The notes under the pieces: generated by a model
Told to the model about the DNA's origin: nothing
Seen by the model: the letters and a program-made list of their open reading frames with translations, nothing else
Database searches by the model: none
Made by a program: the position numbers and the translations under genes
In this document: positions 1 to 64,000 of the stretch, piece after piece
How positions within the stretch are numbered: position 1 is the first letter of the stretch
How the letters are laid out: every line of letters begins with the position of its first letter
IMG/VR virus record: IMGVR_UViG_3300048591_000242
Coordinates: 128,001 to 192,000 of that record
Length of the DNA: 64,000 bases
Reading direction: 5' to 3' (one strand)
Origin: a virus
Lineage: Duplodnaviria > Caudoviricetes

Positions 1-64
1 ATGGAAACATGTAGCAGTTCATAAGAGAACGCGCACCATCTAACGAGTGGTGTGGAATATAACG
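1..64 (+). mobile_element. 3' end of a probable group I intron interrupting phuZ (the rest lies upstream of the window)
   Basis: The PhuZ frame has an in-frame TAA at 41-43, and homology resumes exactly at AGT GGA AGT (SGS) at 65, preceded by G64. Nt 1-53 fold into three short hairpins (atg-GAAA-cat; gttc/gaac; gcacca/tggtgt) resembling P9, P9.1 and P9.2 at the end of the intron at 15162-16673. Confidence 0.7.
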
Positions 65-796
65 AGTGGAAGTGTGTTGGGCCCGCTGATAGTAGCGGAG
101 TTACTGCGTAGAGCTATCCCTGTCGTTGCGGTTATTGTGGGTTCCTCTGATTCCGCAAAAGAAGTAAACAACAGTCTAGATACGTTGTCTAGTTTACAGC
201 AGATGTCGAACGGCGGCCATACTGGCGGTAGAGCTATTCCTATGGTTTATTTGGAAAATGCTCGCGCAGTGAAGGGTAATAAAGAAGACAAGATGGCGAG
301 CCGCAGTGCTGTGGACAAGCAGGTTGAAGAAAATATTCGTCAACTGGCTTTACTGTTCTCTGGCATGCATCGTGAACTAGATAGAACTGATCTGGTAAAC
401 TGGTTAGACCACAGTAAGGTTTCTCCTTCTATACCTGCCCAGTTACTGGAAGTCATTATTCACAAAGAAGACGACAGCAACATGCTGGAGGCTTATAGTG
501 GTTTAGTGGTAGGGGTGGCTAGTTTATTGGCCAGTGAAGATGATCTTATTTCTGATCTAAATGCACCCTATGCCACTAAGGGGTATCTACAGGAAGAAGT
601 TCTGGAATATGCTGATATTCCAAATCACACATACATTACTACAGCAGCTCGAGTACCAAAAATATTCGAGCGTTTTACCCAAGCTAAGCAGCTCCACCGA
701 GATACCGTAGAGTCACTAAGCGGTATGGAAGTAGTAGGTGTTAATTCTGGATTTGGTACCTCCGGTATGTCCGGTGGAGACGGCATGGTAATTTAG
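65..796 (+). CDS. phuZ: PhuZ phage tubulin, 3' exon
   Basis: SGSVLGPLIVAELL matches the tubulin signature GGxGSVIGP of PhuZ; LDRTDLVNW; C-terminus GGDGMVI resembles the PhuZ tail; synteny upstream of the polymerase. Confidence 0.85.
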   Translation, partial: SGSVLGPLIVAELLRRAIPVVAVIVGSSDSAKEVNNSLDTLSSLQQMSNGGHTGGRAIPMVYLENARAVKGNKEDKMASRSAVDKQVEENIRQLALLFSGMHRELDRTDLVNWLDHSKVSPSIPAQLLEVIIHKEDDSNMLEAYSGLVVGVASLLASEDDLISDLNAPYATKGYLQEEVLEYADIPNHTYITTAARVPKIFERFTQAKQLHRDTVESLSGMEVVGVNSGFGTSGMSGGDGMVI

Positions 797-804
797 TAGT
801 TATT

Positions 805-830
805 AGCAGGGTGACTTTGGTTGCCCTGCT
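805..830 (+). terminator. stem-loop after phuZ
   Basis: agcagggtgac-tttg-gttgccctgct. Confidence 0.7.
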
Positions 831-833
831 ATT

Positions 834-1187
834 ATGGAGCTATATGTGTCTATGAATGCATTAATAGTAAAGTTTGACTCTGATACACAGAGGGAGATCT
901 TTGAAATAATAAACGGTATACTGGAGTACATAGCAGATCCGTTTGGATGTACGCCTGATGACCTGTACGTTCACTGGCTACTAACGCAGATATCACTAGT
1001 TTATAATAAAACTTATATTCCAACCACAACCACAGTACCTACGTTAGAAATGGAAAATACCATAGAAAGTTGCCTGTCATCATACGTTGATGCATTAAGA
1101 CAAATGGTGACGGTACCGGTAGTATTTCCAGATAATTTTACGGTACAAAGAATAGATTCTAATTCTTTGCTAATAAAAGGGGTTTAG
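834..1187 (+). CDS. hypothetical protein
   Basis: 117-aa ORF in a tightly packed co-directional operon. Confidence 0.75.
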   Translation: MELYVSMNALIVKFDSDTQREIFEIINGILEYIADPFGCTPDDLYVHWLLTQISLVYNKTYIPTTTTVPTLEMENTIESCLSSYVDALRQMVTVPVVFPDNFTVQRIDSNSLLIKGV

Positions 1188-1192
1188 TAGTA

Positions 1193-1954
1193 ATGTCACA
1201 ATTCATAAAAACAAGTCTAATTGTAGAGTATAGACAAACTGCTATAGATGTTTTAACGGAATTGAATAACCTGGTCAGAAGTGAGCTATTGCCGGATCTA
1301 AATATAGACTTAGGCTTCTGTGAAAATATGATAATCTCTCAAGTAAAAGATATAGCTGAGCAGGAGCTACGTGCTATACTTAAAAATAAACCCAACGATT
1401 TTCTAGGTCATCTGGTAGCCAATAAAATAAAGGTACACCTGGCTAATAACAACATTCGTAAAGAATACCTTGATATGATGCCTGAAACCCACCGGGTGTT
1501 TTTGGCTGATAAAAAGAAACGGGAGATACTATTATACAGGTATGCGGCGGAAGGTATCAATGGTTTATTGGATGAGCTGTGTCATTTACCGTTTGCCATG
1601 CGTGACTATATAGTAGAATGTGTAGTTAGTATATGGCCGATAACTAGTACGTCGTACGGGCAATTAAATATGGCATTTAATGTTACTGACAGCGTGTATA
1701 GACCGGACATACGGGAGCTAGAACTAAGAGACATGGAAGCTGAGAAAGTTTCCGGTTTTATTGATAACGTAATGTGTATTATAGACGACTTAGGCTGTCT
1801 TAGTAGGCTAAGAGAATTGGTTTCCAGTAGAATCCATGGTAATCCCTATGATGTTTGGGATGTAACTATTAAACCAGGCGGTATAATGGTAGTAGAACAT
1901 GTAGGGGATTTCAGAATACTGGAATGGCATAGAGCAAACAACCACAGCAGGTAA
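1193..1954 (+). CDS. conserved jumbo-phage hypothetical protein
   Basis: 253-aa ORF; the C-terminal WDV...GDFRILEW resembles phiKZ-like hypotheticals between PhuZ and the polymerase (recall only). Confidence 0.75.
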   Translation: MSQFIKTSLIVEYRQTAIDVLTELNNLVRSELLPDLNIDLGFCENMIISQVKDIAEQELRAILKNKPNDFLGHLVANKIKVHLANNNIRKEYLDMMPETHRVFLADKKKREILLYRYAAEGINGLLDELCHLPFAMRDYIVECVVSIWPITSTSYGQLNMAFNVTDSVYRPDIRELELRDMEAEKVSGFIDNVMCIIDDLGCLSRLRELVSSRIHGNPYDVWDVTIKPGGIMVVEHVGDFRILEWHRANNHSR

Positions 1955-1960
1955 ATAAAA

Positions 1961-2311
1961 ATGATGCCTATTAAAGTACTTGTAGGTATAACTGATATAA
2001 CTAACCACCTTAAAGACTTATTGTCTAGATTCAGCCCTAGCGTAACCTTTATGGATCTAACACACATCACGGAACATTATGTCGACTGCTATATGTACGG
2101 ATCTATGTATGCACAGTACACCATAGATCCAATAGACGAGCTGTTTAGCAGTTTATCCGTACCTACAGATTACAGGACGTACATCAAGACTGACCTTAGT
2201 ATGTCTGTAGTTCTACTGATAGATGAGGCTATGAGGGGGTTGTCTCCAGCAGACGCTAGTTTTGTAATATCGTGGCTACCCAGGGGCGTTGGGGTAATTG
2301 AAGAGGTGTAG
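1961..2311 (+). CDS. hypothetical protein
   Basis: 116-aa ORF, operon packing. Confidence 0.7.
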   Translation: MMPIKVLVGITDITNHLKDLLSRFSPSVTFMDLTHITEHYVDCYMYGSMYAQYTIDPIDELFSSLSVPTDYRTYIKTDLSMSVVLLIDEAMRGLSPADASFVISWLPRGVGVIEEV

Positions 2312-2633
2312 AGTGAGGATAATAGTACCACAACCACATGTAAACTGGATCTACAGAAATCTATCTACAGATGAGACATATATAGCTAGATACGTATATA
2401 TGCTTCTGGTAAATGGGTTTGCAGATTCCACTGAAGAAATCATTAGTAAACTTAACTCACATAACTGGCTAGGTGTATCCAGAGACGCTGACTATACACT
2501 AGTGCTAGAGAGAATAGTTTCCAGAATGGTTTCTGAATACCAGTCTACCGAGCTTGTAGGCTTAGTAAATAGTAAAGTAGTAGATATCTGTCTACTACCA
2601 CCAACCGCACTTATTTTAACGACCAAAGACTGA
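2298..2633 (+). CDS. hypothetical protein (start uncertain)
   Basis: 111-aa ORF overlapping the previous gene. Confidence 0.65.
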   Translation: MKRCRVRIIVPQPHVNWIYRNLSTDETYIARYVYMLLVNGFADSTEEIISKLNSHNWLGVSRDADYTLVLERIVSRMVSEYQSTELVGLVNSKVVDICLLPPTALILTTKD

Positions 2634-2664
2634 CTCTCTAGCCGGGAGTCAGTGAGGTTTTATT

Positions 2665-3060
2665 ATGCATTCCTATAATCATCTTTTTATGCCGTTTGAG
2701 CCTAATGTACAGGCGGCTATAGTTCTAGAACACCGTAACATTTTAAATATATGCTTAAATTCAGGCCTAGCAGATACGTGGTTGTTGTTGCCTGAAATAT
2801 ACACGTGCTTAATATTTAGACCAGAGATGGCGTATGAGGAAATAGCCGATCACCTCCTTAACAGTTCAATGGGGGATGTATTGGAGACTATGGTGGAATT
2901 TAATTATCCAAATTTTACAAATTTGCTTTATAAGTTTGTAGCTGATGTAGTGGAGAGTAGTAGTAAATTTCCATACGACCCAGCTATATACAGAGGCATG
3001 TATGTATTTGAGGCAAGGCCAGTTAGTCGTGACCACATAGCCATTACTTTTAATGTATGA
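2665..3060 (+). CDS. hypothetical protein
   Basis: 131-aa ORF with GAGG RBS. Confidence 0.75.
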   Translation: MHSYNHLFMPFEPNVQAAIVLEHRNILNICLNSGLADTWLLLPEIYTCLIFRPEMAYEEIADHLLNSSMGDVLETMVEFNYPNFTNLLYKFVADVVESSSKFPYDPAIYRGMYVFEARPVSRDHIAITFNV

Positions 3061-3425
3061 GAATATTTGTTATGAAATTAATTATAAGACATCCTGGAAT
3101 CCTTAGGGTATTGGAGGATACTGATCCTGCCATATCCCATATACTTCTGGCTGATGTTTTAAGATTACTTTTAAGTAATACTTATAAGGCACCAGATGAG
3201 ATAGTAGGTGAGCTGCATGCAGAATACGATGCAATGGAGAGACTGTATGATCAGTTACCGGAGAGAGATCCTTATTTGGTAGAAAACAGTGTAGACGATT
3301 TTGTATATGCATTATCGAGTACATTTGAATATCCATACAACCTTACTGACTTTATAGACCTAAGTACGATTTGGGTAAAGAAGGTAGACATTATAGGTAG
3401 AGATGGAGTAATACTGACAATTTGA
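3057..3425 (+). CDS. hypothetical protein
   Basis: ATGA overlap with the previous gene. Confidence 0.75.
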   Translation: MRIFVMKLIIRHPGILRVLEDTDPAISHILLADVLRLLLSNTYKAPDEIVGELHAEYDAMERLYDQLPERDPYLVENSVDDFVYALSSTFEYPYNLTDFIDLSTIWVKKVDIIGRDGVILTI

Positions 3426-3440
3426 CTAAGGCGGTGTGGT

Positions 3441-3752
3441 GTGGCGATAGATATAATAATCAGAGCCGACAACTGGGAAGAGCTAATTGGTGTCATACAC
3501 TGCATCAATTATGCCGATATACCCAGTGACGTATCTATAAGAATGGCCATTTGTAAAGATCTGGAAAAAACCATGAAGGCTTTGTTAAAGGCTAGTGTGG
3601 ATATAGATGATGTATTGTTATCTCATCCAGAAATAGCGATACATTTTAACGAACTTTGGGATAATATACAAGGCTACGGCTATGATATTTCGGATATCAA
3701 GATAATTGATAATTCCGGATCAATTTTAATGCGCATGGGGAGAATTAAATGA
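3441..3752 (+). CDS. hypothetical protein
   Basis: 103-aa ORF, GTG start, ATGA overlap with the next gene. Confidence 0.7.
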   Translation: MAIDIIIRADNWEELIGVIHCINYADIPSDVSIRMAICKDLEKTMKALLKASVDIDDVLLSHPEIAIHFNELWDNIQGYGYDISDIKIIDNSGSILMRMGRIK

Positions 3753-4168
3753 GTCCAATTAGTTTAGAAAACCTTAAGATAGGTGATAACATAATGTTCA
3801 CTACCTATGGTCCGGTTGCAGGTAAGGTAGAGTTTGCAGGTAAGGTAATAGGTTTATCTACAGCAGAATGGTTGCCTGTTACAACTACAGCCCCAACGGA
3901 TCACGTTAACATATATCGTGATTTACCTACTGAGGTACAAGAGTATGTAGAGGATAACTATAGCTCCTATAACTACATAGCAGTTAAAACCATAGACGGC
4001 GTGTTTTACATAGGAGAGCCGTGGATAGTTCTAGGTACACTTGTTTTGGATAATCCGGCCACAGCCACCGTTACCGTTTCTGATTATCGAGAATCTGATA
4101 CAAACCTTTTAACTCAGTTGCTATTATCTAATGGTTTTAAGGTAACTAAAGTAATTGTAAATAATTAA
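3749..4168 (+). CDS. conserved Chimalliviridae core hypothetical protein (phiKZ gp49-like position)
   Basis: Motifs FTTY, H..IY..LP and IG..WI; position just before the polymerase. Confidence 0.7.
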   Translation: MSPISLENLKIGDNIMFTTYGPVAGKVEFAGKVIGLSTAEWLPVTTTAPTDHVNIYRDLPTEVQEYVEDNYSSYNYIAVKTIDGVFYIGEPWIVLGTLVLDNPATATVTVSDYRESDTNLLTQLLLSNGFKVTKVIVNN

Positions 4169-4186
4169 ACGATTTGTAATATATAT

Positions 4187-4490
4187 GTGGAGTTATACTT
4201 TCACGCTGGTGTTTTCGGAGTAGGTCCTCGCTACTCATGTTTCCGACTAAAATCGGTCGCCCCTTTACCAGCGATCTTCTCGCATTCGGGTTTTTTACGT
4301 TTTCTCCCGATACTCCACGTACACGCCAGACCTTCGTGGTTGGGGATCTGGCGTGTACACCTATTTTAAAGGTTTGCGCCCTCGTGCGATACAACGGACT
4401 ACTCTCCGGTTGTTTCTTATGGGCGTTTTGCTAAAGGCTACCATCTATCACTTTACCCTAGCAAAGTGCGGATGGTAGCCTTTTTCTCTA
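4187..4490. ncRNA. candidate structured non-coding RNA 1
   Basis: GC-rich intergenic segment with nested helices: gtggagt/actccac (4187/4318), cgctggt/accagcg, tcggg/cccga, 12-bp gtacacgccaga/tctggcgtgtac, acaac-gga/tcc-gttgt, and a 13-bp terminal hairpin (4433-4483) followed by a T run. Confidence 0.6.
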
Positions 4491-4555
4491 TGCCATATTT
4501 TTTAACAACAAAATATCATTTATATGAGAACAACATCTTAATATAGGAGGATAAC

Positions 4556-4771
4556 ATGAAGATATTTTCAGTAAGAAACATAGTTATACTTCTAAATACA
4601 GTGATAGGTCCAATAACTGATGCCTGCGTAATAGCGCATTGCAACAGCTATATAAACTGGGGGGACTCTAAGCGACACCGATGTCGCGTGGGTCGGAGTA
4701 ACTATAGACGCAGACTGGCACCAGATCGCCACGTGCCATACCGAAGGTGCATCGGGTGTACGTATGGGTAG
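4556..4771 (+). CDS. possible 71-aa peptide overlapping structured RNA 2
   Basis: Strong GGAGG RBS; hydrophobic N-terminal half and Arg/Cys-rich C-terminal half. The 3' part may simply be read through structured RNA. Confidence 0.4.
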   Translation: MKIFSVRNIVILLNTVIGPITDACVIAHCNSYINWGDSKRHRCRVGRSNYRRRLAPDRHVPYRRCIGCTYG

Positions 4772-4820
4772 AATTGCCCCAGTAGATGAAAGTCCTGTTC
4801 TCCGTTACGTAGTCCCGCCA
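4620..4820 (+). ncRNA. candidate structured non-coding RNA 2
   Basis: Helices tgcg/cgca, actgggg/ccccagt, gggact/agtccc, gcgaca-ccga-tgtcgc, cggag(t)aac/gttctccg and tggcac/gtgcca; purine-rich loops; followed by a hairpin at 4840-4868. Confidence 0.55.
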
Positions 4821-4839
4821 AAAAACCTTTATAAGCATG

Positions 4840-4880
4840 GATACTCCTAGGCTGATCCTAGGAGTATCGTACTATGCTGT
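4840..4880 (+). terminator. hairpin plus TATGCTGT motif
   Basis: gatactcctagg-ctgat-cctaggagtatc, then tatgctgt at 4873-4880. Confidence 0.65.
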
Positions 4881-4960
4881 ATTTCCTAATTTAAAACAAT
4901 ATTAGGTAATTCTTTGTAATCAATGCACGTGTCGTTAAAGGACATAATGGGGAAGAACCA

Positions 4961-7292
4961 ATGAGCAATAACCCTTTCATAAGAGATCCGAAGAAATACA
5001 TAAGGGATCTTGATATAATTTCTAACTACTGTGAGAATATGGCGCAGTACTTAGCCATTTCTACTGGGGATAAATACGAAGACGTTCTATTGTGGGTAAA
5101 ATCAAACATCAAACCAGTAGAGCCTAAACTTAAAGTATTAGCCAGAAGAGACGGAGCTGATAGAAAAAAGGAAGTACAGGAATTATCCAAATATTTAAAT
5201 GAGGTATCTCATACTAACAGACTACTAGGGCCTAACCTAATAGTCTATGATAATCCTAAAAAGAATAAGTCTTTTATTTCTGAATTTATAGATAAGGGAT
5301 TAGAGAGGAGATCCATTGTAAAGAAGAAGGGACAGAAGGCTGAGATGGAAGGGGATATGGAAACAGCTATTTTCTGTGACAATCAACAGGGTAGAATAAA
5401 GATTCTAAACAACTCTATCTCGGGCGCACATGCGTCGCCACATAACCCTATTTATAATGCTACAGCGCATACTACACTTACCTCCGTATGTAGGTGTGCT
5501 ACTAGTTATTCTAATGCGGTAGTAGAAAAACTACTTACCGGCAACCGACATTATTATAGTCCGGAAATAGCTCTGGCTGACTTAGCCTCTATTATCAGAA
5601 TAACTGATTTAGATAAGCTAGAGAAAGCAATGGCTAAGTACTCCATAGTGCCACCTACAAAGGAATATGCTTTAGCGCATATTCTAGAGTCTTGTAATTT
5701 GTACTGGAGAAGTCCTACTGGAAACAGACAGCTATCTGAGTTTATAAACGCTATGTCTGACATAGAACTATCTGCTATAACTTACGTATCTGACCTTAAA
5801 GGTATAAGAGATACCAATGATGCCTTCATGCGCAGATTCATAGGCTGTTTGGTGGAAAAGGCCACAGTAGGTATAGATGAGCCTGAGAAGTATCACAAAG
5901 CCGCTGGTGGAGATTTACTGGCTATGGTAGGGTTAGTTATGTCTGAGGAGCTAAAGGGCCGTACGGTGGATAGAATGGCTAAAGAGGACCCAGAGTACTA
6001 CCGACTATATGGTGCTACTATAAAACAGATACTGGATAGCCTGTCCCTGTACACTGACTTTATAGATGCATTCTTGCGTACCGACAACATGCCGCCAGCA
6101 ATTCACACCATAACCTCATCGCTACGACGAGTGGCTATAGTCTCTGACACCGATAGTACTATTTTTACTACTGAAAACTGGGTAAGATGGTACTTAGGAA
6201 AAAATGAGTTTAATGTTAAAGCTATGTCGGTAGCTGGAGCTATAGCTTATATAGACTCACAGGTACTAGCTCATACATTGGCCATGTTATCTAGACATTT
6301 GGGGGTAGGAGACGATCAGTTATTTAGGTTAGCTATGAAGTCTGAGTTCTATCAGCCGGTACTGGGTGTAACTAACATGTCAAAACATTATTTCTCATAC
6401 ATACAGGCATGTGAAGGTAATGTATACTCAGAATTAAAGTTTGATACTAAGGGGGTAAACCTTAAAAACTCCAGGCTGCCTGGGGTAATTAAAACTGAAC
6501 TTAATAACTACATAAGGTGGATTATGGATTCGGTTATGTCTGAAACCAAACCTACCTTACGTGACGTATTAAGAATACCGGCTACTATAGCCCACGATAT
6601 ATCAGCTAGTCTTTCTTCTGGGGATACTAGCTATTTATCACACATGCAAATAAAACCTAAGTCTTCCTATAAGGGAGATAATCCACCAGCATGGGTACAG
6701 TATCAGCTATGGACTAAGGTATTTGCTCCGGTATATGGGCCAGCAGACCCACCCCCGTATTCTGCAGTAAAGGTACCAGTTATTATAGATAGTAGAGCTA
6801 AGATGGATAGTTGGGCTGAGACTTTAGATCCGGCTATGTCTAAAAGACTACGTGAAATGGTAATGGGTGAATACACGTACACTAGTGTTGATGGCTTAGT
6901 TGAACTAAGAGATGGAGATGTGGTTTTATTCATAACCAGAAAAGGAGGTATTTGCGGGGATATGGGTAAGCTGTATACCTATAGAGGTCAAGCCAAGTCT
7001 ATTGATTTAAGTAGCTTAGGATTAAGTGAAGTATCGTCCTCTACCAGAATATGGGAGTATACTGGTTCCACTAGAGAAAGCTTTACTAGTTTTATGGTAC
7101 CTGTATCTAGATTACGTGATGGTAAAATGCCTGTAGAAATAGCGCGTATTGTAGATTCTGCTAAAATTGAAGACGAAATGTTAGCTGGATTTATGATAGC
7201 TCTTGAGACTACTGGGTTCTACATACGTAACTCTGGTAAAACCAGATTACTGTCTAAAGAAATAGATATTGATATTTACAAGGAGAACAAAA

Positions 7293-7300
<8 letters not shown>
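4961..7300 (+). CDS. family B DNA polymerase, palm/thumb part of the split polymerase (phiKZ gp50-like)
   Basis: Motif B IKILNNSISG and motif C SDTDSTIF; partner exonuclease/motif A gene at 51909-53567. Confidence 0.9.
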
Positions 7301-9699
<2,399 letters not shown>

Positions 9700-9713
9700 A
9701 AGGAAAATGTAAG

Positions 9714-10253
9714 ATGTCTAAAGTTACTGAAATATCAAACGTAATTGGTGGATTAGAAGGTGTGAGTGTGGGCGGCATATTGTCGCGCTTAAAACCTACT
9801 ATGGCGGTAAAGCTTTTAGATAAGGAATTCTTTGAGGAGTATGGAATTCCATCGTACGCCACAAATGGATCTGCTGGTCTAGATCTACTAGCCCACGTAC
9901 CTGAAGATATTGTTGTAGAGCCCGGTGAAGTAAAGTTGGTACCTACTGGTATGTGCATTCAGTTACCGTCTGAAGATTTAGTCGCGTTTCTACTACCTAA
10001 GTCGGGTATTGGCCATAAGAGCGGTATCATTCTAGGTAACGGAACAGGGGTAATCGACGCAGATTACCGTGAGCAAATGTTTGTTTCGGTATGGAACAGA
10101 AGTGCGCAGGCATTTACAATTAGTCGCGGTATGAAGATCTGTCAAATGGTTATCTTGCCGGTAGTACAGGTAAATCTTGAAATTAAAGATGAACTAACCG
10201 AAACCGACAGAAGTGGTGGTTTTGGCAGTACTGGTAAATTTATTAACAGATAG
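9714..10253 (+). CDS. dut: trimeric dUTPase
   Basis: GSAGLDL, PKSG, GVIDADYR, KICQMV and RSGGFGSTG motifs. Confidence 0.95.
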   Translation: MSKVTEISNVIGGLEGVSVGGILSRLKPTMAVKLLDKEFFEEYGIPSYATNGSAGLDLLAHVPEDIVVEPGEVKLVPTGMCIQLPSEDLVAFLLPKSGIGHKSGIILGNGTGVIDADYREQMFVSVWNRSAQAFTISRGMKICQMVILPVVQVNLEIKDELTETDRSGGFGSTGKFINR

Positions 10254-10262
10254 CATAAGCTA

Positions 10263-10292
10263 TACAGATACCTCCGATCGGAGGTATCTGTA
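10263..10292. terminator. bidirectional hairpin between convergent genes
   Basis: Perfect palindrome tacagatacctcc-gatc-ggaggtatctgta, flanked by gcata and tatgc. Confidence 0.8.
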
Positions 10293-10310
10293 ATGTATGC
10301 TGTATTTCTT

Positions 10311-11405
10311 TTATTGTACCCAAAGCTCTATTCTACCTAGAGTAGCTTCTATTTTATCCCTAAGAATCCTATCTTCTATTTTACGTAAAACCCCTACATT
10401 ACGAATACGTCTATAGATCTTCTTTAGCGTGTTTCTGTACTTAGTAAGATTGCTATAGCTAGAGGATAGGAATAGGCTAGCTTCTACTAACTGTAGGCTG
10501 GCTAATACTAAAACAGTATAGTTAGCCTGTGTATCTGAGGCTGATATAGTGGCCATGCCGTCCAATATAGAAACGCTTTCACGTATGGAGGGTATGTTGG
10601 AAAGACATGCTTCTGGGGGGATATCCATTACGGTTATTCTATCCAATAAGCCAGATAGCTCCTTCTCTATTTTACTCTCATACGTAGTTACGTGCATACC
10701 TAGCTTGGACTGATAAAGATCCTCATGCCACTCCCCACTAATATTGGAAATCATGTTTAATATAGTACAATTAAACTGACTGTAAAGCATGTTAGGTAGC
10801 ACGTATGAACCTAGAAACTGCTCTATGGTCTCTCTGGTATAGTCTGGGTTTTCTTTAACTAACTTGTTGTTATATTTTACCCATCCAGAATACATTATGG
10901 CTAAAGCTGGTATATCTACAGAAATTACAGAATAGTCATGTCCCTTACCAAAGCCTACTGGATAATGGGTACCTAATAGTCTATAGGGGTGCCGTACTAC
11001 CTTCAATGGCTCCAATGTAATCCAGTCTTCTTCTACCATATTTAGCGTGTCCTTGTACTGTAGGTCACTTGTGGCAATAACATATTCTTGACAAGACGGA
11101 TAAAACACTGAATCAAAAGGAGAATTGCTATTTATGGCGGTGGTTATACCGGCGCCTTGCGCAAGCTCATCTTTACTATCGCTTATTGTCGAATATATAG
11201 AAGTATAGTCTTCTGAAGAGGAGAAGATAAAACTATATACCAGTCTTGTTAGAAAATGACTACCGTCTACTTTCATGCCGCTTTTTCTATAGTAACTTAT
11301 GGCTTTTTCTATAGAAACCATCTGCTGTTTCAGTAGCCTATCTAGGGTAGGCTCCGATAGCGTGGTTTTAGTGAATATAGAGGTTCTATCTAGTAAGGTA
11401 TACAT
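10311..11405 (-). CDS. conserved core protein, probably virion structural (phiKZ gp52-like position)
   Basis: 364-aa ORF divergent from chimallin; synteny. Confidence 0.6.
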   Translation of the reverse strand: MYTLLDRTSIFTKTTLSEPTLDRLLKQQMVSIEKAISYYRKSGMKVDGSHFLTRLVYSFIFSSSEDYTSIYSTISDSKDELAQGAGITTAINSNSPFDSVFYPSCQEYVIATSDLQYKDTLNMVEEDWITLEPLKVVRHPYRLLGTHYPVGFGKGHDYSVISVDIPALAIMYSGWVKYNNKLVKENPDYTRETIEQFLGSYVLPNMLYSQFNCTILNMISNISGEWHEDLYQSKLGMHVTTYESKIEKELSGLLDRITVMDIPPEACLSNIPSIRESVSILDGMATISASDTQANYTVLVLASLQLVEASLFLSSSYSNLTKYRNTLKKIYRRIRNVGVLRKIEDRILRDKIEATLGRIELWVQ

Positions 11406-11465
11406 TTTTCACCTTCTGTGTGTAGCTCGATTGTAGAATGTATATTATCGGCTATTCTTCGAGTA

Positions 11466-11473
11466 TATATTAC
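11466..11473 (+). promoter_or_regulatory. phiKZ-type early promoter core TATATTAC
   Basis: Matches the published phiKZ early consensus; recurs upstream of several genes. Confidence 0.55.
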
Positions 11474-11545
11474 CGAAATAGATGTATGCGTATTTACATC
11501 TATTAAAGCTTCAAACTTAAGGACTAGATCCTAGGAGAAACAACC

Positions 11546-11662
11546 ATGTATAAGAAAATAATAGAACCTGTATTTTTGTTTACAATCATGCTAATGCTAG
11601 GTATGGAGTTACCCGCTAAGGAGCTTATCGAAACAAAACCTGAAATAAGGGTTGTAAAATAA
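11546..11662 (+). CDS. 38-aa small hydrophobic peptide (not in ORF track)
   Basis: AGGAG RBS; MYKKIIEPVFLFTIMLMLGMELPAKELIETKPEIRVVK. Confidence 0.5.
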   Translation: MYKKIIEPVFLFTIMLMLGMELPAKELIETKPEIRVVK

Positions 11663-11693
11663 GTAATTTTTTACACGCCTAACTATCATATAC

Positions 11694-11755
11694 GTTACAT
11701 ACACCAGTGCCTTCGGGTACTGGGTACCAAGCGCCGTCCGCTGGTTGTATGTAAC
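11694..11755 (+). ncRNA. compact three-way-junction RNA element upstream of chmA
   Basis: 10-bp gttacataca/tgtatgtaac enclosing ccagtgcc-UUCG-ggtactgg and acca(a)gcg/cgctggt. Confidence 0.5.
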
Positions 11756-11946
11756 ACAGTTGTATTTTAATACACCTTGTACTCATGTTGTGCGATAGAA
11801 AGACAATGGTCTTCTATTCCAATCTTGATGTATATTCTAACCACAGTAACTTTCAGGTTTGTTTTAGGTATATATCACTAACCTGGTGTTCTAGAACTCA
11901 CCAAGAAATAAATAAAACCATAAACCCAATGTTGGAGTAATAAAAA

Positions 11947-13860
11947 ATGGCTATTAAGAAAACAGGTGGAGAATCCGCAGAAGTGTCACAAGACAATGCT
12001 GGACCACAACAAGGATACACGTACCAACCACAATCTACAGGTGACGACCTGTTCTCTGGTATTGGTGTAGAGACTCTTTCTGGAGGCGTAGATACTGAAG
12101 GCTTCGCTGCGTTCAGTGCTGAGATGGAAAGACTATCTAAGTTACCTGAAGTACTCAGAACTATTAAGTTGAGTGTTATTCCGGTATCAAACCAACACCT
12201 TAGACTGCCGGTATTGGCCATGGCGGCTGAGTCTAAAGACGGGGTTGTGGTTTACAGCCTTCTTATTGAAGGCATGATGGGTCAGCCTTTGGAGCCTATT
12301 CGTGAAATCCGTCGTGATTTCGGTGGCCCACAGGGAGCTGAGATTATTATTGATCGTCCTACTAGTCGTTGCTATGACAACGGTTTGCGTAAGATCGTAG
12401 CGGCTGCGGTAGCTACGCAGTTAAATACCAGTGCTGAGCGTATCGTTCACCAGTCACATTGTGTTGTGCCACGTGGCGCTAACCTTAAGTGTGCTGAAAC
12501 CTGTCGCTCGTTCTTTGACAGCGCTAACCTAGCTCTGACAAACGCTGTAGCGCGCGATCGTATTGCCGGTGTTACCGTAGCTAACCTTACCAACCCAGCG
12601 GGTGTGGTAAATCAGCGTACTACTATTACACCTGGACAAAACAAGTTGAACAAAATCGGTTTGCCTATTGCGGCTGACTTTACAACCACTATTGAACTTG
12701 CTCGTAAGGCGCAAGAAAAGACCAGTTGGTCATCAGATATTCACGTTGCACAACAGCGTTACCATTTGGCAGAAGTAAGCGGTTACATTGATTTCTCAGT
12801 AGCTGGCCCAATTCCACCAAAACCAAACATGAATCCAATGCTGCCACAAACTGTACCTGGTTACATTCCTATGGTTGTAATTACAGAAATCGCTGGTTTG
12901 GCAAACAACGGTTCCTCTATTGAAGACATGCGCACGCAGTTACTGGGTATTGCTGCTACTACAGCGCTTACTGCAGATCACGGCTGGGTACGTGTATTTG
13001 AAAAGATGGCCGGTGCCAAATCCGTCAAGGCAGATATCGGTTTATTAGGTTTGGAACACGATCCGTATATCGGTCGTACACCAGAACTAGGTATGGTTAG
13101 CGTAGACAGCATTAGCTACGGTAAGCAGCCAAAAGAAGGCACAATGACTCCGAAGCAAGTAGCGGATTTGTGGTGTACTGATAAAGTAGCAGTAGCGCTG
13201 GATGTTGAACAGGGTGGCCGTTTGCACTGGATTCAGGATATCTTTGTAGCGGCCTCTGGTGTAGGTGATGAAACTGGTCGCCGTACCGCAGCTAACGAAC
13301 GTATCATTGCTGAGTGTGATGTTCTTACTAACGGTATTTTCTCACGTCTATGGACTGAGTTAAACGGTGGTCAGAAAGCACACGTGGTAGCTACTGAAAC
13401 TGTAGCAGTACATTTGGGTACGTATGATGGCGGTAAGAATGGCGGTCGCCGTGATCTTCGTTCTATCGACTATCTGACAATGCTAGGTCAAATGCCGAAA
13501 GATCTGGAAAAGCTAAGTGCAGCTACTGCCGCTACCATTCCTGGTGGCTGTAATGCTATTACACTTACTGATCGCAGAAACGCTATTGAAAACATTGTGG
13601 GCGATTGTGAATTCACCGGTATGGCTACACGCGTCTTCTTAACTGGTGGTTTCATCAATACTTTCGTACGTGCACTTATCCAGGCAGGTGTTACTTTCCG
13701 TTCTGACGATTTGTTAGGTTACGGTCAGTCTAGCCAGCGTGTGGTAATGAACTACAACTTGGCCGGTACTGCTTCTGAAGGTTTATATCAGACAGCATAT
13801 CAGCAGGGTTCAGTACCAGGCATCCCAGGCGGTGCTGGGTATATTAACCCATTGTTCTAG
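11947..13860 (+). CDS. chmA: chimallin, phage nuclear shell protein (phiKZ gp54-like)
   Basis: 637 aa; immediately upstream of the nvRNAP beta-prime gene; high-expression codon bias (GGT, CGT, ACT); flexible N- and C-terminal segments. Confidence 0.8.
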   Translation: MAIKKTGGESAEVSQDNAGPQQGYTYQPQSTGDDLFSGIGVETLSGGVDTEGFAAFSAEMERLSKLPEVLRTIKLSVIPVSNQHLRLPVLAMAAESKDGVVVYSLLIEGMMGQPLEPIREIRRDFGGPQGAEIIIDRPTSRCYDNGLRKIVAAAVATQLNTSAERIVHQSHCVVPRGANLKCAETCRSFFDSANLALTNAVARDRIAGVTVANLTNPAGVVNQRTTITPGQNKLNKIGLPIAADFTTTIELARKAQEKTSWSSDIHVAQQRYHLAEVSGYIDFSVAGPIPPKPNMNPMLPQTVPGYIPMVVITEIAGLANNGSSIEDMRTQLLGIAATTALTADHGWVRVFEKMAGAKSVKADIGLLGLEHDPYIGRTPELGMVSVDSISYGKQPKEGTMTPKQVADLWCTDKVAVALDVEQGGRLHWIQDIFVAASGVGDETGRRTAANERIIAECDVLTNGIFSRLWTELNGGQKAHVVATETVAVHLGTYDGGKNGGRRDLRSIDYLTMLGQMPKDLEKLSAATAATIPGGCNAITLTDRRNAIENIVGDCEFTGMATRVFLTGGFINTFVRALIQAGVTFRSDDLLGYGQSSQRVVMNYNLAGTASEGLYQTAYQQGSVPGIPGGAGYINPLF

Positions 13861-13871
13861 TAGTTAAACTC

Positions 13872-13899
13872 CAGGGTACTCCTTAATTGGGGTACCCTG
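13872..13899 (+). terminator. stem-loop after chmA
   Basis: cagggtactcc-ttaatt-ggggtaccctg. Confidence 0.7.
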
Positions 13900-13934
13900 A
13901 CTTATTACACTAAAAATTTTACTAGGAAATAAGA

Positions 13935-15161
13935 ATGAGTAAAAACATCCGCGTACTGGATCACGATGAACATTTTAGAAGTTTAAATTTTCCACCGATT
14001 ATTCTAAACGATATACCGGCCAGAACTAAGGAGGAGAGAGAAGCACTAAATAACATCATAATGACCACGTACGACAACACAGATACTTTAGAGTCAGTAC
14101 CTAGCTGTGCGTGTGGGGCTCTGTCGTATGGGCATAACTTAGGGGCCATGTGTAGTAGCTGTGGTACCAGAGTAGAAACCCCTACAGACAGAAAAATAGA
14201 GGCTACCGTATGGATACGTTCTCCAGAAGGTATAGTTTCTTTAGTAAACCCAGTATTGTGGTTGGTGTTAGGGAAGATCTTAACAAAATCACACTACAAC
14301 GTTCTGTATTGGTTTTGTAACCCATATGCTGAAGATCCCCCACATAACAACAAGGCTGCTATTCAGTTAATACGCAGATTTTTAAACTCTGGCATACCTC
14401 GAGGATTAAATTCCTTTATAGTGAACTTCGATCAGTTAGTACCTATCTTTCTGGCCGCAGTACCACTAGCTTCTAACCGACCACATCTGGAATCTTTTAT
14501 TTCAGAAAATAAAGACAAGTTCTTTCCACAGCACCTACCAGTACCGTCTAAGGTAGCGTTTGTTCTGGAGAAAACTAGTACTGGCTCTTATGCCGATATT
14601 AACATAAGAGACCCTATTAACGCATGTCTTACTGTAACTTCACTGGACTCTGGTACCTTAAGTAACGTTAAGAGACTAGAAAGCAGAATGTCTTCTGTTA
14701 TCAATGATTTATCGAACTATTACAAACATATGTTTGGTGATCCGTTCTCAGCTAAGGCCGGTCTTCTTAGAAAGACTGTATTTGGCAGTAGGATGGGTTA
14801 TAGTTTTCGATGCGTTATAACCAGTGCTCACGGGGTACACGACTATGAGCAAATAAAGATACCTTATTCTCAAGCGGTAACTCTACTTAAGGCACACCTT
14901 CTAAACAAGCTACACAAGTTGGAGTATAACGAGAGAGATGCTAAGGCTTATATAGCCCAGCATACCAAGGAGAGAGATCCTCTGCTTCTTAGGCTCTTAT
15001 ATGAGCTTATAGCAGAAGCACCAGGGGGTAAAGGTATACGTTGTCTCTGGATTCGGTACCCTACTTTAACGAGGGGCAGTATACAGTCGCTTCATATCTC
15101 GGATATCTCCGAGATGTCAGCTAGTCTTAGTATATTGGCCCTAAACGGCGCTACGGCTGAT
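13935..15161 (+). CDS. non-virion RNA polymerase beta-prime N-terminal subunit, exon 1 (phiKZ gp55-like)
   Basis: Zinc finger CACG...CSSCGT; LLRKTVFGSR..SFRCVIT; RYPTL; ends SILALNGATAD before the intron. Confidence 0.88.
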
Positions 15162-16673
15162 GAAGCGGCTTAACTAACGATACTTGAACAATTGTGTTTG
15201 CTAATGTACATTAATGCTCTATGTGTTCTTTAAATTAAATAAATATCATGGTGAGGATAAATGTATGTTAGTTGAAATTAAAGGTTTTCCTGGGTTCTAT
15301 AGGGCTGTTGGTACAACAAACCTGGCCGTAAATAAAAATGGAATCATTCTAGATTTAGTTACCCGTAAATACAAACTCACCGACGTTGCATCGGATGGGT
15401 ACATCACCACAAATGATGGCGGAGTAACTAGGAACGTTCATCGCATTATGGGTGATACATTCCTAAAACGTCCTAGCGGGAAGGGGACGTACATAATCAA
15501 CCATAAGGACGGAGATAAAACTAATCCTAGGTTAGATAATTTAGAATGGGTTACATATAGCGGTAACATAGAACATGCCTACGCTAATGGTCTAAGAACA
15601 GACAACACTCCGGTTGAAGTTTATAACTTGAAAACGGATGAAATTATAAAATTTATTAGTATACAGCAGTGTGCTAAGTATTTTAAACGTAACCATAACG
15701 CTATAGTTAAGTATCTTAAAAGCAAGCGTAATGCACCGTTTATGTTGTCGTACAGCATTAGAAAGGTAGGGGAAGGTTGGCCACCTCTTACCAAGAATGA
15801 TATTGGTAAAGTGGTAAATGGGGCACCCGTTAGCATAATAGCGGTTAATGTAAGTACCGGTGAAAAAATAATTTTCAGTGGTGCTAAAGCGGCGTCAGAA
15901 TATCTGGGTCTAAAGAAATCTGGAATAGGTGGTAACTTACGTGGCACACATGGCGATAAGCCGTACCACGGTTATAGATTTTACCATCTTAACACCTATA
16001 ATCTTGAGTCTACAGATAACGCAATTGATGTGCGTGATCCTCAATCAACTAAATCTAAAGGAAAACCACCTAGACAAAAGCCCAAAATGGTTAGTGCATT
16101 TAATCATGATACCGGTATTGAGGATGTGTTTAACTCCATGCGCGTATTTGCTGAGTCTGTAGGGACAACCTATGATGCAATAGCTAGATCGGTATGGAAA
16201 AACGCTGGTAGGTGGAAAAACTACACAATCAAGTATATAGGTTAAGCCGATAGTCCTCTAGGCTAGTAATGGTCTAGTAGTTTCTCTCTAATTGCTGGAA
16301 CCCACTAAAGATTCACCCACTACAACGTAACTGGAAACGGTAAGCGTGAAGGTATCGAAAGATAGAAAAAAGTGGTGAGTATGGAATATGACGATAGTAA
16401 GTCTAAGTTCTATAGACAATGTGGGAATCAGCAGCGAAGTTCCTAAGCTACTCTACCTTGGTAGAGGTGTATGGAATGTGCTCAACGATCAACCGGTAGC
16501 TCGGTGTAGGGTGGCAAGCGATGTAACAATCAGGCCATTCGAAATGGGAGGGGGCCTTTCATGTTTGTGTGAAAGGTTCATGATATGATCTAATATCCAT
16601 CTGTAATGGATGGGAAGTTCGCTACTTCGGTAGTGAGAACTGTATGGGTGTCGCGGCCCATATGAATGCAATG
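15162..16673 (+). mobile_element. group I intron (IA2-like) in the RNAP catalytic DxDGD motif
   Basis: P/Q elements aattgctggaa (16290) and aatcagcag (16426); P7 gctcaacgatca (16480) pairing with gatatgatct (16582); exon ends in U and intron ends in AAUG; splicing restores TADYDGD. Confidence 0.88.
15265..16245 (+). CDS. intron-encoded HNH homing endonuclease (I-HmuI-like) with NUMOD1-type C-terminal repeats
   Basis: VHRIMGDTF...INHKDGDKTNPRLDNLEWVTYSGNIEHA; three F.S...A...L repeats; GAGG RBS before ATG 15265. Confidence 0.92.
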   Translation: MLVEIKGFPGFYRAVGTTNLAVNKNGIILDLVTRKYKLTDVASDGYITTNDGGVTRNVHRIMGDTFLKRPSGKGTYIINHKDGDKTNPRLDNLEWVTYSGNIEHAYANGLRTDNTPVEVYNLKTDEIIKFISIQQCAKYFKRNHNAIVKYLKSKRNAPFMLSYSIRKVGEGWPPLTKNDIGKVVNGAPVSIIAVNVSTGEKIIFSGAKAASEYLGLKKSGIGGNLRGTHGDKPYHGYRFYHLNTYNLESTDNAIDVRDPQSTKSKGKPPRQKPKMVSAFNHDTGIEDVFNSMRVFAESVGTTYDAIARSVWKNAGRWKNYTIKYIG

Positions 16674-16883
16674 TACGATGGTGATGTTCTCAGTGGCTGT
16701 ATAGCCCTTAGTAGGAAGCAATATGATGACTTTGAGTACTTCAGACCACACTACGGTATTCATTCCTTTGTTAAGTTAGGTGAGCTAAATGGAAACTGCA
16801 GTTTACCAGAAACCGACATCGGTGTGATTAACTCGTGGTTTGAGTATGAAGAAGATGAGTTAGGTATTGTAGCTGAACGATAG
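16674..16883 (+). CDS. nvRNAP beta-prime N-terminal subunit, exon 2
   Basis: Begins YDGDVLSG, completing the catalytic motif; spliced product about 478 aa. Confidence 0.85.
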   Translation, partial: YDGDVLSGCIALSRKQYDDFEYFRPHYGIHSFVKLGELNGNCSLPETDIGVINSWFEYEEDELGIVAER

Positions 16884-16902
16884 TTGTAGACAGGGGGAGC
16901 CA

Positions 16903-17340
16903 ATGGCTCCCCTTTTATTTTTGTGCTGTTTGGAGGAAAGGTTTATGGTTATTCAAAATGTGCCAGTAGGTTGGGTATTGGTAGCGGAAGGTAGTGAGGT
17001 ACCGACGGTACATAGGGAAGGACATGTACAGGATGATGGTAGTGTGGTGTGGGCAGATATTCAATATGAGCACACCGATGCTACGCCTGAATGGGTAGGT
17101 CAACAGGAGGGCGTATATATACTTACAACACTAGGGCATTTATTTAACATATATGTTAATAAAGGCGGCTATCGAATATTTCCAGACGGTACCGTGTTTA
17201 TAACCAAACATAATAGGCCGTCTGGGGACATGTATCGTAGTTTTAGACGAGACAAGGTTGGCAGTTTAATATGTAAAGAAACTGGGGATTACTTATTTAA
17301 GTATGAGGAACACAAACCATGCAGTTATGTGGAGTTTTAG
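16903..17340 (+). CDS. hypothetical protein (start possibly ATG 16945)
   Basis: ORF with phage-like codon usage. Confidence 0.65.
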   Translation: MAPLLFLCCLEERFMVIQNVPVGWVLVAEGSEVPTVHREGHVQDDGSVVWADIQYEHTDATPEWVGQQEGVYILTTLGHLFNIYVNKGGYRIFPDGTVFITKHNRPSGDMYRSFRRDKVGSLICKETGDYLFKYEEHKPCSYVEF

Positions 17341-17798
17341 TAGTAGATATCGCTAATGGCTTTTGTTATATATTTGAGTCTAGCGAATCTGCTTCAAGAT
17401 ACCTTATAGGGGAGAACATATTACATATAGAACCCAGTACGGTGGAAAATCTAATACGGGGTACAAATGGTAATCTGTATAAGGGACTCTTCTTTATACT
17501 AATAAACGATTATGCATATAGTCTATCCATAGCTAGAAACGTACACATGCATGCTAGGACTATGCGTATAGAAGCTATGGATACTAACTCTGGTATTATA
17601 ACTGAATATGTAAACTCCATTATGTTTGCTATGGTTACTAGAGTAAATTTATCTAGTTTGAAGCTTTTGTTTACAGGGCATGAGAAACTGGTATATGTAG
17701 GGAGTTGGGTAGTGCGTTTAAAGGATACACCAGTAGACTGGCCTACGGAGGAGGAGATTAATGATTATTTTAATTACATAACCGGCAAGGTATTGTAA
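17319..17798 (+). CDS. NUMOD1-like tandem DNA-binding protein without a nuclease domain
   Basis: YIFESSESASRYL and the IEAMDTNSGIITEY...WVVRLKDTPVDWP segment parallel the C-terminal repeats of the intron HNH protein. Confidence 0.5.
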   Translation: MQLCGVLVVDIANGFCYIFESSESASRYLIGENILHIEPSTVENLIRGTNGNLYKGLFFILINDYAYSLSIARNVHMHARTMRIEAMDTNSGIITEYVNSIMFAMVTRVNLSSLKLLFTGHEKLVYVGSWVVRLKDTPVDWPTEEEINDYFNYITGKVL

Positions 17799-17868
17799 TA
17801 TAACTGCGCATGGGTATATGTTGGAGTACTTTCTGTGCCCTATATAAGGCTCAGCACAATACCAGATA

Positions 17869-17895
17869 TATATTACGGTATAGACACACAACCAC
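17869..17895 (+). promoter_or_regulatory. TATATTAC-N12-CAACCAC element
   Basis: Exact bipartite match, one of four. Confidence 0.7.
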
Positions 17896-17931
17896 AAAAA
17901 GCATGGGAAAAGCCCATGGGAGGATAATAAG

Positions 17932-18549
17932 ATAGCTACCTTTTATGGGTCACCAGAAGAAGCGGCTGCCGCACTATACAGTGGTCCCAGTAACGCAGCC
18001 ATGCAGTACGTAAATCAAACTGTAGATAGATTTGTAGGCTACGCGCAGGCTATGCCCGGTAGTATAGCTAACGTAGTACGGCAGAAACACCAGGAGCTTT
18101 TGTCCAGTAGCACTAGTCGTAAAGTAGAGGCTATACGTCACAAAATAAACAACATGTGGCAGGATAATACTGTACGGGTAATGTGGAGTGTAGGGGCAGC
18201 TCAACAGGCACCAGACGCTATGGTACGTTGGATGATGGCTAATCCTAGAATACGTTCCTTGTATCATGACGGTAGGGTAGAAGGCTATGGCGATAGGTAC
18301 AATGATATTCAGCCTAACTGTGTAGGGGAAGAACAGTATGATTATCGCAGGGTAATGGACGGGATGATTGTTAATACTGAAACAGGAAGCCATTATACTA
18401 CCTATCACGAAGAAATAATACCGGATGACGTTGTATTAAATACTTTAGAGAAAATGAGTATTAGATTATCCTGGGACATCGTTAATAAGGAAATAGAAGA
18501 TGGGAATATGGATGATCCGACGTCAGAATGGAACGCACTGATTGGTTAG
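17932..18549 (+). CDS. conserved core protein (phiKZ gp59-like position), probable ATA start
   Basis: Open frame extends upstream of ATG 18001; GGAGG at 17919-17923 lies 8 nt before ATA 17932. Confidence 0.65.
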   Translation: MATFYGSPEEAAAALYSGPSNAAMQYVNQTVDRFVGYAQAMPGSIANVVRQKHQELLSSSTSRKVEAIRHKINNMWQDNTVRVMWSVGAAQQAPDAMVRWMMANPRIRSLYHDGRVEGYGDRYNDIQPNCVGEEQYDYRRVMDGMIVNTETGSHYTTYHEEIIPDDVVLNTLEKMSIRLSWDIVNKEIEDGNMDDPTSEWNALIG

Positions 18550-18618
18550 TAAATTCAAAATAACAAAAGGGCAAAATTTTGCCCTTTATTTTTTATCAAA
18601 AATACAAGGAGAACAGTC

Positions 18619-19023
18619 GTGTCTAAGACGTTACCTATGTTAGGTGGAGAGGGTTGGCTGACTGATCCTGAACTCATTATGAGTAGAATATACATGCATG
18701 TATTTCTAACGGATCACTCACAGAGTAATATTTACCAGGGCAACATTATCAGCATCCAGTATATTCTATCAAACTCCGGTGATGATCCGGTGGATATTTC
18801 CTCAAACATACAAGCTGGACTGAAGGCTATTTACTCCAAGTACTATGAAAACGTAGACGTAAGTTTTGAACAGTTACCTTCAGATTCATACGGTTTATCT
18901 GAAGCTATAATGGTATTCGGGCTGTCTGTAAAGGGCGAGTTAGATGGGGTTATCTATACGCTGGATAAGGTTTTACAGACAGATAAATCTAGTAGTGTTA
19001 GAAAATTTAAAGAATTAGGATAA
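18619..19023 (+). CDS. conserved core hypothetical protein
   Basis: GTG start after GGAG; LP.LG..GW and SQS..Y.G.I.S motifs typical of phiKZ-like core genes (recall). Confidence 0.7.
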   Translation: MSKTLPMLGGEGWLTDPELIMSRIYMHVFLTDHSQSNIYQGNIISIQYILSNSGDDPVDISSNIQAGLKAIYSKYYENVDVSFEQLPSDSYGLSEAIMVFGLSVKGELDGVIYTLDKVLQTDKSSSVRKFKELG

Positions 19024-19032
19024 GGTGAATTT

Positions 19033-19500
19033 ATGTCAATGGAAAGCCTAAAGGCGCAACTTGGTAATCTACCGAAGATTTCTCAATCTGAATTTAGAAA
19101 ATTCTTACCGATTCTAATAGATCCTAAGGCAGATATAACCCTTAAGAGAAAGTGGTTAGATATCTGCATAGATCCAAGATTATCAGTTATCGTGGTAGAC
19201 GATAGTACTGGGGAAGAAGTACATAGGGTACCGCCACTTATTTATACCACTCAGGAGCTTACTGGTAGAAACATATCTGGTACATTAGATGTCATTGGTA
19301 GAATGGCTGATGCTAATCCTTTATTGGGTAGAAAGTATGCCAGAGAAAACCTTACTCCTGAGGTGGTTATTGGTAAGCCACCTGAAGAAGATGTTCAGCT
19401 ATGGAGAGAAATATTAGTCAGGTATGATATCACTAAAGAGGAGGATGCTGAGGCCTCTAATGTAGTAGCTGGTTTATCGGATGACCCAGGTGCCTGGTAA
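19033..19500 (+). CDS. conserved core hypothetical protein
   Basis: V.VVDD.TGE.V..VPPL; acidic tail ending in W; synteny. Confidence 0.7.
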   Translation: MSMESLKAQLGNLPKISQSEFRKFLPILIDPKADITLKRKWLDICIDPRLSVIVVDDSTGEEVHRVPPLIYTTQELTGRNISGTLDVIGRMADANPLLGRKYARENLTPEVVIGKPPEEDVQLWREILVRYDITKEEDAEASNVVAGLSDDPGAW

Positions 19501-19518
19501 CTTAACGGAGTAACTGCT

Positions 19519-20655
19519 GTGGGTATTAAACAGAAACCGTATGTTTTAAATCTAGCCTTTATCTCAGATATACATCTAGGTAATCCTAGAGTACCTACGC
19601 ATGACATTATATCTAGGCTAGAAAAGGCATTTCCCTCTAATGCAAAAACAGGGGAATTAGATATACTTTTTATAGGGGGAGATTTATTTGATCAAATATT
19701 GAATCTTCCTGAGAATCAAGTAACTGAGATTCACCTATGGATGTATAGGCTTCTAGGCATATGTAAAAAATGGGATATAAAGCTTAGAGTACTGGAAGGT
19801 ACGCCATCTCACGATAGAGGACAAAGTGCGTTATTTGATACAGTAAACACCGTTAGTAAAATAGGTGCTGACTGCAAGTATATAGACAGACTATCCATAG
19901 AGCACATGGACGATCTGGATTTGGATATTCTCTATATACCAGATGAATGGCGACATGATCCGGATGATACCTGGAGCGATGTACAGGAGGCACTGAATAA
20001 AGCAGGCATTGATAAAGTAGATTATTCCATAATGCACGGGGTATTTGAACATCAGCTCCCTGCCCATCTTAGAATACCCACACACATCGGTTCTAGGTAT
20101 TTAGGCATTACAAGGAAGTATATCTCCATAGGCCATCATCACACCATGGTGGTGAGGGATAGGATCATAGCACAAGGCTCTTTCGATAGGCTAAGGCATG
20201 GGGAAGAAGAGGCTAAAGGTTTCTTTAAAGTAACCTCTAGGGATAGAGTAAAGTGCGATAATGATACTTTGCTATTTGTAGAGAATAAGGAAGCAGCTAC
20301 CTTTAAAACCATTAACTTAGTGGGTATGGACGAGGACACTATAAAAAACAGGCTGAATGAAGTTTGCTTATATAGGCAGGGTTCGCACATTCGTGTAGTT
20401 ATAGATAAATTCTCACCTAGTATGGGTCTGGTACAAAGCTATATTAAAGCTAAAGTGGAATTTAAGTGGTCTACTGTAGCAGAAGGAGAGACAGGTAGCA
20501 AGGAGATAAAACCAGTGGAATTTGATAAAACCAAAATAGCTGTAGATATAGGTAAAAGAGATATCACGCAAGTACTAGAGACTCGTCTACGTACTAAGGG
20601 GCACTCTGATAAATTTATATCTAAGGCACTGTCTTTGTTGGAGGCTATTAAATGA
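19519..20655 (+). CDS. sbcD: SbcD/Mre11-like metallophosphoesterase nuclease
   Basis: SDIHLG, GGDLFD, GTPSHD, MHG and GHHH motifs. Confidence 0.9.
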   Translation: MGIKQKPYVLNLAFISDIHLGNPRVPTHDIISRLEKAFPSNAKTGELDILFIGGDLFDQILNLPENQVTEIHLWMYRLLGICKKWDIKLRVLEGTPSHDRGQSALFDTVNTVSKIGADCKYIDRLSIEHMDDLDLDILYIPDEWRHDPDDTWSDVQEALNKAGIDKVDYSIMHGVFEHQLPAHLRIPTHIGSRYLGITRKYISIGHHHTMVVRDRIIAQGSFDRLRHGEEEAKGFFKVTSRDRVKCDNDTLLFVENKEAATFKTINLVGMDEDTIKNRLNEVCLYRQGSHIRVVIDKFSPSMGLVQSYIKAKVEFKWSTVAEGETGSKEIKPVEFDKTKIAVDIGKRDITQVLETRLRTKGHSDKFISKALSLLEAIK

Positions 20656-21443
20656 TTACTCGAGAATTAGGCGAGAAGGTGGCTGTCAGCATAGGCACTG
20701 CCATACCGATAGAGGAGCAGCTACTAAAGGAAAGTTTACCTATTAGTCATTTGTGGGTTAACCTTAGTACCATCTTTAGAAACTTATACGAAGCGTATGA
20801 TGATCCACAGATGATACCCAGGGGCAACCTTATAGGTGAGTTTATTGAGGAGTTGGAGAATATAGCTGGTTTGTTAAGTGGGATAGTGGAAGTGGTCTTC
20901 TATTCTACGGATTCTAGTTACCTACAACAGAAGTTCCCGCACGCTAATGTAAAGGTACCTACTACACCCAAACAGAAGTTATACGCCAACATGGAGCGTT
21001 TGGCTATAGCCGCTGCCACTAACAAGAAAACAGTACCTATAATTAAATGCAAATTAAAAATACCCGGTGATAATACTAGAGCATGGATACTAACCCATCA
21101 TCCTTTAGATTTAATCTCCAGGTATGAGTTTTCCGAATTGACATTACTTAGTAGCCACACCGGATCACTTAAGAAACCGGTAGAGTGGATAGCTAAGCTT
21201 ACTGCTAATCCGGAATATTTAAACATGCCGTTTAACCTACTTACTATACAGGTAGTAGGTGATAGGGCCACACAGTTTAAAGCCGGTAGCGCTATCTTTA
21301 GAAAGATGTTACTTAATGTAGCTAAGGGTGCTAACTGGAAACCAACTACTACCAGATCTAAAGTTAACCACGACTTGGATAAAATAATCGTCCCAGATGT
21401 AAGGGATATCTTTAAGAAAATGTTAAACGTAAAATTAACATAA
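20652..21443 (+). CDS. conserved core protein (phiKZ gp66-like position), possibly 5'-nuclease fold
   Basis: G...VSIGT, WVNL.T.FRN, LTHHP.DL and L.SHTG; overlaps sbcD. Confidence 0.55.
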   Translation: MITRELGEKVAVSIGTAIPIEEQLLKESLPISHLWVNLSTIFRNLYEAYDDPQMIPRGNLIGEFIEELENIAGLLSGIVEVVFYSTDSSYLQQKFPHANVKVPTTPKQKLYANMERLAIAAATNKKTVPIIKCKLKIPGDNTRAWILTHHPLDLISRYEFSELTLLSSHTGSLKKPVEWIAKLTANPEYLNMPFNLLTIQVVGDRATQFKAGSAIFRKMLLNVAKGANWKPTTTRSKVNHDLDKIIVPDVRDIFKKMLNVKLT

Positions 21444-21462
21444 TTGTGCTAGGAGAATATAC

Positions 21463-22242
21463 ATGACTACATTTAAAGCTATACCCAAGAAAAACGTAAC
21501 GGATGACCCTAAGTTAGCTCTGTTTGGGGAACCTTGGAGAGAAGGGGATTACAGTAAGAAACCTAGTATGAAGTTGAGAGTAATCAACTCTACGGGTAAT
21601 CCAAAATCGGAAGTAAAACAAAGCACAGTCGGTGTTTGGATTACCGTATATTTAAATCATCCAGATGAAAATGATGATGCAAAGAAAATTGACATCAAAA
21701 TGGATGCGGTCATATCGTCTACATTTATAGCTGCTATAGAGCGAGCTATAAAGAACCGAGAAGCCACTATGTTGGGTATAGATAACATGGGGTATACCTT
21801 TGTAGGGGGCAACAAGTCAGATAAGCCCACTAGCCTGGGTAAGGTATTTGTGGGTAGAAACGGTGAGGGAGTATTGTGTCTGGTGGTAGATGCACCCAAT
21901 AGACCAAGGGCTTTATTTCCGTTTACACCTACCTTTTGGTGGGCCCTTATTAATAAGAACGGGGATAAAATATCTGCCGTAGAGGCCTCTGAGTTGGTAG
22001 CAGAAGGCTGGGTAGCCATAGTGCGTCCTTTACTAGCTATGGCTGTAAAGGAAACCTACGACGACAAAGAAGCTGCACACAGAAAAGCTGAATTGGAGGC
22101 AAATCGTAACTCACAAGGCAATAGCGGTGGTTACAGCAAGCCGTATGAGAAGAAGAGCTACGATGACAAAAAGAGCTATGAAAAGAAACCGTATAACAAC
22201 CCAAAGCCAACCACCACAGATGTCTTTGATAGCATTCATTAA
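21463..22242 (+). CDS. chmC: ChmC-like nucleus-associated nucleic-acid-binding protein (phiKZ gp67-like position)
   Basis: Synteny upstream of the gp68/PicA homologs; about 260 aa with a low-complexity K/Y/S/N tail. Confidence 0.6.
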   Translation: MTTFKAIPKKNVTDDPKLALFGEPWREGDYSKKPSMKLRVINSTGNPKSEVKQSTVGVWITVYLNHPDENDDAKKIDIKMDAVISSTFIAAIERAIKNREATMLGIDNMGYTFVGGNKSDKPTSLGKVFVGRNGEGVLCLVVDAPNRPRALFPFTPTFWWALINKNGDKISAVEASELVAEGWVAIVRPLLAMAVKETYDDKEAAHRKAELEANRNSQGNSGGYSKPYEKKSYDDKKSYEKKPYNNPKPTTTDVFDSIH

Positions 22243-22250
22243 TTAACTAT

Positions 22251-22289
22251 TTTAGGTAAAGGGCTTAGGCTCTTTACCTAAAGTATGCC
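22251..22289 (+). terminator. hairpin plus TATGCC motif
   Basis: tttaggtaaagggc-ttag-gctctttacctaaa, then tatgcc. Confidence 0.7.
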
Positions 22290-22303
22290 TGGAGTACTGT
22301 AAA

Positions 22304-22852
22304 ATGAATAGTGAAAAAACAGTTAACATGCACACGGATATAGATGTGGCTAGATACTTATTAGCTACAGAAAACGCCAAACATATGTTTCTGGCATTAA
22401 GGGAAGCCATGTCGCCCTATGGCCAAGTAGATATGACCGTACATTGTGGCATATATACCAACAATGACAATCTGCTAGCAGCCATGTACAACTTATGTAT
22501 ACCTCTGGATTGCGTAAGAAACAATGAGGGCATAGGCAGTATAGTGTTGACGGTAGATAATAGGATATGCCCTACCTACAGATACGATCGTGAGAACAGA
22601 GTACTGGTGTTCGATATGGCCCATAACGGAAAACATGTTAAGGTACAAATACCGCCTATTCTAATTATGGGTATGTGCGTGCGGGATTATCCTAGCACTA
22701 GAGTTAGTGTATCTAACTATGGGATAAATGAGTTTATCTCTGTAGCCGGAGATATGGCTATTACTAAATGCCCTGAGACCATATACAAAAGAACGTTAAT
22801 AAAGGGACAGAAGAATTTACCAGATAACGTGGTTTCTATATTCAACAAATAA
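22304..22852 (+). CDS. sspB: SspB-like ClpXP adaptor, paralog 1
   Basis: GSIVLTV...RVLVFDMAHNGKHVKVQIPPILIMGMCVRD aligns by eye to SspB GQIVLNI...EVRFNARFGGIPRQVSVPLAAVLAIYARE; tail NVVSIFNK. Confidence 0.6.
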   Translation: MNSEKTVNMHTDIDVARYLLATENAKHMFLALREAMSPYGQVDMTVHCGIYTNNDNLLAAMYNLCIPLDCVRNNEGIGSIVLTVDNRICPTYRYDRENRVLVFDMAHNGKHVKVQIPPILIMGMCVRDYPSTRVSVSNYGINEFISVAGDMAITKCPETIYKRTLIKGQKNLPDNVVSIFNK

Positions 22853-22864
22853 TGAGGTTTTACT

Positions 22865-23422
22865 GTGACTGATAATCTACCTTACCTTGAGTGTAACACT
22901 GAGCGATACCTAGCCAGCACTATAGCGGCTAAAGATTTATTTATGCATATGCGAAGCATTATGTCCAAGTATGGTACAGTACATGCCGCTATAAACTGTG
23001 GTACCTTTGTGAGTCCAACTGAGTTTATACCGGCGATGACCAATCTTAAAGTACCACAACCATACATAGAAAATCGAAATGGTGCCGGTGTCATGATTTT
23101 GTCTGTATCAGAAGGCTCGTGCATTCATTACGACTATGATCTGTCTAAACGAGTTTTTGTTTTTAATTTGAGTTTCGGAGGTGTAGCCACTGTAGTACAT
23201 ATACCGCCTATTTTAATAGTGGGTCTGTATGTTAAAGACCACCCAGCTACTGTATCTACCATATCTACATACTCACGAGATGAGTTTATTGGGGTAGCCA
23301 ACGGTATGGCAGTTGGTATATGTCCAGATGAGGTCTATAGAAATTTGTTTCTACCGGTACATGAACCTGTAGGTAATGTAGTTAGTATATTCGATAAAAG
23401 CAAGGGTAAGCCGTCTAAGTAG
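22865..23422 (+). CDS. sspB: SspB-like ClpXP adaptor, paralog 2
   Basis: GVMILSV...FVFNLSFGGVATVVHIPPILIVGLYVKD; tail GNVVSIFDK; clear paralog of the previous gene. Confidence 0.65.
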   Translation: MTDNLPYLECNTERYLASTIAAKDLFMHMRSIMSKYGTVHAAINCGTFVSPTEFIPAMTNLKVPQPYIENRNGAGVMILSVSEGSCIHYDYDLSKRVFVFNLSFGGVATVVHIPPILIVGLYVKDHPATVSTISTYSRDEFIGVANGMAVGICPDEVYRNLFLPVHEPVGNVVSIFDKSKGKPSK

Positions 23423-23475
23423 TATTTAACGGTACCTACGTATTGGGTAGACCCGTTTTAATAGAATGACAGGTA

Positions 23476-23502
23476 TATATTACCTACATGTAAACCAACC
23501 AC
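23476..23502 (+). promoter_or_regulatory. TATATTAC-N12-CAACCAC element
   Basis: Exact bipartite match. Confidence 0.7.
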
Positions 23503-23516
23503 GCTAGGATGTTATC

Positions 23517-24953
23517 ATGGAAATAAAAATGAGTGAAATTGAAAAGAATATTCTTTTCGTCACCCACAGAGGGGAGAGTATTCGGTGCCCTACCTCCGGA
23601 TACTTTAAGAAACTATCAACCACAGGCAATAGCTTTGACCCATTAAACGAATACTGGGCCACACTTAGCACGCTGCATCAAGACGCCATATATGCGCTAT
23701 ACGCTGAAGCCAATATGGTTATCGAGGAAACCAATAGTTTTGACAGAACTAAAGCCGATTTGACTGATATCGTAGCTAGACTGTTTGATTTAATAGACTA
23801 CGGTCATCTAACTGATTGGGTACTTAGATATGGTAAGATTTCTTACAACAAAGATATCGCTACGTCCTATAGTGGTGTCTATGAAGAAAGATTAACTTAT
23901 CTAAAAGACGACTATGATGGTCTGGTTGTGCTATCCATGTTCTTTAAGATGCTTACACCTATATGGGGTTTATTCTCTGATACTTCACCTAATTTGGATA
24001 TGGGGTTTAAGGAGATAAATGCATTAGAGATGATGGATACGTCTAAGGTACATTCATTACCGGCCATGGCCAGATTAAAGGACTATTGTGAGGCATTGGT
24101 AAATAAAAACAAGAAGGGGATGACTCCTGCTATACTGGGTAGACATATTGGTACCAGTGAGGTACCTAAGTACTTTTTGGCGTTAGCCGTCGTGCGCAGG
24201 TTAGCGATAGGTGACATTAGAGACAACAAAGACACGTTGATAAAACTGGTTTATAAGTTTCTAAAGTCAAATATAGAAAACCTTAGCAAGGGTGTCAGGG
24301 ATAAGCGTGGGTACAGTAGTGACCCAGATGACCCAGAGTCAGTAGCAGAAAGATATCGTATTTCTCAGAGGGTACCAGATAACGATATTACTACTGCCGA
24401 GTCTTATGTAAAAGACATAGCTAGGTTTGTAACCGATGTATCGCCTACGGGTAATGTAGATAAAGCTATCGCTTATGTAAACGCTATTAAAAATAGCGCT
24501 AGCTTTAGCATAGCTGGATTTCACATACAGTTCATGGGACTAGTTTGTGATAGGGTTATAAGTCCTAGGACATGCAGATTAATGTCAAGAAATAGTTATT
24601 TAACTGTTTTGGGAGTTACCGCTGGTTGGTTATCTGATAACGGGTATCAACTACTGGCCAACATTATAATGTCGCCTAGATATGAAAGAGACCCTGAAGC
24701 CATGCAAATGCATTCGGTATCTGGTTTTGCTTTTACTGGATTAATTAAGGAAAACCGTGAAGCCTTGGATGCTATTTATAGCCACCAACAGCTAGACTTA
24801 CAGGGTAAATCTAAGGGTAACCCTGGAGTAATGATGATTGATATGATCGTGGAAGAAATAAATTCTTACGATTGGGATGAAACGTTAGTCGTACCACAGA
24901 ACATAAGGAACGACATAGCTGCACTGTTATTATACCGGGAGAACGCGCTGTGA
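23517..24953 (+). CDS. nvRNAP specificity (sigma-like) subunit, phiKZ gp68-like
   Basis: 478 aa; synteny between ChmC-like and PicA-like genes; N.YW..L, Y...DY..LV.LS, and E.YRI motifs. Confidence 0.75.
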   Translation: MEIKMSEIEKNILFVTHRGESIRCPTSGYFKKLSTTGNSFDPLNEYWATLSTLHQDAIYALYAEANMVIEETNSFDRTKADLTDIVARLFDLIDYGHLTDWVLRYGKISYNKDIATSYSGVYEERLTYLKDDYDGLVVLSMFFKMLTPIWGLFSDTSPNLDMGFKEINALEMMDTSKVHSLPAMARLKDYCEALVNKNKKGMTPAILGRHIGTSEVPKYFLALAVVRRLAIGDIRDNKDTLIKLVYKFLKSNIENLSKGVRDKRGYSSDPDDPESVAERYRISQRVPDNDITTAESYVKDIARFVTDVSPTGNVDKAIAYVNAIKNSASFSIAGFHIQFMGLVCDRVISPRTCRLMSRNSYLTVLGVTAGWLSDNGYQLLANIIMSPRYERDPEAMQMHSVSGFAFTGLIKENREALDAIYSHQQLDLQGKSKGNPGVMMIDMIVEEINSYDWDETLVVPQNIRNDIAALLLYRENAL

Positions 24954-26446
24954 GCTTAACAAATACCATAGAGTTAGTAAAGGCCTCATTCATAGGTGTA
25001 CCCTGTGAGGCAAACATGCACTATCGCCCATACAAGGCGACATTAGATACCGCTACATTAAATGAGGTAGCAGAAACTACCAGAGGTGGCACTAATATAG
25101 GGTCCAATGCATTTAGCGGTGTAGCTGGCAGAATCTTAGCGCCATCGAGTCAGTCTATGGGGGGTCTAATGATTCCATACGGCTGGGATCAGCGACGCTA
25201 CAGTGTTGTACTGGAGTTTGATGTGATAACGCCATTTGCCGTCGAGCGCTCTATTATAACTGGATATACCGGTTATGATGAGATCACTGCAACTGGCCAT
25301 TTAGATCCAAATATGCCCATATTTGTAAACAGTCACACCATAGCTACCGCTACTGCATTTAAGGATCAAATGGGTATTCGTCGTAACGCCTATAGAAGTA
25401 ATGGGGCCAAGCAAGTACTTAGTGGTGTACAGTACATTAACAATACTGACGGTAGTGTTAATACGGCTAGTACACCAATGCGTCCCTCAGATGCTTTGTT
25501 ATACAAACAAAGACAAGAGATGTGTCTGCTAAATAACGTTGTAGACGCTCGCTCTATGTTGGGAGATGGATATTTGTCATCTAACCGAGATAACGTTATT
25601 GGCAGTAAGTATTTATCTAAGGTCTGTATGGGCTATAGACAGGCGGCCTTATCCAATAGCGAGTATGCTGATACCGATGCGGTTATTTATGGAGATGCTG
25701 CTGAGGTATACGGTGTAGCTGAAAGCAACATAAACAAATCTTTGTTATTCCAAAGACTGAAGGCTCTTACTAGTTACGGACATAACAACTCCATAACTGT
25801 AGGTGAATTGGCTAGCGTATGGCCACAGATTCATGACGATACCACTAAAACGGTTATTCACATGACTCCTGGGCTACCAGAGACTACAGCTAACTGTAAC
25901 AACCACTGGGGTGGTGCTATAAAGGAAACTGCATTGGCATATATGCTTTGTCAATCAGTACCTGCATTGATGAGTACTTTACTATTTAGTGAGTTCTCTT
26001 TTGCTATGGATAACAAAACTATGGACGGCAGCGTACGTATAGCTCTATTAGGCATGCCTAAGTTCATTGTACCGATTCCAGATGACTTACATCGAATCCA
26101 GGCTATGGAGAGTAATCTAGTATCTGACGTAGCCGCACAAATTACTTCTAGTGGTGTAACTGATTTTGATGTAGTTATGACCTGTAGGATAATCGGTAGC
26201 AATCAAGTTACCATTTCTGTCAACGGAGGGGAAAGAATACCCTATAGCGCTCCGGCTTACTGTGATGCCATATACACACCTGTAATGGGTGAGAGCGCCG
26301 ATTCATTAGTTAATTTAGGTAATGACATCGGTTATATGCTACATGGTATATTTGGAGACAGCCACAATAGGTCCAATATACAGCAGCCTGCGGTAGCGTG
26401 GGATGACATTAACGATACACCCGACATATACCTAGGGGGAATGTAG
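24950..26446 (+). CDS. picA: PicA/Imp1-like nuclear import factor (phiKZ gp69-like)
   Basis: 498 aa, coupled to the gp68 homolog; RPY, GW...R..F.LE and GYT motifs. Confidence 0.65.
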   Translation: MSLTNTIELVKASFIGVPCEANMHYRPYKATLDTATLNEVAETTRGGTNIGSNAFSGVAGRILAPSSQSMGGLMIPYGWDQRRYSVVLEFDVITPFAVERSIITGYTGYDEITATGHLDPNMPIFVNSHTIATATAFKDQMGIRRNAYRSNGAKQVLSGVQYINNTDGSVNTASTPMRPSDALLYKQRQEMCLLNNVVDARSMLGDGYLSSNRDNVIGSKYLSKVCMGYRQAALSNSEYADTDAVIYGDAAEVYGVAESNINKSLLFQRLKALTSYGHNNSITVGELASVWPQIHDDTTKTVIHMTPGLPETTANCNNHWGGAIKETALAYMLCQSVPALMSTLLFSEFSFAMDNKTMDGSVRIALLGMPKFIVPIPDDLHRIQAMESNLVSDVAAQITSSGVTDFDVVMTCRIIGSNQVTISVNGGERIPYSAPAYCDAIYTPVMGESADSLVNLGNDIGYMLHGIFGDSHNRSNIQQPAVAWDDINDTPDIYLGGM

Positions 26447-27819
26447 TGAAACCTATAGTAAAGTTCTATAAACAATTTTTACAAGACTTAGGCCTTACCA
26501 TTGGTGACGATGATGAGGTGATGTTGGTGGTAAAGGGACATGACCCTATACACATTAAAGTGAACGTTAAACGGGGTAAAGTATTTAAGCAGTTGCCTTT
26601 GTACTTACCCACTGACAGACATTTAAACGTGGATAATGGGGATAAGGTCTATTTTCATCCAGCAGGGGAGAGTTGTTCTCGCGGGCAAAGTGAGGTATTT
26701 AATGCTACACTTAAAATTGCTACTGAACGTATGTTTGCAGCAGTTACCTGTACAGTAGATAGTTTGCTTAAGCTGTGTGCCGATAGGGAGGCGCATAGTA
26801 ACTCTAATGTTACTGTAGAGGCAGTGGAGCTATTAAGAGACGTAGGGGATGTATCTAAGCCTACAGTAGAGCAGTGGAAATCTTTATTTAAGAAGACTAC
26901 TGGGTATACTGGGGAAAGACCGATTATGTCGGTAGTAGTAGGTAGAAATAAAACCATAGATAAGGTTAGTTATTCTAGAATCTGTGGTGTGCGTTTACCT
27001 ATATTAGACAGTGCTGACATGTATGACATAAAGCTAACTAAGACTGCCCAGATGGCAATACGTAAGTCATTTGATTTGGTTTTAGGTAGTGAGCCTTGTG
27101 TTAACGGTAGTAACTCTCCTACAGCACCATACTTCATGGCATTGGCCAAAACCTATCATCAAGTAATGACCAGCGTTATGTCTGTGGTTCGTATTATAGA
27201 GCCATACATGCATGGTGAAGTTAAGTTTGATGGCCGGTGGCTAAAATCTCTGGATAAACTACATGACTGGTATAGAAACGACTTCTATATTCAGTTAGAA
27301 GGTAATTTGGGTTTAGGTAAGACCGTAGAGGAAGAAGACAAACCTGCAAGTAATACACAGGCTCCCCAACGTATCCTTACTGAAGCTAGACAGGACTCTA
27401 GTGAATCCAGTGTGCGTCCAGTACAAATGCCTACACAGCAGCACGTGGAGCCTATACAGGTACCGGTAAAAGAGCCTGTGCCAGATGACGGCATACCGAG
27501 ATTCAAACCACCCACTGGCGCTACGTTGCCTCCTCCATTACCTGCATACCAGCAATATGGTTACGGGCAACAGCCACAAAACAACGATACTTACTTTGAT
27601 AGCCGTACCGGTACATACCGACCCAGGGGCAGCAACAATGTGGCGCCTAATCAGCAGCCGCAGTACCAGCAACCCCAGCAATATCCACCTGGGTACGCTC
27701 CACCACAACCACAGTACGTACCACCACCGACCTATCAACAACCACAACAGCCTATGGGTTATCCACCACAAGTGCAGCCTATAGCGTATGACCAATACGG
27801 GAGACCAATATACAGGTAA
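26446..27819 (+). CDS. conserved core protein (phiKZ gp70-like) with Q/P/Y-rich disordered tail
   Basis: FHPAGES..RGQSEV and APYF.AL motifs; low-complexity C-terminal ~150 aa. Confidence 0.7.
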   Translation: MKPIVKFYKQFLQDLGLTIGDDDEVMLVVKGHDPIHIKVNVKRGKVFKQLPLYLPTDRHLNVDNGDKVYFHPAGESCSRGQSEVFNATLKIATERMFAAVTCTVDSLLKLCADREAHSNSNVTVEAVELLRDVGDVSKPTVEQWKSLFKKTTGYTGERPIMSVVVGRNKTIDKVSYSRICGVRLPILDSADMYDIKLTKTAQMAIRKSFDLVLGSEPCVNGSNSPTAPYFMALAKTYHQVMTSVMSVVRIIEPYMHGEVKFDGRWLKSLDKLHDWYRNDFYIQLEGNLGLGKTVEEEDKPASNTQAPQRILTEARQDSSESSVRPVQMPTQQHVEPIQVPVKEPVPDDGIPRFKPPTGATLPPPLPAYQQYGYGQQPQNNDTYFDSRTGTYRPRGSNNVAPNQQPQYQQPQQYPPGYAPPQPQYVPPPTYQQPQQPMGYPPQVQPIAYDQYGRPIYR

Positions 27820-27829
27820 TGGCATAAAG

Positions 27830-27860
27830 ATACTCACTCCCACTAAAAGGGAGTGAGTAT
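27830..27860. terminator. hairpin between convergent genes
   Basis: atactcactccc/gggagtgagtat; ggcata at 27821 reads tatgcc on the minus strand. Confidence 0.7.
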
Positions 27861-27881
27861 ACTTATCGCTCTATTTTATTT

Positions 27882-28226
27882 TTATAATCTACCACTAGCA
27901 CTAAGGTGTCTATCCAGAATACCAGTTATGGTGGAAGGTCTAATTATTTTGATTTGCATGTTTGGGTCTAGATAGTCGCCACTGGAATGTAATTCATTTA
28001 CTCTTAGAGTTATCCAATGTAAATGCTCTCTTACACCTAGCTCTATAAGTAATCCAGTAAAGTCACCTTTGTATTTACTGTACTGTCTGCCACTAGGAGT
28101 CTCTACTCTTTCTATGCCACTTACACGAATTAAATCTAAATGATCTTCTATTACTTGACGAAATTCAGGACTATGAAACTCAACAGGGCCCATATCCCTG
28201 GCTGTTCTTATAATAGACATTGTCAT
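27882..28226 (-). CDS. conserved hypothetical protein
   Basis: KY.GDF.GLL.ELG...HW...RVN motif seen in phiKZ-like phages (recall). Confidence 0.65.
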   Translation of the reverse strand: MTMSIIRTARDMGPVEFHSPEFRQVIEDHLDLIRVSGIERVETPSGRQYSKYKGDFTGLLIELGVREHLHWITLRVNELHSSGDYLDPNMQIKIIRPSTITGILDRHLSASGRL

Positions 28227-28281
28227 GTTGTTATACCCTAGATTATGATTTATATATTATCGTCTAACCGATTGTTAAGTA

Positions 28282-28308
28282 TATATTACTTAAATGTAAG
28301 ACAACCAC
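28282..28308 (+). promoter_or_regulatory. TATATTAC-N12-CAACCAC element
   Basis: Exact bipartite match. Confidence 0.7.
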
Positions 28309-28321
28309 TATAAAAGGAGAA

Positions 28322-30415
28322 ATGTTCATGGGCAAACGTACCCTAACACTAGAAGAAAGAAAGGTACCCCTAACCAGAAGAACACATGGCACCATAGCGA
28401 CTTTATCTAGTACCACTACGTTCGATAGTGCCTCCAGGGTACAAATGGCTAGTGTACAGGCAGGTCAAGCCCTAGTGCCACACAAGTCAGATATACCAAG
28501 AATGTTACCTGGATTTGAAGATCAGTTAGCCAAATACACTTTTGGCGTAAAAGCACCAGATGATCTTAAGATTGTCTCAGTAATAAGTAAGTATAGCGGG
28601 GGCTTAGGCGCACATGCCATAAAGTCAAACCCCCTCATAACGGTAATTTATGTAAGTCTGAATACTGGGGAATATGGTTGCTTCCATATAGAGCAATATC
28701 AAAACCAGAGTGAGCGAGTACATGAGACTTTTGGCTTCAAATACAAACTTACTCCTAAAGCCAAGAATTTACACGTTAACATGTGTTTAGAGAAAGGTGA
28801 AGTACTGTCTATCTCTCCCAATGTAGATGAACATGGATGGTACGCCACTGGTATATCAGCTAACGTAGCATACATGTCTACTCCAGCTACTACGGAAGAC
28901 GGATTTGAGATAAGTGATAGTCTATTGGAGAGAGCTAAGCCTACAGCTACTGGTTCTCGTGTAGCAGAATGGGGTAAGAAGTGTTATCCACTAAACATTT
29001 ACAATGAGGGCGATGACAAGTATCGCCCTTTCCCAGAGATAGGAGACCCGATTCGTGAGGATGGTCTGGTGTACGCCATGCGTGACTATGATGACGTTTT
29101 AGCTGGCTTAGACATGACCAACAAGTCTCTTTGTAAGGTGGACTTTGTACACGACGAGTGTGTCTACGGTAAACCAGGGGCTAAGGTATTTGATATAACT
29201 ATCTATACTACTACCAATGAAGGTAGACGTAGCCATAACACTCCATCTGGCATGGAAAAGCTTTGTGAGAAATACTCAAAGCAGCACAGTCAGTATTATG
29301 AAAAGATACTGGAGTGCTATGCTAGCATTAAGCGAGTAACTAATGGGGATTTTAAAATAACCCCAGAATTACAAAACTTAATAGTAAGGGCTAACGGGGA
29401 CATGCCTAACGTAGTGGTACGTAGACTGGAGGACAAGATACGTAAGAAAAATAGTATTATTAAAACTTGGCGAGCTAACCCTATAGATGAGTGGCGAGTA
29501 GAGGTGTTCTATGAGTATTTATTCCCTATAGGGGAAGGGGCTAAGTTTAGTAATCGCCATGGAAGTAAGGGGGTTATTTGTCGAGTCACAAAATCTGAAG
29601 ATATGCCTGTAGATGCCTTCGGTAACAGAGTAGATATAATTATCTATTCTAAAGGTTCTATCTCCAGACTAAACCCCGGGCAGTTTTATGAGCACTTCAT
29701 AAACGCGTGTTCTAGAGACGTCACTCTGGACATAAAGGCCATGATAGGTACTGGTGATAGAAAGGGAGCACTGAAGCATCTGTTGGAGTATTTACGCATT
29801 GCATCGCCTAGGTCATACGAGTTAATTGACTTTGATAATCAGGAGGAACTGGATGACTTATTGGATAGAGCGTGTAAGTATGGTATTTATGTATTCGCGC
29901 CCTCTGACGATAAGGATTTAGGCATAGCTACGTTCTTTAAGCTAATGGAGTTTCGACCACCAAATAAATCACAAGTAACATATCGTGATGTATCTGGTAG
30001 GTTAGTTACTACAGTAGAACCTATTTTGGTAGGGGAAGAGGACGTTATTGTACTAGATAAGCTAGATCATAAACCGATGGCTGTATCTGGTATAAGAAGA
30101 CAACATCATGGTTTCCCTGCTGTAGAGAATAAGAGTACTAAACATAGTACTCCTAGTAAGGAGCAGCCACCTAAGATTATCGGTGAGTCTGAGGCTAGGA
30201 CTGCGGCTGCCGTAATGGGTGGGGATGCAGTATCTGAGTTGTTGGATGTTACTACTAATCCAGAAACACACAGACGTACAGCGGCTGCTATATTCGAAGC
30301 AGAAAATCCAATGGACATAGCGGATTTGGTTGATAGAGAGAATCCTTCTACTGGTGGTAGAAGTATACAATTTATTAAGCATGTGCTTAGCTGTGCTGGC
30401 TATACGATAAAATAA
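28322..30415 (+). CDS. nvRNAP beta subunit C-terminal part (phiKZ gp71-73-like), uninterrupted
   Basis: SASRVQM, EDG..ISD, GAKFSNRHGSKGV, SRLNPGQ and IGESE motifs. Confidence 0.92.
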   Translation: MFMGKRTLTLEERKVPLTRRTHGTIATLSSTTTFDSASRVQMASVQAGQALVPHKSDIPRMLPGFEDQLAKYTFGVKAPDDLKIVSVISKYSGGLGAHAIKSNPLITVIYVSLNTGEYGCFHIEQYQNQSERVHETFGFKYKLTPKAKNLHVNMCLEKGEVLSISPNVDEHGWYATGISANVAYMSTPATTEDGFEISDSLLERAKPTATGSRVAEWGKKCYPLNIYNEGDDKYRPFPEIGDPIREDGLVYAMRDYDDVLAGLDMTNKSLCKVDFVHDECVYGKPGAKVFDITIYTTTNEGRRSHNTPSGMEKLCEKYSKQHSQYYEKILECYASIKRVTNGDFKITPELQNLIVRANGDMPNVVVRRLEDKIRKKNSIIKTWRANPIDEWRVEVFYEYLFPIGEGAKFSNRHGSKGVICRVTKSEDMPVDAFGNRVDIIIYSKGSISRLNPGQFYEHFINACSRDVTLDIKAMIGTGDRKGALKHLLEYLRIASPRSYELIDFDNQEELDDLLDRACKYGIYVFAPSDDKDLGIATFFKLMEFRPPNKSQVTYRDVSGRLVTTVEPILVGEEDVIVLDKLDHKPMAVSGIRRQHHGFPAVENKSTKHSTPSKEQPPKIIGESEARTAAAVMGGDAVSELLDVTTNPETHRRTAAAIFEAENPMDIADLVDRENPSTGGRSIQFIKHVLSCAGYTIK

Positions 30416-30465
30416 ACCATAAACTATCTAGTACTACAGCCATACTTTGGAGACAGTACTAGATA

Positions 30466-30492
30466 TATATTACCTTTTGAGTATACAACCAC
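30466..30492 (+). promoter_or_regulatory. TATATTAC-N12-CAACCAC element
   Basis: Exact bipartite match. Confidence 0.7.
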
Positions 30493-30510
30493 TAGTTAGG
30501 AGAAGAATAA

Positions 30511-32484
30511 ATGTCAATACCTAAATATAAGGCAAATGACATAGCCTTAATGTCTGAGGATGAGGTATGGGGTTTACCTAGGCAGATAGAAATTTTATTT
30601 GCAGATAAGGTAAAGTTAGTTACTACATGTAGAAGAACTATTATCAGTTGGTACATGTGGAGACTACATAGGGACTTTCCTGGGTGTCCTGTATTGAGTA
30701 CGCATCACATAGGTAACAAGCGATTTGTGAAGCGTAGTGAGCTTAAAAGACTATCGGTTATTTTCTGGGACGTATATGAGGGTCATCTGGAAAAGCATGA
30801 AAATACCGTATGGGAGATGAGTAAAGCTACCTATGAAATAATAAATACCATTCACAACATAACGGTATCTAGACTGAGTCCTTATGTAACTACTACGGAC
30901 TTAGCTGATATAGCTGAGATTATGACTCACCCAGTAATAGCTGGAGCTAAACGCAAGGCACAAGAGCGAATAGATGCTAATGAGGATGGTTCGGTAGTAC
31001 TGGCTGAAACCTTTAATGAAATCTTTTCTACGTTGGATGGAGATGACCCTAGCTTACGTAGAAATGGCATAGCCAAAATGGTTCGTTGTGGATTGTTAAA
31101 TAGAAACCAGATTTTACAATTCATAGGGCCTAGGGGATTTGTTAAGTCTACTGACGGTACTATGTATAGTGAGCCTATCTATGCAGGGTATGCGGATGGG
31201 TTAAAGAATCTGTATGACTCTATGACTGAGTCTAGAACTGCATCTTTAGCACTGTATATGAACGAAGGTCCTTTACAGGACTCTGAGTACTTTAACAGAC
31301 AGATGCAGCTTTTAGCAGCAGTTATCTCTGGGGTAGGTCAAGATGACTGTGGTACTCAGCATACCTTGGAGTGGTATGTAAATGAGAACGACCTAGAAGG
31401 GTTAGAGGGCAAGTACCATATAGTAGATGGCAAACCTGTTTTATTCAGTAAGCGGGACAGCCATTATGTAGGTAAGATTATTAATCTTAGATCTATTACT
31501 AGATGTGCTAATCCAGACCCTACTGTAGTCTGTAAAACCTGTCTAGGATTAGTGCACAGGGTAATACCGCCTAGGACTAACGTAGGGCACTTTCTTACAA
31601 TTGAACCTCTAGCTACCTTGAGTCAGCTTATACTGTCTACAAAGCACGTAGTAGCCAGCGTAGCCTCATTGTATCTAGATTTGTCTGGTTTACCGGGTAA
31701 ATGGTTTAGATATGACTCTCAGAATAAATCCGCTATACGTGTAAAGAAAGCTAATATAGCTAACTCTTACTGTATTCGGTTTTTAGCTAGTGAGGCTTCT
31801 GGTTTAAACAGTATAGCTTCCTGTAGCGATGTATCGTCTTTACCGCCGCAGCGCATAAGTTGTATTACTGGCATACAGATAGCTAACGCTGATGTAGACG
31901 GTAGTCCTAAGGGAGAATGGGATTCATTTGATACTGTGGTAGGTGGCGTGGGTAGTGCCTTGTCTGGGGATGTGATAGAAGCCATACAGCGTAATGGCTT
32001 TAAAGTAGTAGGGGAGATGATTGAGGTTTTGTTGGATGATTTTAGGGATAAGGTAATTATTATTACTCCTAGAAGAAACGAAGATATGATGACTTATCTT
32101 AAACAGGTAAAGCATTTTGTATTCGGAGCTGAAAACAAAAACGACAAAGGGGACTCTCTAGTTAGCTATACTAACCCGGCTTTAGCTGTAGCTTCTTTGA
32201 AAAGAATATTTGATGAGAAGATTACAGTTAACGTTATACATGCTGAGATCTTAGTGAGGGCATGTATGACAAGGATAAATCCGAATGACAGGTATGGTAA
32301 CACTGACTACAATTTGCCGGTAGGGGGAGAGGCCTTTAGATTTACTAATGCTAAAGCTATAATTCATAATAGAAGTATATCTGCGGCACTAGCATTTCAG
32401 GGACAGAAGAACTTACTTACCAATCCACAAACGTTTCTGGTACGAGACAGGCATCCACACCCACTGGATGCCTTTATTTATTAA
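30511..32484 (+). CDS. nvRNAP beta-prime C-terminal subunit (phiKZ gp74-like)
   Basis: GPRGF, SEYFNRQMQL, DDCGT, RSITRC...VCKTCLG, LSTKH and IHAEIL motifs. Confidence 0.88.
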   Translation: MSIPKYKANDIALMSEDEVWGLPRQIEILFADKVKLVTTCRRTIISWYMWRLHRDFPGCPVLSTHHIGNKRFVKRSELKRLSVIFWDVYEGHLEKHENTVWEMSKATYEIINTIHNITVSRLSPYVTTTDLADIAEIMTHPVIAGAKRKAQERIDANEDGSVVLAETFNEIFSTLDGDDPSLRRNGIAKMVRCGLLNRNQILQFIGPRGFVKSTDGTMYSEPIYAGYADGLKNLYDSMTESRTASLALYMNEGPLQDSEYFNRQMQLLAAVISGVGQDDCGTQHTLEWYVNENDLEGLEGKYHIVDGKPVLFSKRDSHYVGKIINLRSITRCANPDPTVVCKTCLGLVHRVIPPRTNVGHFLTIEPLATLSQLILSTKHVVASVASLYLDLSGLPGKWFRYDSQNKSAIRVKKANIANSYCIRFLASEASGLNSIASCSDVSSLPPQRISCITGIQIANADVDGSPKGEWDSFDTVVGGVGSALSGDVIEAIQRNGFKVVGEMIEVLLDDFRDKVIIITPRRNEDMMTYLKQVKHFVFGAENKNDKGDSLVSYTNPALAVASLKRIFDEKITVNVIHAEILVRACMTRINPNDRYGNTDYNLPVGGEAFRFTNAKAIIHNRSISAALAFQGQKNLLTNPQTFLVRDRHPHPLDAFIY

Positions 32485-32542
32485 ACTACAGAACGATAGG
32501 GTACAGCCGTGCCCTATCCGACTACATGGGAGTATATGGATA

Positions 32543-32830
32543 ATGAATAGACTAGAACATTTGATGGTTATATTCATGGAAGAATGTGGCGAGGTAGCGC
32601 ACGAAACATCTAAGTTAATGCGTTTTGGTGTTAATGAAAGACAAAGTGATAAACATCTGACTAACATAGAAAGATTATCTATTGAGTTTAGTCAACTTAT
32701 GGCTATGCGCGAAATGTTGGCTGATGAGGGTATAGACATTCAAATATATCCGGCATATCTGGCTGAGAAGAAACTGAAGGTAGAAGATTTTCTTGAGTAC
32801 TCCAGACAGATTGGTACGCTAGTGCCATAA
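32543..32830 (+). CDS. MazG-like nucleotide pyrophosphohydrolase
   Basis: MEECGEVAHETSKLMRFG...EFSQL helical EExxE motif. Confidence 0.6.
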   Translation: MNRLEHLMVIFMEECGEVAHETSKLMRFGVNERQSDKHLTNIERLSIEFSQLMAMREMLADEGIDIQIYPAYLAEKKLKVEDFLEYSRQIGTLVP

Positions 32831-32833
32831 TGG

Positions 32834-33118
32834 ATGATATGTAACTTAAGGGGGTATGTATTTTATTATATATCTGTATTAACATTTGTTATAAGGCTTA
32901 GTGATATGATGTCGTGGCTAGCCGGACAGGGAATGTTAGTTATTAGTGTGGCAAGTATGTTTATTGTACTTTTAGGTATGTTAGTTCTGGTAATACTTCT
33001 ATTTAATATATTAAATTATTTAGAAAAGGATGCTAAGGGCAGTTACAAGTACAGTAGTGGGTATTCGCTGTTTAATAGTAGAAGTAATAATTCAAGTGAC
33101 GGGGAGAGTAGAAAGTGA
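32834..33118 (+). CDS. small membrane protein
   Basis: Long hydrophobic segment LVISVASMFIVLLGMLVLVILLFNIL. Confidence 0.55.
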   Translation: MICNLRGYVFYYISVLTFVIRLSDMMSWLAGQGMLVISVASMFIVLLGMLVLVILLFNILNYLEKDAKGSYKYSSGYSLFNSRSNNSSDGESRK

Positions 33119-33294
33119 AGAAAAGTAATTTAAAGGTACGACCTAATCAGAAGGCTAAGGCTGTAGCACGTAGAAAGAAAGGTATAGCTAAGCGTAATTC
33201 TCGAGGTGGGCAGCGACCGACTACACTAGCGAATCTACCACCAGAGATTCAGAAGATGGTGGCAGACATGCAGTTAAAACAAAAAGCCCAATAA
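33115..33294 (+). CDS. 59-aa highly basic protein (not in ORF track)
   Basis: GTGA overlap and GGGGAG RBS; MKKSNLKVRPNQKAKAVARRKKGIAKRNSRGGQRPTTLANLPPEIQKMVADMQLKQKAQ. Confidence 0.6.
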   Translation: MKKSNLKVRPNQKAKAVARRKKGIAKRNSRGGQRPTTLANLPPEIQKMVADMQLKQKAQ

Positions 33295-33401
33295 TTAAGG
33301 CTAGATTTAAGTGACTAGAGAGAGGATAAAACCTCTCTCTAGCTATGCTCTATTTTTTGAATGTAAGTTATGATATGGATTCTATTTTTAGGAGAAGTAT
33401 C

Positions 33402-33767
33402 ATGAAACCGCATAACTGGATGATGGTTAATTGGAAACCTATGTATGCGTTAATCTATTCTATAGTCTGTCTTGCTGATTTTGTAGTCTTTCCAGCCTGG
33501 GTAGGCATACATCGAGTTAACTATTTTGAACTTTTAGAGGCAGTTAGTAAGTTTGATCCTAAGGTACAAGCGGAGCTTATACACGTCGCTATGAAGAGTT
33601 GGGAGCCATTTACGTTAAAAGGTACCGGTCTATTTCATCTAGCTTCCGGGGCACTATTAACAGGCGCTGCCATTACTAAAGGACCAGACAGTAATGCGGT
33701 CTTTACTGACAAAGGTCTTAAGTTTGCACGTAGAAAAGAAGATAGAGTAAAGGTAAGTGTAGAGTAA
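33402..33767 (+). CDS. holin-like membrane protein (GTA 3TM holin family-like)
   Basis: WKPMYALIYSIVCLADFVVFP...WEPFTLKGTGLFHLASGALL resembles WRP...DF..FP...W.PLTL.G.GLFH. Confidence 0.6.
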   Translation: MKPHNWMMVNWKPMYALIYSIVCLADFVVFPAWVGIHRVNYFELLEAVSKFDPKVQAELIHVAMKSWEPFTLKGTGLFHLASGALLTGAAITKGPDSNAVFTDKGLKFARRKEDRVKVSVE

Positions 33768-33840
33768 ACGTTCTAGGGTATGGGTTTAGGCCTGTACTCT
33801 AAACGCTATGCTGTAGTTTAAATATTAATCAGGGTAGAGA

Positions 33841-36315
33841 ATGGTATACGGCCCATATATAAAGGCCCTATGCCATTTAGCGTTCGCAGACATCCAAGGA
33901 GTTCCCATGGTACGTTATAAGTTCTCGGTATTTTCACATGGATTTACCGTTAGTCTTTTCTATGTAAACGACAAGCAGGCTATCCTTGAGTTTAGTAAAG
34001 ACCTAGCTACATTTGAAGAAATGTGGGTACCCAAGCTACGTAGAAAAATAAGAAAGGTAAAGTCTGTGTTTGCAGCAGCTAGTATGGATAGAATGGAATA
34101 TAGTTTTCTTATAGCTGACTTTGTACCTTTAATAAAATTCTTAAAGGAAAGAGGCTATACCGATGCGGATATGTCTATATATAAACATAACGCCTCAGAG
34201 GGTATGCCTATTGAGATTGAATTGGGGGATGGAGTGGCTCCTAAAGATCAAGAACAAAGAGACGTAGTTGAGTTTATCAATAGTCCAGACAAAACCAATA
34301 TTGTTTTAAATCTAAGAACAGGTGGAGGTAAAGCACAACCTTTAGCTTCTAAGATTAAGATACCGGGTGGTTGGAGTACTATGGGTGAGATGGAAGTAGG
34401 TAAAATTATAACTGCTCCAGACGGTACCCCCACTAAGGTAACCGGTGTACACCCTCAGGGGTTAAAGGGTTGTTATAAATTAACTTTTAGCGACGGTAGA
34501 AGTTGTGAGGCTGACGGGGAACATTTATGGCGAGTATATGTGAAGGGAGAAGAACTTACTATAGATACCGCTGAAGTACATGGCTTGGTAGGTACAGGTA
34601 ACGTACTGACCATACCGCTACCTACATCTGAGCACATATCGGAAGTAGAGTTACCCATGGACCCATATGAGCTAGGAATTGGTTTAGGAGCTATGGATAA
34701 TAACCATAAACTACCTACTGGTATAGTGGATTTAGAGGGATATACTCAGCTAAATGGATTAGCTTATGGCGAATATATCCCTAAACTATATCTACATGCT
34801 TCTACCACACAAAGACTAAATTTAGTACGTGGATTAATGGATGCTTGTGGTCACACTGTAACGGACGGCTCTGTTTACTTTACCTCCAATACCTATACCC
34901 TGGCAAAGAACCTTCAATATTTAGTTAGATCACTAGGAGGTTGTGCTAGCTTAACCACCAATACCACCAACAGGTTTGTAAGAGGGGCTATAAATAGAAC
35001 TAGCTCGAGCTATAGGGTCTATGTAGAGTACCCTATTGTCACTGAGTTATATAGTTGTAATAGAAAGAAAACCAACTGTATGTCTAGAGGCAAATACTTA
35101 AATAAGGTAGAGTGTCGTATAGTGAATGTAGAATACATAGGTAGAAAGGAAACTCAGTGTATCTCTGTAGATCACCCAGACAAGCTTTACATTACTGATG
35201 ACTTTATAGTAACGCATAACACGTTTTTGGGATTAAACTCCATAGCTAACTTTAAAGTACGCACGGCATTGATAATGAATGCCGGGCACTTTAAGACATG
35301 GCAGGATTCCATGTCGTGGGTATACAAGGACGAAAAAAACTACTGTATAGTTAGGGGTAGAGATAATCTTAAACGGCTTATAGAGCTATCTATAGCTGGA
35401 GAAAATGAGTATAAGCTTATCTATATCTCCATAGCTACGCTTAGAAAGTATATTACTGACTATCTAGCCACAGGGGAGACTATAGAGGGGGTACATCCTA
35501 GAGAGTTATTTAGTGTATTAGGGGTAGGTTATCGCATAGTAGATGAGGCACATCAATCTATACATGCGATAGCCATACAAAACATTTTTACTCACGTAAA
35601 CAAAACACTTTACTTATCTGCTACTTTAGTAACGGAAGATCCGTTTCTACAGAAACAGTATAAGAAAATGTTTCCTTTAGAAGATCAGTTTAAGAAAGGA
35701 GTAACTAACAAACACGCTCGAGGTATTAGTATTACCTATAGGGTAAAGGATAGGGATAAGATTCGCTGTACAGGGGGTAAAGGCTATAGTCATGTTGTTT
35801 ATGAACATTGGATTATGTCAAATAAACAAAGACTTAGTAATTACATAGAGATGATAGAAAGTATTTTAACTGAATCATTCATAAGTGTAAGGGAAGGGAA
35901 ACAAAAGGCACTTATCTTCTGCAGCACCACTGAGTTATGTAAGATAGTGGCAGATCAGCTAAGAATAAGTTATGGTGATAGATTTACCATATCAGATTAC
36001 GTAGCCAGTCACGATCCGTCTGTACTACACGACAACGATATAGTGGTATCTACACCACTATCGGCAGGTACTGGTGTAGATATAGAAGACCTAAGAGTAG
36101 CCATATCTACTGTAGCCGTAAGATCCATTCAGCTTAACCAGCAGATGGCCGGGCGATTACGTCCGCTACGTAATCATCCAAATGTAACACCGGATTACAT
36201 CTGGCTAAACTGTGGAGATATACCACAGCACTTGCAGTATAACTCAGCTAAGATGGAGCAGTTAGGAAACCATACCAAAGAGATTAAGTATACCTTTTAT
36301 AACACTGAAATATAA
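33841..36315 (+). CDS. superfamily 2 (UvsW/DEAD-like) helicase, phiKZ gp75-like, containing an intein
   Basis: RTGGGK|T Walker A split by the intein; IVDEAH; LSAT; AGTGVDI; QQMAGRLR. Confidence 0.92.
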   Translation: MVYGPYIKALCHLAFADIQGVPMVRYKFSVFSHGFTVSLFYVNDKQAILEFSKDLATFEEMWVPKLRRKIRKVKSVFAAASMDRMEYSFLIADFVPLIKFLKERGYTDADMSIYKHNASEGMPIEIELGDGVAPKDQEQRDVVEFINSPDKTNIVLNLRTGGGKAQPLASKIKIPGGWSTMGEMEVGKIITAPDGTPTKVTGVHPQGLKGCYKLTFSDGRSCEADGEHLWRVYVKGEELTIDTAEVHGLVGTGNVLTIPLPTSEHISEVELPMDPYELGIGLGAMDNNHKLPTGIVDLEGYTQLNGLAYGEYIPKLYLHASTTQRLNLVRGLMDACGHTVTDGSVYFTSNTYTLAKNLQYLVRSLGGCASLTTNTTNRFVRGAINRTSSSYRVYVEYPIVTELYSCNRKKTNCMSRGKYLNKVECRIVNVEYIGRKETQCISVDHPDKLYITDDFIVTHNTFLGLNSIANFKVRTALIMNAGHFKTWQDSMSWVYKDEKNYCIVRGRDNLKRLIELSIAGENEYKLIYISIATLRKYITDYLATGETIEGVHPRELFSVLGVGYRIVDEAHQSIHAIAIQNIFTHVNKTLYLSATLVTEDPFLQKQYKKMFPLEDQFKKGVTNKHARGISITYRVKDRDKIRCTGGKGYSHVVYEHWIMSNKQRLSNYIEMIESILTESFISVREGKQKALIFCSTTELCKIVADQLRISYGDRFTISDYVASHDPSVLHDNDIVVSTPLSAGTGVDIEDLRVAISTVAVRSIQLNQQMAGRLRPLRNHPNVTPDYIWLNCGDIPQHLQYNSAKMEQLGNHTKEIKYTFYNTEI
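34333..35220 (+). mobile_element. 296-aa intein, class-3 type, with LAGLIDADG-like endonuclease remnant
   Basis: Starts AQPLASK, ends IVTHN before +1 Thr; WCT triad (EHLW, QCIS, VTHN); VRGLMDACG and LAKNLQYLVRSLG. Confidence 0.9.
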
Positions 36316-36319
36316 ACCC

Positions 36320-36355
36320 AGGACTAGGGGATATCCTCTAGTCCTTTTATGCTGT
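36320..36355 (+). terminator. hairpin plus TATGCTGT motif
   Basis: aggactagggg-atat-cctctagtcct, tttt, then tatgctgt. Confidence 0.75.
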
Positions 36356-36372
36356 ATATTGGAGAATTAATT

Positions 36373-37041
36373 ATGATATCAATTTGTTTTAATAATAAGA
36401 TGGTGGCTACAGACTCATTGCACCCAAAAACACCTATAGGGGGTAAAAACTATGGCGCCATATTTACCACGAAATGTGGAAAATTAAACGGCAACAAAAT
36501 AATTGCTGTTGCATGCTGTGGAAATATCGTATTAGCTGGCCAGCTACTATACTCATATTTAGGTGACGTAACGCTGTATAATACACCTGGAAATGAAGAG
36601 GATTTTTCTGTGTGGATCAGTAGAACCTATAAAAGGCTGTTAGGATTTGTCGATAACAGCGAAGTTGTAGTTTTCAGTAAGGGTACAGAAGGTACAGTTA
36701 TACATACTTTTGGCATAAGTAGAAACGGTATATCTACGATTAAGGAAATACCTATGACTGAAGATGATATTGGTGTCTTAGACACATGTATTTATACCTC
36801 TGACGATCTAGACGAATATTGCGATAGTAAAGCCAACGTCAAATTACCAACCAACCCACTGGATAGGATGTGGGTTTATTCTAAATACCACCAGGGTCGT
36901 AATCCTACTATCACATATCTAGAATTTGATACTATGGAACTTAAAACATACTCACCCACACCCGCCATTAAAAGGAAATTAACTAAACTTGCAAAAGATA
37001 CCCTTGAGTTTAGATTAGCTATAATAGAAAATAGAATTTAA
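36373..37041 (+). CDS. hypothetical protein, possibly a degenerate HslV/proteasome-beta (Ntn) fold
   Basis: MISICFNNKMVATDS and IAVACCGN resemble TTI.......AADS and G.AG; no N-terminal Thr. Confidence 0.4.
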   Translation: MISICFNNKMVATDSLHPKTPIGGKNYGAIFTTKCGKLNGNKIIAVACCGNIVLAGQLLYSYLGDVTLYNTPGNEEDFSVWISRTYKRLLGFVDNSEVVVFSKGTEGTVIHTFGISRNGISTIKEIPMTEDDIGVLDTCIYTSDDLDEYCDSKANVKLPTNPLDRMWVYSKYHQGRNPTITYLEFDTMELKTYSPTPAIKRKLTKLAKDTLEFRLAIIENRI

Positions 37042-37197
37042 TCATGTATTGTATTATATGTAAGTTGCCGTGTCTTAAATGCTTTATCGAGTATTTCTAG
37101 CAAACGAGACAATAGCACATAACCCGTTCTATGGCTAGCTTTAGTGCTAGCCATAGACACCCTTTATACCGCTTTTTTATTTTTGGGGAATGCTGTA

Positions 37198-38220
37198 ATG
37201 TATACAGAAATCGTAGCAGAAGAATTAGAATTAGATGCAGCATTGGACTGTTGCTTGGTAAAGTCTAGACTGGTTATGGGGCTAGAGGATATATTTGAAA
37301 GTTTACCTACAGACTGTGACATGGGTAAAACGGTATTGGCTGTGGCGGCAACAAACACTGGCAATACACCCACATATAGTGCAGAAGGTATTTCCGATTT
37401 CCTCGCACAACTGTGGGAGGGGATTAAGAATGTAATGTCTAAGATCTGGGAAAACATTAAGAAATTCGGGGCATGGCTACGTGCTGGCGTGTTAAGATTG
37501 TTTGGTATGTCCAAAAGTATAAAAGAAGAGGCGGATGGTAAACTTGACTTGGTAGGTCAGATAAAAGCGGAACAGTTACAATTTCTTAAAGGGATGGCTG
37601 CTTATGACGATGGTATACGCAATGCAATGAATTTAAGTGAGGGTAGAGTGGGTGCCATTATAGATGCTGTTGATGAATTCAGTAAGAAAGAAATACCTAC
37701 TACAGAAGAAACTATGGCCAATGCCAGGGCTTTTTTGGATGCTAAAAGAGCAGCAAAGGATGCTAAAGCTATTACCGATAAACTGGCCATGGGGGAAATA
37801 GAAGTGACATCCACTAAAGATCCAGAATCTGGGGAAGAGACACTGGTTGGGTTTAATTATGTACCTAACAAACCAGCCAAGGACAGCGATAAGGTTACTA
37901 AAATAACCGGTAAGGATATTTCTAAAATGGCTGGAGAAATATCTAAGACAGAAAGTAAGGTCTTAGATATGACTAAACGATTAACGGACACCAAATGGGC
38001 CGAGGATGCCATTAAGAAAATGGACTCAATGATACGTAGACTGGGTAGTGCGCCGGAAGGTAAAGTAAAACGCTACGTCGCCAGAAAATCCAGAGAACTA
38101 TCTAGGGCCATCCAAACAGAAATAAAGCTCAATAAAATAATAGCCGATGACCTAAAAAAGACACTGGATGCATCCATTAGTGGTTTGGATGGGGCTCTTA
38201 AGTCACTCAGCAACAAATAA
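37198..38220 (+). CDS. virion internal head protein, paralog A
   Basis: Acidic propeptide with LE/SAE cleavage motifs (GLE, YSAEG); W..IK..MSKIW..IKKF. Confidence 0.65.
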   Translation: MYTEIVAEELELDAALDCCLVKSRLVMGLEDIFESLPTDCDMGKTVLAVAATNTGNTPTYSAEGISDFLAQLWEGIKNVMSKIWENIKKFGAWLRAGVLRLFGMSKSIKEEADGKLDLVGQIKAEQLQFLKGMAAYDDGIRNAMNLSEGRVGAIIDAVDEFSKKEIPTTEETMANARAFLDAKRAAKDAKAITDKLAMGEIEVTSTKDPESGEETLVGFNYVPNKPAKDSDKVTKITGKDISKMAGEISKTESKVLDMTKRLTDTKWAEDAIKKMDSMIRRLGSAPEGKVKRYVARKSRELSRAIQTEIKLNKIIADDLKKTLDASISGLDGALKSLSNK

Positions 38221-38251
38221 TAGCCACCAGTAAACTTTGAGGAATGCCGTA

Positions 38252-39256
38252 ATGTATACAGAAGAATTAGAATTAGATGCAGCATTGGATGACTGCATCG
38301 CCAAGGCCAATTTAACTATCGGCCTGGAGAGTGTATTTCCAGATTTACCAGAAAATAGTAAGCTAGGTAGAAAGGTTTTAGAGGTAGCTTCCATGCATAC
38401 CGGCATTACACCTACATATAGTGCTGAGGGTATAGGTGACTTTTTAATTAATGTCTGGGAAGGCATTAAAAATGTAATGTCTAAGATCTGGGAGAGTATT
38501 AAGAAGTTTGCTAAATGGGTAAAAGAGTCCATTGGCAATATGTTTGGCAAAATTGACGATAAAAGAATTGATTCAATAGCCGACAGCGATGTAGTTGTTG
38601 AAGTAGAAGAAGCTGCTGAGTTACCAGATCTTGCTAAACTTAAAAAAATGAATGAAGACGTTCTCTATGAAGGTGACGTTGAAAAGCAAATTGATGCTTT
38701 AGAGAAGGTAGATGAAGATCTTACCGATGACGTAGCTGAAGTAATAGAGGCCGGTACCGCTGAAGTAGATAAAGGTAAGGTAAAAGATCTTAATGAATTC
38801 TTTACTAATAACCAGGTAGTAATTGAATCTACTATTGACCCGCACAGTGGTAAAGAAACCAGAAATGCGGTTACTGTTGTGCCGTTAAACAGAAAAACCA
38901 ATACGGTTAAAATTAAACGTATGAGTGGTAAGGATTTGGCCAAGATGGCTAAGGACACCAAGTCGCTACAAAAGGATGTAGAAGACGCAGTGGAAAATCT
39001 TACCGACACTAAATGGGGTGAAAAGCGTTTAGCCGATTTGGATAAAATCATTAAACGCATCAGTAAGGCGGGTACCTTAAAAGCTAAGAGTGTAGTAAAG
39101 AAACAGGCTATTACTCTTAGCGGTGTAGTGCGGGATAACCTTAAGGTAAAAAGAGCTATGGCTCGTGACCTATTAGAGTCATTAGAGGCCCGTATTAAAA
39201 TAATTGATGGCGCCATTAAGGCTATGGAAGCTGCTGAAAAAGCCGATAAAGAGTAA
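38252..39256 (+). CDS. virion internal head protein, paralog B
   Basis: Near-identical N-terminus to paralog A at both DNA and protein level. Confidence 0.65.
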   Translation: MYTEELELDAALDDCIAKANLTIGLESVFPDLPENSKLGRKVLEVASMHTGITPTYSAEGIGDFLINVWEGIKNVMSKIWESIKKFAKWVKESIGNMFGKIDDKRIDSIADSDVVVEVEEAAELPDLAKLKKMNEDVLYEGDVEKQIDALEKVDEDLTDDVAEVIEAGTAEVDKGKVKDLNEFFTNNQVVIESTIDPHSGKETRNAVTVVPLNRKTNTVKIKRMSGKDLAKMAKDTKSLQKDVEDAVENLTDTKWGEKRLADLDKIIKRISKAGTLKAKSVVKKQAITLSGVVRDNLKVKRAMARDLLESLEARIKIIDGAIKAMEAAEKADKE

Positions 39257-39262
39257 CGCATT

Positions 39263-39751
39263 ATGAAATATATTCCGATTTTTGATGATACTACGGTAGG
39301 TTCTGTATTTGCTGAGCTTTTGGCCTGTCAGAGTGAAGGGGAGACTGAGGCTACTTTAATCTTCAGTGCCCCTGATATGGGTATGTATATAGGTTTGGCC
39401 TTTAGAGACCTTTTATATACCTTTAAGGACACTCTTGCGCTTACGGCGGTAGCCCACATACCCCCTAACCTAAATGAGCTTGTAGCGATTACAGGGTTGC
39501 CTGTAGAGCAGAGAAAGATTACTAAGTCAAATCTAGTAATCTTTGTAAAAGAAACCTGGTTTATCGAAGGCTCTGTTTCTGAGCAGTACATTACTCATTC
39601 AGAAAAGCTTTTAGTAGAAAATAAAATTGTAAAACTAATAAGCGAGTCTTCTAAGCTTACCGAAGAAAACATAAACAACCTAATTAAAGACGGTAAGGTT
39701 GTTCATGCTAAGGATGCTATAGAGGCAGGGTTATTTGGGAGTACTGTATAA
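39263..39751 (+). CDS. degenerate ClpP-like protein lacking the catalytic triad
   Basis: LIFSAP..GMYIGLAFRDLL and ISESSKLTEENI...HAKDAIEAGLFG align with the ClpP scaffold; no Ser/His/Asp motifs. Confidence 0.6.
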   Translation: MKYIPIFDDTTVGSVFAELLACQSEGETEATLIFSAPDMGMYIGLAFRDLLYTFKDTLALTAVAHIPPNLNELVAITGLPVEQRKITKSNLVIFVKETWFIEGSVSEQYITHSEKLLVENKIVKLISESSKLTEENINNLIKDGKVVHAKDAIEAGLFGSTV

Positions 39752-40248
39752 TGGCTACTAAAAGAATACTTTACATTACCGATGACATAGCTTTAGAAAA
39801 CGGCTATGAGGTAATTATAGGTTTGCGTAAGCTAGAGGCAGAAGACCCTATCTCCCCTATAGTTTTGTTTATAAATTCATACGGTGGCAGAGTAGACGTA
39901 TGTCTGGCTATAGTAGACGTTATGAACGATCTGTCGTGTCCTGTATATACCGTGGGATACGGTCAGGTTATGTCAGCAGGTGCCTTTATTTTAGCAAACG
40001 GCTCTAAAGGTAATAGAAGCTTAGCCCCTAATGCCAGAGTACTACTACATCACCCTAACGGCAATAACGTACTGGGAGATACAGACACCGGCATGGCTGT
40101 ATTCTTAGCCTATCGTGATATGGTAGATGTATTAATAGCAGAAGCTTCTGAAAGAAGTATAGAAGAGGTATCTTCTAAGATGTCTACTGACTATTATTTA
40201 TCTGCTACAGAAGCTGTAGAATTTGGTATAGTAGATACTGTTTTATAG
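39751..40248 (+). CDS. clpP: ClpP protease proteolytic subunit
   Basis: INSYGG, VMSAGAF (Ser), LLHHP (His), TDYYLSATEAVEFGIVD (Asp). Confidence 0.93.
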   Translation: MATKRILYITDDIALENGYEVIIGLRKLEAEDPISPIVLFINSYGGRVDVCLAIVDVMNDLSCPVYTVGYGQVMSAGAFILANGSKGNRSLAPNARVLLHHPNGNNVLGDTDTGMAVFLAYRDMVDVLIAEASERSIEEVSSKMSTDYYLSATEAVEFGIVDTVL

Positions 40249-40256
40249 CGTATTAG

Positions 40257-40284
40257 GTATAGTCCTCCATATAGAGGACTATAC
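40257..40284 (+). terminator. stem-loop after clpP
   Basis: gtatagtcctc-catata-gaggactatac plus T run. Confidence 0.8.
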
Positions 40285-40317
40285 TTTTTATGATGTTGTT
40301 TAGGTATTAGTAAAATA

Positions 40318-40325
40318 TATATTAC
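40318..40325 (+). promoter_or_regulatory. early promoter core TATATTAC
   Basis: Consensus match upstream of the gene at 40450; variants TATATCAC/TATATAAC occur at 11871, 40911, 42461 and 45170. Confidence 0.55.
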
Positions 40326-40449
40326 CTAGATGTATATGCACGCTAGAAAACCTCTAATTTAGCCCACAAGAGGTTTTCTAGTTTTAGCCATACAACCACA
40401 GGCCTTAAAATAAAACGGCTGTAAATGAAAATAAGAAGGAAGCATAAGA

Positions 40450-40839
40450 ATGTCAGTAGATGAAGCTTTTATGTTAAAAATAAAACCTTTACTTAAAAAC
40501 AGAGACGCTCTTTTAGAGATACAACAGTCTATAGATTTAGAGAAGCGAGAAGTAAAACGCTATCTAGATATAGAGACTAGAAAGAACAAGCACCCAGATA
40601 GAGACAGAAACTTGTCTATTCTAAAGGACGACTTAGTTTCTCTAGTAGAAAAAGGAAACTATGTTAGGGAAAAGCTACGTATACTGAAAAAGGAAAGGAC
40701 TACTTTAAACAAAGCTAAAACTCGCGCTCTTAGATTTAATGATGCTTTTGTAGCAGCGGCTGAGCTTTTATTAGATGAGGAGCTATTTCTAGAGTTAGAA
40801 GCTAAGGCAGGTACATTGCTTTCTATAAACGAAAACTAA
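40450..40839 (+). CDS. hypothetical coiled-coil basic protein
   Basis: 129-aa ORF. Confidence 0.7.
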   Translation: MSVDEAFMLKIKPLLKNRDALLEIQQSIDLEKREVKRYLDIETRKNKHPDRDRNLSILKDDLVSLVEKGNYVREKLRILKKERTTLNKAKTRALRFNDAFVAAAELLLDEELFLELEAKAGTLLSINEN

Positions 40840-40967
40840 TAGGCACTATACACTCTAGGTTGTCCTAGAGTGTATAGCCTTATGCTTCTATTCAATTTTT
40901 TTTTCAAATATATATCACCCTTATAGATAAAACTTAAACTTTACGTAGAGGTATAACCTCAAAAGGA

Positions 40968-41324
40968 ATGTTTTCTATGATAGATAAAGTATTGAAAAAG
41001 GTCTTAGTACAAATAGGTAATCTTTCAGATAAAGAAGGAGTTAGTCTTACCGAAGGTATACTGATATATCCAGTAATGGGTATATTAGAATGCTGGGTAG
41101 TAGTATACCCAGAAGGACTATGCCATGCGGTTTATAAAGACGGCTACTACGTAGCTACACTTACGATACCCAAGCAGATGATGGGTAGTTGGGATACTTT
41201 ATTAAAGATAGAGCCTTCTGCTGAGCTAGCTATTCTAATGGAAGCCCTTAATGTGTTAGAGGTAGGGATTACTAATGAAGCCATCTTAAATGAACAGATT
41301 AACAAACTAATGAATAAGGAATAA
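40968..41324 (+). CDS. hypothetical protein, paralog of the next gene
   Basis: Shared L.EGIL....YP.GLC....DG.Y..TL motif. Confidence 0.75.
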   Translation: MFSMIDKVLKKVLVQIGNLSDKEGVSLTEGILIYPVMGILECWVVVYPEGLCHAVYKDGYYVATLTIPKQMMGSWDTLLKIEPSAELAILMEALNVLEVGITNEAILNEQINKLMNKE

Positions 41325-41328
41325 GAAA

Positions 41329-41688
41329 ATGGAAACTAAGTTATCTAAACTAAAAGTAATACTGGAAATAGGGGCTACAGGTGAACCCATAGGTGCTATG
41401 CTATCTGAGGGTATACTGGTACGTAAGGTAGAGACAGAGCAAGACACATACATAGCTGCTTATCCAGACGGACTATGTAAGGTAGTCCTACAGGAAGACG
41501 GTCACTACAAAAGTACCCTAGTACTGTCTAAGCCTTTCTCATTCTGCTGGAATACGCATTTCGGTGTAACAGTAGCAGAAGTAGAAAACGATATGGCTGA
41601 CGTACGGTATCTATATACCGGTATAATCTTTAAGTCTGAGATAGGAGACAGACTACGAGAATTAATGGAGTCTAAATATGCAGCATAA
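41329..41688 (+). CDS. hypothetical protein, paralog of the previous gene
   Basis: Shared motif; ends KYAA. Confidence 0.75.
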   Translation: METKLSKLKVILEIGATGEPIGAMLSEGILVRKVETEQDTYIAAYPDGLCKVVLQEDGHYKSTLVLSKPFSFCWNTHFGVTVAEVENDMADVRYLYTGIIFKSEIGDRLRELMESKYAA

Positions 41689-42113
41689 AACATTACTCTC
41701 AGATTTCGGTCTGAGAGTATTTTCTATATTCTTTATTTTTTGTAAAAAAATCCTAGTAATAAAATACTGGCTAGGAGTTATATGGACATCAGTTTTTCAG
41801 AATTATTTTTCACGTAAACATTGAATGCAATGATGTCGGTTTATTCGTCGGGGCCTTACGCCCCCTCCTCATAAACCTCCCCTCTTTTTACAAATCATCA
41901 GTAAACTGAATTAATTTTTACTAAATTTTGATATGTATGAACATAGTTTTTTAACATAAAAATGAGGTACAAAGTAACTCATTTTCTATACTAAAAATGT
42001 AAGTTTAAATTAAAATATTTTAATAGTATATTTTACCTTTAGTTTAGGTTACTAAACTAAAACAGAGGCAGTATGTTAGTTAACTATTCTAAACCTTTAA
42101 AACAATTAAGCTT

Positions 42114-42173
42114 CTCTTATTCTCACTAAGCAATAACGTGAGTGAGAATAAATAACGTGAGTGAGAATAAGAG
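42114..42173. repeat. 19-bp perfect tandem repeat (x2) with a flanking 14-bp inverted repeat
   Basis: aataacgtgagtgagaata at 42132-42150 and 42151-42169; ctcttattctcact (42114-42127) is complementary to 42160-42173. Confidence 0.9.
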
Positions 42174-42530
42174 AGTATATGTTTGTTTTACTGCAAAAAG
42201 AGAAAAGACTAGTTTTGATTTATATCTAGCCTTATACTTCTACCTGATCTTTAGCGTATGCTTATACTAAAGCGACTAGCGCTACACAAATTGGATTAGG
42301 GCCGTTTTCTGAAACCATATATTAAACCAGTATAAACGTAAACGAGAAGGCTCCTAATCTTCTTATAGAGAGCATATTGGCTATGTACCTATACAAAGGT
42401 ATAGGTAAAATAAACTAAGCTTGTATGGGCTTACAATTAGCTTTAAGAAACATTCAGATATATATCACTTTTATAGAAGAAGACAATACCTGTCTTTACC
42501 TAATAGGGTTTTAAACCCAGGAGATTTAAT

Positions 42531-43103
42531 ATGAATACTGAAACTAATGTAAATGTAGATTCCTTGAATATTTCTGATAGAGATAAAGAGGGATTAAGAG
42601 AAATACAAAATGACTCCGAACTCAGTAATGAGGGAGTTATGGTAGTTCCATTCAAAAACGAATGGATTAGTGGTGATGGTACATTGGCTAATGCTACTGA
42701 GGAGCCAGTACCTCAAGGAAAGATCAGAATATTTGTAGACCCTACTGGTAGAAAGGCTATGCTCATAGGTACCGTAGCTGGTACTATTGTAGTCTATAAC
42801 AAGTATCCTGGTAATAACGAAATAGTGGTTTGTAATTTGCCTAATGGATTTGATCTTGGTATTACGGAGATGCGTGAGGATGATTTGAACTTCTTTGCGT
42901 CATTAGCTACAGAGGAAGAGCTATGCCCATTCAAGGCAAAGGCTTTATATTACATGTGGAAGTTGGAGGACGGCCGTATCGGCGACTACGATTATGACTT
43001 AGAAACGCTGATGAACAAGAAGGACATCGTACCTAGATGGAGTGAGGAGCTAGATGAGTTAGATATAGAAAGACTCATTAGAGCATATTCTTCCGCTAGA
43101 TAA
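42531..43103 (+). CDS. conserved jumbo-phage hypothetical protein
   Basis: VPF.NEW..G.G, D..GR...LIGT..G..VV motif (recall). Confidence 0.75.
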   Translation: MNTETNVNVDSLNISDRDKEGLREIQNDSELSNEGVMVVPFKNEWISGDGTLANATEEPVPQGKIRIFVDPTGRKAMLIGTVAGTIVVYNKYPGNNEIVVCNLPNGFDLGITEMREDDLNFFASLATEEELCPFKAKALYYMWKLEDGRIGDYDYDLETLMNKKDIVPRWSEELDELDIERLIRAYSSAR

Positions 43104-43127
43104 AACAACAGATTAAGGAAACTATTT

Positions 43128-43553
43128 ATGGCTAAACAAACTAAAGGTAAAGTGGAATGGGAATTTGACGTGTTTTTAAGGAGGACAACTAGTTCTATCC
43201 CAATCACCGGCTATTCCGATATAATCAACAAGGCTGTAGTTGTTGCAGAAGTACCAATTGTTGTCAATGAGGCATTTGAGTATATTGCCACTGTGCTTGG
43301 TTCCAATATAGAAGCATCTAAAACTAGTACATTAAGATTATTTTCTGGTAGCGAGCTTCTTACAAGTGAATATGGCGATTCTTTCCGGGCACGGGTACTT
43401 GAAAAACTAACACCTTTCTATACGGGTCGTCTAGATGTTGCCTATGACACTTACATCCATGTGCCATATCTAATGAGTAGGATGAGCCATTTGTATCCAC
43501 CAGGATATCAGAATCCTGGCTATCAAAATAGATATGGTAGCCCACTTGGTTAG
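43128..43553 (+). CDS. hypothetical protein
   Basis: 141-aa ORF with AGGA RBS. Confidence 0.7.
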   Translation: MAKQTKGKVEWEFDVFLRRTTSSIPITGYSDIINKAVVVAEVPIVVNEAFEYIATVLGSNIEASKTSTLRLFSGSELLTSEYGDSFRARVLEKLTPFYTGRLDVAYDTYIHVPYLMSRMSHLYPPGYQNPGYQNRYGSPLG

Positions 43554-43637
43554 TGCTGTAGTTAGAATAAGAGGGGCTTCCCTCTTATTTTTTTTAATTA
43601 AATGCTATGGATTAAACATTTAAATTAGGAATTAGTT

Positions 43638-44483
43638 ATGGCGTTTTGGTCGGATTTAAGAATAGCAGTTAAGGAAATGCGGTATATCAAATATCTCTCT
43701 TGGTCTAATAGAGGGGATGGTCCTTATATGAACTGGCCTGAAGATAAACAGGTGATACGGGGCTTTAGAGGTACTATAGCTGGCATACTAAGTGCCTTTG
43801 TAGGGGATCACTCTAATAAGCCAGTCAGTGCTCCTTTAATAGCCAACAAGTACATGGACAATTATAAGGAAGACGAGATTTGGATTTTTGTAAACGGTAT
43901 TATGACAGATACCGATATTTTGAAGAATAACGGCGAGGCTTTAAATTACATATTTAGAAGGCCTATCCATCTTTATCATAATCCTACTCGTGGCTTTATA
44001 AATGACATAGCTGAGGTTATGTTTGAGCGTACCTTTGAAGGGGTAAGTGACATTACCAGACAGATCTATGTTAGAGTATTAGCACTTTTAAACTCCGGTA
44101 CAAAGGTTAGGCTTATCGGCCACAGTCAGGGTACCATTATTCTAAGCGCAGTAATGGATTTACTTTTAGAGGCTAATGTAGTATTAGCAGAAGGAGACCT
44201 AGAGGTCTACTGTTTAGCAGGAGCTGATCGTAGAATGGCGGTACCTAAAAATACACACATTGAGTCCTTTGCCAATGAGCTAGACTATGTGGCACGCATA
44301 GGTACTTTAGCTCACGATATGCATGTGGCTGGGCCTACCTATATTCGTAAAGGAGCTACTGGACACTTATTAAACTGTCACTATTTACCTGGTTTGGTAA
44401 GGGGCTCATTTGGTACTGAGAATAAGCTGTTTGATTATGTAGATCCAAAGGTGTTTATTGACTTAGAATTATCTAATAGATAA
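43638..44483 (+). CDS. alpha/beta hydrolase (lipase/esterase-like)
   Basis: FVNGI oxyanion region, IGHSQG nucleophile elbow, ANELD, late His. Confidence 0.8.
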   Translation: MAFWSDLRIAVKEMRYIKYLSWSNRGDGPYMNWPEDKQVIRGFRGTIAGILSAFVGDHSNKPVSAPLIANKYMDNYKEDEIWIFVNGIMTDTDILKNNGEALNYIFRRPIHLYHNPTRGFINDIAEVMFERTFEGVSDITRQIYVRVLALLNSGTKVRLIGHSQGTIILSAVMDLLLEANVVLAEGDLEVYCLAGADRRMAVPKNTHIESFANELDYVARIGTLAHDMHVAGPTYIRKGATGHLLNCHYLPGLVRGSFGTENKLFDYVDPKVFIDLELSNR

Positions 44484-44488
44484 AACTC

Positions 44489-44526
44489 TATACCCTAGGG
44501 CCAGTGCCCTAGGGTATATATGCCGT
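44489..44526 (+). terminator. hairpin plus TATGCCGT motif
   Basis: tataccctaggg-ccagtg-ccctagggtata, then tatgccgt. Confidence 0.7.
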
Positions 44527-44560
44527 TATTTTTTAATTAATTAAAGTATTTAGTTAAATT

Positions 44561-45145
44561 ATGAATCTTAATAAAAACGTAAGAAAGGAATATACTAAAA
44601 TGAAAGAAAATAAATTTCCAGAATTAATGAGTCCTAGATACTTCATACTCGGCTTCGGACGAGCAGGGAAAGACTCCGTAGCTGAGATGTTAGTAAAAAA
44701 GTTAAACTACAACATGGCTGCTTCTAGTTGGATTTGTGCTAATGAGTTTATCTTTGATAGGCTAAAGAATACCTTTGGATATAAGACGGTAGATGAGTGC
44801 TTCAGGGACAGGCATAGAAATCAGGAAATGCGCGACCTGTGGCATAACCTAATATTTGAATATAACCAAAATGACTTAACTAGATTAAGTAAACTTATAT
44901 TCAAACACAACAACATCTATGTCGGTATAAGAAAAGATGTAGAGCTGTTGGCTGCACAAGAAATAGGTTTAGCGGATCACTACATCTGGGTAGAGGCAGG
45001 GGATAGGATAGAGCCTGAGCCCATTACAAGCATGAATGTTACTAAAGACATGGCTGACTATGTTTTAGATAATACTGGCCCTGAAGAGCATTTAGAGGCT
45101 ATGGTAGATATGATGATAAATGATTTAAACCTACAGCCTATGTAA
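44561..45145 (+). CDS. deoxynucleoside monophosphate kinase-like P-loop protein (start may be downstream)
   Basis: GFGRAGKDSVA, GIRK..EL, WVEA and D.VLDN motifs. Confidence 0.75.
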   Translation: MNLNKNVRKEYTKMKENKFPELMSPRYFILGFGRAGKDSVAEMLVKKLNYNMAASSWICANEFIFDRLKNTFGYKTVDECFRDRHRNQEMRDLWHNLIFEYNQNDLTRLSKLIFKHNNIYVGIRKDVELLAAQEIGLADHYIWVEAGDRIEPEPITSMNVTKDMADYVLDNTGPEEHLEAMVDMMINDLNLQPM

Positions 45146-45349
45146 ATTGTCTCAGCTAACCTTCAGGTATATATAACCGTTATAGAAGACAGATGTTGTC
45201 TTCTATATCCAATAAAGCTTTATAGGTCTGGATAATGTTTTTGTAAAAGGCATACAAGCGGGTTGGGTTGACACACTAACCGAAGATGAGTTGGCTTTAA
45301 TAAGGTCGGCTTACCTTAAAGTATAAATTTAATTTACCTGGAGTAAAAC

Positions 45350-45601
45350 ATGTCTAAGTTAAACCCTAATGAGGTAGAGGTTGTTAAATTTGGTACAGTA
45401 GTAGTTGAAAACAAATATGATCTTCTACGTACCATGTTAAATGACGTACTTGTAGAGCTTAATAAAATACCATCTAATGAGCAAAGAGAAGAGATTGGTA
45501 TCAAGTTAGCTGGCGGTATAATTACCTTAAGTAAAAACCCAACCCTAAGAACCTTTCCGGCTTTTGAGAAAATAGTAGACGCTAAGGTTATTATTAAATA
45601 A
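45350..45601 (+). CDS. hypothetical protein
   Basis: GGAG RBS, 83 aa. Confidence 0.65.
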   Translation: MSKLNPNEVEVVKFGTVVVENKYDLLRTMLNDVLVELNKIPSNEQREEIGIKLAGGIITLSKNPTLRTFPAFEKIVDAKVIIK

Positions 45602-45613
45602 AGCATAAAGCAC

Positions 45614-45644
45614 AGCTAGACTAGGGGATTCCCCTAGTCTAGCT
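45614..45644. terminator. bidirectional hairpin
   Basis: agctagactaggg-gattc-ccctagtctagct between convergent genes. Confidence 0.75.
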
Positions 45645-45654
45645 TGTTTATTTT

Positions 45655-46134
45655 TTACATTCTATTACCTAAAGCACTCATCAGCCCTTCCAAATCATCC
45701 ATCTCGTTCATCTCTGTAGTAGTAAGTGCCCTACAGGAATTAACTACAATCTTAAAGGTTTCGGTGGGCAGGTTCATAAGCTCTAATAAAGACATGTTGG
45801 TTTTTTGAGGAACCTTATACTTTAATAGCATTCTTATTTGATTTGCTCCGGTAGAATGTTTAATGTTAGAAGAAAACTCGTTGTGTGTGGCCAGGGGATA
45901 CGGATTGTTAGGATCTGTATTATCGTGGTCATATACATCGAGTATAGTCTCTATACGCTCTATAGAAAGCATTCTGTCTAGAACACCACTGTGGGTATTA
46001 GGGTGTTCTAATAAGCCCTTTAATAAAGCCAGTCTTTGTTTTTCAGTGGGACTATAGGCTGGCGATATAATTGGTTTTACAGTATAGGGCTTTACAGTGC
46101 CATCTGGGCTGTAGCGATTCGTCCCAATCGCCAC
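45655..46134 (-). CDS. conserved core hypothetical protein
   Basis: Y.V......SL.E.MNLP motif; coupled to the upstream gene. Confidence 0.65.
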   Translation of the reverse strand: MAIGTNRYSPDGTVKPYTVKPIISPAYSPTEKQRLALLKGLLEHPNTHSGVLDRMLSIERIETILDVYDHDNTDPNNPYPLATHNEFSSNIKHSTGANQIRMLLKYKVPQKTNMSLLELMNLPTETFKIVVNSCRALTTTEMNEMDDLEGLMSALGNRM

Positions 46135-47603
46135 GCCATTATGGTAAAAAAATAGCTCACCATATCCATAGGAATAAGACCATGCTTAGCTTCTTCACCA
46201 GTTACCTGACTAGTGCCGCAGCTAGGGCACTTAAAGTTGGGTATACCGGTAAAAGAAACCTGTGTATCGGTCTTGTACTCATTCACAGACTCGGTAGCTA
46301 AATTAACCAGTTTTTCGTTTTGTGCGATTTCTTCCATTAAACCAAAGATAGTTTTAATGTCAGTTACTACTACTACGTCATCGCTTTCTAAATCTAAACC
46401 GTACTGAATGGATTTAATCCAGGGGGCATGTTTTTGGAAACGTAAGATATACTCATAATCCTTAATAAAGTCACGACGCTTAGCTGCACGTGTTTTATTG
46501 TCAGCACCATTTACTGCCTTCATGGCTTTCTCTACCATATCGGTAATGCCAGCTATCCAGTATAACCCAGTGCTCTCGTATCGCTTAAGGTTAGGTTGCT
46601 GATAAGATAAACGCAGCTTAGCTTCCCCTAGTTCTAATACCTCACTTAAGTTATCAGTACTATTAAAGCTTGCCTGATAGCTAAGAATAGACTCTTTGCT
46701 ACGGCTACCCATGGCAGAAGACATGTGGCGTTTAGCTTCCAGACTTACGCGGTTAGTATCTACCCAGACAGTACGGTTAAACTTCAATAAAGAATCCGGA
46801 GTAAACTCCAAATTACCTATTTCCATTTTAACACCACCTTTATAATCACACTTATCTGTGCCACTATTAATGCAGTGTTTTTCGGTAGGATAACCAGACG
46901 GGTAAATAGAATCCAAAGAACCAGCTAACATAGAGGGTACATCGGATACTAAAATAAGTTCCTTTAACGTAGCTTTATCACCTTGTATCCAGTCTTTTAC
47001 GTTGGTAGCTATAACGTGATCTAGTACGAAGTCTACTACCTCCATTACTAGATTTACGTCATTACCAGAAAATAGGAACCCTTGTGTGGCGTAACCTAGC
47101 TCCATACGTTGCTCGTTTAAAGTATGGTTTAGAGAAAGCATCTCACTTTCTTTAAAGTTACCTACAGTTAATACTACACCGCTATGCCATAAAGGTATCT
47201 TAGTAGGTCGACCGACACCCATCATGTTTTGTAGCGCTATAATGGCACTAGCTCCGGTAGTAGCAGATTTATTGCTCATCTGCTGACCTTGTATGCGGAT
47301 AGGGCCACTTTCAGAATCTACCGTTTGATTAAACGCCGCTCCTTCCTTGACAAATAGGCTACTATACTCCCCACGTAACCAATGTCCAGTATAGATAGAC
47401 TTTAACTTACTACTATACTCCTTAATGGCAGCTATAGCGTCGTCTTCATCCAACTTACCCATTACTTCTTTTGTATATTCAGTAATAAGTTCACCGATTT
47501 CTTTTACTGTAGTTTCCGACATAGGTACCGGTACAGTCCAGTCTTTTACTAGAGCTATGCTGTCCTCTATGGATTCAAACGGACTAGTGTAATTGTTAGA
47601 CAT
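46092..47603 (-). CDS. conserved core protein (phiKZ gp77-like position) with C-terminal CPSCG
   Basis: P.WHSG...T, YP.G......C, GIPNFKCPSCG and P.D.V..FF motifs. Confidence 0.7.
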   Translation of the reverse strand: MSNNYTSPFESIEDSIALVKDWTVPVPMSETTVKEIGELITEYTKEVMGKLDEDDAIAAIKEYSSKLKSIYTGHWLRGEYSSLFVKEGAAFNQTVDSESGPIRIQGQQMSNKSATTGASAIIALQNMMGVGRPTKIPLWHSGVVLTVGNFKESEMLSLNHTLNEQRMELGYATQGFLFSGNDVNLVMEVVDFVLDHVIATNVKDWIQGDKATLKELILVSDVPSMLAGSLDSIYPSGYPTEKHCINSGTDKCDYKGGVKMEIGNLEFTPDSLLKFNRTVWVDTNRVSLEAKRHMSSAMGSRSKESILSYQASFNSTDNLSEVLELGEAKLRLSYQQPNLKRYESTGLYWIAGITDMVEKAMKAVNGADNKTRAAKRRDFIKDYEYILRFQKHAPWIKSIQYGLDLESDDVVVVTDIKTIFGLMEEIAQNEKLVNLATESVNEYKTDTQVSFTGIPNFKCPSCGTSQVTGEEAKHGLIPMDMVSYFFTIMAWRLGRIATAQMAL

Positions 47604-48021
47604 TTTGCTTTTTCCTCTCATCGTGTTCTAATGACATGCTGGTTAGTATTGAAAATGGCTCAATTAACTTACCGGGTAATTCTTCATTTAATAAAACCAA
47701 ATTACTGTAGGCTACATAGTAATGTGGAAACTGATCTTCCGTTACGGTAACTTTAGTTTCCGTAGGTAACGTATTAGCTATTTCTTTTAATTCATTTTTA
47801 AGTGGCACTATAGCCTTTACTATTAAATCTATACAGCCTTTAGCTGAGTCTCCGCATTCAGCCATAAACTCAGAGTTTTCTTTAAGTTTTAAAACACCCA
47901 GTGCGGTGCTTCTAATGATACCGTCGATGCATTTAGCTAAATCTATAGCATCGTCCCAGGTAGCCTGTGGTTTAGGGGCAGGTTTCTTTTTCTTTATAAC
48001 TCTTTTCTTTTTAACCGACAT
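47596..48021 (-). CDS. hypothetical protein with basic N-terminus
   Basis: 141-aa ORF overlapping the next gene. Confidence 0.7.
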   Translation of the reverse strand: MSVKKKRVIKKKKPAPKPQATWDDAIDLAKCIDGIIRSTALGVLKLKENSEFMAECGDSAKGCIDLIVKAIVPLKNELKEIANTLPTETKVTVTEDQFPHYYVAYSNLVLLNEELPGKLIEPFSILTSMSLEHDERKKQNV

Positions 48022-48152
48022 ACATGCTCTTCCTATAGTACTGGGGGTGTTTGTTTTGAATTCACATACTGTTATATGTGCTTGTGTATTTTTAATCTAT
48101 ACCTGTCGGGTGGATAGTATATAAGAAACCAATAAATAAAGGGTATATACCG

Positions 48153-48965
48153 ATGGTACCGCAAACTCTAATAGACATATCTTCATTTACACCAGCCACT
48201 GAACTTAGTCTATATGTAGATATAGAAAAAACATTGTTTAAGCTTAACTATACTGATCACCTGGTAGGACTGGATAACTCTGTAGGCGGAGAGAGTTTAA
48301 CTAGCAATGACATTATAGCTAACATCCGCTCCGTCTATACCGAGACACTGGAAGATGTTTTAGAGCAACACGGCATTTTACTAAACGAAGAAGAAACCGT
48401 ACCCCTTAGATTTATGCTAGCTCTGGTAGACGCTATATTAGTATTAGCCGATGGCGACATAGCGGACATAGTAGCCTCTATAGATCTAGAAGAGGCAGAC
48501 GATTTGACTATTTTAGGTACCTTAATTACTGAGGTGAGTGAATTGGATCTGGGAGATATTTACAAATATCTATCTGAGGTGGACTCTGGTTTAATTAAAA
48601 AGATAGCCGCTTCCGTGGTAATAGAGGAAGACTCGTCTAATTCTGATTACTACAAACAAAGGTATTTGGCTTATGTAGGGGAAAGGCGACATGGAGTGGT
48701 AAAAGACTTTATATCCAAAAGAGGCACCCTACCTTTAGACTTTATTTTCTCAGTAACTGCACTAAAGGACAAGCTTTCTGAAATAACTGATATAGAGGAG
48801 TTAGCCTTTGAGTACATTTCACTGTTTAATGCCTCAGATTTAAACACAGAAGACTTCGTATCGGTAGGCTTAAAAGCAATAGAAGACAGCACTGAGGTAT
48901 CCTTATTTATACCGCTGTCAAACAGAATTACTACATATGTAAGGGAGCTAACAAATGGCCAGTAA
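48153..48965 (+). CDS. acidic conserved protein (phiKZ gp79-like position)
   Basis: Coupled to the vRNAP subunit gene. Confidence 0.65.
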   Translation: MVPQTLIDISSFTPATELSLYVDIEKTLFKLNYTDHLVGLDNSVGGESLTSNDIIANIRSVYTETLEDVLEQHGILLNEEETVPLRFMLALVDAILVLADGDIADIVASIDLEEADDLTILGTLITEVSELDLGDIYKYLSEVDSGLIKKIAASVVIEEDSSNSDYYKQRYLAYVGERRHGVVKDFISKRGTLPLDFIFSVTALKDKLSEITDIEELAFEYISLFNASDLNTEDFVSVGLKAIEDSTEVSLFIPLSNRITTYVRELTNGQ

Positions 48966-50229
48966 GTATGAGTATTTTAAGTTAGCACACTCTTTAGGTT
49001 GCACTAAGGAGAGATATTGGGTAATGAGAGTATTCTCCATGCCCACTACTACTAGAAAGCATAGCCATTCTTTAGACACCCCTGGCTATATTTTCTATAA
49101 TGAACTAGAAGTGCCTTTGTTTATAAATGCAGAGGGTAAGCCGGAAACTATAGATGACTATAAACCAGGTGAGCCTATATACGGCATAAAGGAAAAAGTA
49201 GTTATTTCTAAGGGCGACTTTACTATAGCCGATAGCGATTACGATAGTTTTTATAGTACACTCTACTTAAACCTTATTCTGCTGGAATACGCGTTTGGTA
49301 ATATCTTCCCATATCACAATGGCAAATTTAGCGCCAAACAGTTAGATACTTTAATCGGTGCCGCTCTTAAAAACGGTACTATTACAGTAGCTCAATATCG
49401 TGAATACTCCAAGACCTTAGGTTTTATAACGTGTCTTTCTACCGTAGCACTACCTGCCGCTTCTAGGAAGTCCATTATACCCCCGGCCGATATTACCAAA
49501 ATACGAGATAAGTTACTGGCTGAACATAAAGAACAGTTAGATGATCCTGTAGTAGTGGCTAAGATAGAAAAGCAGTTGGTGGATATTTACAAAGACTATA
49601 TAAAAGGTGATATTTCAGAAGGTTTCTTCTTAGACGAAAAGATTTATTCGGTAGTACTTAAGAAGTCATACATAATGCTTGGCTCTGAACCTAAGTTAGA
49701 AGATCCGAATAAGATTAACTTATCGGTTACTTCTCTTAAAGAGGGCTGGCAGGTTAAGGACTTACCCATGATAGCTAACTCACTTAGAATGGGGTCGTAT
49801 AACCGAGGGGCTGCTACTGCTTTAGGCGGTGAGGCAGCTAAGTTTTCTAGTCGTATATACCAGAATACTAAACTTATACCTGGGGACTGCGGCTCTACTG
49901 TAGGCATACCGGTAAATGTAAACAAGTATAACGTTGACTCATTTAACGGCAGAGCTATGCTTGTAAACGGAAAGCCAGTTTACCTAAATAAAGGTGACCT
50001 AGCTAAGCACTTAGGTAAAACCGTATACATGCGTTCCCCACAAACATGTAATACACCTAGCGGTGATTTTTGTGAGGTGTGTATGGGCAAGGAGGTAACT
50101 GAGGTAGGCTTAGGCTTAGGCCCACAGGCGTCTGCGGTAGGCAGTGTGTTCCTGTCGCAATCGTTAGCAGCTATGCATGGTACGAGTCTTTCTTTAGAGC
50201 CTATAGACCTAGAAAATTCAATGGATTAA
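48955..50229 (+). CDS. virion RNA polymerase beta-prime middle subunit (phiKZ gp80-like)
   Basis: SLKEGW, GSYNRG..TA.GGE.AK, DCG, RSPQTC..C.VCMG and AAMHG motifs. Confidence 0.88.
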   Translation: MASKYEYFKLAHSLGCTKERYWVMRVFSMPTTTRKHSHSLDTPGYIFYNELEVPLFINAEGKPETIDDYKPGEPIYGIKEKVVISKGDFTIADSDYDSFYSTLYLNLILLEYAFGNIFPYHNGKFSAKQLDTLIGAALKNGTITVAQYREYSKTLGFITCLSTVALPAASRKSIIPPADITKIRDKLLAEHKEQLDDPVVVAKIEKQLVDIYKDYIKGDISEGFFLDEKIYSVVLKKSYIMLGSEPKLEDPNKINLSVTSLKEGWQVKDLPMIANSLRMGSYNRGAATALGGEAAKFSSRIYQNTKLIPGDCGSTVGIPVNVNKYNVDSFNGRAMLVNGKPVYLNKGDLAKHLGKTVYMRSPQTCNTPSGDFCEVCMGKEVTEVGLGLGPQASAVGSVFLSQSLAAMHGTSLSLEPIDLENSMD

Positions 50230-50248
50230 TAAAACACCATGCATTCTT

Positions 50249-50776
50249 GTGGTATACAAATGGATTAGAATAATGAACCTATTGTACCTTTTTAGCGTAC
50301 TTCTATGTGTGTTATTCGACCTAATACTTATACTGACTGTATCTATAGTAGCTATAAAGTCCGACCTGTCTTTAAAAAGACTAGAAGTCGGACTAGTACT
50401 ATGTATACACTGGTTGTATTTATCAATATACCTAAATATGGCAAATAGTGATAGTTATACGTTATCCATATTAGGTTTTGTATTGTTTTCATCCGGAGCA
50501 GCTTTAAGACTATTGGGCGCTATACTCAAAGAGAACGATACGTATAACGACTCTGAAGTAAAGGAGCTAGAATATACCTCCATAGGACTTTTAGCTTTAT
50601 CAGCTACAAGCTTTGGCGTTATAAGCTTCTTTTCTTCTAGCATTAATTACATGAATAGCTTATCTAGTGTACCAGCGGTACCTATTTACATTGTGTGTTT
50701 AATGCTAATATTCGATCGTAAGTTTAGAATACAACTAGACAAAGCGATTTTGAATTTTTTATTCTCCCACCGATAA
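50249..50776 (+). CDS. multi-pass membrane protein
   Basis: Four to five hydrophobic segments. Confidence 0.65.
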   Translation: MVYKWIRIMNLLYLFSVLLCVLFDLILILTVSIVAIKSDLSLKRLEVGLVLCIHWLYLSIYLNMANSDSYTLSILGFVLFSSGAALRLLGAILKENDTYNDSEVKELEYTSIGLLALSATSFGVISFFSSSINYMNSLSSVPAVPIYIVCLMLIFDRKFRIQLDKAILNFLFSHR

Positions 50777-50821
50777 AACTTAAACTAATAACAAGGGCCC
50801 TATAAAGGGTAGGTATAAACA

Positions 50822-51151
50822 ATGCTTTTAAAATTAATCGACAACACTAAGAACTCCATGAAAACCATGTTAGAAATATCAGTACCCGGTAGAGTCTATA
50901 GAAAGGTAATGGACTTTATGACACCCGGTGAGTTTCTGATAGACTCTGAAGAAACCTTTGTTAAGTTAGAATATGTACCAGAGGCTGATTTGGATAGTCT
51001 GCGTAATGACATAGAGGACTACATAGACCTCGAGTATACCAGAATCAAACGTGGTAAAGGAAGTGATGTCGTATTAGAAGCGTTGGCTGAGTTATATGAC
51101 ATGTTGGTGGAGATTAAAGATACTGGTAAAACAGTATTACTTACAAACTAA
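50822..51151 (+). CDS. hypothetical protein
   Basis: 109-aa acidic ORF. Confidence 0.65.
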   Translation: MLLKLIDNTKNSMKTMLEISVPGRVYRKVMDFMTPGEFLIDSEETFVKLEYVPEADLDSLRNDIEDYIDLEYTRIKRGKGSDVVLEALAELYDMLVEIKDTGKTVLLTN

Positions 51152-51167
51152 ATAAGCGGCATAAAAG

Positions 51168-51195
51168 CTATACTGTCCCTTGTGGGACAGTATAG
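51168..51195. terminator. bidirectional hairpin flanked by cggcata/tatgccg
   Basis: ctatactgtccc-ttgt-gggacagtatag. Confidence 0.8.
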
Positions 51196-51209
51196 TACTT
51201 ATGCCGTAA

Positions 51210-51824
51210 TTAACCTACGTTATAGGCAATACGTAGACGACGCATAATGGTTTCGCTACGAGTAGGAGACATGAAGCGCCCCATGCCACTCCAGTCGAGC
51301 TTCTTAATTTCGTTACCACGTGTAGAAGGATCTGCTGTATTTTCAAATAAAGCCAGTAAAGATTCGATTTCACGACGGTCTTCTTTGCTATTCCATGGAG
51401 TAACATCATAGAAACGGAACAAAGAACGAATGCTGAAAACACCAGTTTTGTCGTTGTGAATGAAGTTCAGGATTTCTTTAATGTTAGCTACAGCTTTAGT
51501 TTCATCTGCATCTGTAACTGCATTAATGATGGCCGCCCTGAAAGCCTTCTGATGCTTAGCACCTGTACGCGCATCTGTAGGCTTATTAGGAGCCATAGAC
51601 TCTGCGTATGTTCTTAAAGCACGACCGATTACAGTATCGCTGGTAGCTTCTTCTTTAATTACTGGTACTGGTGTAGGCTCTGGGGCAGGAACCGGTTGTA
51701 CTTCTGGCTCAGCCGCAGGTTCAGTAGCTACATTGGCTTCTGCAGTAACCGTCTCTTCTTGGGTAGCTACAGGCTCCGTTACAGTAGCCGGTTTAGTTGT
51801 AGCTTGTGAGTTTTTCTTAGCCAT
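51210..51824 (-). CDS. conserved probable virion protein with P/E/T/A-rich N-terminal linker
   Basis: GA..Q..F...I, GVFS...LFRF and A.PSTR motifs. Confidence 0.65.
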   Translation of the reverse strand: MAKKNSQATTKPATVTEPVATQEETVTAEANVATEPAAEPEVQPVPAPEPTPVPVIKEEATSDTVIGRALRTYAESMAPNKPTDARTGAKHQKAFRAAIINAVTDADETKAVANIKEILNFIHNDKTGVFSIRSLFRFYDVTPWNSKEDRREIESLLALFENTADPSTRGNEIKKLDWSGMGRFMSPTRSETIMRRLRIAYNVG

Positions 51825-51908
51825 CTTTATTATCTCCAAACATAATTTATGTTAGTTTATTGGTATATGATACACAGCGGTACCGTGTAGTGCAAAGGGG
51901 GTAGTTGC

Positions 51909-53567
51909 CTACCCCTTACTTACCTTGTAATCTCTAAGCATATCGCCCATAGAAGGTAGATTGTACAAAGTCTGACCAAGGTCTATAGCATTGTTTCGGA
52001 TAGCAGTCATATTAACTCCTACCCTACGTAATTCTTGTTCTGGTAAACCATTAATACCACATACCTCTCTAAGCGTAGTGGCTTTACTGATATTCATAAT
52101 GGCACCGGTAGTAGGATAACCACTGGCAATGTCGACGTCGAATACGTGCGTAAATAACTTAGACGGCATGTTATCTATATCGCTTATTATCGGTGTACCT
52201 CCTTCTGCCAGTAGCTCAGAATGCAAGGTCACGATCCACCCTACCATAGACATTGTAAGGCTGTCCATTTCCTCCGTCATGTTTGGAGAAGTAGCGCAGA
52301 TAATTTTACCCTGTTCCTTTAAAAACAGATGTAGATCATTGGCTAGGTTCTTAGGGCCACTAGTTAAACTACTTAAGTCAGTTATACCACAGCCGGACAA
52401 TACAGCTTTTCGTAGATCACCTGTCTTCTCGTCTAATAGCTCTAGAGATATACCGTCGAATATAGCATATACGCCATATTCTAGTTTGTGGTTCTTCTGC
52501 ATGAACTGATGCCACTCTAGCCCCTCTAAACCCTCCGCCTCTTTGAATCTAAGTTTTCCTAGATTTAGTTCTTCTTTTAAAATATTATCCAAACTGTAAC
52601 TGTGTCTGGCTGCTTCTCTAACTCTATTTATCTTAAAGAAGCACATTGCATCAATGATATAGAAGCTAGCAGGCGCGTCTACCACGTGCCATAGGTTGGC
52701 ATGGTGCTTACTAGTAACCTTTCCGGTAGCAGTAGTTTTCTGTGGATTATCCTTTCTCCAGTTAAATCTTCTATACTTTTCCGGGACTATTGGATCACAG
52801 AATATTTCAGCAGGATCTACGTTATAGTACTCCAGACATTCTACTATTTTGTCTATGTCGAACGCCATGTTCCAGATGGATACAAAGTCAGGTTTTTTAC
52901 TATGTAGAAAACGAAACATTAACTTAACTACACCTAGGTCATTTTCCATGACCTTTACGTATAAATCTATGTTTCTTTCTTTTTTGTATTTACCTAAGTA
53001 ATCTTCAAACAGATCGTGTATCCTAGCTTCTGGATCTACCATCTGACCCAACCACTCACCATTTACAGCCAATACTGCTTTATCTTTAAAGGTACATACG
53101 CCGTAGATTATTTCACCGCGTTCAGAGAAAACATTTGTCTCTGTATCTAGAGTGGCCACTGTAGCTTCTGGCTGATAGGTTGGCCACTTCTCTACGTATT
53201 GCTGTTTTATAAGTGAGGTAGTGGTTATGTCGGTACCGTATAAATAGGGACTTTCCCTAAGTTCTGACATGCGTGCATAGCCGTTTATACCCATGGCTTT
53301 AGCTATGGCTCTAGGTAATCTAGCCTGGTTGGTACTATAGACATCTAGATTTTCTAAATACTCAAACTCCTTTTTGGTTTTGTGTGTGGCCCTATGGCCT
53401 TTCTTGGTGATATAGAACTCTCGTTGAAAATTATGAATAAGGCGCACCTCTGATCTCTCAGTGCCGTCTTGTTCACGTATACGTTCCTTTATAAGGACAA
53501 TGTCGTCACCAGATCTATCTGTGGCCTCACTGTATGTAGCTAACATACACGCTCTTGCTTTTTTCAT
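51909..53567 (-). CDS. family B DNA polymerase, 3'-5' exonuclease plus motif A part (phiKZ gp82-like)
   Basis: ExoI LDTET, ExoII WNMAFD, YSLD.IL, ExoIII Y..FD, motif A DVDIASGYP. Confidence 0.9.
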   Translation of the reverse strand: MKKARACMLATYSEATDRSGDDIVLIKERIREQDGTERSEVRLIHNFQREFYITKKGHRATHKTKKEFEYLENLDVYSTNQARLPRAIAKAMGINGYARMSELRESPYLYGTDITTTSLIKQQYVEKWPTYQPEATVATLDTETNVFSERGEIIYGVCTFKDKAVLAVNGEWLGQMVDPEARIHDLFEDYLGKYKKERNIDLYVKVMENDLGVVKLMFRFLHSKKPDFVSIWNMAFDIDKIVECLEYYNVDPAEIFCDPIVPEKYRRFNWRKDNPQKTTATGKVTSKHHANLWHVVDAPASFYIIDAMCFFKINRVREAARHSYSLDNILKEELNLGKLRFKEAEGLEGLEWHQFMQKNHKLEYGVYAIFDGISLELLDEKTGDLRKAVLSGCGITDLSSLTSGPKNLANDLHLFLKEQGKIICATSPNMTEEMDSLTMSMVGWIVTLHSELLAEGGTPIISDIDNMPSKLFTHVFDVDIASGYPTTGAIMNISKATTLREVCGINGLPEQELRRVGVNMTAIRNNAIDLGQTLYNLPSMGDMLRDYKVSKG

Positions 53568-53640
53568 GTCTCTGTACTCCTTTTGGTCTACAGAATAGAA
53601 CCGATCAATTATTAACTATCTTTTTATGGAGCATTACGGT

Positions 53641-54949
53641 AATGTCAATTTTAAGTGTAGCTATGGAAGCTATTCGCTTTCAAACTAATTCTAAACTAGG
53701 GGAAAGCATCGAGAGTGCTATTAAGCTTATTAGAGGTAGCGATAGCGTTACCGATAGAACAGTAAGTAATTCTGGCCTAGAGAAGGCCATAAAAGATGCT
53801 ACCGGGCTAGACATAGAGGTAGCCTTAGCTAATGGTGAATTCGGTGACATTGAAAACTTTGCGGCTATAGCTGTTACTGACATAGATAGAAACAATCCAG
53901 TACTAAACGACTGGAGACAAGCCTACGCTACTGGCAAAGATGGTTTTAAAGAATTAAGTAAAAGAGATAACGTCATAAAAGGTGAGGTGGATTTAGTAAA
54001 CGCTAAGGTTAGTGGTGATTTTACTAAATTTAAATCTACTCTTTATTTAAGCCGTGACGTTATTTCTAAAGGCAGTAGATTTACTGTTAAGGAGATAACC
54101 GCTATCATACTACATGAAATAGGTCACAAGTTCTCCTACATGGAAGCTTTAGGTAGAAGCGTTAGAACCAATCATGTTTTAATGACGGCAGCTAAGGAAT
54201 TGATTGGCACCAGTGATGCTCAAAAGAAGTATGAGATTCTGGATGAGGTAGAAGCCTTTACCAAATCAAAAATCACTGATAGAAATACCATACTGCAGGC
54301 TAATGAGCCGATGGCAATAACTACCGTGTTGCTAAGTGAGTCAATGATAGCCATGCGTAGTGAGTTAGGTTGTAACATTTATGACTACCGGGGTTTTGAA
54401 CAATTGGCTGATCAGTTCGCTACTCGAATGGGCTACGGTGCAGACATTGTATCGGCATTAGATAAGCTGTTTAGACTGTATGGGGATAAAGCATATTACG
54501 GTAGAATTGGGTTTAGCTTGATGGAGGTGTTTAAACTTACTCTATTTGTGGTTGGAACGGCTGCAACTATTATGCTAGCTACCTTAGCTCCTGTCATGGC
54601 AATGCTATATGCATCTATGGGCGTACTCATGTTAAGTATGAACCCGCTATTAGATGAATATGACAACCCTAAGCGTAGGTTTGAAGTTATTCGTAATGAA
54701 ATTCAGAAAGCGCTTAAGAATACCAAACTGCCTAAGGCAGACAAACAGCGTTATTTAGAGAATCTGGAGTGCATTGAAAACGTTCTGATAAATATGAATG
54801 ATCATAAACCTCTATATGAGTGGGTGTGGCGTAACATCTATCCTTGGGGTAGAAAACAGGCTAAAGCCATTGATGTCCAAAAGGCATTAGAGGATTTAGC
54901 CAATACACGACTGTATGCGGTTTCCGCTAAATTAGATTTACTGGTTTGA
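53641..54949 (+). CDS. virion structural protein with HExxH motif (phiKZ gp83-like)
   Basis: AME cleavage site, ILHEIGH, EQLADQFA.RMGYG. Confidence 0.75.
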
Positions 54950-54959
54950 GGTTAAGAAA

Positions 54960-55781
54960 ATGATAAGCAAAACACACCTTGAAAACATCAAGAAAGAAAT
55001 AAAGGCATACAACGGTGACTCCAGAGCAAAGTGCCTTGTAGTAGCTATGATTATTATGGCTAATGTAAAAGTACAACCGGCGTCTTCTATACCAGAATCG
55101 GTGTCTGAATGGACAGATACTTACTCTAAAATGGTTAAAACTGAATACGATAAGCTAACTACGGCTGTGTACCTAAACAAAGCTTTAGTAATAGAAATGT
55201 GTCGTCAGTTATACAGCATCAGGTCTCTGTTTGCATATAAGCACACAGGGTTAATTTTTGATGATGAAACTATCGTTAATGGCATAACTAGTACTAAAGA
55301 AGAGGCCGATCGCTTAAATGCAATTCAATCGGATAGTATCGGTTTTCTTTTAGACGCATTAGTCTCTAAGTACTCCAATGTCTCGGATACCATTGTCTAC
55401 ATTATGGCAGGTAATGGTCCGGATGCATTTATTAAATCCCCAGATGAAATAAGGGTAGCGGTATCTGAGCTAGGTTTACGTAAAGAAGACAGTACCTTTG
55501 TTTATCATCACGCCATGCAGTTGCGCTTAGTTAAATATTCCATTACTCAGTTTATTTTGGAAGGCGACTACACCGGCTACTTACTGCAGGGTAGATACAG
55601 TAATCCGCTGTCTACCGAACTCTTTATGACTGCCTTCAATGAGACTACACTCAAGAAAGAGGAACTTATCTCTGCATTTGAGATCCTTGAAAGAACCAAA
55701 GTAGAATTTCGTAGTAAGTCATTAAAAACACCAACCGAGCTTAGACTGTTAAAGGTAAATCGTTATGGAGCAACTTCCTGA
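54960..55781 (+). CDS. probable virion structural protein
   Basis: Operon position. Confidence 0.6.
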   Translation: MISKTHLENIKKEIKAYNGDSRAKCLVVAMIIMANVKVQPASSIPESVSEWTDTYSKMVKTEYDKLTTAVYLNKALVIEMCRQLYSIRSLFAYKHTGLIFDDETIVNGITSTKEEADRLNAIQSDSIGFLLDALVSKYSNVSDTIVYIMAGNGPDAFIKSPDEIRVAVSELGLRKEDSTFVYHHAMQLRLVKYSITQFILEGDYTGYLLQGRYSNPLSTELFMTAFNETTLKKEELISAFEILERTKVEFRSKSLKTPTELRLLKVNRYGATS

Positions 55782-56994
55782 GTATTTTGTAGAAACTGAG
55801 TCGGTGCTAGCAAAGATAGCTGAAACTGATATGTTGGTAAGTAACCTACACTGTGTTTACAAATCGGCTCTAGCGGATGGAGTGAATAGAGATTTGGCTC
55901 TATCGCTGGAGTCGATTTGCCCTGAAGCTATACCGAAAGGTCTTTTAGTTCAGTCGTATACGGAGGCTAAATCTACTACTAATCTAAATGTTACTTTAGA
56001 GGGCATTCTAGTTAGTATAAAGGAAGCTATAGTCAATGTACTAACCTATGTGTATGATGCCATTTTAAAGGCTATACGGGCCATTATAAAGTTCTTTAGT
56101 AAGGAAACTAGTGGTAATGGCAGTCAGTCTCCTAAGGCTATAGCTACAGTGGTGGAGGCGGTAGAGGCTAATACTAAATCAGTTAAGGTAGGTAGATTTA
56201 AGGTATCTGTTTCTACTGCTACCTATGAAAACAAAAATCACGCCATGCGGTATATAGAAAACGAATACAAGCATCTTACCACAAATAAGCAGGCACTTCG
56301 GCTATTCAAAGAGACTACTGATCTAATGGTGCTTATTACAAGTCGAATGGATTCCGCTATAGACAATCTTTCTGTTTACTCAGAAGAGGAGTATAGTAAG
56401 GACAAGTTTGATAAGGTTTTTATGGAGGCCTATACTGGACTCAGAAAACCCATAGAAAAGCTATGGAATTCTGCTCCGATAATGGATCTATATAGAACCA
56501 CAACTAACTATTTCTATACGGTTGGTTTAGATAAAGCTATAAAGCTTCCCCCGGTATCTCCTAAAGATACTGACGTGCCTAATAATCGCAGAATGCCGCA
56601 TTCATTATCCATAATGGAGCGCAGAAGGATAATGCTTGCCGGAATGCGAGATACGGCTACCGTCAATAAAGTATCTGTAAAAGAAATGTTTGAAATGGCG
56701 GAACACGGCCTAGATGTAGAATCTTATCCACATGCAATAGCGGATATAGTTAGTCTTTTTGAATCTTTAGAGGGAAGAATAGAGAAATCAAAAAATAGCC
56801 TTATAAAGAACCGAAGTAAAATTGTTAATAGAAATCCTTTAGTAGCAGAACATCGTGAGTTGATTATGGAAAGTGCCAGATATATGGTAATGTTCGGCAG
56901 ATATCAGGAAGTAACTATTACCATGATGCGTATAGTGCAACATGAGAAGAGAAAGATTCTAGATAACTACAACAACTCCATGGTGCCTGCATAA
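55765..56994 (+). CDS. virion head protein with prohead-protease sites
   Basis: ALSLES and TLEG followed by I..I...I..II.FF, typical of phiKZ-like head ejection proteins. Confidence 0.65.
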   Translation: MEQLPEYFVETESVLAKIAETDMLVSNLHCVYKSALADGVNRDLALSLESICPEAIPKGLLVQSYTEAKSTTNLNVTLEGILVSIKEAIVNVLTYVYDAILKAIRAIIKFFSKETSGNGSQSPKAIATVVEAVEANTKSVKVGRFKVSVSTATYENKNHAMRYIENEYKHLTTNKQALRLFKETTDLMVLITSRMDSAIDNLSVYSEEEYSKDKFDKVFMEAYTGLRKPIEKLWNSAPIMDLYRTTTNYFYTVGLDKAIKLPPVSPKDTDVPNNRRMPHSLSIMERRRIMLAGMRDTATVNKVSVKEMFEMAEHGLDVESYPHAIADIVSLFESLEGRIEKSKNSLIKNRSKIVNRNPLVAEHRELIMESARYMVMFGRYQEVTITMMRIVQHEKRKILDNYNNSMVPA

Positions 56995-56998
56995 GGCA

Positions 56999-57030
56999 TA
57001 CAGACTGTCCCAGCTAAGGGACAGTCTGTA
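56999..57030. terminator. bidirectional hairpin flanked by ggcata/tatgcc
   Basis: tacagactgtccc-agctaa-gggacagtctgta. Confidence 0.8.
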
Positions 57031-57042
57031 CTTATGCCGTAT

Positions 57043-59922
57043 TTAAGCAGTTACTTTCTTGCTAAAGGTTACTTCTAACGCATCTGCGATGGTAAGCTTA
57101 CCATTACTCAGTGGCCTAATCTCTGATTTAATAGAGAATCTGCCGTTTCCTGGTATAAGGGTAACTACGTTATAATCACCCAAAGGACTACCGATATCTA
57201 CATCTACTACGTTATTACCTCCGTTTATCTTAAGGCGACTAATAAGCTCCCCTAAAGATAATGTACTATCAGTAAGTACTGAGTTAATAATAGTTTTAGT
57301 GGATTTAGTTAACTCCTTACGAATAGAGCTATCTTCATATGCTCCAGGTACTAGCATATAGTTAATGGTAAACGCTATGGATGTATCCACAACTACCGTG
57401 CTCTTTCCGTCTACTATACCAGTTACTTCTCCTATAGTAGCAGTAGGCTGTAATACTAGTTTAGTTCTAGCCATCATATCTTTAGAGATTACATCTATGT
57501 CTTGCTCTAAAGAATCCAGCACTGAGTCTACTACATCACTGCGATAGGTTTCCAATACATCGGTATCTGCGAAACGATATCTAGCATCTAGCAATACAGG
57601 TTCTATCTCCCAAACCATTCTTTCTTCAGTCAACACAGTAGGTGCACCATATGCATCTAACACTGGGTCACCAGCTCTATACTTCAACACTGAATTACCA
57701 CTACCGTCTAACACTGGATCACCTACATTGTGCAGTATAGTAAATACCGGTGTATTAGTAAGTGGATCTATAGACCACTCTAATTTACCTTCACTGTCTC
57801 TACTGTATACTACACTAGTGTATGTGGCATATACGTCATCGCTATGAGTAAGATAGGTAGGGGGTATTAAATAACCCTTAGACCGTACATGTAGATTAGT
57901 TAGCTCTGTGCCAAAGACAACATCAAAGGTTTCGTGTGTTATACCTATAGCTCCTACAATGCCAGCGGTCTCTACGTCATTGTCAAATAACGCCGGAGGA
58001 TAACTATCCTCCCCTACCTTTATGTAGTACAGGTCAAAGCTAGACTCTAAACCCATCAGTATACTACCAGTTAGACCAGAATTATCGGTAAGATTAACTA
58101 CTTCCATGTTGTTATCTGAGGTTATATCCAGTGTACTTTCTAGTACATACGTAAGTGTAAAATACGTATCACTTATAGATACACTCTGAGCATTTAACCT
58201 GTATTTCTTACCCGAGGGTTCGGTATACACTAACTGACCAATTACGTCAGCTATGCCTTTAGGGCCTTCCGCTGTAATTGTAAGTACAAACTGATTATCC
58301 ACTCTACGGATCTTTATAGCTTTAGTATTTACGGCGTATGGTAATGCTACGTTATTAGCCACAAATGACCTGCTGTTAGATACTGGCTTATCTAGGTGAT
58401 AGGTACGGATACTAAATAAACTATTAGCTGGATCTAATACGTAAACAAACGGACTATAGTAATATCTGTTGTTGTTTAGCTCGCTAGCAAACAACTCAGT
58501 CTCACTTACTCGTTTATCTAACAACGTACCAATCTCCGTATCAGATAAAATATTTATTCCAATATCCGTTTCCTTATACAGTGCCTGAGTAGTTATGGTA
58601 GAGCGCTTGCTGTGGTTAATTACCGATAAGGCGTTATCCGTTCTATCGGTATCCACAACTACCTTACCGTGTCTTACTCCTACGCGGTTAGTGCTACTAT
58701 CGGTATCTAGCATAGGTAATGGTTTTGAACAAATGTACTTACGCTCAGTAAGATTATCCTTGCTCTTAGTAACACTGTAACCTCTGTCACTTAACTCAAA
58801 AGACAACTCTTCATAGGTTATACTTACACGACTATCCGCACTTCTATAGATTACCCTTTCACGTAACTCACTAAAGGAAAGTGGGTTTCTACCCCCTACT
58901 ACTTTGTCTGAAGCAAACAACAACATATCCGTCATTGTCTTAAGTGGTAAAATATAGGGATTCTGTTGATTACCTATATCCTGCCATCTGCCCTCAAAAT
59001 CACCAGAACTAAAGTCACCTAAATCTATGTCTATGGCTCCCTTAGTAGTAAGTAAGTCTACCCTAATGGTTTCCCCTATTACCCCAGTACTTGCATAAAT
59101 TTCTGGTAGCTTAAGCTTCAAGCTACCCTCCGTCACAATAGCTAGTAGCGTAGGAGCGGTAGGGTCGTATACCTGTTTGCTATGTGTTACGCTAAGCTCA
59201 TGCCAAACTCCATCCCCAAAGGTATGATAAGCCCTTGTGTGGTAGTAATGATCAGAGTAGTTTATAGTTACATTAAATCCATTGGATGCAGAAATAGGTA
59301 CACTTAAGGTATCTAATCGCAACTGCTCTACCGGAATATCTATAACCAACTCTTCCCTACCAGCATTATTAGTTATGTTGTAGTTAAGTAGGTTGTTGTT
59401 GGTAGATACTAACGGTGTCTTAGCAGCCATATCGTAGTATACCTGGATAGCTCCGTTAGGTGATACTACAATGTCTATAGGGCGGTGTACGTACCAGTGT
59501 AAACCACCTACTACGAAAGCTGTATCTTTAGGTATAGTAACCTTAGAAGTACCTGAGATTGGATCACTTACTGCATTTAGCTTTAAACTGTTTACCGACA
59601 ATACCAGGGTAAGTATAGTTCTACTAGGAGAGGCAAATCTATCTAGGTAATCTATATCACTCATGTGGTTGTAAAGGTCAGAATAGTTAGTAGCTAATAG
59701 AGGATATAATTCCCGTGATACTGATTCCGACTTTAACATAGCTGCATGCGTATTTGATGCACTAGCCTCCAGTAGAAACATAAATGGATTGGAGGCATCT
59801 ACAATATCAAATTTGCCCTCTGTGGCTTCTTCCAGTAAATCTAGAGCTACCTTCTGTATAAGAGAAGGGTTGTTGTAGTACAAAGCTACTTCATTAGCTA
59901 TTGTATTTTTTGTATTTGACAT
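57043..59922 (-). CDS. large virion baseplate protein (phiKZ gp87-like)
   Basis: NP...Q, DASNPF.FLLE, YP.LA....DLY.HMSD.DY and GG.N..SF..LR.RVI motifs. Confidence 0.75.
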   Translation of the reverse strand: MSNTKNTIANEVALYYNNPSLIQKVALDLLEEATEGKFDIVDASNPFMFLLEASASNTHAAMLKSESVSRELYPLLATNYSDLYNHMSDIDYLDRFASPSRTILTLVLSVNSLKLNAVSDPISGTSKVTIPKDTAFVVGGLHWYVHRPIDIVVSPNGAIQVYYDMAAKTPLVSTNNNLLNYNITNNAGREELVIDIPVEQLRLDTLSVPISASNGFNVTINYSDHYYHTRAYHTFGDGVWHELSVTHSKQVYDPTAPTLLAIVTEGSLKLKLPEIYASTGVIGETIRVDLLTTKGAIDIDLGDFSSGDFEGRWQDIGNQQNPYILPLKTMTDMLLFASDKVVGGRNPLSFSELRERVIYRSADSRVSITYEELSFELSDRGYSVTKSKDNLTERKYICSKPLPMLDTDSSTNRVGVRHGKVVVDTDRTDNALSVINHSKRSTITTQALYKETDIGINILSDTEIGTLLDKRVSETELFASELNNNRYYYSPFVYVLDPANSLFSIRTYHLDKPVSNSRSFVANNVALPYAVNTKAIKIRRVDNQFVLTITAEGPKGIADVIGQLVYTEPSGKKYRLNAQSVSISDTYFTLTYVLESTLDITSDNNMEVVNLTDNSGLTGSILMGLESSFDLYYIKVGEDSYPPALFDNDVETAGIVGAIGITHETFDVVFGTELTNLHVRSKGYLIPPTYLTHSDDVYATYTSVVYSRDSEGKLEWSIDPLTNTPVFTILHNVGDPVLDGSGNSVLKYRAGDPVLDAYGAPTVLTEERMVWEIEPVLLDARYRFADTDVLETYRSDVVDSVLDSLEQDIDVISKDMMARTKLVLQPTATIGEVTGIVDGKSTVVVDTSIAFTINYMLVPGAYEDSSIRKELTKSTKTIINSVLTDSTLSLGELISRLKINGGNNVVDVDIGSPLGDYNVVTLIPGNGRFSIKSEIRPLSNGKLTIADALEVTFSKKVTA

Positions 59923-59937
59923 TAGTTAGTTTCCTTT

Positions 59938-61050
59938 TTAAACAAAACTACCATTGGCAAGATTGCCTATAGCAGAAAGATCGAATGCGCCTACGGTATT
60001 TAAGGTGGACTTATATTCCTTCTCATCCACCCACCACTCTAACTCATTTAACTCATTTATCCTAGGATAGCCCCTGTAGTTAAATAGAAGTTTTTCGTTA
60101 GGTTTAAGTTTAACCATAACCTCATCTCTAACGGAATCACGCATAGAGGAGTTAAAGGTAGCCACAGTTCTATTAAAGTTAACAATGGTAATTGGATCAT
60201 TGTACCTTACGCCATTACAAGTAAAGCGTATACCTATTTGTTTATTCTCTTCATTGAACATGGTATCTGAGTCATAGTTAAAAGCTGCGCCATTAGGTAC
60301 TGCAGATGGAAAGGCTATACCCACATCAGCTATCTTTCGTACAAAGGTTTTTGTAGGGTCTAGTATCAAACGATAGATTCTAGTCTGATAATCTATCTCG
60401 TTTTCAATTATCATTTGTGGGTAAGGATTCATAGAACCCTCAGCGACTCTAGCCGCATATTCCATCCATACTGAGAACAATACCGTAATAGGGTCACCGT
60501 CTATGTTTTGAAAGTTAGCTGTTAAATCAAACGATCCATAATTGTCAGCGATGCTGTCTACCCAGGACACTGTTTCCTTTCGTAGGCCTTCCTTAGAATT
60601 AAAAGCTTCTACTACAAAATCAGGCCAACCGGATAGACTAATAAGGGTATTGGTAAGTAGAGGTATAAAGGCATAACGGTCATCTGTTACTGAGGAACGT
60701 ATGTCCTGTGGATGTCGCTTAGGCATAGCCGACTGTGACCAACCCGGATGTATGCCTACGGTGCTTTCTACTAAAGGACTAAGCGTACAGCGTATAGCTG
60801 CACCTAAAGAATTTGATCCACCTTGCGCTAAAAAGCTTAACCGCCTTACCGCATTAACGTTATCGTATGATAAATTTAGGTTCGGTTTGGTGAAAAAAGT
60901 AAAGCCTTGTTCGTCTGTGTTTGCCGGTACAATGTTACCGGAACCACGGTGGTTTATGCCTCGCAAAATGTTCAATGTGGCTATGCTGGTTCTACCGTAA
61001 CCACCACGCACCTTGGTAATGTCTAGGGCGTCACGTATCTTTTTACTCAT
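59938..61050 (-). CDS. virion baseplate/tail protein (phiKZ gp88-like)
   Basis: GGAG RBS before ATG 61050; G.TFFT.P.LNLS..N, LTN...S.SGWPD and IDY.TRIYR motifs. Confidence 0.75.
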   Translation of the reverse strand: MSKKIRDALDITKVRGGYGRTSIATLNILRGINHRGSGNIVPANTDEQGFTFFTKPNLNLSYDNVNAVRRLSFLAQGGSNSLGAAIRCTLSPLVESTVGIHPGWSQSAMPKRHPQDIRSSVTDDRYAFIPLLTNTLISLSGWPDFVVEAFNSKEGLRKETVSWVDSIADNYGSFDLTANFQNIDGDPITVLFSVWMEYAARVAEGSMNPYPQMIIENEIDYQTRIYRLILDPTKTFVRKIADVGIAFPSAVPNGAAFNYDSDTMFNEENKQIGIRFTCNGVRYNDPITIVNFNRTVATFNSSMRDSVRDEVMVKLKPNEKLLFNYRGYPRINELNELEWWVDEKEYKSTLNTVGAFDLSAIGNLANGSFV

Positions 61051-61087
61051 TTGAAAAACTCCAAAACAATGTATTTTGAGGACATTT

Positions 61088-62161
61088 ATGATAAATTTTA
61101 ATTTAGGCGACAATGCCAAAAATAGCTCGCCCCTGGATGTAGTACGACAAATAACCCAGGTCGTTAACGAGGCCTCTATTTCATCGCTTCCAGAATATAC
61201 CTCTCCTACAAGACTTACCCCTGTTACACTGATTGACAAAAGTCTAACTCTTGTAGAAGACAACGTACTGTCAAACATATTACAGACAATGGTGTCTATT
61301 TACTCTGCACACTATCTACAGGCAGTGGCATTAACTACCAATATTCAAGGCATAAACACCATGAAATTGTTGGATCAGTTCTCCACCAATGCAGATATCA
61401 ATGCAGGTAATATTGGTTCTGGCTGGTTAGACTTCGCAGAGATGAATGGCATCGGTACTGAATCAGCCAAGTTACCTATGTATAAGCCTTCTACTGAAGC
61501 TCGTGACAACGACCTACAGGGTCATGTTAATTTAGCTGTAGGTAGAGTACTGCATGTTAAAGTGGGCGATAACAAAAATTCAATTACTATCCCAGTAACT
61601 GTAGTAATTAACCCACGGGTAATTAACAGCGATGTACTGCCTTCTACTTTAGCTATGGTAGAAACAGATACTTCCGTTATGGGTAGATACCACAAGTGGC
61701 GTAGTGGTGAAATTGAATCGTTTATTGATTATATCTTTGCTTTAGATTTAATCGAAAATGATAAAAAGGCTTTATTAAATGACACCTCTGGTGTCTATAA
61801 AGAAGCCCGTGAAAAGAAATCAAAGAGCCTGTTCAAAAGCCTAGTTACCGGTAAGAAGACGCTTAATACGGCTTCTACTATGGCCGTTATTACTACAGCA
61901 GTAGCGGAAGAACTAGAGCTAGCTATTAAGGGTAGACTGAGTAATTTCCGTGATCGTGAAAAGTATTTCCGTGCTACAAATTCCATGATGTTGGTAGTGG
62001 CAGATACTCGACGAGAGCGTCTACAGATTTACCAGAGAGGTATCTCTGAGCACGGTACTTATACCTTTACGGATATCGAAGATGCTGGCTCTAAAAGCAA
62101 TTCTATGGACATTTCCAGTATCCTTAAGGCTTATAAGTTAGGAGAGTCTCCTTCTCTATAG
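61088..62161 (+). CDS. virion structural protein (phiKZ gp89-like)
   Basis: SL.EYT.P.R..P, NL.VG, R.HKW..G.I and G.SPSL motifs. Confidence 0.7.
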   Translation: MINFNLGDNAKNSSPLDVVRQITQVVNEASISSLPEYTSPTRLTPVTLIDKSLTLVEDNVLSNILQTMVSIYSAHYLQAVALTTNIQGINTMKLLDQFSTNADINAGNIGSGWLDFAEMNGIGTESAKLPMYKPSTEARDNDLQGHVNLAVGRVLHVKVGDNKNSITIPVTVVINPRVINSDVLPSTLAMVETDTSVMGRYHKWRSGEIESFIDYIFALDLIENDKKALLNDTSGVYKEAREKKSKSLFKSLVTGKKTLNTASTMAVITTAVAEELELAIKGRLSNFRDREKYFRATNSMMLVVADTRRERLQIYQRGISEHGTYTFTDIEDAGSKSNSMDISSILKAYKLGESPSL

Positions 62162-62209
62162 TAGAAAGGGATAAATGTATTTTTATTTGTAGTTTTGGAG
62201 ATAATAAAG

Positions 62210-63115
62210 ATGGCTAGTAAGATAGCTTCGGCTCAAGGCGGCATTCGTTCATTCGTGAGCGCTATGTTACCTACCTTTGAAAAAACCAGACTGCTTGAGG
62301 ACTTTAACTCGGCAGTAAAAGAATTACGCATTACACGTGATATGTACAATGTAGATACGCGTGACTATATGCCTGTTCTGGATAAGAAATTTGGTACTTT
62401 GGTATCTGAATTTAAGAAACACGTAAATACCTATAATGGTGATGTATTTGGTACTTTGGTAAAAATCATGGATGCTCGTTTAGCAGACATTGATAAAATT
62501 ATCGACTATGCCGAAGAGTTATATGCGCCGGTTATCGTACGTGATTTACTGGACTATCAGAAAATCAACATGTTGCGATACGTAGACGGTATTAGTTTCT
62601 TTAATAGCTACGCCAGAAAACTGATGCTTTCTGCCACTACATTAAGGCTTGGCGACAAGACTCTAGTAGCGGTAACAGATAAGCTGGATTATGAGTTTTT
62701 AAATGAACTCAATAATACCCGTTCATTTGCGATTATGAGCTCTGCATTGGAGAACAGTTATAAGGAGATTCGTCAGGCTATGGATAAAATGGCTAAGGTT
62801 ACCTTCAGTGCAGATAGTCATGAGATGGTAGCTAAGACAAATTCGGTAAGTGATCCTATGCGTTTAGGCTTTATGCCAGTAGTAGGTACTCTGGTTTACC
62901 ACATAGGCTTAGCCATAAATCTGTATCACAGTAAACGACAGGATCTGGCTCGTGAAGAGTTAGAGAAGTTAAGAATTCAGCAACTTCTACTTAGAAGAAA
63001 AGCTGAAGAATCTACTGATCCTACCGAGATCGCTAAGCTTGAGAAGCAGATGAAATACCATAATAACAGAATTAACAAAATCTCCATGTCTTTAGAAGAA
63101 ATGGCTGAGGGTTAA
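62210..63115 (+). CDS. abundant virion head protein (phiKZ gp90-like)
   Basis: DP.R.GF, C-terminal coiled coil, high-expression codons. Confidence 0.65.
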   Translation: MASKIASAQGGIRSFVSAMLPTFEKTRLLEDFNSAVKELRITRDMYNVDTRDYMPVLDKKFGTLVSEFKKHVNTYNGDVFGTLVKIMDARLADIDKIIDYAEELYAPVIVRDLLDYQKINMLRYVDGISFFNSYARKLMLSATTLRLGDKTLVAVTDKLDYEFLNELNNTRSFAIMSSALENSYKEIRQAMDKMAKVTFSADSHEMVAKTNSVSDPMRLGFMPVVGTLVYHIGLAINLYHSKRQDLAREELEKLRIQQLLLRRKAEESTDPTEIAKLEKQMKYHNNRINKISMSLEEMAEG

Positions 63116-63200
63116 ACTCTGCAATATGGTATACCTAGGGTAATGGGGGTATATTCTACCCCCTAGTGTAAATTATAACAGTGGTAGAGGGTTAAGGGTT

Positions 63201-63665
63201 ATGTTCGTTATTGACAATGAAAGCAGTTGGGTGAGGTTCGAGGAGCTATATAGAAAACAAGATATGGAAGAGCTTACCATGGCTGACGTTATGGAGATAA
63301 CAAACATTCTAAAGAAACTAATTATACCAGCAAGCTATAGCATGCAGCGTATGTCTATTTCTTTCTTTGATTTGTATTATGACCTACTGTCTACCATGAA
63401 GTATGCCATCGAAAACGATTTGCCGTTTATACCTCCCAGTAAGCCTGAGTTCTACCTGACTCTAGGGGCGGGGGAAGTTAGCAACGCCTCACTGGATGAA
63501 CAGGTAAATAAGATTCGGCCTCTACTTAGTTATTTTGCAGGTAGAACCCCTAGTAAGCACTTACGTAATGGTCTATTGGATATCTGTCTTGTCACTGACT
63601 TGAATGACCTTAGATACGTTATGAGTGTGGTGTATGCTGCTACCAGATTCTGGCGCAGAACATAA
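63201..63665 (+). CDS. hypothetical protein
   Basis: 154-aa ORF with GAGG RBS. Confidence 0.65.
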   Translation: MFVIDNESSWVRFEELYRKQDMEELTMADVMEITNILKKLIIPASYSMQRMSISFFDLYYDLLSTMKYAIENDLPFIPPSKPEFYLTLGAGEVSNASLDEQVNKIRPLLSYFAGRTPSKHLRNGLLDICLVTDLNDLRYVMSVVYAATRFWRRT

Positions 63666-63768
63666 TCAAGCAATAATACTATGTCGATAGGTAAGTTCGA
63701 CGTACTTACCCCGGCAATTTAACGTACGTCATTTTCTATAAAACTTAATTAAGTAAAGGAAGTATTTC

Positions 63769-64000
63769 ATGTCAATTCAAAATATTTTGGCCACAGCTAT
63801 GGCCGCTAAGGTATCTCAAGAGTCAGAAACAGAAGAAGTGGTTCTGGATGAAGTGTTAATGTCTTTGGATCAGTCTGAAGATATGGTTGATGCTGAACTC
63901 GAACTGTCTGAAGTTGAAGGCGCTTTGGAAATCACAGAAAACACTGAAGTTGCTCTGGAATCTCTGGCTGAAGCAGTTATTGCTTCTCAAGAAAACGGTG
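63769..64000 (+). CDS. internal head protein, N-terminal fragment (runs off the window)
   Basis: AAGGA RBS; acidic propeptide MSIQNILATAM...GALE...VALESL with repeated A-x-E sites. Confidence 0.7.
   Translation, partial: MSIQNILATAMAAKVSQESETEEVVLDEVLMSLDQSEDMVDAELELSEVEGALEITENTEVALESLAEAVIASQENG

Follow-up and report, generated by a model that had tools for sequence, protein, structure and literature searches.

Evidence for a mobile group I intron in the GTP-binding signature of the phage tubulin gene phuZ

Introduction

The window analyzed here, a stretch of 64,000 nucleotides, comprises bases 128001–192000 of a viral record of 202,179 bp which ends in direct terminal repeats. It opens within a gene for the phage tubulin PhuZ, and the locus raises the question of what interrupts this gene and whether its parts can still give a complete protein. 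The original prediction, made from the window, was that the first 64 nt are the end of a group I intron. Phage genes for DNA and nucleotide metabolism often contain group I introns; to our knowledge, no such intron has been described in a cytoskeletal gene of a virus. Based on the DNA upstream of the window and on related phages, we consider it very probable that window positions 1–64 represent the 3' end of a mobile group I intron of 2349 nt which splits phuZ in its GTP-binding signature.

Materials and Methods

The DNA upstream of the window was covered by locus L002 (genome 123001–129000); window positions equal L002 positions minus 5000. The order of the ribozyme elements was established by reading by eye and by folding. 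The four closest intron copies were aligned after the ORFs had been trimmed at helix boundaries, because MAFFT smeared ORF1 over the P5 arm when full-length introns were used, and the consensus fold was calculated with RNAalifold. For the detection of the phuZ relatives L134–L136 in viral contigs a profile search was needed; a single exon-2 protein as query returned no relatives from these contigs, and a 16-base junction pattern gave chance matches only, none of which combined an upstream core element with a downstream SGS...GP frame. The set used for the analysis of recombination consists of the IMG/VR contigs L134/L136, L135, and L137 (samples 3300042270, 3300042271, 3300042279, and 3300042255).

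Results

Two Exons Form a Complete phuZ Frame

A 5' exon ending in GGU had been predicted to lie upstream of the window, and such an exon was found there. It corresponds to positions 1–101 of the profile phrog_4733 "tubulin PhuZ" (E 6.9e-29), and reading on past its final GGT GGT leads to a stop after five codons. The second exon (65–793) corresponds to profile positions 102–299 (E 1.1e-34) and starts with AGT GGA AGT GTG TTG GGC CCG, so that the homology to PhuZ resumes as SGSVLGP directly after G64. Going back from AGT at 65 via 62 and 59 to 44 and 41, the frame is closed by the TAA at 41–43, and the stretch upstream of exon 2 is therefore no coding continuation of phuZ. All features are listed in Table 1.

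Joined to each other, the exons result in a single complete frame of 347 aa with the PhuZ-type end ...GMVI. In an alignment with the intact PhuZs of the phages RTH11, LucasX, RAY, and JM-2012 the two exons are flush and the joined SGG/SGS is free of gaps, which places the break exactly at GG/SGS, where it had been proposed. The tail D(D/N)GM is common to the spliced PhuZ and these four proteins. Membership in the PhuZ family is further indicated by the GGxSGS signature in a tubulin-type N-domain, a phage TubZ C-domain, and the conserved C-terminal tail; Pfam TubZ_C_2 scores 18 on the protein and thus remains below its cut-off of 27. With exon 2 as tblastn query, 127 annotated phage PhuZ records were found, each with less than 40% identity. 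The cultured phages nearest by PhuZ include, among the matches listed, Vibrio phage BONAISHI and two Xanthomonas jumbo phages (about 35% identity). Since the genome also encodes a homolog of chimallin (Table 1), it belongs to a jumbo phage of the nucleus-forming type.

Table 1. Positions of the phuZ exons, of the elements of the intron, and of further features of the genome
Feature	Position	Strand	Details
phuZ exon 1	L002 2404-2715		104 aa, end ...VVIFSTSGG / TCA GGT GGT
Whole phuZ intron	genome C1:125716-128064 = window -2284 to 64 = L002 2716-5064	+	2349 nt
P1	GGU L002 2713-2715 with GCC 2739-2741		surrounds an extension hairpin
P2	L002 2742-2765
P3	L002 2769-2774 with 3666-3671		GUCUCC / GGAGAC
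P4	L002 2780-2784 with 3575-3579		5' strand GCGGG
P5	L002 2797-2808 with 3560-3572
ORF1	L002 2837-3487		in P5 extension
P7	L002 3621-3625 with 4988-4992		GACUA/UAGUC
P8	L002 3675-3685 with 4967-4978
ORF2	L002 3710-4990		in P8 loop
Intron 3' end (P9, P9.1, P9.2, terminal G)	window 1-64	+	last 64 nt of the intron
P9 hairpin, part in the window	window 1-14	+	GAAA tetraloop 4-7, 3' strand 8-14; by folding
P9.1 hairpin	window 17-30 (17-20/27-30)	+	GUUC/GAAC; by folding
P9.2 hairpin	window 32-54 (32-39/47-54)	+	CGCACCAU/GUGGUGUG, 8 bp; by folding
TAA in the PhuZ frame	window 41-43	+	in P9.2 loop, within the intron
Terminal G of the intron (omega-G)	window 64	+	3' splice site between 64 and 65
phuZ exon 2	window 65-796	+	243 codons, stop at 794-796
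Chimallin homolog	window 11947-13860		phrog_4795 E 1.8e-37; tblastn with phage RAY gp222 E 7.6e-15
RNA polymerase gene after chimallin, with second group I intron	window 13935-16880		phrog_2987 E 1e-112

Splice Sites and P1 Pairing

The end of exon 1 and position 65 of the window are 2349 nt apart. The last exon base is U and the last base of the insert is G, as required for group I introns, and the U is paired with a G in P1. In all intron-bearing alleles the sequence GGTGGT precedes an intron which ends in CG and is followed by AGTGG; the exon end GGU occurs in five of five intron-bearing lineages, and its partner GCC is part of a conserved AUAGCC guide. The intron-less alleles L010, L011, and L137 carry C at position -1 (GGC, Gly codon).

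The pairing with the exon comprises three base pairs only (GGU/GCC). Because the exon ends with GGUGGU (L002 2710–2715; guide 2739–2743), a second register of P1 is possible. This upstream register, CAGGU/GCCUG with 5 bp, is the stronger of the two in the 2349-nt copy. A 5' splice site three bases earlier was nevertheless rejected as the productive site, as it deletes a Gly kept by every PhuZ homolog; judged by its base pairs, the register could yield a minor product minus one Gly codon as a side reaction.

The 3' End of the Intron Within the Window

Three hairpins with the end ggaatataacG had been noted in the 64 nt ahead of exon 2, and folding identified them as P9, P9.1, and P9.2. The 5' strand of P9, CUGCAUG, begins 4 nt ahead of the window, outside of which CUGC is located; the helix aligns to P9 of the Rfam model and is conserved in four homologs. 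Among the homologs P9.1 contains one compensatory pair (U-A to G-C), and in P9.2 both sides are changed in eight of eight pairs. In all five intron lineages ...AACG or ...ATCG is found directly before AGTGGA.

A second exact copy of GAATGCAATG is located at 41823–41832 of the window, in an AT-rich intergenic spacer after a terminator-like hairpin. No intron signal was seen at this place, and the second copy is probably a coincidence.

The Ribozyme Core

Upstream of the window, the P3–P7 core that the original prediction called for is present. Starting at the 5' end, P1, P2, and the 5' strands of P3, P4, and P5 are followed by ORF1 and a three-way P5 extension with a GAAA hairpin. The middle of the intron contains the 3' strands of P5 and P4, P6, the 5' strand of P7, P7.1, P7.2, the 3' strand of P3, and the 5' strand of P8. 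After ORF2 come the 3' strand of P8, AAGAUAUAGUC (J8/7 and the 3' strand of P7), P9, P9.1, P9.2, and the terminal G. Thus the helices P3–P9 of a group I core including the P3/P7 pseudoknot are found.

RNAalifold recovered all nested helices, i.e., P2, P3, P4, P5, P6, P7.1, P7.2, P8, P9, P9.1, and P9.2, and compensatory pairs occur in seven of them (P2, P6, P7.1, P7.2, P8, P9.1, and P9.2). P3 and P4 are invariant across the four aligned copies; P7 was read by eye and is likewise invariant, so it has no support by covariation. The P5 arm of the 2349-nt copy was misaligned in the trimmed alignment, and when folded alone without ORF1 it adopted the P4/P5/three-way/P6 layout of the homologous intron L012.

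With the Rfam model Intron_gpI (RF00028) the intron reaches 36.1 bits (E 1.4e-6; L002 4794–5014, extending to window 1–14) and thereby stays below the gathering score of 50 bits; at this gathering score the whole window has no match. The low score results from the ORF insertions of 0.7 kb and 1.3 kb, which interrupt the ribozyme and cannot be bridged by the model. Searched alone, the middle part of the intron (L002 3488–3700) gave no Rfam match, because the partner strands of P3 and P4 are absent there. The strands of P3, J3/4, P4, J6/7, P7, J8/7, and P9 are the same or nearly the same as in homologs scoring 95–103 bits. In a blastn comparison of the locus with GenBank phages only two short patches were obtained, one in the core that separates the ORFs and one at the 3' end, and both fall in genes known to carry introns, e.g., the RNA polymerase genes of PhiPA3 and AR9; the core patch matches the PhiPA3 RNA polymerase site by 78%.

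By eye, the core resembles the core of the T4 td intron (IA2): P7.1/P7.2 are placed between P3' and P8, the J8/7-P7 strand presumably is AGAUAUAGUC in both, and a P9-P9.1-P9.2 tail ends in G. From the placement of P7.1/P7.2 the phuZ intron is provisionally assigned to subgroup IA2, as td-like. Three other classifications were rejected. A match to RAGATH-34 over P7.2–P8 and the start of ORF2 (27.6 bits vs. 60.7, E 0.59) was taken as chance, a twintron does not agree with the single set of core elements and an ORF1 insert which is nearly all coding, and an intein was dismissed on account of in-frame stop codons.

Introns at the Same Codon in Other Phages

A protein search with exon 2 returned full-length relatives as well as short C-terminal pieces, and the genomic contexts of the latter show the same split. 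The inserts, found in other metagenomic phage contigs, differ in size and content. L012 (450 nt) and L013/L014 (383 nt) contain no ORF and match the full Intron_gpI model with 103.3 and 95.3 bits, respectively. The insert of L134–L136 (1652 nt) encodes one HNH ORF and scores 53.5 bits, so that these homologs at the same codon pass Rfam. In L007 (1261 nt) one NUMOD4 ORF without HNH motif was found, and the P3–P7 core reaches 47.6 bits (E 1.4e-10). The spliced phuZ frames are all complete.

An aquaculture metagenome (run X1) contains a contig of about 90% identity with the same two-ORF phuZ intron, in which 652 nt of the HNH ORF (L002 4179–4832) are gone and 16 nt stand in their place. This copy and the HNH-less ORF of L007 look like decay stages of a homing cycle.

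Two Endonuclease ORFs in the Intron

ORF2 (426 aa) matches the HNH endonuclease I-HmuI (PDB 1U3E) with residues 13–158 (E 1.4e-14) and phrog_59 (E 3.7e-37). Among the Pfam domains, NUMOD1 exceeds its cut-off (25.6 bits), NUMOD4 is slightly under its own (21.2), and HNH_3 reaches 21.6 vs. a cut-off of 24.8. The translation shows the HNH motif NHKDGNKANNHYTNLEW, and ORF2 combines HNH and NUMOD modules, in the arrangement NUMOD4-HNH-NUMOD1, as enzymes of the I-HmuI type do. Like I-HmuI from the DNA polymerase intron of the Bacillus phage SPO1, ORF2 is encoded within an intron and belongs to the HNH enzymes with NUMOD modules; unlike I-HmuI (174 aa), it has an additional long C-terminal region, shared only with HNH ORFs of phuZ introns. 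Over the full length, ORF2 is 36% identical to its HNH counterpart from the phuZ intron of L134, and with the HNH ORF of the RNA polymerase intron of its own genome it has the catalytic N-terminus only in common. This distribution fits a C-terminal region that would be specific for the phuZ target. The TAG stop of ORF2 equals the first three bases of the 3' strand of P7. At L002 3696–3724 an 8-bp hairpin, CAAAAATC...GATTTTTG, extends over the earliest potential start codons of ORF2 and may limit translation of the HNH ORF.

ORF1 encodes 216 aa starting from the ATG at L002 2837 and matches two homing-endonuclease families of PHROG (E 4.7e-20 and 4.6e-14). Pfam DUF559 is weak (15 bits vs. a cut-off of 20.6), in the ESM Atlas the nearest clusters are viral zf-FCS/DUF559/Vsr, and searches in PDB and NCBIfam gave no match. 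Its translation shows the motif EADGLQHSD. ORF1 is provisionally described as a putative zinc-finger and DUF559/Vsr-like (EDxHD-type) nuclease. ORF1 is missing from the other phuZ-intron lineages and is probably a secondary invader. Its position is internal to the P5 arm and not in a terminal loop, and this might impede folding.

Indications of Mobility and a Natural Recombinant

The intron cores are 67–70% identical, compared with 50–55% for the host exons. In the PhuZ tree the four intron-bearing rows are scattered, each beside an intron-less relative, which requires the intron to have been gained or lost two to three times at the least.

The IMG/VR contigs reveal a recombinant. On either side of the insertion site, the intron-bearing L135 and the intron-less L137 diverge by about 10%. 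L134 and L136, identical assemblies from two samples, are of the L137 (recipient) type upstream and of the L135 (donor) type from there on: L134 equals L137 across 2348 nt upstream save positions -10 and -1, and it is identical to L135 starting 84 nt ahead of the site, across the intron, and for 4.7 kb beyond. The crossover therefore lies 10–84 nt upstream of the insertion site. By our own estimate, a chance crossover that near within the 8.7-kb locus has odds of roughly 2%. Co-conversion of flanking markers is described for homing of the I-HmuI type in a review, and the set of L134, L135, and L137 resembles it; a crossover near the site fits the prediction of a putative endonuclease-initiated homing with co-conversion.

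Further Group I Intron Matches of the Genome

In the whole genome, three Intron_gpI matches were found by Rfam. A second intron with a similar end, cited in support of the original prediction, does exist in the RNA polymerase gene that follows chimallin: agttc...gagaac is present, and the end gaatgcaatG is reached at 16673. Its core (16233–16611) scores 41.4 bits, under the gathering score of 50. Exon 1 of this gene appears to end at about 15161 (...NGATAD) and exon 2 opens with YDGD at 16674, so the split falls in the catalytic aspartate motif; the intron (about 15162–16673) contains an HNH ORF at 15214–16245. The third match is located outside of the window (genome C1:62545–62805) and, with 76 bits, over the gathering score.

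Discussion

Alternative Explanations

The reading of the locus as a mobile group I intron has to be weighed against three others. It is very unlikely that the intron has decayed to an element that no longer splices and that phuZ is a pseudogene in the phage studied. Such decay would agree with the Rfam score of this copy below the gathering score, with two large ORFs inside the ribozyme, and with the short P1; moreover, some chimalliviruses have no PhuZ. Erwinia phage Asesino, the subject of a paper cited in a review, is reportedly a nucleus-forming phage without PhuZ. However, the core strands are preserved as in the copies with 95–103 bits, both exons have open frames and strong PhuZ profile matches, ORF1 and ORF2 are both intact, and the relative with about 90% identity has the same arrangement.

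Phage genes split by free-standing endonuclease genes occur, and phuZ could have been split in this way into two associating polypeptides without RNA splicing, the C-terminal one starting at the in-frame GTG at window 47. We regard this as highly improbable, since the GTG has no ribosome-binding site ahead of it, the break goes through the GTP-binding loop, the insert comprises all core elements of a group I intron, with homology to introns that pass Rfam, and ORF-less inserts of 383 and 450 nt at the same codon are inexplicable by insertion of an endonuclease gene. The record is a metagenome-derived viral contig, for which an assembly or sequencing artefact, i.e., a frameshift or a chimeric join, has to be considered; its probability is close to negligible. 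A frameshift had been named as a possible cause of the break, which turned out to be an insertion of 2349 nt and no indel. The contig of about 90% identity comes from an independent run and has the same layout, and four further lineages from different samples carry an intron at the same codon.

Proposed Mechanism

As a mobile group I intron, the element is presumably spliced in vivo. phuZ would be transcribed as a precursor in which the ribozyme folds. An external guanosine would attack after the U of GGU, which is fixed by the U-G pair in P1; in the second step, the released exon would attack after the terminal G at window 64. The predicted ligated junction is ...TCAGGTGGT joined to AGTGGAAGT, and the mRNA would be translated to the PhuZ of 347 aa. 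In homing, the enzymes of ORF1 and ORF2 would presumably cut or nick those phuZ alleles of co-infecting relatives that have no intron, and the intron would be copied into the broken allele during repair.

A more far-reaching scenario, which we hold to be rather doubtful, joins two ideas: the intron endonucleases would serve as weapons against co-infecting nucleus-forming phages, and splicing would time the supply of PhuZ. The tubulin gene of the rival would be cut and its DNA replaced from the cut through at least 4.7 kb downstream, an extent suggested by the L134/L136 recombinant, and interference competition of the PhiPA3 gp210 type would thereby extend to the phage cytoskeleton. As the precursor would be made in the ribosome-free phage nucleus, splicing there could time the PhuZ supply.

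Comparison With Known Systems

Like the T4 td intron with I-TevI, the phuZ intron splits a phage protein gene at a conserved motif and has endonuclease ORFs looped out of the ribozyme. The two differ in the host gene, a tubulin gene in place of a gene of nucleotide metabolism, in the number and position of ORFs (two, in P5 and P8, vs. one in P6), and in the endonucleases, HNH and DUF559-like vs. GIY-YIG. The RNA polymerase intron of PhiPA3 with gp210 (PMC11620839) is likewise of group I and carries an HNH endonuclease, and it too interrupts a conserved gene in a jumbo phage of the nucleus-forming type; the host gene of the intron described here is phuZ, however, and the phage is known from metagenomes alone. 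The Jug phages (PMC12880540) are jumbo phages as well and have many group I introns that split conserved genes, namely terL, nrdD, and DNA polymerase genes; some of these introns are validated by metatranscriptome reads. In contrast to the phuZ intron, they have an average length of about 206 nt and their endonuclease genes are mostly separate; none of the split genes mentioned is a tubulin gene. More than one endonuclease ORF within a single group I intron is shared with fungal mitochondrial introns (PMC11835236). There the ORFs are of the LAGLIDADG or GIY-YIG type and the host genes are organellar, whereas the phuZ intron combines two unrelated families in a phage. The authors of that database paper from 2025 knew of no earlier group I intron with multiple endonucleases, and their cases are fungal.

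The assumption that no intron in a phage tubulin has been described held true in the sources covered. Full-text literature searches found no paper on an intron in PhuZ or another phage tubulin, and two recent jumbo-phage reviews treat the PhiPA3 RNA polymerase intron only. PhuZ matches were obtained in 211 GenBank phage records, and no split phuZ was found among them: the match is in one place in each, and in all of the 60 records listed an unbroken piece spans the intron site. It is well supported that an element of an ordinary kind resides in a host gene, the phage tubulin gene, for which no earlier report was found.

Implications

It is uncommon for a single phage intron to contain two endonuclease genes from unrelated families. 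For work on chimalliviruses, the phuZ intron represents a second natural intron-endonuclease system next to the RNA polymerase intron of PhiPA3, and it offers intron-bearing, intron-less, ORF-less, and decaying alleles together with a natural recombinant. With regard to annotation, a short PhuZ fragment in a jumbo phage from a metagenome may belong to a gene split by an intron and not to a pseudogene. The insertion interrupts the GTP-binding loop of a tubulin, PhuZ, which serves to position the phage nucleus. Should the proposed splicing hold true, spindle formation in phages with the phuZ intron would depend on RNA splicing, and splicing may thereby be tied to spindle assembly as a regulatory step.

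What the first reader, a model, noticed from the sequence alone, without database searches (positions are those of the whole stretch)
4187..4490. About 300-nt highly structured intergenic RNA of no recognisable family
Seen: the segment is much more GC-rich than its flanks and almost fully pairable. It has a multibranch domain (4187-4318) with two nested helices and three hairpins, a 12-bp hairpin (4319-4359), a hairpin near 4391-4413, and a 13-bp terminal hairpin with a T run. Overlapping ORFs lack an RBS. The T run favours the + strand, while A-rich loops favour the - strand. Inference: a discrete phage ncRNA.
Basis: partly seen in the sequence, partly recalled or inferred. Interest (0 to 1): 0.72.

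Follow-up and report, generated by a model that had tools for sequence, protein, structure and literature searches.

The report
Structured RNA before jumbo-phage DNA polymerase
The GC-rich gap just upstream of the DNA polymerase gene of an uncultured nucleus-forming giant phage carries a heavily folded, non-coding, roughly 300-base RNA element on the gene strand that ends in the phage's own type of transcription terminator; it belongs to no catalogued RNA family and its job is not known.

Summary
Window 4187-4497 is a GC-rich (0.50-0.53), ORF-poor island in a 792-nt gap. The gap lies between the SH3DP gene and the divergent family-B DNA polymerase of a phiKZ-like (Chimalliviridae-type) jumbo phage.

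It is not protein-coding, and no Rfam family matches. The terminal hairpin is a phiKZ-type terminator (hairpin plus TTATKYYGT-like tail), of which this genome has dozens.

The nearest relative (polymerase 73% identical) has the same layout, with many compensatory changes and two conserved apical loops. More distant relatives keep a structured, T-rich stretch plus a long terminator at this position, but with unalignable sequence and variable length.

My best reading is a terminator-delimited structured RNA of the kind reported as ncRNA candidates in phiKZ and 201phi2-1. It is either a 3'UTR product or started at a TATG at 4184-4187. Expression could not be tested.

One lead: the conserved loop GUGGUUG is the exact complement of CAACCAC, a box enriched in this phage's 5'UTRs.

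An earlier, unchecked scan note describes a similar RNA before the polymerase of another phiKZ-like phage.

The parts
3749..4168 (+). Upstream gene: SH3-fold protein associated with phage DNA polymerases (SH3DP). It is the last gene of the + strand operon that runs into the element.
   Evidence: Pfam PF20287, E 1.3e-18; PHROG 3235. The same neighbour is found in all relatives.
4184..4187 (+). TATG, the candidate nvRNAP (phiKZ late-type) start. G4187 would be +1 and is also the first base of helix P1.
   Evidence: Sequence. The phiKZ rule (TATG with G as +1) comes from PMC4666361. The motif is weak: TATATG is only about 2-fold enriched in intergenic DNA here.
4187..4318 (+). 5' multibranch domain. 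It comprises closing helix P1 (4187-4193/4312-4318), P2 (4204-4211/4266-4273), and hairpins at 4218-4236, 4243-4256 and 4286-4310.
   Evidence: MFE and pair probabilities of 0.92-0.99 for P1, P2, P2a and P3. In L004 a closing helix with 5 double changes encloses a differently folded 81-nt domain.
4319..4358 (+). P4: a 12-bp stem plus a 5-bp G.U-rich apical stem and a UGGU loop. The apical block TTCGTGGTTGGGG (4333-4345) is conserved in the nearest relative, and GUGGUUG lies at 4336-4342.
   Evidence: Pair probability 1.00. Against L004: 5 double and 1 single compensatory changes in 11 aligned pairs, with an identical loop. The G.U pairs form only on the + strand.
4359..4416 (+). Three small hairpins: 4359-4373, 4376-4387 and 4388-4416.
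   Evidence: pair probabilities 0.73-0.95. They are not conserved in sequence in L004, which has one 11-bp hairpin here. The single SNP of the near-identical contig L023 falls at 4409.
4422..4497 (+). Terminator T1. It comprises a long hairpin at 4433-4483 (14 + 6 bp, loop ACCCUAGC), the T run 4481-4485, the tail CTATGCCAT (4488-4496), and an outer helix 4422-4426/4490-4494.
   Evidence: The tail matches the published phiKZ terminator motif, a hairpin plus YTTATKYYGT (PMC10914365), at 8 of 10 positions. This genome has 13 copies of TATGCYNTATTT, nearly all directly behind perfect hairpins. Against L004: 2 double changes plus 1 paired indel in the lower stem, and 5 of 5 double changes in the upper stem.
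4176..4185 (-). Exact early-promoter consensus TATATATTAC on the minus strand, pointing away from the element into antisense SH3DP. This is possibly a chance match.
   Evidence: The genome has 14 copies. Thirteen are on the + strand upstream of genes, and this is the only minus-strand one. About 1.6 copies are expected by chance from base composition (my calculation). The site is not conserved in relatives.
4521..4885 (+). Second unit, downstream of T1. It comprises TATATG (4521-4526), a strong RBS, the orphan 71-codon ORF (4556-4771), a GC-rich structured block, a 12-bp hairpin (4840-4868) and TATGCTGTATTT (4873-4884), which together form a second phiKZ-type terminator (T2).
   Evidence: The ORF has no homologue. 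It folds independently of the first element.
4961..7300 (+). Downstream gene: divergent family-B DNA polymerase of phiKZ-like phages.
   Evidence: Pfam PF20286, E 1.8e-190. The best named relatives are below 40% identity, e.g. Vibrio phage vB_pir03 and PhiPA3.

Best explanation
Window 4187-4497 is a non-coding, highly structured RNA element read on the + strand, the same strand as the flanking genes. The host is a phiKZ-like nucleus-forming jumbo phage.

Its 3' end is set by a phiKZ-type intrinsic terminator: a long hairpin, a T run and a TATGCC tail. Its 5' end is one of two things. It is either G4187, the +1 of a TATG start that coincides with the first base of the closing helix P1, or a processing or read-in point of the upstream PhuZ-to-SH3DP operon.

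Either way, the product is a stable, roughly 300-nt folded RNA of the same general kind as the terminator-delimited ncRNA candidates described for phiKZ and 201phi2-1.

Shown here:
- It is not coding.
- It matches no known RNA family.
- It has strong structure, kept by compensatory substitutions in the nearest relative.
- It reads on the + strand.
- The terminator is of the phiKZ type.
- A structured, T-rich stretch plus terminator is conserved at this position, between SH3DP and the polymerase, in ten lineages.

Inferred, not shown:
- The RNA accumulates.
- Its working part is the conserved tip of hairpin P4. Its GUGGUUG would pair with the CAACCAC box found in many 5'UTRs of this phage, changing the translation or stability of those mRNAs.
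For: - **Structure:** z -8.3, and 4th of about 4,000 windows genome-wide.
- **No Rfam family:** none at gathering threshold in the window or in ten related loci, and nothing credible at E <= 10.
- **No tRNA or tmRNA**.
- **No coding signal:**
  - The ORFs differ between relatives.
  - There is no BLASTP match between the minus-strand ORFs.
  - There is no PHROG hit.
  - The 82-aa ORF has no hit among 1.84 billion proteins.
- **Strand:** four lines point to the + strand.
  - The terminator faces +.
  - The tail fits the published phiKZ motif and this genome's own repeated hairpin+TATGCYNTATTT signal.
  - In 9 of 9 lineages the + fold is more stable than the - fold, by 3-28 kcal/mol, and has as many or more G.U pairs (more in 7 of 9).
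  - The P4 apical stem changes C-G to U.G and U.G to U-A, which keeps pairing only on +.
- **Homology of structure** with L004 (polymerase 73% identical):
  - same order of P1 domain, abutting P4, middle hairpins and terminator
  - conserved loops TTCGTGGTTGRGG and TTTAYCCTAGC
  - 17 double compensatory changes and 2 breaks in 40 aligned pairs
- **Position:** structured stretches with z -5.8 to -7.9 lie at the same place in L004, L006 and L026, and shorter ones in six further lineages. PhiPA3 and vB_pir03 also have terminator hairpins there.
- **Known kind:** short structured RNAs bounded by a TSS and a conditional terminator are reported in phiKZ (PMC10914365) and 201phi2-1 (PMC11512511).
- **Loop and box:**
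  - CAACCAC occurs 43 times against 17 expected.
  - It lies within 60 nt upstream of 8 of 200 genes.
  - It ranks 31st of 16,384 7-mers there, and is the top one that is not SD-like, early-promoter-like or A/T-only.
  - It sits exactly 12 nt after four early promoters.
Against: - Expression, transcript ends and abundance are untested.
- No dedicated promoter is demonstrated. TATATG is no more enriched in intergenic DNA than many permutations of the same letters.
- Only one relative (L004/L005, plus the near-identical L023) shares alignable motifs. L006, L024, L026, L030 and the others are structured but not alignable. The 'family' is therefore tiny, and covariation statistics such as R-scape cannot be run.
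- The internal fold of the 5' domain differs between the window and L004.
- The loop-box idea is post hoc. Duplex energies of the P4 tip against all 5'UTRs are no better than for shuffled seeds (13% of shuffles are as good). The box sits at a fixed distance from early promoters, so it could be a promoter or start-site element rather than an RNA target. The box could not be examined in the relative that shares the loop, because only 8.7 kb of that phage is available.
Confidence: 0.55

Rival explanations
1. The element acts only in cis. It is an over-built terminator and insulator, and a 3'-end stabiliser of the upstream early operon. It stops read-through into the polymerase unit and protects the mRNA from 3' exonucleases. 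It has no trans-acting role and no need for a specific fold.
For: A terminator between SH3DP and the polymerase is the one feature shared by all relatives, including PhiPA3 and vB_pir03. The length and sequence of the structured stretch vary freely, from 80 to 320 nt. This fits selection for being structured rather than for one particular fold. No own promoter is shown. Elongated terminator hairpins are stronger terminators in 201phi2-1 (PMC11512511).
Against: A single hairpin suffices for termination and 3' protection, and dozens of this genome's terminators are plain 10-16 bp hairpins. The non-terminator hairpin P4 keeps a 13-nt apical block unchanged while its stem covaries. This points to a specific interaction.
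Confidence: 0.25
2. The element is a conditional-termination leader (attenuator or riboswitch-like). An RNA started near 4187 senses a signal and decides whether transcription reads through T1 into the 71-codon ORF unit and the DNA polymerase gene.
For: The layout is a structured domain, then a terminator, then an RBS and downstream genes. phiKZ has many 5'UTR terminators that show both a short-transcript and a read-through mode (PMC10914365).
Against: No riboswitch or leader family matches. No aptamer-like core is conserved across relatives. No competing antiterminator pairing is seen, and the terminator stem has pair probability 0.99. A second terminator (T2) still lies before the polymerase.
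Confidence: 0.1
3. The functional strand is the minus strand (an antisense or divergent RNA), or the element works as DNA, for example as a replication origin or cruciform next to the polymerase gene.
For: The minus strand folds almost as well in this phage (z -7.45). The minus strand is purine-rich, like the coding strands here. An exact early-promoter consensus lies on the minus strand at 4176-4185. An AT-rich stretch follows the element at 4495-4560.
Against: The minus-strand promoter points away from the element and is not conserved in relatives. In 9 of 9 lineages the + fold is the more stable one, and it depends on G.U pairs. The compensatory changes include G.U intermediates valid only on +. 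Cumulative GC skew shows no turn at this place. No minus-strand terminator motif follows the element.
Confidence: 0.06
4. The element is a small protein gene or the decayed remnant of one, or an intron or mobile ribozyme remnant.
For: Gene callers placed a minus-strand ORF in this gap in three records.
Against: The ORFs are not conserved in position, frame or sequence. They have no homologues. No intron model matches, even at E 10. SH3DP and the polymerase are separate, complete genes in all relatives.
Confidence: 0.03

Closest known systems
Terminator-delimited ncRNA candidates of phiKZ and 201phi2-1. These are 5'UTR-derived and intergenic short RNAs found by ONT-cappable-seq, Grad-seq and dRNA-seq (PMC10914365, PMC11512511).
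   Same: It comes from the same phage group and the same kind of place: an intergenic or leader region of a + strand gene block. It is bounded at the 3' end by the phage's own hairpin+TTATKYYGT terminator. It is structured, has no SD-preceded conserved ORF, and its function is unknown.
   Different: Those RNAs are 71-250 nt with experimentally mapped ends. This one would be about 300 nt with a multibranch domain, its ends are only predicted, and no sequence similarity to any phiKZ-group record was found.
phiKZ-type intrinsic terminator motif: a stem-loop followed by YTTATKYYGT (Putzeys 2024).
   Same: The last 65 nt of the element (4433-4497) are a member in form. There is a hairpin, then a T-rich spacer and CTATGCCAT. 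L004 has an exact TTATGCCGT. The genome has dozens of such sites.
   Different: The hairpin is much longer (51 nt with an internal loop, against 25-35 nt). It is separated from the tail by a T run and carries a conserved apical CCUAGC. The terminator accounts for only the 3' fifth of the element.
Loop-presented antisense regulators, e.g. the C-rich-loop sRNAs RsaE and RNAIII of Gram-positive bacteria, and plasmid CopA- or RNAI-type kissing loops (named from general knowledge, not tested here).
   Same: A short conserved seed is displayed at the tip of a stable stem. A UUCG (YUNR-like) turn lies 5' of the seed. The seed is complementary to a recurrent 5'UTR box close to ribosome-binding sites.
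   Different: There is no evidence of pairing, of targets or of a chaperone. The seed here is G/U-rich, and the proposed target box may instead be a promoter-proximal element.
Large ornate phage and prophage RNAs: GOLLD, ROOL and HEARO (Rfam).
   Same: They are unusually large, intricately folded non-coding RNAs carried by phages, of unknown or recently found function.
   Different: Their covariance models do not match. This element is smaller and far less widely distributed. A true HEARO RNA was found in a relative, but at a different place (L024 536-740).

Membership tests
Any Rfam 15 family | Match to a covariance model at the family's gathering score. | tested here: not met
   There are 0 matches in the window. 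The best sub-threshold hits score 13-20 bits against cut-offs of 40-195. Nothing is found in the homologous gaps of ten related loci.
phiKZ-type intrinsic terminator (3' part only) | A stable stem-loop directly followed by a YTTATKYYGT-like tail, on the strand of the upstream genes. | tested here: met
   The hairpin is at 4433-4483 (pair probability 0.99). The tail TCTATGCCAT matches 8 of 10 motif positions, and L004 has TTATGCCGT. Thirteen TATGCYNTATTT sites lie behind hairpins in this genome.
phiKZ-type intrinsic terminator (3' part only) | Actual termination of phage RNA polymerase. | not testable with these tools
   No RNA data were obtainable.
phiKZ/201phi2-1 terminator-delimited ncRNA candidates | A transcription start a short distance upstream of the terminator, giving a short transcript. 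| tested here: inconclusive
   TATG at 4184-4187 fits the late-promoter rule. However, the motif is common and not specifically enriched in intergenic DNA here.
phiKZ/201phi2-1 terminator-delimited ncRNA candidates | No SD-preceded ORF and no conserved coding potential. | tested here: met
phiKZ/201phi2-1 terminator-delimited ncRNA candidates | Length below about 250 nt, and abundance of the short species. | tested here: not met
   The predicted length is about 300-310 nt (4187 to 4485-4497). Abundance is not testable.
Riboswitch / transcription attenuator | A conserved ligand- or factor-binding core, plus mutually exclusive terminator and antiterminator folds. | tested here: not met
   There is no family match. 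No core is shared across relatives. The terminator stem is essentially the only fold in the ensemble.
Group I / group II intron | A ribozyme core, plus interruption of a single gene. | tested here: not met
   No intron model matches at E <= 10. The flanking genes are separate, complete genes in all relatives.
Trans-acting antisense sRNA | A conserved, accessible seed complementary to target mRNAs, with seed and target covarying. | tested here: inconclusive
   The seed GUGGUUG is conserved in L004 and complementary to the enriched CAACCAC 5'UTR box. Energy-based enrichment is not significant. Covariation with targets could not be examined.

The most novel reading that the evidence does not exclude
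The element is a phage-encoded trans-acting RNA. The conserved tip of its P4 hairpin (UUCGUGGUUG) base-pairs with the CAACCAC box that sits near the 5' end and ribosome-binding site of a dozen or so phage mRNAs. Four of those mRNAs are early transcripts in which the box lies exactly 12 nt after the early promoter. On this reading, a nucleus-forming jumbo phage would use one RNA to switch a whole set of its own messages on or off during the infection programme.
Probability: 0.15. Interest if true: 0.72.

Novelty: new member of a known kind. Interest (0 to 1): 0.45.

Why it matters
Nucleus-forming jumbo phages transcribe with their own polymerases and must sort their RNAs between the phage nucleus and the cytoplasm. 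Their non-coding RNAs are only beginning to be listed, and none has a known function.

This element adds three things:
- It is an unusually large and elaborately folded example, at a position (just before the DNA polymerase gene) where relatives also keep structured RNA.
- It shows that the phiKZ early-promoter consensus and terminator motif extend to a distant marine lineage.
- It offers one concrete, testable idea: a conserved loop complementary to a recurrent 5'UTR box.

If the idea fails, the element is an ordinary structured UTR or terminator region.

Tried and rejected
- **Rfam.** I ran gathering and E <= 10 searches on the window and a gathering-threshold search on ten related loci. Nothing matched at this place.
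- **tRNA/tmRNA.** None was found.
- **DNA similarity to 50,697 phage records.** There was no match.
- **Close relatives in IMG/VR by single protein.** None was found. With an alignment I obtained 15 loci, all at or below 55% identity.
- **JGI metagenome scan with the SH3DP alignment.** This returned only one locus.
- **Two-motif DNA pattern in IMG/VR.** There were 0 hits.
- **Public sequencing runs.** None was listed, and no RNA holder was listed. Read laying therefore could not be used.
Only short blocks are complementary. The two elements fold independently. The best duplex energy is reached by 3% of shuffles, which is marginal, so I did not adopt this reading.
- **TATATG or TATATAG as a general promoter motif.** It is not specifically enriched.
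- **Energy-based target search for the P4 tip.** It is not significant.
- **Replication origin by GC skew.** There is no signal here.
- **Simple terminator scan.** It found nothing, because the hairpin's internal loop exceeds that tool's loop limit.
- **Supplementary tables of the two transcriptome papers.** They are not held, so I could not check whether phiKZ or 201phi2-1 have a mapped RNA before their polymerase genes.
- **Kissing between the P4 loop and the terminator loop.** There are 7 possible pairs in the window. However, the one change in L004's P4 loop breaks a pair, so I rejected this (sequence inspection).

Full report
**Where we are**

The window is bases 128001-192000 of a 202,179-bp IMG/VR virus record with direct terminal repeats. 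The finding lies in a 792-nt gap. On one side is a gene for the SH3-fold protein that accompanies phage DNA polymerases (3749-4168, PF20287). On the other is a divergent family-B DNA polymerase (4961-7300, PF20286, E 1.8e-190).

This polymerase is the phiKZ-group type. The best named relatives are below 40% identical: Vibrio phage vB_pir03, PhiPA3, Psa21 and others. Related metagenomic contigs carry chimallin and tubulin genes nearby. The phage is therefore a distant, uncultured member of the nucleus-forming jumbo phages.

- GC content is 0.50-0.53 across 4200-4400, against 0.24-0.37 in the flanks.
- The + strand of 4180-4500 folds at -117.9 kcal/mol, against -79.9 +/- 4.6 for dinucleotide shuffles (z -8.3). 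The minus strand gives z -7.45.
- In a GC-corrected scan of the whole genome, the region ranks 4th among distinct regions out of about 4,000 overlapping windows for excess folding energy.

**What it is not**

- No Rfam family reaches threshold in the window or in the equivalent gaps of ten relatives, and nothing credible appears at E <= 10.
- There is no tRNA or tmRNA.
- The ORFs that overlap the stretch differ in strand, frame and sequence between relatives.
  - The 82-codon minus-strand ORF, which gene callers sometimes pick, has no BLASTP match to its L004 counterpart.
  - It has no PHROG hit.
  - It has no hit among 1.84 billion representative proteins.
- The two flanking genes are separate, complete genes in every relative, so this is not an intron.
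- Cumulative GC skew follows gene orientation and shows no turn here.

**Strand**

The terminal hairpin (4433-4483) is followed by TTTTTCTCT and then TATGCCAT. Putzeys et al. report that most phiKZ intrinsic terminators share a stem-loop followed by YTTATKYYGT (PMC10914365), and 201phi2-1 has the same motif (PMC11512511).

This genome carries 13 copies of TATGCYNTATTT, almost all directly behind a perfect 10-16 bp hairpin, plus many more looser matches. One of them lies only 390 nt downstream (hairpin 4840-4868, TATGCTGTATTT at 4873-4884). So the 3' end of the element is a standard terminator of this phage group, facing the + strand.

Three further points favour the + strand:
- In all nine lineages examined, the + strand fold is more stable than the minus fold, by 3 to 28 kcal/mol. 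It also has as many or more G.U pairs, more in seven of the nine.
- The sequences are T-rich on + (33-38% T in eight of the nine lineages).
- The single-sided substitutions in the P4 apical stem (C-G to U.G, U.G to U-A) keep pairing only on +.

**Relatives**

Searching with the polymerase and SH3DP proteins gave a small set of metagenomic relatives.

- **L023** is a near-identical 1-kb contig with one substitution, at 4409.
- **L004/L005** (polymerase 73% identical) have a 569-nt gap. Its first 290 nt fold with z -7.9.

Primary sequence in L004 is barely alignable, but the layout is the same:
- A closing helix surrounds a domain of 80-120 nt.
- The P4 hairpin abuts it directly.
- Small hairpins follow.
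- A long terminator hairpin, a T run and TATGCC come last.

Two apical blocks are conserved: TTCGTGGTTGRGG at the tip of P4, and TTTAYCCTAGC at the tip of the terminator hairpin.

Pair by pair, the window compares with L004 as follows:

| Helix | Aligned pairs | Double changes | Single changes | Same | Breaks | Other |
|---|---|---|---|---|---|---|
| P4 lower stem | 11 | 5 | 1 | 3 | 2 | |
| P4 apical stem | 5 | 0 | 2 | 3 | 0 | loop UGGU identical |
| Terminator lower stem | 12 | 2 | 0 | 10 | 0 | 1 paired indel |
| Terminator upper stem | 5 | 5 | 0 | 0 | 0 | |
| P1 | 7 | 5 | 1 | 1 | 0 | |

With two sequences this is not a statistical covariation test. It is nonetheless the pattern expected of a conserved RNA structure.

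More distant relatives all keep a structured, T-rich stretch plus a long terminator hairpin between SH3DP and the polymerase:

| Locus | Structured stretch (nt) | z-score |
|---|---|---|
| L006 | 205 | -5.8 |
| L026 | 290 | -6.7 |
| L030 | 235 | not computed |
| L024 | 165 | not computed |
| L029 | 155 | not computed |
| L008 | 135 | not computed |
| L027 | 125 | not computed |
| L007 | 80 | not computed |

Their sequences cannot be aligned to the window. PhiPA3 and vB_pir03 also have terminator hairpins at this position. What is conserved widely is the position and the structured character. What is conserved narrowly (window plus L004) is a particular fold.

**The 5' end**

phiKZ late promoters are defined by TATG, with the G as +1 (PMC4666361). 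TATATATG ends at 4187, which is exactly the first base of helix P1. A transcript from 4187 to the terminator would therefore have both ends tucked into helices.

Several relatives have TATG, TATAG or CATG just before their first helix. However, TATATG is only about two-fold enriched in intergenic DNA here, and is unremarkable among permutations of its letters. An own promoter is therefore possible but unproven.

No + strand terminator was found upstream within the window. The nearest + strand early promoter lies about 2.7 kb before the window, ahead of the PhuZ gene. Read-in from the upstream operon is therefore expected anyway.

The phiKZ early-promoter consensus TATATATTAC is one of the most over-represented 10-mers of this genome. 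There are 14 copies: 13 on the + strand in front of genes, and one on the minus strand at 4176-4185. That copy points away from the element into antisense SH3DP. It is not conserved in relatives, and about 1.6 such matches are expected by chance. I record it but do not build on it.

**A lead on mechanism**

The heptamer GUGGUUG at the tip of P4 (4336-4342) is the exact complement of CAACCAC.
- The box occurs 43 times in the genome, against 17 expected, mostly on the + strand.
- It lies within 60 nt upstream of 8 of 200 predicted genes.
- It ranks 31st of all 16,384 heptamers there. It is the highest-ranking one that is not Shine-Dalgarno-like, early-promoter-like or pure A/T.
- It sits exactly 12 nt after four early promoters, at window 17867, 23474, 28280 and 30464.
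- One 5'UTR outside the window carries the full 10-nt complement CAACCACGAA.

This would fit a loop-presented antisense regulator acting on a set of phage messages. The caveats are real:
- The match was noticed after the fact.
- A duplex-energy target search is no better than with shuffled seeds.
- The fixed spacing from early promoters suggests the box may be a start-site element.
- The short contig of the one relative that shares the loop contains no informative 5'UTRs.

I give this reading about 15%.

**Neighbouring unit**

Downstream of the terminator lies a second unit. It comprises TATATG at 4521-4526, a strong RBS, an orphan 71-codon ORF (no homologue), a GC-rich structured block (z about -3.5) and a second phiKZ-type terminator.

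Only short complementary blocks exist. The two fold independently when folded together. The best inter-element duplex is matched by 3% of shuffles. I do not adopt that reading.

In L004, L022, L026 and L029 this second slot holds unrelated small ORFs or hairpins. The space between the first terminator and the polymerase therefore looks like a variable slot.

**Verdict**

The element is real, non-coding, structured, and read on the + strand. It belongs to no catalogued family. It is best filed with the terminator-delimited structured RNAs already reported as ncRNA candidates in phiKZ and 201phi2-1, as a large, lineage-restricted example at a positionally conserved site before the polymerase gene.

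Its expression, exact ends and function remain untested. An earlier scan note (e1-5335875, unchecked by me) describes a 300-360-nt folded RNA before the polymerase gene of another uncultured phiKZ-like phage, seen in environmental RNA. I could not retrieve that sequence to test for homology.

Noticed in passing
window 1021-1033, 1939-1945, 17889-17895, 23496-23502, 28302-28308, 30486-30492, 40393-40399 (and others outside the window): A recurrent 5'UTR box, (A)CAACCAC. It has 43 genome copies against 17 expected. It often lies 8-25 nt upstream of the RBS, and sits exactly 12 nt after four TATATATTAC early promoters. It could be a start-site or leader element of this phage's transcripts.
   Followed up: partly
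window 4176-4185 (minus strand): An exact copy of the early-promoter consensus TATATATTAC, on the minus strand. It is the only minus-strand copy of 14 in the genome. It points into antisense SH3DP and overlaps the + strand TATATATG. It is either a chance match or an antisense or divergent start.
   Followed up: partly
window 4521-4885: A second promoter-to-terminator-like unit. It comprises a strong RBS, an orphan 71-codon ORF with no homologue anywhere, a GC-rich structured 3' half, a perfect 12-bp hairpin and TATGCTGTATTT. The equivalent slot in relatives holds unrelated small ORFs.
   Followed up: partly
whole genome; in the window e.g. 10257/10296, 33344, 36348, 44519, 45607/45649, 51200, 57000/57033: Dozens of perfect 10-16 bp hairpins are followed by TATGC(T/C)(G)T. 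Many are bidirectional pairs. They match the published phiKZ terminator motif YTTATKYYGT, so that signal is conserved in this distant marine lineage.
   Followed up: partly
L024 536-740 and 786-2270: A relative of this phage carries a HEARO RNA (RF02033, 123 bits). It is followed by a 494-aa RRXRR+HNH protein, i.e. an IscB-type RNA-guided nuclease element, a few genes upstream of SH3DP.
   Followed up: no
genome 19860-20494 (outside the window; locus L031 160-795): Another 635-nt gene-free, C/A/U-rich stretch with several perfect 13-20 bp hairpins (z -7.8). It has the strongest excess folding in the genome scan. It looks like a series of terminators, but was not analysed further.
   Followed up: no
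window 40316-40400: An early promoter TATATATTAC is followed within about 40 nt by a terminator-like hairpin (aaacctct...agaggtttt). This is a candidate very short early RNA, and the second-strongest hit of the folding scan.
   Followed up: no
window 4457-4464; L004 2064-2071; L006 3869-3874; L026 3100-3105: CUAGC or CCUAGC recurs at or near the tip of the long hairpin before the polymerase gene in four lineages whose stems are otherwise unrelated in sequence. Its meaning is unknown.
   Followed up: no

What the first reader, a model, noticed from the sequence alone, without database searches (positions are those of the whole stretch)
4311..4770. The two structured elements carry collinear complementary blocks: possible antisense pair or RNA switch
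Seen: acgtacac (4317-4324) pairs with gtgtacgt (4756-4763), accttcg (4330-4336) with cgaaggt (4742-4748), and gatctgg (4345-4351) with ccagatc (4721-4727); tactc/gggta extends the duplex. The blocks lie in correct antiparallel order over about 45 nt and cover the 12-bp hairpin of element 1. Inference: element 1 is a trans antisense regulator of the peptide mRNA (type I toxin-antitoxin-like), the two form alternative folds, or they are diverged inverted paralogs. Single 7-mers occur by chance; the collinearity is the signal.
Basis: partly seen in the sequence, partly recalled or inferred. Interest (0 to 1): 0.72.

Follow-up and report, generated by a model that had tools for sequence, protein, structure and literature searches.

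The report
Complementary hairpin remnants upstream of phage polymerase
Two neighbouring folded, non-coding stretches in front of a jumbo phage's DNA polymerase gene do carry matching complementary blocks beyond chance, but folding energies and related phages argue against a working antisense pair, so this is most likely a decayed inverted copy of a terminator-type hairpin.

Summary
As a bare duplex the match is not random. A scan of all 60-nt windows puts the best hybrid (-51.6 kcal/mol) on the proposed site. Shuffles give -38.4 +/- 3.3 (0 of 120 as good) and 60 natural segments of the same genome reach at best -46.1.

Once each RNA's own fold is counted the duplex is not favoured: opening costs are +31.6 and +21.3 against a hybrid of -48.7, net +4.2. 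Dimer gain is no better than shuffles, and in one transcript the pairs have probability about 0. The two relatives that have both units (polymerase 73% and 53% identical) show no such complementarity.

The setting is a 790-nt spacer between the SH3DP gene and the divergent family B polymerase of an uncultured nucleus-forming jumbo phage. Both elements end in the phiKZ-type terminator (hairpin plus TATGCYGTATTT) on the + strand. The 12-bp hairpin uses the same hairpin vocabulary.

My best reading is a lineage-specific, decayed inverted copy of that hairpin. A functional pairing stays possible at about 0.2. Earlier notes of this scan describe similar polymerase-upstream RNAs in Goslar-like phages.

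The parts
3749..4168 (+). SH3DP gene (SH3-fold protein associated with phage DNA polymerases); left border of the spacer
   Evidence: Pfam PF20287, E 1.3e-18
4187..4318 (+). Element 1, 5' domain: multi-helix domain closed by GUGGAGU 4187-4193 / ACUCCAC 4312-4318
   Evidence: MFE and centroid folds agree. The whole element 4185-4495 has z = -8.7 on + and -7.4 on -. No ORF there has a gene-like codon score.
4319..4358 (+). Hairpin H1: perfect 12-bp stem GTACACGCCAGA/TCTGGCGTGTAC, extended by a 5-bp G-U-rich apical helix with a UGGU loop. It is a terminator-type hairpin (GTACAC...GTGTAC vocabulary).
   Evidence: I5. Pair probability 0.97-1.0. The same GTACAC..GTGTA[CT] frame occurs in 5 other hairpins of the genome. 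The apical TTCGTGGTTGRGG is shared with relative L011, whose basal stem has a different sequence.
4311..4351 (+). Element-1 side of the complementarity: TACTC, ACGTACAC, ACCTTCG, GATCTGG
4433..4500 (+). Terminator T1: 13-bp arms 4433-4445/4471-4483 with an inner helix, then TTTTTCTC and TATGCCATATTT
   Evidence: I3. Motif family. phiKZ terminator motif, hairpin + TTATKYYGT (PMC10914365). The same arrangement is seen in the relatives I fetched; the tail is clearest in L011, L013, L023, L025, L026 and L028.
4546..4771 (+). Shine-Dalgarno AGGAGG (4546-4551) and a 71-codon ORF (4556-4771). Coding status is doubtful beyond the first ~15 codons.
   Evidence: No homologue among 1.84 billion representatives. 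Codon score -0.20 for codons 16-71, against 0.45 +/- 0.13 and a minimum of -0.07 for real genes. Hydrophobic stretch at residues 9-27 and pI 10.3.
4600..4835 (+). Element 2, G+C-rich part (51-56% G+C in a 40% genome), moderately structured
   Evidence: z = -2.9 on + and -3.6 on -; MFE and centroid differ.
4719..4770 (+). Element-2 side of the complementarity: CCAGATC, CGAAGGT, GTGTACGT, GGGTA. GTGTAC-GTATGG resembles the 3' arm plus tail of the terminator motif.
4833..4884 (+). Terminator T2: perfect 12-bp hairpin 4840-4851/4857-4868, then GTAC and TATGCTGTATTT
   Evidence: I4. One of 14 genome sites of the motif; each hairpin-bearing site flanked by genes lies downstream of a same-strand gene, mostly 35-48 nt after its stop.
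4961..7300 (+). Divergent family B DNA polymerase; right border of the spacer
   Evidence: Pfam PF20286, E 1.8e-190. Under 40% identical to cultured chimalliviruses.

Best explanation
The spacer between the SH3DP gene and the DNA polymerase gene of this nucleus-forming jumbo phage holds two tandem + strand units. Each ends in the phage's own terminator signal.

Element 1 is a strongly folded non-coding RNA. It is either a long 3' UTR of the SH3DP operon or a separate small RNA. Its internal 12-bp hairpin H1 is itself a terminator-type hairpin. Element 2 is a lineage-specific cassette with a ribosome-binding site, a doubtful small ORF and a G+C-rich tail.

The collinear complementary blocks are real. 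They are best read as a partly decayed inverted copy of H1, with its loop and 5' flank, inside the expanded tail of element 2. That would be a by-product of the duplication and shuffling of hairpin modules seen elsewhere in this genome.

Shown: the match, its non-randomness, the strand signals, the energies, and the absence in relatives. Inferred: the duplication origin and the lack of function.
For: - The match is non-random. Homology can explain that without any function.
- Aligned as the reverse complement, 31 of the 35 bases of 4317-4351 find a match, with 8 extra bases in element 2. The similarity extends weakly over 4302-4397 vs 4678-4773.
- The copy has lost its own palindrome, as a decaying hairpin would (sequence).
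- H1 uses the genome-wide GTACAC...GTGTA[CT] hairpin frame.
- Near-identical hairpin modules occur at distant loci (genome positions 9731 and 105656), so modules are copied in this genome.
- Both units end in hairpin + TATGCYGTATTT. This motif occurs at 14 sites, at the ends of same-strand genes, including convergent junctions. It matches the phiKZ terminator motif, hairpin + TTATKYYGT (PMC10914365).
- The spacer is a length hot spot among relatives, 166-797 nt.
- MAFFT places no L011 sequence opposite window ~4787-4935, and L011 has no comparable complement to its own hairpin.
- The duplex is not predicted to form: net +4.2 kcal/mol, +10.1 when forced in one transcript, and no better than shuffles.
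- L011 and L025 show no complementarity between their units (z +0.9 and -0.5).
Against: - There is no direct evidence of a duplication event. BLAST finds no other H1 copy in the genome.
- The perfect 7-8-nt blocks separated by strongly diverged gaps with indels could equally reflect selection on the pairing.
- GTGTAC-GTATGG in element 2 also reads as a + strand terminator 3' half, which blurs the orientation of the supposed copy.
- The closest relative has only 73% polymerase identity, so loss of the match there does not exclude a young, lineage-specific function.
- Predicted energies for 300-700-nt RNAs carry errors of several kcal/mol.
Confidence: 0.45

Rival explanations
1. Functional RNA-RNA pairing on the + strand. 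Element 2 RNA, or the downstream part of a read-through transcript, would pair with 4311-4351. One version has it capturing the nascent 5' arm and loop of H1 before the 3' arm is made, which would change termination at H1. Another has the duplex creating a processing site near the end of the small ORF, in the manner of a type I toxin-antitoxin pair.
For: - The bare hybrid is an outlier against shuffles and against natural sequences.
- About 29 of the ~38 pairs fall on the 5' arm and apical part of H1, which are single-stranded during transcription.
- CAGAUC of element 2 sits in an 11-nt hairpin loop.
- The ORF has a strong Shine-Dalgarno sequence, a hydrophobic N-terminal stretch (Kyte-Doolittle 2.02 over 19 residues) and a basic tail.
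- Its start region is predicted to be sequestered in a local hairpin.
Against: - The net interaction energy is not favourable and is no better than shuffles. The pairs have probability about 0 in a co-transcript.
- The pairing site in element 1 lies inside a hairpin with pair probability about 1, whose only open loop is UGGU.
- Relatives L011 and L025 have no corresponding complementarity.
- The target lies at codons 56-70, not at the ribosome-binding site.
- The ORF has no homologue and codon use unlike this phage's genes. Its positional counterpart in L011 is a 28-residue acidic peptide.
Confidence: 0.2
2. Chance. Two G+C-rich, compositionally mirrored segments (element 1 pyrimidine-rich, element 2 purine-rich on the + strand) share a common hairpin word and happen to align.
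For: - Ordinary local alignment gives P up to 0.19.
- Block 1 overlaps the genome-wide GTACAC/GTGTAC hairpin word.
- Two 7-mers anywhere in the pair have P = 0.12-0.29.
- The statistic was chosen after the fact, by a reader who scanned 64 kb.
- There is no conservation.
Against: - 0/120 shuffles and 0/60 natural segments reach the observed hybrid energy, and the scan picks exactly this site.
- Conditional on block 1, the two further collinear blocks have P = 0.0004-0.013.
- Dinucleotide shuffles already keep the mirrored composition.
Confidence: 0.27
3. DNA-level inverted repeat. The two ~50-bp arms would flank a 365-bp segment holding T1, an A+T-rich region and the ORF start, and would serve as recombination or inversion sites, or as paired protein-binding sites.
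For: - Imperfect inverted repeat with the arms 368 nt apart.
- The segment between them carries a terminator and the start signals of the small ORF.
Against: - The arms are short interrupted blocks (8, 7 and 7 nt), unlike known crossover sites.
- H1, one of the arms, exists in L011 without a partner arm.
- I made no search for a recombinase gene, and the near-identical contig L029 stops at 4429, so no inverted form could be seen.
Confidence: 0.05

Closest known systems
[quoted passage not shown]
   Same: Short gene-free transcription units, or long untranslated ends, in a nucleus-forming jumbo phage. They are strongly folded, end at the family's conserved terminator, and have unknown function. 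One such sRNA is conserved by position across genera. Earlier notes of this scan report a similar folded RNA before the polymerase gene of Goslar-like phages.
   Different: There is no sequence or Rfam match. Expression is untested here. Element 1 is longer (about 300 nt) and contains an internal terminator-type hairpin. A second unit with a small ORF follows it.
phiKZ conserved intrinsic terminator motif: stem-loop followed by TTAT, 5'-...YTTATKYYGT-3' (PMC10914365)
   Same: T1 and T2 are hairpins followed by TATGCCATATTT and TATGCTGTATTT. The genome has 14 such sites at the ends of same-strand genes.
   Different: The stems here are not the CCYCCCC/GGGRRGG type. Many use GTACAC...GTGTA[CT] with outer GCATAAG/CTTATGC pairing.
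Type I toxin-antitoxin pairs with a trans-encoded antitoxin RNA (tisB/istR-1, shoB/ohsC, zor/orz); from my own knowledge of the family
   Same: A small ORF with a hydrophobic stretch and a basic tail, a structured start region, and a neighbouring non-coding RNA with about 20 nt or more of interrupted complementarity.
   Different: Both RNAs lie on the same strand. The complementarity lies at the ORF's 3' end rather than at the 5' UTR or ribosome standby site. The antitoxin-side sequence is locked in a 17-bp hairpin. The pair is not conserved, and the ORF has no homologue and atypical codon use.
Promoter/stem-loop cassettes (PeSLs) that shuffle small genes in T4-type phages (Arbiol et al. 2010, recalled from memory, not read here)
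   Same: A repeated regulatory stem-loop signal brackets a small, lineage-specific ORF in a length-variable spot. The junction CTATGCCATATTT / CTATGCTGTATTT is duplicated on both sides of element 2 (D3).
   Different: Here the repeated signal is a terminator rather than a promoter plus stem-loop. Mobility is inferred only from the variable spacer and from copied hairpins.

Membership tests
Type I toxin-antitoxin system | Small, membrane-active hydrophobic toxin peptide that is truly translated | tested here: inconclusive
   The ORF has 71 codons, a Shine-Dalgarno sequence and a hydrophobic stretch (KD19 2.02). Against this, the codon score is -0.20 for codons 16-71 and there is no homologue. 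Toxicity is not testable here.
Type I toxin-antitoxin system | Antitoxin RNA that base-pairs with the toxin mRNA so as to block translation or trigger decay, with an accessible pairing site | tested here: not met
   Complementarity exists, but the net energy is +4.2 kcal/mol after opening costs and no better than shuffles. The site lies at codons 56-70 rather than at the ribosome-binding site, and the element-1 side is inside a hairpin with pair probability about 1.
Type I toxin-antitoxin system | Toxin ORF and complementary RNA kept together in related genomes | tested here: not met
   L011 has a 28-residue acidic ORF and no complementarity. L025 has no such ORF and no complementarity.
Bistable RNA switch (two mutually exclusive folds) | Two alternative structures of similar free energy within one transcript | tested here: not met
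   In 4185-4880 the long-range pairs have probability about 0. Enforcing the three blocks costs +10.1 kcal/mol.
Chimallivirus (phiKZ-type) intrinsic terminator | Stem-loop directly followed by a TTAT-containing tail (YTTATKYYGT), on the coding strand downstream of genes | tested here: met
   T1 is 4433-4483 plus TTTTTCTCTATGCCATATTT. T2 is 4840-4868 plus GTACTATGCTGTATTT. The genome has 14 such sites; each hairpin-bearing site flanked by genes lies downstream of a same-strand gene, mostly 35-48 nt after its stop. Motif as published in PMC10914365. Termination itself was not measured.
Chimallivirus intergenic or UTR-derived non-coding RNA | Gene-free stretch bounded by a transcription start and a terminator, folded more stably than chance, recurring at the same genomic position in relatives | tested here: inconclusive
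   Fold z = -8.7. Relatives give -7.6, -5.9 and -5.4. The positional analogue is a terminator-ended spacer in the related contigs I fetched. No ORF there looks like a gene. The start site and expression could not be tested.
Any Rfam family | Covariance-model score at or above the gathering threshold | tested here: not met
   0 hits at gathering scores over the whole window. Only sub-threshold chance hits in 4100-5000. No tRNA or tmRNA.

The most novel reading that the evidence does not exclude
The complementarity would be a working, lineage-specific riboregulator in a nucleus-forming jumbo phage. The RNA of element 2 would capture the nascent 5' arm and loop of hairpin H1, or the reverse. That would tune read-through from the SH3DP operon toward the DNA polymerase gene, or control a small toxic peptide. 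It would be a same-strand, trans-encoded antisense pair built from terminator modules.
Probability: 0.15. Interest if true: 0.6.

Novelty: new member of a known kind. Interest (0 to 1): 0.3.

Why it matters
If the pairing worked, it would be a first example of RNA-RNA regulation placed before the replication genes of a chimallivirus. RNA biology in this group has only begun to be mapped. As it stands, the useful results are more modest:

- The SH3DP-polymerase spacer of these marine jumbo phages is a fast-changing slot for folded non-coding units.
- The phiKZ-type terminator signal (hairpin plus TATGCYGTATTT) is conserved in a very distant uncultured relative and gives strand and unit boundaries without RNA data.
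- Copied hairpin modules can produce striking but probably idle complementarity.

Tried and rejected
- Rfam at gathering scores and by E-value: nothing. tRNA/tmRNA scan: none.
- blastn of the spacer against 50,697 phage records: no match.
- Polymerase-based locus searches in viral and metagenome contigs: no relative.
- Pattern CGCC-N5-TTCGTGGTTGRGG in viral contigs: 8 chance hits in G+C-rich contigs.
- Block pattern with variable gaps in metagenome and viral contigs: 16 hits, none in a recognisable relative; most lie in one G+C-rich, apparently protein-coding bacterial sequence.
- Public sequencing runs: none was listed for 3700-5400, and no RNA holder was listed. Expression could therefore not be examined.
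- RNAduplex on whole 300-nt elements gives a meaningless global duplex. I replaced it with window scans.
- Near-identical contig L029 has one SNP (4409 G>C), ends at 4429, and is uninformative for the blocks.
- BLAST of both elements against the relatives' loci: nothing significant. MAFFT/RNAalifold of the two hairpins is not structure-aware and has too few sequences.
- A - strand protein gene under element 1 (82-codon ORF; an ORF was also called there by the gene callers on L029 and on the P0003 contig): rejected. Its codon score is 0.05, and the motif shared with L011 falls in different reading frames.
- Divergently transcribed inverted paralogs: rejected, because both terminator motifs are on the + strand.
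- Generic sigma-70 promoter and terminator scan: uninformative for this phage.

Full report
**Setting**

The window is part of a 202-kb virus record with terminal repeats. The finding lies in a 790-nt gene-free spacer. On its left is a gene for the SH3-fold protein that accompanies phage DNA polymerases (3749-4168, PF20287). On its right is a divergent family B DNA polymerase (4961-7300, PF20286, E 1.8e-190). The polymerase is less than 40% identical to those of cultured phiKZ-like, nucleus-forming jumbo phages. Related metagenomic contigs carry chimallin and tubulin genes nearby. The spacer has two G+C-rich islands (about 4200-4480 and 4600-4830, 50-56% G+C) in a 40% G+C genome.

**Observation**

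The blocks cover the perfect 12-bp hairpin H1, 4319-4330/4347-4358. I tested the match in several ways.

- A block-chain statistic against dinucleotide shuffles gives 7/2000 (k=6) and 0/2000 (k=7).
- This statistic was tailored to the observation, so I also scanned every 60 x 60-nt window pair of the two elements for hybrid energy. The minimum, -51.6 kcal/mol, falls exactly on the proposed site. Shuffles give -38.4 +/- 3.3 and none of 120 reaches it.
- Natural controls agree. Element 1 against ten other terminator-bearing regions gives -32.5 to -40.8. Against 50 random genomic segments it gives -36.3 +/- 3.7, with a minimum of -46.1.
- Block 1 overlaps a hairpin word common in this genome (see below). 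Conditional on it, the two further collinear 7-mers still have P = 0.0004-0.013, and the duplex without the anchor has P = 0.007.
- Plain local alignment is less impressed, with P from 0.003 to 0.19 depending on the scoring.

I conclude that the complementarity is real and probably not chance. Its full extent is about 38 possible pairs over about 55 nt.

**Strand and units**

A motif search showed that TATGC[CT][AGT]T[AT]TT occurs 14 times in the genome. About 0.4 per strand is my rough expectation for the narrower form of the pattern. It is nearly always directly 3' of a 10-12-bp hairpin. Each hairpin-bearing site that is flanked by genes lies downstream of a same-strand gene, mostly 35-48 nt after its stop. 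This includes junctions where the next gene is on the other strand. So it is a gene-end signal, not a promoter.

The motif matches the conserved terminator of phiKZ, a stem-loop followed by TTAT (YTTATKYYGT), reported for 61 terminators (PMC10914365). Similar terminator motifs occur in 201phi2-1 (PMC11512511).

The spacer holds two such signals on the + strand. T1 is 4433-4483 followed by TTTTTCTCTATGCCATATTT. T2 is 4840-4868 followed by GTACTATGCTGTATTT. Both elements are therefore + strand units. Element 1 runs from the SH3DP stop to T1. The distance from stop to motif is 321 nt, against the usual ~40. Element 2 runs from T1 to T2. This rules out divergently transcribed paralogs.

**Element 1**

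It folds far better than shuffles (z = -8.7). It has no gene-like ORF on either strand and no Rfam match. All eight distinct relatives I could fetch have a spacer after the SH3DP gene that ends in a terminator hairpin and T-run. Their polymerase identity is 73-51% and their spacers are 166-797 nt. A TATGCC-type tail follows in L011, L013, L023 and L026, and a TGCCGT/TGCTGT-type tail in L025 and L028. The three I folded have z = -7.6, -5.9 and -5.4.

In the closest relative, L011, the counterpart of H1 keeps the apical TTCGTGGTTGRGG (a 5-bp helix with a UGGU loop) on a basal stem of different sequence. It is followed by a TTATGG tail.

H1 itself uses the GTACAC...GTGTA[CT] frame seen in five other hairpins in the genome, four of them followed by a TATGC-type tail. 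I therefore read H1 as a terminator-type hairpin, possibly a leaky or former terminator, inside element 1. Earlier notes of this scan describe a comparable folded RNA before the polymerase gene of Goslar-like phages. I did not re-test those.

**Element 2**

It starts with an A+T-rich stretch, a strong Shine-Dalgarno sequence and a 71-codon ORF (4556-4771). L011 has a Shine-Dalgarno sequence and a 28-codon ORF with a similar start (ATGAATATTTCAG against ATGAAGATATTTTCAG) at the matching place.

The ORF has no homologue among 1.84 billion representative proteins. Its G+C-rich codons 16-71 score -0.20, against 0.45 +/- 0.13 (minimum -0.07) for this phage's genes. It does have a hydrophobic stretch and a basic tail. 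I leave its coding status open.

The part that carries the complementary blocks (4719-4770) lies in a tail of element 2 that aligns only weakly with L011. MAFFT places no L011 sequence opposite window ~4787-4935.

**Does the duplex form?**

- Opening 4311-4353 in element 1 costs +31.6 kcal/mol. Opening 4719-4770 in element 2 costs +21.3. The hybrid is -48.7, so the net is +4.2.
- Co-folding the two full RNAs gains -8.5. That is no better than shuffled partners (-6.8 +/- 3.8, 15/60), and the best dimer does not use the proposed pairs.
- The excised 61- and 66-nt pieces do form the duplex, but the gain of -6.5 is again ordinary (81/300).
- In a single 4185-4880 transcript the pairs have probability about 0 and H1 about 1. 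Enforcing the blocks costs +10.1.
- The element-1 side has no open loop apart from UGGU.

**Conservation**

L011 and L025, the two relatives with a second unit, show no block chain and no unusual hybrid energy (z = +0.9 and -0.5). A near-identical 1-kb contig adds only one SNP, outside the blocks. Searches for closer relatives failed.

**Interpretation**

A match that is non-random, not conserved, thermodynamically idle and confined to a lineage-specific tail is most simply common descent. That means an inverted, partly decayed copy of H1 with its loop and 5' flank.

- 31 of the 35 bases of 4317-4351 match after reverse complementing.
- The copy has lost its own palindrome.
- Near-identical hairpin modules at distant loci show that such modules are copied in this genome.

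I give this 0.45. Pure chance keeps about 0.27, because of the after-the-fact choice of statistic and the shared hairpin word. A functional pairing keeps about 0.2. Its most coherent form is capture of the nascent 5' arm and loop of H1 by element 2 RNA, since about 29 of the 38 pairs fall there. A DNA-level role of the inverted repeat keeps about 0.05.

**Comparison and novelty**

The units belong with the intergenic and UTR-derived non-coding RNAs mapped in phiKZ and 201phi2-1. The type I toxin-antitoxin label fails two of three testable features. The switch label fails its energy test. This is a new member of a known kind, with an unproven and rather unlikely regulatory twist.

Noticed in passing
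window 4489-4500, 4873-4884, 10296, 57033 (+) and 45607 (-); 14 sites genome-wide: Genome-wide gene-end signal: a 10-12-bp hairpin, often with outer GCATAAG/CTTATGC pairing, followed by T(T)ATGCTGTATTT, mostly 35-48 nt after stop codons. It matches the published phiKZ terminator tail TTATKYYGT, so this motif is conserved in a very distant marine relative.
   Followed up: yes
window 4176-4186, - strand: ATATATATTAC, an early-promoter-like word, occurs 13 times on the + strand of the genome and once on the - strand. The single - strand copy sits at the SH3DP/element-1 junction and points back into the SH3DP gene. It could be chance (about 0.8 expected per strand) or an antisense promoter.
   Followed up: partly
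window 4333-4345; L011 1951-1963: The apical sequence TTCGTGGTTGRGG of hairpin H1 (a 5-bp G-U-rich helix with a UGGU loop) is shared with the closest relative, while the basal stems differ. On the - strand it falls in different reading frames in the two phages, so it is conserved as RNA or DNA rather than as protein.
   Followed up: partly
L025 2207-3003; L026 2396-3003: The same spacer in two relatives is also expanded. L025 has two tandem folded units, each with its own terminator (z -5.9 each). L026 has a 51% G+C, 600-nt insert with 59- and 73-codon ORFs. The SH3DP-polymerase gap ranges from 166 to 797 nt and looks like an insertion hot spot.
   Followed up: partly
window 4488-4505 and 4872-4889: Direct repeat CTATGCCATATTTTTTAA / CTATGCTGTATTTCCTAA brackets element 2. 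The cassette looks as if it was inserted at, or duplicated, a terminator junction.
   Followed up: partly
window 4546-4591: The Shine-Dalgarno sequence and start codon of the 71-codon ORF are predicted to be sequestered in a local hairpin (AGGAG with CUUCU, UAACAUG with CAUAGUUA).
   Followed up: no
window 4409 (L029 position 987): This is the only difference from a near-identical contig in another sample. G>C would break a pair in the 4388-4416 hairpin of element 1. It may be a sequencing error.
   Followed up: no
genome positions 9731 and 105656 (outside the window): Two nearly identical terminator hairpins (GTACACTAGTACCC...GGGTACTAGTGTAT) lie at distant loci, which shows that hairpin modules are copied within the genome.
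   Followed up: no

Follow-up and report, generated by a model that had tools for sequence, protein, structure and literature searches.

A putative terminator-bounded orphan unit preceding the DNA polymerase gene in an uncultured phiKZ-like jumbo phage

Terminator-delimited units in phiKZ-like phages and the locus studied

In phage phiKZ, 61 terminators have been mapped by ONT-cappable-seq, and their motif consists of a hairpin followed by YTTATKYYGT (Putzeys et al., 10.1101/2023.10.13.562163; PMC10914365). Related conserved terminator sequence motifs are found in phage 201phi2-1, and antitermination has been proposed for its long-stem terminators (PMC11512511). Short terminator-delimited units without an assigned function have been described in both phages; in 201phi2-1 there are 11 sRNA candidates, 8 of which come from premature termination in 5'UTRs (PMC11512511).

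The window of our analysis is a 64-kb stretch of DNA, which comprises bases 128001–192000 of a virus record that is 202 kb long and has terminal repeats; positions given below are those of the window. The mean GC content of the genome is 40% and its intergenic share is 9%. The genome is classed as that of an uncultured nucleus-forming (phiKZ-like) jumbo phage, because its DNA polymerase is similar to those of the phiKZ-like jumbo phages of Vibrio, Pseudomonas and Erwinia (35–38% identity) and because tubulin and chimallin genes adjoin the polymerase gene on the contigs of its relatives. The locus is found in an ORF-poor gap of 792 bp, which extends from an SH3-like gene (3749–4168) to the DNA polymerase gene, and all genes near it are on the + strand. 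The coordinates of its features are presented in Table 1. Since the terminators T1 (as a variant) and T2 carry one terminator signal, the locus is placed between two + strand terminators. On balance, we favour the view that the stretch of ~4495–4885 is a short lineage-specific unit in a variable slot between T1 and the DNA polymerase gene.

Table 1. Coordinates of the features of the locus and of related elements in the window
Feature	Position	Strand	Description
Terminator T1 (upstream boundary)	4433–4494	+	13-bp arms (4433–4445/4471–4483), T-run, TATGCC box at 4489–4494
Weak promoter-like box TTATATGA	4520–4527	+	Agrees with the phage's promoter-like box TATATTAC at 6 of 8 positions; contains TATG
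Shine-Dalgarno sequence AGGAGG	4545–4550	+	Spacer ATAAC, 5 nt to ATG
71-codon orphan ORF (ORF71)	4556–4771	+	ATG at 4556; hydrophobic N-terminal half, Arg/Cys-rich basic C-terminal half
GC-rich island	4606–4828	+	GC up to 56%; top 0.5% of 150-nt windows
Helix ACTGGGG/CCCCAGT	4656/4777	+	Complementary pair confirmed
Helix GGGACT/AGTCCC	4662/4811	+	Complementary pair confirmed
Helix GCGACA/TGTCGC	4672/4682	+	Complementary pair confirmed
Helix TGGCAC/GTGCCA	4716/4733	+	Complementary pair confirmed
Terminator T2	4834–4884	+	Outer AGCAT/ATGCT pairing, 12-bp stem, spacer GTAC, box TATGCTGTATTT at 4873–4884
Promoter-like box AATATTAG	4898–4905	+	Near-match to TATATTAC/G; start codon of the DNA polymerase gene 55 nt downstream
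Divergent family B DNA polymerase gene (downstream neighbour)	4961–7300	+	PF20286, PF00136; 779-aa product
(g/a)gtaTATATTACc box, examples in the window	11466, 17869, 23476, 28282, 30466, 40318		From motif list

Like the terminator-delimited units of 201phi2-1 and phiKZ, this unit is short, lies just upstream of a core gene, has a terminator of the phage's own and is not conserved outside close relatives. However, the candidates of those phages are shorter than 250 nt and come from real transcript ends (a 5'UTR sRNA being a mapped start followed by a mapped terminator within ~250 nt), whereas T2, a predicted terminator, lies ~350–390 nt from the T1 box. The unit also differs from those sRNA candidates in its strong Shine-Dalgarno sequence (SD) and its 71-codon frame.

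Terminators and promoter-like boxes

The T2 hairpin has a perfect 12-bp stem (4840–4851/4857–4868) and a 5-nt loop, with a dG of −24.6 kcal/mol. Fold z-scores, which compare the minimum free energy (MFE) with that of dinucleotide shuffles, reach −5.4 for the region of the hairpin (4826–4880). The original prediction had placed a separate terminator after the structure that it described, and this part agrees with our results: the hairpin together with TATGCTGTATTT is a + strand copy of the recurrent phiKZ-type terminator of this phage. The terminator family was tested by explicit scripted rules over the whole genome. Perfect hairpins with a stem of at least 10 bp number 47, most of which (42 of the 47) are intergenic. 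A TATGC box is present within 10 nt 3' of the stem in 25 of them, all 25 being intergenic, and the hairpin sides that bear TATGC amount to 35, compared with 1.3 expected by chance. Between convergent genes the box is found on both sides, while between + strand genes it is found on the + side only, as is also the case for T2. Because the sidedness of the box tracks gene orientation, these hairpins appear to behave as terminators and not as promoters. The copies read GCATAAG, a variable stem of 12–14 bp, the loop, the other side of the stem and then CTTATGC(C/T)GTATTT; an alignment of 19 copies shows the same TATGC in every one and gives the consensus TATGCTGTATTTT.

Compared with the phiKZ terminator, T2 is likewise a strong stem-loop, and the sequence cTATGCTGT, which follows no more than 4 nt on, agrees with TTATKYYGT at 8 of 9 positions; many of its sister copies in the genome read exactly CTTATGC(C/T)GT. 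The two families also share their intergenic position, the same orientation as the upstream gene and the two-sided form at convergent pairs. There are differences as well: the phiKZ stems are of the CCYCCCC/GGGRRGG type, whereas those of this genome are rich in TA/CTAG with a GC-rich top, and T2 has CTAT for TTAT and lacks a contiguous U-run. Since T2 belongs to the phiKZ-type family, a + strand RNA end near 4870–4885 is a reasonable prediction.

Concerning the upstream boundary, T1 is a variant of the same terminator signal. It closes the neighbouring RNA (4187–4490), the fold of which has a z-score of −7.1. A hairpin followed by a T-run and (T)TATGCC is also present upstream of the DNA polymerase gene in four relatives (L003, L005, L007 and L010). 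The tail of the terminator is kept as a T-run plus ATGCC at L003:2098, L005:3900, L007:2960 and L010:2551. In another relative (L008:2492 and 2929) the tail is a T-run plus TTTGCCGT, a variant of the box without the A.

There are two promoter-like boxes at the locus. The weak box TTATATGA is a candidate for the start of the unit, and AATATTAG would serve as the promoter of the polymerase gene, with a leader of ~55 nt. The box (g/a)gtaTATATTACc recurs genome-wide, for the most part 30–52 nt ahead of a start codon and in many cases close behind a terminator; it resembles the core of the phiKZ early promoter. On the minus strand, a perfect copy of the promoter-like box of the phage, TATATATTAC (4174–4183), is found at the 5' edge of the neighbouring RNA and is directed towards the SH3-like gene, into its 3' end, while the + strand reads TATATATG at 4180–4187, also at the 5' edge of that structured RNA. 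In the unit itself, the minus strand has no conspicuous match to a terminator or promoter that could serve an antisense RNA.

Folding of the GC-rich core and coding content of ORF71

The GC-rich island is the only one of the top 0.5% in the genome which lies outside ORFs of at least 80 aa. It had been suggested that the 3' half of the ORF runs through a dense set of helices and forms a structured RNA. All four of the named helices are indeed present as complementary pairs, and all are held by the core at 4656–4820, the 3' end of which is ...GTCCCGCCA at 4820; stability beyond that of shuffled sequences is absent. The MFE of the core (4657–4820) is −57 kcal/mol compared with −53.5 ± 4.2 kcal/mol in the shuffles (z −0.85), and 41 of 200 shuffles are as stable. 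Against dinucleotide shuffles, the z-score is −0.45 for 4645–4820 and −1.14 for the body without the hairpin (4491–4830); that of the minus strand at 4651–4812 (3' end shortened) is −0.04. The full stretch reaches −3.3, nearly all of which is due to the terminator hairpin, since the body without it is near chance. The core contains seven Watson–Crick complementary pairs of 6-mers, compared with 3.1 ± 2.2 in the shuffles (p = 0.07), and the inverted repeats of the stretch are about as many as would roughly be expected from 7-mer seeds that match by chance. The centroid structure of the core (−39.7, compared with the MFE of −57) loses a third of the energy and the frequency of the MFE structure is 0.003. 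Because the centroid is so much weaker than the MFE, the ensemble is ill-defined, with no single dominant fold. G4662 belongs to two of the named helices, which cross; these two are alternatives or a pseudoknot, and not a single nested fold.

The comparison with known RNAs gives the same picture of the window. Rfam at the gathering score has no match anywhere in it, and a search at low threshold (E up to 10) of 4100–5000 gives only chance-level matches (E ≥ 0.25). ARAGORN finds no tRNA or tmRNA, which rules out the ...GCCA 3' end as a tRNA-like acceptor. A hairpin that would sequester the SD (4544–4594, in the region 4540–4650) is not significant (z −1.1), and the antisense pairing of 4187–4432 with the unit is at chance level (duplex energy z −0.18). 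With the fold at chance level, no Rfam, tRNA or tmRNA match and no homologue found for covariation, the discrete structured RNA that had been proposed is not upheld. The GC-rich 3' half is not a discrete folded RNA domain, and its helices are a chance product of a GC content of 57%. A thermodynamic signal at chance does not by itself exclude a functional RNA, and statistics of nested folds are blind to a pseudoknot at the G-run.

Concerning translation, the strong GGAGG ribosome-binding site that was said to open a 71-codon ORF is present, as is the ORF (Table 1). The arrangement AGGAGG-N4-8-ATG is found in only 0.54% of block-wise shuffles of the stretch, a rarity which suggests that the ribosome-binding site is probably functional; the 202-kb genome contains only six such sites. 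An ORF of at least 71 codons is found in 6% of the block-wise shuffles.

The codon content of ORF71 is of a different kind. Its codon log-odds are −0.31 per codon (−0.01 for the first 33 codons and −0.57 for the last 38), a score which is below that of 87% of the ORFs of the same genome known to be spurious and lies beside that of an ORF inside the neighbouring non-coding RNA. It is also below the 1st percentile of 71-codon windows from real genes (first codon model). The GC content by codon position is flat in the 3' half of the frame (0.55/0.63/0.58), compared with 0.48/0.39/0.35 in the genes. Arg makes up 26% of the last 38 residues, compared with 4.4% in the genes of the genome, and Cys makes up 7% of the product, compared with 0.7%. 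Residues 9–27 (a 19-residue window) have a Kyte–Doolittle mean of 2.02 and contain N, P, T and D; the net charge of the tail is +9. This pattern of a hydrophobic and then a basic half mirrors DNA which is AT-rich and then GC-rich, as it would be encoded in any frame. Because typical spurious ORFs have a better codon content, real coding by ORF71 is doubtful.

Among 1.84 billion representative proteins, phmmer finds only ORF71 itself, and searches of Pfam and PHROGs give no family match. Its predicted fold is of low confidence (AlphaFold2 pLDDT 55; ESM Atlas model 0.37). Two candidate similarities were rejected: that of ORF71 to the 59-aa ORF of L010 (E 0.04 over 27 residues) is not meaningful, and that of its start region to L003 and L010 is not above shuffles. 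No homologue was found for a 56-aa ORF of the minus strand either. ORF71 is probably a young or fast-evolving orphan gene, or a mere translated leader. It resembles the ORFans in the hyperplastic regions of large phages, which are likewise small, have their own ribosome-binding site, lack homologues and lie at positions where the content differs between close relatives; it departs from them in its poor codon content, in which it falls behind even the typical spurious ORFs of this genome.

The variable slot and the readings of the locus

Eight syntenic loci of relatives were compared, with polymerase identities from 73% down to 53%, and a ninth is known from its gene list only. The SH3-like and polymerase genes are kept in 8 of the 8, and a T1-type terminator is kept in several. 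The gap between the two genes varies from 166 to 792 bp across the eight relatives. In five relatives (one by gene list only) it measures 166–305 bp, a length which would leave no room for an insert after T1, and in L005 and L007 the T1 box runs visibly straight to the polymerase start. Where there is an insert, its content differs: L003 has an SD-led ORF of 28 codons after T1, L010 has an SD-led ORF of 59 codons and another of 73 codons in DNA of 52% GC, and L008 (53% polymerase identity) has a second terminator-bounded unit at 2497–2935 without an SD-led ORF, the fold of which has a z-score of −6.2 (−3.1 without its terminator). None of these inserts resembles that of the window. The window's gap shares no sequence with the gaps of the eight relatives, nor with their whole loci (blastn, nhmmer), and the stretch has no match among 50,697 phage records (blastn). 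Patterns taken from the core and the hairpin, both exact and degenerate, have no match in viral contigs, two patterns from the core have none in metagenome contigs, a second copy of the unit was not found in its own genome, and viral contigs searched with the polymerase gave no related loci. Based on these comparisons, the slot appears hypervariable and the insert of the window lineage-specific.

In the gap of L010 (L010:2399–3000), the 59-codon ORF is rich in Cys, Arg and Lys and the 73-codon ORF abuts the polymerase start, neither having a family match. In L008 the polymerase gene is preceded by two non-coding units, each bounded by a terminator.

We put at a little better than an even chance the reading that 4495–4885 is a lineage-specific terminator-bounded orphan cassette, and not a demonstrable structured RNA. 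RNA would enter the unit by read-through of T1 or from the weak box near 4520–4527, and ribosomes would likely load at AGGAGG and the ATG at 4556 to read the 71-codon orphan frame. The phage RNA polymerase would stop at T2, a standard hairpin-plus-TATGCYGT terminator, a step well supported by family membership. The DNA polymerase gene would then be transcribed from its own promoter-like box with a leader of ~55 nt.

An unlikely alternative to the orphan cassette is a non-coding small RNA, delimited by terminators and acting by base pairing or protein binding, in which ORF71 is incidental. The non-coding look of its codons and its orphan status would both be expected of such an RNA, and there are models for one: the neighbouring unit at 4187–4490 is clearly structured and non-coding and ends in the same kind of terminator, the second unit of L008 occupies the same place without an SD-led ORF and folds beyond chance even when its terminator is removed, and 8 of the 11 sRNA candidates of 201phi2-1 come from premature termination in 5'UTRs (PMC11512511). 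However, the fold of the window's unit is at chance level and has no match in Rfam, no homologue was found for covariation, the unit is longer (~350–390 nt) than the sRNAs of 201phi2-1 (<250 nt), and chance would only rarely (0.5%) place a perfect AGGAGG at the ideal distance from an ATG. Quite improbable, in our view, is a reading in which the stretch forms a long leader on the polymerase mRNA, with T2 as an attenuator whose regulated read-through sets the polymerase level and with ORF71 as a leader peptide. Two co-oriented tandem terminators do stand just upstream of an essential replication gene, a T1-type terminator precedes the polymerase gene in several relatives, SD-led short ORFs follow T1 in L003 and L010, and the antitermination proposed for the long-stem terminators of 201phi2-1 would offer a parallel; but no alternative antiterminator pairing stands out, the region of the SD hairpin is not significant, and read-through of T2 would not be needed, since the promoter-like AATATTAG lies 3' of it, between T2 and the polymerase gene. 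Also, the insert is absent from most relatives (those with gaps of 166–305 bp), which argues against a conserved control device.

The original prediction also considered a toxin-like mRNA and a dual-function RNA, and both of these readings are speculation. A toxin-like small membrane peptide on a structured mRNA, as part of a type I toxin–antitoxin-like or dual-function RNA system in conflict between phage and host or between phages, would fit the hydrophobic segment, the charged tail and the strong SD, as well as a lineage-specific gene in a variable slot. Like the hok/sok-like type I toxin mRNAs, ORF71 would give a small peptide that contains a hydrophobic segment, read from an RNA in which the original prediction saw dense folding, although at 71 aa it is longer than most of those toxins. 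What such a system should have beside the peptide was looked for and not seen: unlike the hok/sok-like systems, the locus shows no antisense partner, no significant fold and no family match at ORF71. The minus strand has neither a terminator box (TATGC being on the + side only) nor a promoter for an antisense RNA, long-range folding is not significant, and the duplex with the neighbouring RNA is at chance level. The amino-acid pattern follows that of the AT-rich and then GC-rich DNA, and ORF71 has no homologue and a predicted fold of low confidence. We regard this reading as the most improbable of those considered. Very little more credence is given to a lineage-specific dual-function RNA, which would be the mRNA of a membrane-anchored Arg-rich peptide and would also act as an RNA through its GC-rich 3' half. 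The RNA part might act through a pseudoknot of the crossing G-run helices, and the whole could be a conflict or regulatory module acquired in the hypervariable slot beside the replication genes.

With the orphan cassette as the preferred reading, the locus is largely ordinary: besides a strong ribosome-binding site and an orphan frame, it has a single copy of the standard stop signal of the phage. The correction to be drawn is that helices picked out by eye do not amount to evidence for a structured RNA when they lie in a GC-rich island of a phage that is AT-rich; the sound part is the terminator, a signal which has already been mapped in phiKZ. In this clade of marine nucleus-forming phages, the slot between T1 and the polymerase gene is a hot spot for inserts that are small and unrelated, which could help in looking for accessory genes or sRNAs. 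Transcription units of uncultured chimalliviruses can also be delimited cheaply by means of the conserved terminator box.

Two further observations concern other parts of the genome. AGGAGG-led short ORFs on the + strand at genome positions 104707 (44 codons) and 113492 (31 codons) are candidate unannotated small genes. At 41720–42371 of the window (minus strand), 652 nt of 30% GC lie between two minus-strand copies of the terminator, and the longest ORF there on this strand does not exceed 24 codons; the stretch may represent a further non-coding unit.
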